DNA of 36,524 nt from a virus (lineage: Duplodnaviria; Heunggongvirae; Uroviricota; Caudoviricetes). Positions 1 through 36,524 of this stretch are shown piece after piece. Location of the stretch: IMG/VR virus record IMGVR_UViG_2778261068_000005; one strand, 5' to 3'. The notes beneath the pieces are model-generated. The model was given only the letters and a program-made list of their open reading frames with translations. It searched no databases and was not told where the DNA came from. A program made the position numbers and the translations under genes. Position 1 is the stretch's first letter, and every line of letters starts with the position of its first letter.

Positions 1-1050
1 TTAATCGGGGAGCATATCATTAGCTTCGGTATGCTGTGTGGGCATTGTAGATAATGGATTGTAGTGTAGCGCTGTATTAAGGTGATCCGGTGCAAGATGA
101 GCGTAACGCATTGTCATTTTTATATCGTGATGTCCGAGGATTTTTTGCAAAGCAAGGATATTTCCACCCGACATCATGAAGTGCGCCGCAAACGTATGGC
201 GCAGAACGTGTGTCAGTTGACCGCGAGGGAGCACGATAGACGTTTTTTCCATCACGGATAAAAATTGAAAATAGCAGTCTGTGAAGAAATTGAACCCATC
301 AAGCGCCATGATCTCTTCGTAAAGCTCTTTACTGATAGGGATGCTTCTGTTTTTCTTCCCCTTCGTTCTTACAAAGGTAATTCGGTATTTGGTCACCTGT
401 GATCGGGTAAGGTTTATTGCTTCTCGCCAGCGTGCGCCTGTGCTTAAGCATATCTTGACTACCAGTGCCAGAATTGGGTCCTGACGTTTGTAATCAGCCA
501 GCAATTCAACAATCTGCTCATGGGTAAGCCATGCCATCTCTTTTTCTGCGATGGTGAATTTTCGCATGTTCTCCAGTGGGTTCGGATACGACCATTCGCC
601 CAGGCGGGATAGTTCGCTAAAAACACTACTTAGATAGCTTTGCTCCAGGTTAATAGTGACCGGGCTTGCTCCTTTCTTCCATTTCTCGCTGAAGTAGATC
701 TCTCCTGTCAGGCGTTTATCTCGATAGTGGGCAAACATTTTAGAGGTGAGATCGGTTGCAAGGGGATTGCCAAGAGCGTCAACCATCAACAGCAATTTGT
801 CATAAACATGCTGCCCAGCAGTCAGAGATTTACCATGTAGTTTGAACCATAGCTCAACCACGTCTTTCAATGTCCGACGATCCACTGATTCGCCCAGCCA
901 GGGCTTTGCTTCTATTTCCCCCATGGTGTATCGCTCGAAGGCCAGTGCTTCGCCTTTGGTGGCGAATTGTTTACGCACACGACGCCCATTACGTCCGGCG
1001 GGGTAACATTCGCAAAGCCATTTCCCTGTGGTGAGTTTTCGTACTGCCAT
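1..1050 (-). CDS. int: Tyrosine integrase, P2/186 family; likely start at MAVRKL (ATG 1048-1050), not the upstream extension in the ORF track
   Basis: Translation resembles the 186 Int N-terminus as recalled; C-terminal catalytic region has R..HxxR..Y pattern (VLRHTFAAH, MTMRYAHL); sits at prophage end next to the repressor gene. Confidence 0.9.
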   Translation of the reverse strand: MAVRKLTTGKWLCECYPAGRNGRRVRKQFATKGEALAFERYTMGEIEAKPWLGESVDRRTLKDVVELWFKLHGKSLTAGQHVYDKLLLMVDALGNPLATDLTSKMFAHYRDKRLTGEIYFSEKWKKGASPVTINLEQSYLSSVFSELSRLGEWSYPNPLENMRKFTIAEKEMAWLTHEQIVELLADYKRQDPILALVVKICLSTGARWREAINLTRSQVTKYRITFVRTKGKKNRSIPISKELYEEIMALDGFNFFTDCYFQFLSVMEKTSIVLPRGQLTHVLRHTFAAHFMMSGGNILALQKILGHHDIKMTMRYAHLAPDHLNTALHYNPLSTMPTQHTEANDMLPD

Positions 1051-1236
1051 AAAAAATGCCCTCCAGTAGAGAGCATTTTCACTGTATGTATAACCAGTGT
1101 CAATGTATGAAATCCTACGACCATACATCTCACTGAAGCCATAATGAAGTTGGCTATTTTTTTCTATGTGAGTATGTAACTTTTGCGGTTAGCCTGCGGC
1201 TCATTGTTATATTAGGTGCAGATATAAAAGCAAAGT

Positions 1237-1428
1237 TTATCGTGAGTTTTTAGTACAGATTTTTTTGGATTTACTAATAGTTCCATCATTGCAAACAAAT
1301 TTTCCATCGGAGGTACAGTGAGAGACACCTCCCTTTTTCCCAGAACAAGGATAATTTTTAGCATAGGTAGTTAGTGGGCTTAATAACAAAGAGCATGATA
1401 AAACCACAAAAAATACTTTACCAAGCAT
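1237..1428 (-). CDS. Small Cys-rich secreted protein or lipoprotein (63 aa), cargo between int and cI
   Basis: Hydrophobic N-terminal signal peptide with possible lipobox VLSC; 6 Cys in mature part; strong RBS GGGAGGAA upstream on minus strand; AT-rich. Confidence 0.6.
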
Positions 1429-1443
1429 AGTTTCCTCCCGGTA

Positions 1444-2019
1444 TTATCTAACATATTTAACTGTTAAACTTATAATTTTCCCAATTATTTCAACATCTTC
1501 TATCTTGCACTCGAAGGCTCTGTTTCCACCTTCAACGAAGATTCTTCCACCGGGTAAACGAGTAATGTCGCGGATTGTTATCTCGCCATCAATACTTATT
1601 ACCCATTTACCATCACGTATATCATCAAATTCTTTATCACAAATAAATTCAGAATCGTTATCTGTGATGACAAAAGGTTTTTTAAACGTAGAGGGTAGAA
1701 ATCCCTTATCAAAAATATAAAAACCGTCTTCACGTAAGGCACCATTAGATAATACATATTTAGCAACTTCCATAGTATTTGTATTACCTGAAGTTTGCTT
1801 TGAACCCTGTCCGGTTGTGAGCCAATTAAGCGAGGTGCCCGTTTCAAGGGCGCACTGGATTACCCATTCTGCTGGGAATGAGTCACGCATGTAGCGTGTG
1901 GCGAGTGTACTTTTAGAGATTCCTAAATGATCGCACAACGCCTGTCGAGTTTTGAATCCATAAGCTTCTACCATGCGCTCTATAGCGCCTCGTCCGCCTT
2001 TCTCCAAATTCATGGTCAC
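1444..2019 (-). CDS. cI: 186-type CI immunity repressor (HTH N-terminal domain)
   Basis: HTH-like segment LCDHLGISKSTLATRYMRD; position between int and a divergent apl/cII operon; resemblance to 186 CI. Confidence 0.8.
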   Translation of the reverse strand: MTMNLEKGGRGAIERMVEAYGFKTRQALCDHLGISKSTLATRYMRDSFPAEWVIQCALETGTSLNWLTTGQGSKQTSGNTNTMEVAKYVLSNGALREDGFYIFDKGFLPSTFKKPFVITDNDSEFICDKEFDDIRDGKWVISIDGEITIRDITRLPGGRIFVEGGNRAFECKIEDVEIIGKIISLTVKYVR

Positions 2020-2138
2020 TCCAAGTGAACTTTTATCTTGACGATTTCATTGTGCGATCGCATGTTTATGGTGTTCACAAAATACAAACGATCCGTATTC
2101 GTCCTGATTAATCATCATTAAATGAGGAATGTTGCATC
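2020..2138. promoter_or_regulatory. Lysis/lysogeny switch region (pR/pL promoters and CI/Apl operators) between cI and apl
   Basis: Intergenic region between divergent cI and apl; contains TTGACG and a GCGATCGC palindrome; exact operators not resolved. Confidence 0.5.
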
Positions 2139-2360
2139 ATGAGACCTAACATTTCAATCACTCTTACCACGCCTCATGTGACTATTGAACGCTATAGCGA
2201 GCTGACAGGGCTGTCCATCGATACCATCAATGACATGTTGGCTGATGGACGCCTTATCCGTCACCGTTTGCGCAAAGATAAAAAACGCGAAAAAGTGATG
2301 ATCAACATAGCAGCCATGACCGTTGATGCGCTTTCAGAATGCAATCTAAACCTTAATTAG
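2139..2360 (+). CDS. apl: Apl/Cox-type excisionase and switch repressor
   Basis: 73-aa basic protein, first gene of the early rightward operon; resemblance to 186 Apl. Confidence 0.75.
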
Positions 2361-2392
2361 TTCGATTCTGAAATACATCAGAGGCATTGACC

Positions 2393-2902
2393 ATGTTTGA
2401 TTACCAAGTTTCCAAACATCCACATTTTGATGAAGCCTGTCGTGCATTTGCACTGCGCCACAATCTGGTGCAACTGGCAGAACGTGCAGGCATGAATGTG
2501 CAGATTCTGCGGAACAAGCTGAACCCAGCTCAGCCTCATTTATTAACCGCACCAGAAATCTGGCTGCTTACCGATCTGACTGAAGATTCAACGCTGGTAG
2601 ATGGTTTTCTGGCACAGATTCATTGTCTGCCATGTGTACCGATTAATGAGGTGGCAAAAGAGAAACTGCCACATTACGTCATGAGTGCAACCGCAGAGAT
2701 CGGGCGTGTTGCTGCAGGTGCGGTATCTGGCGATGTAAAAACCTGTGCCGGTCGTCGTGATGCTATCAGCAGCATTAACTCTGTAACACGACTGATGGCG
2801 CTGGCGGCTGTTTCATTGCAGGCCCGTTTACAGGCTAATCCTGCGATGGCGAGTGCAGTTGATACCGTGACTGGCCTCGGTGCTTCATTCGGTTTGCTGT
2901 GA
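2393..2902 (+). CDS. cII: CII-like lysogeny establishment activator
   Basis: [20 protein letters not shown]-terminus resembles 186 CII; follows apl; ATG 2393 (TTG at 2387 is an alternative start). Confidence 0.75.
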
Positions 2903-2909
2903 GGTGCTT

Positions 2910-3110
2910 ATGCTGACGAAAGAACCATCATTTGCATCGCTGCTGGTAAAACAAAGCCCGGCAATGCACTACGGTCACGGCTGGATCATGGGTGAGGATG
3001 GTAAACGCTGGCATCCGTGCCGTTCACAAGATGAATTGCTGGCAGAACTATCTACGAAAAAACGGGGGAACAAATGGCTATTGAAGGCACTGCAGCAACT
3101 GTTCCATTAA
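2910..3110 (+). CDS. fil: Fil-like small early protein (66 aa)
   Basis: Position immediately after cII as in 186; RBS GAGGTG before ATG 2910; assignment is by position and size only. Confidence 0.45.
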   Translation: MLTKEPSFASLLVKQSPAMHYGHGWIMGEDGKRWHPCRSQDELLAELSTKKRGNKWLLKALQQLFH

Positions 3111-3415
3111 GCCCCGGTGAACGCCTGAATGGACTTAATCATATTGCGGAATTAAGGGCGAAAGTTTTTGGTCTGAATATTGAGTCAGAGCTTGAGCGGT
3201 TTATTAAAGATATGCGTGATCCACGGGATATCAATAACGAACAAAATAAACGGGCACTGGCTGCTATATTCTTTATGGCAAAAATTCCAGCTGAACGTCA
3301 TAGCATCAGCATTAATGAGCTGACCACTGACGAAAAGCGGGAGTTGATTAAAGCAATGAATCATTTTCGTGCAGTGGTGAGCTTATTTCCCAGACGGCTA
3401 ACCATGCCGAATTAA
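3074..3415 (+). CDS. Hypothetical early protein (113 aa)
   Basis: ORF in early operon, overlaps end of previous gene; no recognised motif. Confidence 0.5.
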   Translation: MAIEGTAATVPLSPGERLNGLNHIAELRAKVFGLNIESELERFIKDMRDPRDINNEQNKRALAAIFFMAKIPAERHSISINELTTDEKRELIKAMNHFRAVVSLFPRRLTMPN

Positions 3416-3482
3416 CCAACTAATGAAATTAATGGCGTAAACCCGCCGGGTATCCCTTTATCTAAATTCAGGAGAATTGATT

Positions 3483-3716
3483 ATGCGTAATATTGAAACC
3501 CTCAAGACTAAAACCGGACCGGATGATGCAGGGCTTAATATTTTACTGACAGAGGCTCGTCTGGAAGAACGCCGGGCAAGGGCTGAAGCAATGGCAGCTC
3601 GCCTTGATAGCCTGGCGTGTCATATCACATCCCGCCAGCTAAACCACGTCGAAGCAGCAGAACTACTGCGTGTAACTGCTGAAGCAATCCAGAACGAAGC
3701 GCAGGAGATCCACTAA
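3483..3716 (+). CDS. Hypothetical early protein (77 aa)
   Basis: RBS AGGAGA 7 nt before ATG 3483; coiled-coil-like, Ala/Glu-rich. Confidence 0.5.
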   Translation: MRNIETLKTKTGPDDAGLNILLTEARLEERRARAEAMAARLDSLACHITSRQLNHVEAAELLRVTAEAIQNEAQEIH

Positions 3717-3943
3717 TGGCTGATGCAATGGATCTCGTACAGCAGCGCGCTGAAGAAGAACGCCAGCGCCATATCCGTGCTGCCCGTGCCAAAACGCCGG
3801 GCGTGTCCCGCGTGCTTTGCATTGAGTGTGAAGCGCCAATTCCGCCAGCACGCCGCCGCGCCATTCCAGGTGTGCAGCTTTGCATTACCTGTCAGGAAAT
3901 CGCAGAGCTGAAAGGCAAACATTACAACGGAGGTGCTGTATGA
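3716..3943 (+). CDS. TraR/DksA-family C4 zinc-finger protein
   Basis: CIECEAPIP...(17 aa)...CITCQ four-Cys motif, typical of TraR-like phage proteins at this position. Confidence 0.8.
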   Translation: MADAMDLVQQRAEEERQRHIRAARAKTPGVSRVLCIECEAPIPPARRRAIPGVQLCITCQEIAELKGKHYNGGAV

Positions 3944-4797
3944 GCACCATCCTGAAATGGGCGGGAAATAAAACCGCCGTAATGTCCGAACTGAAAAAAC
4001 ATCTTCCAGCTGGCCCGCGACTGGTTGAACCTTTCGCGGGTTCCTGTGCTGTGATGATGGAGACGGATTATCCCAGCTATCTGGTTGCGGATATTAATCC
4101 TGATTTAATCAACCTCTATAAAAAGGTTGCCGCTGATTGTGAATCGTTTATATCTCGCGCCAGAGTTTTATTTAAGGAAGCAAACAGGGAGGTGGCTTAT
4201 TACAACATAAGGCAGGAGTTTAATTACTCAACTGAAATTACTGATTTCATGAAAGCGGTATATTTCCTGTATCTCAATCGTCACGGTTACCGTGGGTTAT
4301 GTCGCTATAACAAGAGCGGGCATTTCAACATTCCCTACGGTAATTATAAAAATCCGTATTTCCCTGAAAAAGAAATTCGCGCATTTGCAGAGAAAGCCCA
4401 GCGAGCAACGTTTATCTGCGCCAGCTTTGATGAAACGCTGGCGATGCTGCAGGTGGGGGATGTGGTGTATTGCGATCCGCCTTATGACGGTACGTTTTCC
4501 GGTTATCACACTGACGGCTTCACTGAAGATGACCAGTATCACCTGGCATCCGTTCTTGAACATCGGTCATCAGAAGGACATCCCGTCATTGTTTCTAACA
4601 GTGACACATCCCTGATCCGTTCGCTGTATCGCAATTTTACTCACCACTACATCAAGGCAAAACGCAGCATCGGTGTGGCAGCTGGTGATAGTAAATCTGC
4701 AACAGAAATCATTGCTGTTTCCGGGGCGCGCTGCTGGGTGGGATTTGATCCTTCGCGTGGCGTAGATAGTTCTGCTGTGTACGAGGTGCGTGTATGA
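3940..4797 (+). CDS. dam: DNA adenine methyltransferase (Dam-like, N6-adenine MTase)
   Basis: N-terminal LKWAGNK and FAGS motif, catalytic DPPY motif; close to E. coli Dam over its length; start overlaps stop of upstream gene. Confidence 0.9.
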
Positions 4798-6992
4798 GTC
4801 ATGACGATATGAGCAACTCTAGCGGCTTTAACGAGGCCGCTGCATCATTTTCATGGAACGGCCCGAAAAAGGCCATTAACCCTTATCTGGACCCGGCGGA
4901 AGTTGCGCCGGAGTCTGCACTTTCAAACCTGATCACTCTGTATGTTGCCGATAACGAGCAGGAACAACTGCGCCGCGAGGCACTGAGTGAGCAGGTCTGG
5001 GAGCGTTATTTCTTTAATGAATCCCGTGATCCTGTCCAGCGCGAAATGGAGCAGGATAAGCTCATTAGCCGGGCAAAGCTGGCGCATGAGCAGCAGCGTT
5101 TTAATCCAGACATGGTCATTCTGGCTGACGTCAACGCCCAGCCTTCCCATATCAGCAAGCCGCTGATGCAACGTATTGAATACTTCAGCAGCTTGGGCAG
5201 GCCAAAGGCTTATTCCCGCTATTTGCGTGAGACGATTAAGCCATGTCTGGAACGACTGGAGCATGTACGCGACAGTCAGCTATCCACTTCTTTTCGCTTT
5301 ATGGCAAGCCATGAAGGGCTGGACGGCCTGCTGATCCTGCCTGAAATGAGTCAGGATCAGGTGAAACGCCTGTCTACCCTTGTCGCTGCGCATATGAGCA
5401 TGTGTCTTGATGCCGCTTGTGGTGATTTGTACGCCACCGATGATGTTAAGCCAGAAGAAATCCGCAAGACATGGGAAAAGGTGGCAGCGGAAACCCTACG
5501 TTTGGATGTCATCCCGCCTGCGTTTGAGCAACTCCGTCGGAAAAGAAACCGCCGTAAACCAGTGCCCTATGAACTCATTCCGGGCTCGCTGGCGCGTATG
5601 CTGTGCGCCGACTGGTGGTATCGGAAATTGTGGAAGATGCGTTGCGAATGGCGGGAAGAGCAGTTGCGTGCTGTCTGCCTGGTCAGCAAAAAAGCATCTC
5701 CCTATGTCAGCTATGAAGCTGTGATGCATAAACGTGAGCAGCGCCGTAAGTCGCTGGAGTTTTTCCGTTCTCATGAACTGGTGAACGAAGACGGAGACGC
5801 GCTGGATATGGAAGATGTGGTAAACGCCAGCTGCAGCAACCCGGCGCATCGCCGCAATGAGATGATGGCCTGTGTTAAAGGTCTGGAGCTTATCGCGGAA
5901 ATGCGCGGTGACTGCGCCGTTTTCTACACCATTACCTGTCCGTCACGTTTCCATTCCACGCTCAATAACGGCAGACCCAACCCGACCTGGAAAAACGCGA
6001 CGGTAAGACAAAGCAGCGATTATTTGGTCGGTATGTTTGCTGCATTTCGTAAGGCGATGCACAAAGCCGGGTTGCGCTGGTATGGTGTGCGGGTGGCTGA
6101 GCCGCATCACGACGGCACAGTTCACTGGCACCTGTTGTGTTTCATGCGCAAAAAAGACCGCCGCGCCATTACTGCATTGTTGCGTAAGTTTGCTATCCGT
6201 GAAGACCGCGAGGAGCTGGGCAATAACACGGGGCCGCGCTTTAAGTCTGAGCTGATTAACCCGCGCAAAGGAACGCCGACAAGCTACATAGCGAAATACA
6301 TCAGTAAGAACATTGACGGGCGTGGTCTGGCTGGCGAGATCAGCAAGGAAACGGGTAAATCTCTTCGTGATAACGCTGAATACGTGAATGCCTGGGCGTC
6401 TTTGCATCGTGTTCAGCAATTCCGCTTCTTTGGTATTCCGGGGCGTCAGGCTTACCGTGAACTGCGATTGCTGGCTGGTCAGGCGGCAAGGCAGCAGGGT
6501 GACAAAAAAGCAGGTGTGCCGGTACTGGATAACCCGCGCCTTGATGCCATTCTGGCTGCTGCTGATGCTGGTTGTTTTGCCACCTATATCATGAAGCAGG
6601 GAGGTGTACTGGTTCCCCGTAAATATCACCTCATCAGAACCGCTTATGAAATTAACGAAGAGCCGACCGCCTATGGCGATCACGGTATTCGTATTTATGG
6701 CATCTGGTCACCCATTGCAGAGGGCAAGATCTGCACTCATGCAGTGAAGTGGAAAATGGTTCGTAAGGCCGTTGACGTTCAGGAGGCGGCAGCCGACCAG
6801 GGCGCTTGCGCCCCTTGGACTCGTGGCAATAACTGTCCCCTTGCTGAAAATTGGAACCAACAAGGGAAAGACAAATCAGCTGATGGGGACTCCAGAACGG
6901 ATATTACCCGTATGAATGACAAGGAGTTGCACGATTACCTGCACAGTATGAGCAAAAAAGAGCGCCGGGAACTGGCTGCAAGGTTACGCTAG
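4794..6992 (+). CDS. A: Replication initiation protein A (rolling-circle nickase, gpA/RepA)
   Basis: 732 aa; HUH-like motif VHWHLL; Tyr-containing motif YIAKYISK; start ATGA overlaps dam stop. Confidence 0.9.
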
Positions 6993-7208
6993 GTGAAACC
7001 GAAACGGCGTAAAGACTACAAACAGCGAATTACAGACCATCAGCGACAGCAGCTCGTCTATGAACTGAAGTCCAGGGGATTTGATGGCAGCGAGAAAGAA
7101 GTCGATTTGCTCCTTCGCGGCGGCAGTATTCCGTCAGGAGCAGGCCTGCGTATCTTCTATCGGAACCAGCGTCTGAAGGAAGATGATAAGTGGCGGAACC
7201 TGTATTAA
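6993..7208 (+). CDS. Hypothetical small basic protein (GTG start)
   Basis: ORF abutting A stop (TAGGTG); no recognised motif. Confidence 0.3.
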
Positions 7209-7300
7209 TTACGCGGGTTAACAATTCGTGCTCTTAATAATACCAGGCATATCAGGCCGATGAACGTAAAAAAACGTTTTACATCAGTAAGATTATTATA

Positions 7301-7320
7301 TACTGTAAATATAAACAGTG
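7301..7320. promoter_or_regulatory. LexA operator (SOS box) TACTGTAAATATAAACAGTG over the promoter of the tum-like operon
   Basis: CTGT-N8-ACAG with AT-rich spacer, close to consensus TACTGTATATATATACAGTA; 40 bp upstream of ATG 7361. Confidence 0.75.
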
Positions 7321-7360
7321 GTTATGTATACAGTATTGTTTTGGTGTCATAGGAGGAAAG

Positions 7361-7549
7361 ATGCAGGACTATTTTTTGGAGTCTTTGAAGCTTCAGCGCA
7401 TTGATTTTTTTCTTAAGCTTGTAGCGGCTAGTGAGTGTAGTGATGAAGAGAAGGGGCTGGCTCTGCAGTGGGTTTCTGAATTGACTGATGAACTTATGGC
7501 AAAAATCAGAAGCCACGAATACAACCGCTCAATGGATGTCATCAGCTGA
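7361..7549 (+). CDS. Putative Tum-like antirepressor (62 aa)
   Basis: First gene downstream of LexA box with RBS AGGAGG; position matches the 186 tum operon; sequence not independently recognised. Confidence 0.45.
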   Translation: MQDYFLESLKLQRIDFFLKLVAASECSDEEKGLALQWVSELTDELMAKIRSHEYNRSMDVIS

Positions 7550-7559
7550 GGTGACTTTT

Positions 7560-7793
7560 ATGCGCATTGAAATAATGATCGATAAAGAGCAGAAGATTAG
7601 CCAGTCTACCCTGGACGCCCTTGAATCCGAGCTTTACCGCAATCTGCGCCCCCTGTATCCCAAAACGGTAATTCGCATTCGCAAAGGTAGCTCTAACGGT
7701 GTGGAACTAACCGGACTGCAACTGGATGAAGAAAGAAAACAAGTGATGAAAATTATGCAGAAGGTGTGGGAGGACGACAGCTGGCTGCATTAA
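7560..7793 (+). CDS. DinI-family protein
   Basis: 77 aa MRIEIMIDKEQ...VWEDDSWL matches the DinI pattern (MRIEV...WESADDWF); RBS GAGGTGA upstream. Confidence 0.8.
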   Translation: MRIEIMIDKEQKISQSTLDALESELYRNLRPLYPKTVIRIRKGSSNGVELTGLQLDEERKQVMKIMQKVWEDDSWLH

Positions 7794-7800
7794 GAAACGT

Positions 7801-7832
7801 TGCCCCCAGGAGGATTCATTCTGATGGGGGCT
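7801..7832 (+). terminator. Hairpin after the dinI-like gene (possible intrinsic terminator)
   Basis: GCCCCCA...TGGGGGC 7-bp GC stem, followed by TAGTTTGGG (weak U tract). Confidence 0.3.
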
Positions 7833-7985
7833 AGTTTGGGCAATGAGTGAAATAAGGCGTAAGGTGGGCGGTTATTTTGATAAGTGATCGTCCGCTTTGT
7901 GTCAGAAGCAGAAGTGGGAGTGTCTGAGACTCTCTAAAAGTTGATGATTCACTTACAAAACCATTTTCCTGATGAATGCTTACAC

Positions 7986-8321
7986 TTACGAATGATCATT
8001 CTGTTTAGTCTTCATGAGAAAATCCCGAATCTTTGCCAAGTTTGAATTTTCGGGGATTGAATCCATGTACGGATCACGCTCAAACACTAATTGCTCAGAT
8101 TCAACGAAAGCCTGCCACTCTACTGGGTCTAGCTCAAATCCCATTGCTGTCATATCACTTTCATCTTCCCCCTCGATCCAGTGGACTAAATAAAACAATT
8201 CATCATCAGGAGAATCATCCTCACCATCAACAATATCAACATCGGTTACAGTGATACGTAGGGTGGGATCGATTTTTGAGACATAAATTCCTAACTGTGG
8301 TATAGGGGGAATATTGTTCAT
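7986..8321 (-). CDS. Highly acidic 111-aa protein; candidate DNA-mimic/anti-defence or immunity protein
   Basis: RBS AAGGAG before ATG; many Asp/Glu clusters (GEDDSPDDE, EGEDESD); between tum module and cos. Confidence 0.6.
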   Translation of the reverse strand: MNNIPPIPQLGIYVSKIDPTLRITVTDVDIVDGEDDSPDDELFYLVHWIEGEDESDMTAMGFELDPVEWQAFVESEQLVFERDPYMDSIPENSNLAKIRDFLMKTKQNDHS

Positions 8322-8700
8322 GGAAACTCCTTTTATTGGTGCTTGCTATTTGAATAAAAATACGCCAAACAGAGTGTTAACTGTGAATATGGAAAGAATC
8401 GTTGTAAGTACCCCGCTTAGGTGTCCCATTCTATTTTAGAGGTTCTCGTGCATATGGATTATGTTATCTGAAAGCTAACTTCCGCTTCCCGTTCACAGCG
8501 AACATTCATCTTTGTAAACCCGTATGATCCGTTTTTCAAGTGGCCATTCAGATACGGATTTTCACTTCCTTGACAGTGCATGACTATGCTGCATGAAATC
8601 GCATGATCGATTGAGGATCGTCTTTGCTCAGATCCGCCAGAACTGGCGGGCTTTTGCTCATGTCATGCATGTGCATGAAAACCACTGCATAAAGCGGGCA

Positions 8701-8719
8701 GGCGTGGCGGGGATACGAG
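8701..8719. other. Candidate cos site (cohesive end)
   Basis: GGCGTGGCGGGGATACGAG; first 13 nt identical to the 186/P2 cohesive-end sequence as recalled (GGCGTGGCGGGGAAAGCAT / GGCGAGGCGGGGAAAGCAC); lies in a 500-bp noncoding region. Confidence 0.5.
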
Positions 8720-8830
8720 CGCGCGCTGTATGCCTGAAGTGGCTAAAATAGTATCTGTCATAGGTACAACTTAGTGTAGTATCATCCATATAATCCATTG
8801 AAATATAATCGACTCTCATTAGAGGTGGTG

Positions 8831-36524: not shown

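Follow-up and report, generated by a model that had tools for sequence, protein, structure and literature searches.

The DNA analysed here, a 36,524-nucleotide stretch referred to as the window, is a 186/P2-like prophage, and its cos-proximal slot carries an accessory ('moron') gene for a small, strongly acidic protein of the DUF8087 family. As alignments of its flanks show, the cassette that holds this gene is a piece of lysogenic operon transplanted from related prophages, where the gene order is cI, Flk_N-like, DUF8087, int. Our preferred reading, which we hold tentatively, is that DUF8087 is an acidic binder expressed in the lysogen, whose role is more probably to serve the resident element than to mimic DNA against restriction at phage entry. 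The coordinates of the features are collected in Table 1.

Table 1. Features in and around the DUF8087 cassette (window positions; a dot marks features without a strand).
Feature	Position	Strand	Basis and remarks
DinI/Tum-like gene	7560..7793	+	Pfam DinI, E = 1.2e-22; last backbone gene, left border of the slot
Candidate bidirectional terminator, G+C-rich hairpin (GCCCCCA..TGGGGGC)	7802..7831	.	By eye
Variable insert of the DinI-cos slot, 771 bp	7804..8574	.	Backbone comparison; the whole cassette lies inside
Relic of integrase gene 5' end	7950..7999	-	blastn to the L028 int start and the L056 int fragment
DUF8087 coding sequence	7986..8321	-	ORF list and translation; 111 aa, ATG start
Upstream block, ~170 bp	8322..8492	-	Alignment of eight contexts
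Shine-Dalgarno AAGGAG	8327..8332	-	Read from the sequence; 5 nt before the ATG at 8321-8319
Relic of Flk_N-like gene 3' end (C-terminal membrane anchor)	8346..8429	-	tblastx
cos cohesive-end sequence GGCGTGGCGGGGATACGAG	8701..8719	+	Alignment to Salmonella phage SEN8 begins here

The DUF8087 open reading frame is a genuine protein-coding gene and not a chance ORF. This follows from a full-length match to the phrog_17127 profile (positions 1-111 of 111, E = 2e-70), from the 61 homologous clusters recovered in the first search, and from the pattern of substitutions: in comparisons with copies from other contexts, codon positions 1 and 2 are 93-96% identical while position 3 is 78-84% identical, and dN/dS (NG86) is 0.10-0.22, including partner-less copies in different contexts at dS of up to 0.4. 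The good ribosome-binding site named in the original prediction is present, and the A/G-rich block ahead of the start codon recurs in each of the eight upstream regions that were aligned. The protein is identical to RefSeq WP_001059831 and is a full-length member of its family: precomputed annotation assigns PF26332 (DUF8087) to a cluster representative with 98% identity to it and to almost every homologue, and 100% identical copies in E. coli B and BL21(DE3) are annotated as 'DUF8087 domain-containing protein'. In BL21 the gene corresponds to 877075-877410 of NC_012892.2. Homologues are spread across Enterobacterales and beyond. We found no characterised member of DUF8087 or phrog_17127, and no paper in the literature searched names DUF8087 or WP_001059831; a published table of P2 hotspot loci gives DUF8087 only as 'hypothetical' (Rousset et al. 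2022, PMC9122126).

The gene outlasts its surroundings. It is intact in 34 of the 35 copies in viral contigs, and it persists in decaying prophages such as the BL21 remnant and that of the window, where gpA has an amber codon and the HNH gene is frameshifted. A lone copy lies beside pgsA-uvrC in Pantoea. DUF8087 stays under purifying selection without its Flk_N-like partner.

The strongly acidic composition described in the original prediction is borne out. The protein has a pI of 4.05 and a net charge of -19 (26 Asp and Glu, 7 Lys and Arg), and all four quoted clusters are found: GEDDSPDDE (33-41), EGEDESDM (50-57), DPVEW (65-69) and ESEQ (74-77). The 37 other ORFs that were taken as the window's genes have a net charge per residue of 0.001 ± 0.045; that of DUF8087 is -0.171, which makes it the most acidic protein in this comparison. 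Acidity is a trait of the whole DUF8087 family: 39 homologues, the most distant at 27% identity, have a median net charge of -15 and a median pI of 4.06. The cargo is AT-rich, with a G+C content of 40% versus 51% in the window.

The gene is cargo of the P2-like gpA-gpQ cos-proximal hotspot. It lies between the replication gene (gpA, 4794-6992/7208) and the portal gene Q (10911-11942) and adjoins cos, as had been proposed from the sequence alone: the cos start is 380 bp from the DUF8087 start codon, bases 1-19 of the SEN8 record are annotated as putative cos, and the motif recurs at the equivalent position in 27 viral contigs. The early operon runs on the + strand up to 7793, with DUF8087 on the opposite strand, also as proposed. 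The old/tin parallel drawn in the original prediction agrees with the P2 reference genome, in which old and tin occupy the gpA-cos interval (Rousset et al. 2022, PMC9122126). The gene is present or absent among prophages that share the flanking backbone. Homology to SEN8 and to an empty-slot prophage (L032) ends at 7803 and restarts at 8575-8576, and the latter has 68 bp in place of the insert. Elsewhere the same slot is empty or holds another gene on the same strand: an RNase A-like toxin and a CDI immunity protein in E. coli C21, and a gene annotated 'DNA binding protein' in SEN8. The hotspot is a proven source of new immune systems. Its DprA/PRTase system has been validated as defence, and only three of eight previously untested P2-hotspot loci showed defence (Rousset et al. 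2022, PMC9122126). At the left border, the protein identical to the DinI/Tum-like gene product carries the RefSeq name 'DinI-like family protein', and between this gene and the convergent DUF8087 lies a hairpin that we regard as a candidate bidirectional terminator; a terminator scan did not report it because its T-run is too short.

DUF8087 is found in 214 of 5426 E. coli genomes, about 1328 of which have the backbone region. The protein itself is well conserved. With a frequency of ~4% of complete E. coli genomes, it is among the commoner uncharacterised residents of the hotspot. By tblastn, relatives number 0 among the 50,697 records of a phage collection and 1 among 72,556 in a plasmid collection.

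DUF8087 is an independent single-gene module and not a partner of its neighbours, because it occurs beside at least eight different cargoes of the cos-Q interval, or none. In the window this interval holds a 342-aa gene and HNH. Beside 99-100% identical DUF8087 copies it holds retron St85/Ec86, retron Ec67, a PIN protein, a TIR protein, DUF262, an ATP-dependent nuclease or a P-loop ATPase, and in L049 it is nearly bare. A partnership with the 342-aa/HNH cargo was rejected, since the identical gene stands beside at least seven other cargoes or none; that cargo also occurs without DUF8087 in SEN8 and the E. coli C21 lineage. A specific link to retrons was rejected as well. Many carriers have retron St85/Ec86 or Ec67 beside the gene, but duplicates of E. 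coli B laboratory strains make up a large share of them, cos separates the gene from the retron, and other cargoes are often found. The vicinity is left as a coincidence of lineage.

Two neighbours recur in other contexts, and both are absent from the window. The first, a 127-aa protein (phrog_26730) with one hydrophobic N-terminal segment, comes after DUF8087 in Lonsdalea and Proteus, in three P2-like viral contigs and in an E. coli island; most loci lack it, which excludes it as an obligate partner. The second, unrelated to the first, is the Flk_N-like protein, a tail-anchored membrane protein with a region like the C-terminal part of Ant-type anti-repressors (phrog_245, E = 7e-7). It always accompanies DUF8087 in the cI-int context, yet it is separable and was likewise rejected as an obligate partner: phage 520873 has the Flk_N-like gene, and tblastn with DUF8087 found nothing in the phage collection. 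In non-phage islands the gene keeps company with the defence genes PD-T7-1 (E = 1e-168), a TmtA/MkoA-like helicase and a DUF4365-TPR protein, and with a helicase-PLD protein, and the AlpA-GPA elements that carry it also hold TIR-NLR, BglII R-M and Gabija.

The origin of the cassette can be read from its flanks. The upstream block accompanies DUF8087 into every partner-less context and presumably carries its putative promoter. A scan detected no consensus sigma-70 promoter upstream of the window's gene; by eye, a weak candidate (TTCACA-N19-TATTTT) is visible there. The identity of the block between contexts, 82-84%, is no higher than that of the third codon positions. A riboswitch, sRNA or structured leader was considered and rejected, as the block has no meaningful Rfam match, an RNA fold z-score of 0.42 and neutral-rate conservation. 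A tblastx comparison showed it to be the fossil 3' end of a gene: positions 8390..7986 of the window align in frame with the end of the L064 Flk_N-like protein (ILLAGILLGAVLFK, followed by a stop), and the alignment continues into DUF8087. The relic still reads as a hydrophobic mini-ORF of 27 codons (MGHLSGVLTTILSIFTVNTLFGVFLFK, followed by a stop); in our reading of the alignment, indels are absent from it in seven contexts and its ATG is lost in L016. We considered this mini-ORF as a small toxin and treat it as a relic, since it lacks a usable Shine-Dalgarno sequence and, in Morganella, also the start codon.

On the other side, the integrase relic overlaps the last 14 nt of the DUF8087 coding sequence and is broken by a 2-nt insertion. 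It matches the intact int start of L028 and an int fragment of L056 by blastn, and its translation reads MIIRKCKHSSGKW, compared with MTIRKHPSGKW in L056. In L012-14 and L028 the DUF8087 stop overlaps the start of int. Klebsiella aerogenes, Buttiauxella, a metagenomic prophage and five viral contigs all show the full order cI, Flk_N-like, DUF8087, int; in the viral contigs DUF8087 is 54-77% identical and the Flk_N-like partner 40-100% identical. Both relics that flank the window's gene match this order: the cassette derives from such an operon. It is a concrete example of a gene cut from a lysogeny operon and circulating among prophage hotspots, ICEs and defence islands under selection.

The same relics could indicate that DUF8087 is a functionless passenger, a fragment of the lysogeny operon copied along with defence cargo and awaiting decay. 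The broken pieces of two other genes that bound the cassette, the neutral-rate evolution of the upstream block and the failure of the scan to find a consensus promoter are compatible with this. We consider it very improbable: the DUF8087 reading frame was kept while both flanking genes were destroyed, its low dN/dS extends to the partner-less copies, nearly all copies are intact, and elements of at least five kinds, from several genera, have kept it.

The AF2 model of DUF8087 is a five-stranded SH3-like barrel with acidic loops, followed by helices, the last of which is amphipathic and basic. Its confidence is moderate, with a mean pLDDT of 78.8 and a range of 41 to 79 over the five models. 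A putative conserved acidic face comprises residues 50-56 and 63-68; the beta2-beta3 loop varies in length, and the main acidic loop (residues 32-40) is variable in length and missing in several homologues. No catalytic or membrane domain was recognised. The small SH3/Tudor-like barrels retrieved by the structural comparison (DUF1653 3be3, FeoA, EF-P domain I, and the CarD and UvrD Tudor domains) share 5-14% identity with DUF8087 at scores expected for any small barrel, and none is similarly acidic. These matches give no functional inference.

No specific likeness to Ocr, ArdA or DarA, with which the original prediction had proposed a structural comparison, was supported. The protein matched no family in Pfam (E <= 0.1, with a model set that lacks PF26332), NCBIfam or PADLOC-DB v2 (E <= 0.1). 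The Ocr model matched none of the 39 family members at E <= 1, and the family profile matched no PDB sequence at E <= 10. In the fold search neither Ocr nor ArdA nor any other solved mimic matched significantly, and there was no ArdA chain among the structural matches. Ocr consists of helices alone, and ArdA has three domains in an elongated arrangement. The predicted barrel with helices belongs to a different fold class, not an all-helical one, and neither the ArdA profile nor an elongated three-domain architecture was recovered; at 111 aa, with ~80 in the conserved core, DUF8087 is too small for three ArdA-like domains. What it has in common with Ocr and ArdA is the size class, a pI near 4, the large net negative charge and the self-contained, mobile-element nature of the gene. 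It differs from them in its sequence, in the varying length of its acidic loop, in its descent from a lysogenic operon and not an early or leading region, and in the near absence of relatives from the phage and plasmid collections.

The broader proposal, that DUF8087 mimics the charge of DNA and so protects the phage or island by blocking a host defence that targets DNA, keeps its acidic anatomy and its cargo placement and loses the specific mimic likeness. The target could be type I R-M, BREX or CRISPR-Cas; the last would fit expression in the resident state, as with prophage anti-CRISPRs. Size, pI and net charge fall within the range of known mimics, and acidity is kept family-wide while the sequence diverges to ~30% identity. 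Like anti-CRISPR genes, the gene moves between prophages, ICEs and islands. It is transcribed inward from close to the right cohesive end, and in Proteus and Morganella islands it lies ~4 kb from an ArdB/KlcA-type 'Antirestrict' gene. The variable or absent loop, however, fits diffuse charge better than a rigid phosphate-like array. The ancestral cI-int operon, taken as off in lytic growth as in 186, would give the wrong timing for anti-restriction, and relatives are rare in the usual homes of Ocr- and ArdA-type genes. A recent survey of 1511 P2-like prophages detected anti-defence genes in only 28, each time of a known type, and this rarity also counts against the proposal. The genomic context leans away from an entry-phase anti-restriction role, because the gene lies within the lysogenic cI-int operon in divergent relatives, relics of that operon remain in the window, and phage and plasmid copies are so few. 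We regard counter-defence by DNA mimicry as unlikely. Acidic anti-CRISPRs that have been described as DNA mimics, such as AcrF2 and AcrIIA4, may also be compared: they too are small, acidic and domain-less, they are likewise found in prophages, ICEs and islands, and resident-state expression would make sense for them. DUF8087 differs in having no sequence similarity in the PDB and no significant match in the fold searches, and no aca-type HTH gene adjoins it in the E. coli contexts.

In divergent relatives the gene always lies inside the lysogeny module between cI and int, or it is oriented divergently to an AlpA-GPA operon that adjoins int. This raises the possibility that DUF8087 binds a basic DNA-binding regulator or replication protein and so tunes the lysis-lysogeny switch or excision. 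CI, Apl/Cox, Tum, AlpA, GPA and the KilAC/Ant-like domain of the membrane partner would be candidate targets. The Ant-type region of the upstream Flk_N-like partner, the convergent DinI/Tum-like gene in the window and the GPA-type replication protein in most DUF8087-bearing elements are consistent with such a role. We nevertheless find it unlikely: only ~16% of the E. coli backbone prophages carry the gene, so that it is not part of a core switch, and ~90% identical copies occur in islands without GPA or a window-type cI or int within 6-8 kb, where they are still under purifying selection.

Like DUF8087, the proteins that confer immunity to nuclease toxins are as a rule small and very acidic. 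An orphan immunity protein or antitoxin would neutralise a nuclease toxin of competitors (CDI, T6SS or bacteriocin) or of a lost partner. The toxin and CDI immunity gene in the E. coli C21 slot, an Imm42 gene that adjoins DUF8087 in one ICE, and Hcp or VgrG genes within a few kb of it in Morganella and Proteus agree with this idea. For the immunity or antitoxin partner offered as an alternative in the original prediction, no adjoining toxin gene was found in any context inspected; neighbours vary between contexts, the two recurring ones match no toxin family and are each missing from many loci, and the weak structural match is at noise level. An immunity function is improbable.

In the preferred reading, DUF8087 would be made in the resident (lysogenic) state and, having no catalytic or membrane domain, would act stoichiometrically. 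Its conserved acidic face and the beta2-beta3 loop would hold a positively charged surface of another protein, probably one that binds nucleic acid, to the benefit of the resident element or the host. It could exclude an incoming competitor or interfere with it, or else control a membrane-anchored partner; such resident-side roles seem more likely than the disarming of restriction at phage entry. In layout, the ancestral arrangement may be compared with repressor-linked exclusion modules such as lambda cI-rexA-rexB, since DUF8087 and the membrane protein would likewise be co-transcribed with a repressor. The analogy concerns layout only: there is no homology, and the Flk_N-like partner is a single-pass tail-anchored protein missing from the window. 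Like the old and tin cargo of P2, DUF8087 occupies the interval between the replication gene and cos, is AT-rich and variable, and is found among defence genes. Old is a nuclease/ATPase and Tin targets the single-stranded DNA-binding protein of T-even phages, whereas DUF8087 has no recognisable domain. A soluble, domain-less protein of this size would be an unusual stand-alone defence, and its lack of a PADLOC model also counts against the preferred reading. By prior, small acidic proteins of mobile elements serve counter-defence more often than defence. That only three of eight P2-hotspot loci gave defence speaks against the preferred reading as well, and so does the presence of DUF8087 in E. 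coli B and BL21, on which T phages classically grow: any exclusion activity would therefore be narrow or silenced.

A more specific version, which we consider doubtful, is that DUF8087 founds a new class of acidic decoys, expressed by resident temperate elements (P2/186-like prophages, AlpA-GPA islands and ICEs), that trap a DNA-binding protein. In its original form this would have been a two-gene module with a tail-anchored Ant/KilAC-like membrane protein, co-transcribed with the repressor. For the free-standing gene, the trapped protein could be that of an invader, which would make DUF8087 a new single-protein exclusion system, or an immune effector of the host that endangers the resident element, in which case DUF8087 would resemble an anti-CRISPR. 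If it is a decoy of this kind, it would bring a new fold to that class, whichever side it served; if it proved inert, it would show how poorly acidic composition alone predicts DNA mimicry. In E. coli B and in BL21(DE3), the most used protein-expression host, the gene lies beside retron Eco1, which makes it easily accessible to experiment.

The acidic open reading frame next to cos is a conserved gene under selection. It encodes a protein with 26 Asp+Glu against 7 Lys+Arg (net charge −19, pI 4.05). The net charge per residue of −0.171 makes it the most acidic product among the window ORFs taken as genes (mean of the 37 others: 0.001 ± 0.045). The original prediction of a strongly acidic 111-aa protein with a good ribosome-binding site is thus confirmed: its position was exact, the AAGGAG lies 5 nt from the start codon, and all four acidic motifs quoted are present. 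The phrog_17127 profile covers the protein over 111/111 positions (E = 2e-70), and 61 homologous clusters were found in a large protein collection. Compared with copies in other contexts, identity is 93–96% at codon positions 1+2 and 78–84% at position 3, pairwise dN/dS is 0.10–0.22, and 34 of 35 viral-contig copies are intact. Together, these observations show that the ORF is not a chance one and that the gene is conserved. That the gene is a functionless passenger is contradicted by the dN/dS values and is highly improbable.

In RefSeq the identical protein is WP_001059831, named 'DUF8087 domain-containing protein' in newer annotations and 'hypothetical protein' in older ones. Essentially every homologue carries the precomputed Pfam domain PF26332, so the family is already catalogued, without characterisation. 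NCBIfam and PADLOC scans of the window protein gave no match, and a literature search found no mention of the DUF or the accession. The same gene is listed merely as 'hypothetical' among P2-hotspot loci, including those of BL21 and REL606 (Rousset et al. 2022, PMC9122126). Copies with 100% identity occur in E. coli B, in REL606 and in the BL21(DE3) family, where retron Eco1/Ec86 shares their P2-like prophage remnant.

The window is a 186/P2-like prophage in which int, CI, the early operon (+), DUF8087 on the opposite strand, cos, the 342-aa and HNH cargo and Q follow one another from left to right. The alignment of the Salmonella phage SEN8 record, whose bases 1–19 are annotated as cos, starts exactly at window base 8701. 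This places DUF8087 rightmost among the genes of the linear virion genome, with 380 bp between it and the end and its transcription pointing inward. Gene order and cos alignment bear out the setting first described, near cos, opposite to the early operon and in the interval where P2 has old and tin (Rousset et al. 2022, PMC9122126). The in-frame amber in gpA (TAG vs CAG in another E. coli prophage) splits an 804-aa protein into 732 aa and a separate 71-aa ORF, and judging by this codon the prophage may be replication-defective. A 1-nt deletion breaks the HNH gene, which is intact at 319 aa in SEN8, into ORFs of 98 and 208 aa; the split form is likewise annotated in E. coli C21. The locus of the FRG-domain protein looks like a second cargo site. 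DUF8087 is convergent with the DinI-like gene and its preceding 62-aa ORF (phrog_698), which resemble the LexA-controlled tum region of phage 186; a G+C-rich hairpin lies between.

Coordinates of features in the window and in compared loci (L-numbers: other prophages, islands, ICEs or viral contigs)
Feature	Sequence	Coordinates	Strand	Remark
int	window	1-1128	-	
63-aa ORF	window	1237-1428	-	between CI and int; signal-peptide-like N-terminus, no Pfam match
186-type CI	window	1444-2019	-	Pfam Phage_CI_repr
gpA	window	4794-6992 as read; 4794-7208 full	+	near end of early operon
gpA amber	window	6990-6992	+	
71-aa ORF	window	6993-7208	+	
62-aa ORF and DinI-like gene	window	7361-7793	+	
DinI/Tum-like gene	window	7560-7793	+	last of early operon
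G+C-rich hairpin	window	7802-7831		
Integrase relic	window	7999-7950	-	
DUF8087 CDS	window	7986..8321	-	ATG start, 111 aa
Shine-Dalgarno AAGGAG	window	8327-8332	-	5 nt before DUF8087 start codon
Flk_N-like relic (mini-ORF)	window	8429-8346	-	
cos cohesive end GGCGTGGCGGGGATACGAG	window	begins 8701		from SEN8 alignment
342-aa protein (phrog_19461)	window	8798-9826	+	cos-Q cargo
HNH endonuclease gene	window	9883-10853	-	cos-Q cargo
Portal gene Q	window	10911-11942	-	
FRG-domain protein, 311 aa	window	19673-20608	-	among late genes, opposite strand
Flk_N-like partner	L011	5343-5990		
Flk_N-like partner	L028	6342-6971		
Flk_N-like partner	L010	7341-7970		
127-aa phrog_26730 gene	L056-L058	6538-6918		
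127-aa phrog_26730 gene	L002	6538-6921		
127-aa phrog_26730 gene	L008 and L009	8538-8921		

Backbone homology with an empty-slot E. coli prophage and with SEN8 ends at 7803 and restarts at 8575, leaving an insert of 771 bp against 68 bp in the empty-slot prophage. The backbone region is present in ∼1328 of 5426 complete E. coli genomes, the DUF8087 gene in 214. Other occupants of this slot, on the same strand, include an RNase A-like toxin together with a CDI immunity gene and the SEN8 'DNA binding protein'; the wider gpA–gpQ interval is the source of P2 old/tin and of a validated DprA/PRTase defence system (Rousset et al. 2022, PMC9122126). Across cos, 99–100% identical DUF8087 copies are accompanied by retron St85/Ec86, retron Ec67, a PIN protein, a TIR protein, DUF262, an ATP-dependent nuclease or a P-loop ATPase, and in one viral contig the cos-Q interval is almost empty. 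SEN8 and the E. coli C21 lineage have the 342-aa/HNH cargo and lack DUF8087, and the combination of this cargo with DUF8087 (window 7804–10900) was found in 0 of 5426 complete E. coli genomes. These findings make the gene an independent module, accessory cargo of a cos-proximal hotspot slot, and rule out a partnership with neighbouring genes. The differing combinations also indicate that the two sides of cos recombine independently. E. coli genomes with the 342-aa/HNH cargo instead have the RNase A-like toxin and CDI immunity gene in the DinI–cos slot. The 342-aa/HNH cargo is common to the window and SEN8 at 91% nucleotide identity; the 342-aa protein has no Pfam, NCBIfam or PADLOC match, and with HNH it forms a candidate defence pair.

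The cassette in the window is a transplant, and DUF8087 descends from a cI–int operon. A single strand carries cI, the gene of a ∼210-aa tail-anchored membrane protein (phrog_5825, Pfam Flk_N), DUF8087 and int, in this order, in Klebsiella aerogenes, Buttiauxella, a prophage from a metagenome and five viral contigs; the stop of DUF8087 overlaps the start of int. The order is kept down to 54% identity in DUF8087 and 40% in its partner. Upstream of DUF8087 in the window, a relic reading MGHLSGVLTTILSIFTVNTLFGVFLFK and a stop aligns in frame to the C-terminal membrane anchor of the Flk_N-like protein of L064 (ILLAGILLGAVLFK, then a stop), and the alignment continues directly into DUF8087. Downstream lies a broken integrase 5' end (MIIRKCKHSSGKW vs MTIRKHPSGKW in the viral contig L056), its frame disrupted by a 2-nt insertion. 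Islands and ICEs carry the same relic-bearing cassette. The relics explain why ∼170 bp upstream of the gene co-travel with it while evolving only at a neutral rate, and likewise why no structured RNA was found in this block. The upstream relic, a 27-codon hydrophobic mini-ORF without indels in seven contexts, is probably what remains of the membrane anchor encoded by the lost partner gene; that it encodes a small membrane peptide is the less likely option. Both flanking genes are destroyed, and DUF8087 is intact and under purifying selection (dN/dS 0.12–0.22 among partner-less copies, dS 0.27–0.41). Hence it functions without the membrane partner. In the window, the 63-aa ORF occupies the slot where related prophages have the Flk_N-like gene and DUF8087.

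In the Flk_N-like partner, the N-terminus repeats a motif (GNRxAGRDxNEN) that also stands C-terminally in the CI repressor encoded before it, and the central region resembles Ant-type anti-repressors in their C-terminal part (phrog_245, E = 7e-7). This Ant-like region would suit a DUF8087 that regulates the switch of its own element, but prophages can do without the gene, and islands without phage genes nearby have it too, which makes such a role quite unlikely.

Outside P2-like phages, copies of 85–90% identity always lie in defence-gene-rich accessory regions. DUF8087 adjoins a 1589-aa TmtA/MkoA-like helicase in an IS-flanked E. coli island, a DUF4365-TPR protein in a Lonsdalea ICE, full-length PD-T7-1 in a Proteus island, and an Mrr-like protein with Imm42 in a Symbiopectobacterium element; in a Morganella island it follows a helicase-PLD protein. 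In none of the contexts examined was a toxin adjacent, so that the immunity or antitoxin role also proposed originally, which would make DUF8087 an orphan, fails on this point and is very unlikely. Profile searches recovered distant members of 30–45% identity, often 70–100 aa long. One branch, including a Nitrosospira member, has a basic N-terminal extension (MGQAKLRGSKEERIAQ...); its gene is flanked by an integrase on one side and a divergent AlpA–GPA operon on the other, in small integrative elements with TIR-NLR, BglII R-M and Gabija as cargo; a further metagenomic element has an equal layout and no such extension. Two of these small integrative elements (L021 and L024, from Nitrosospira and a metagenome) have a P4-type integrase, AlpA and a GPA-type replication protein, DUF8087 adjoining TIR-NLR or BglII R-M and Gabija. 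They may be satellite-like, with their own defence hotspot.

An AF2 model built from a 28-sequence alignment (mean pLDDT 78.8, pTM 0.64) has strands at 11–15, 22–31, 43–50, 61–64 and 78–82, a helix at 66–76 and an amphipathic, basic C-terminal helix at 94–108. Fold searches returned no Ocr, ArdA, Arn, Ugi or anti-CRISPR mimic among the matches listed, and DUF8087 falls outside every known mimic, defence or toxin–antitoxin family. In 39 homologues, P8, G11 and W69 are invariant and acidity is best conserved at D27, D53, D56, E63, D65 and E68; the acidic loop 32–40 differs in length between members, several of which lack it. By alignment, this pattern would fit a charged binding face rather than a rigid DNA-like array. 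Composition and mobility thus agree with the counter-defence DNA mimic first proposed, whereas the fold, the variable loop and the lysogenic-operon origin disagree, as does the scarcity of relatives by tblastn (0 in 50,697 phage records, 1 in 72,556 plasmids). We consider such a mimic unlikely; the context, too, leans against an entry-phase anti-restriction role.

The favoured, though tentative, reading is that DUF8087 serves the resident element or its host, by excluding or interfering with an incoming competitor or by controlling a membrane partner. The protein would be made in the resident state, as suggested by the ancestral operon and by retention in decaying prophages: the BL21 remnant, the window with its gpA amber and frameshifted HNH, and the pgsA–uvrC site of Pantoea, where the copy stands alone. 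Since the protein lacks catalytic and membrane domains, its mode of action would be to bind a basic surface of some other protein stoichiometrically. In layout, the ancestral operon is comparable to lambda cI-rexAB and similar modules in which exclusion is linked to the repressor. The presence of the gene in BL21 makes decisive experiments easy.

A 127-aa protein (phrog_26730) with one hydrophobic N-terminal segment, absent from the window, is encoded ∼200 bp downstream of DUF8087 in six loci: three P2-like viral contigs, the E. coli island, the Lonsdalea ICE and the Proteus island.
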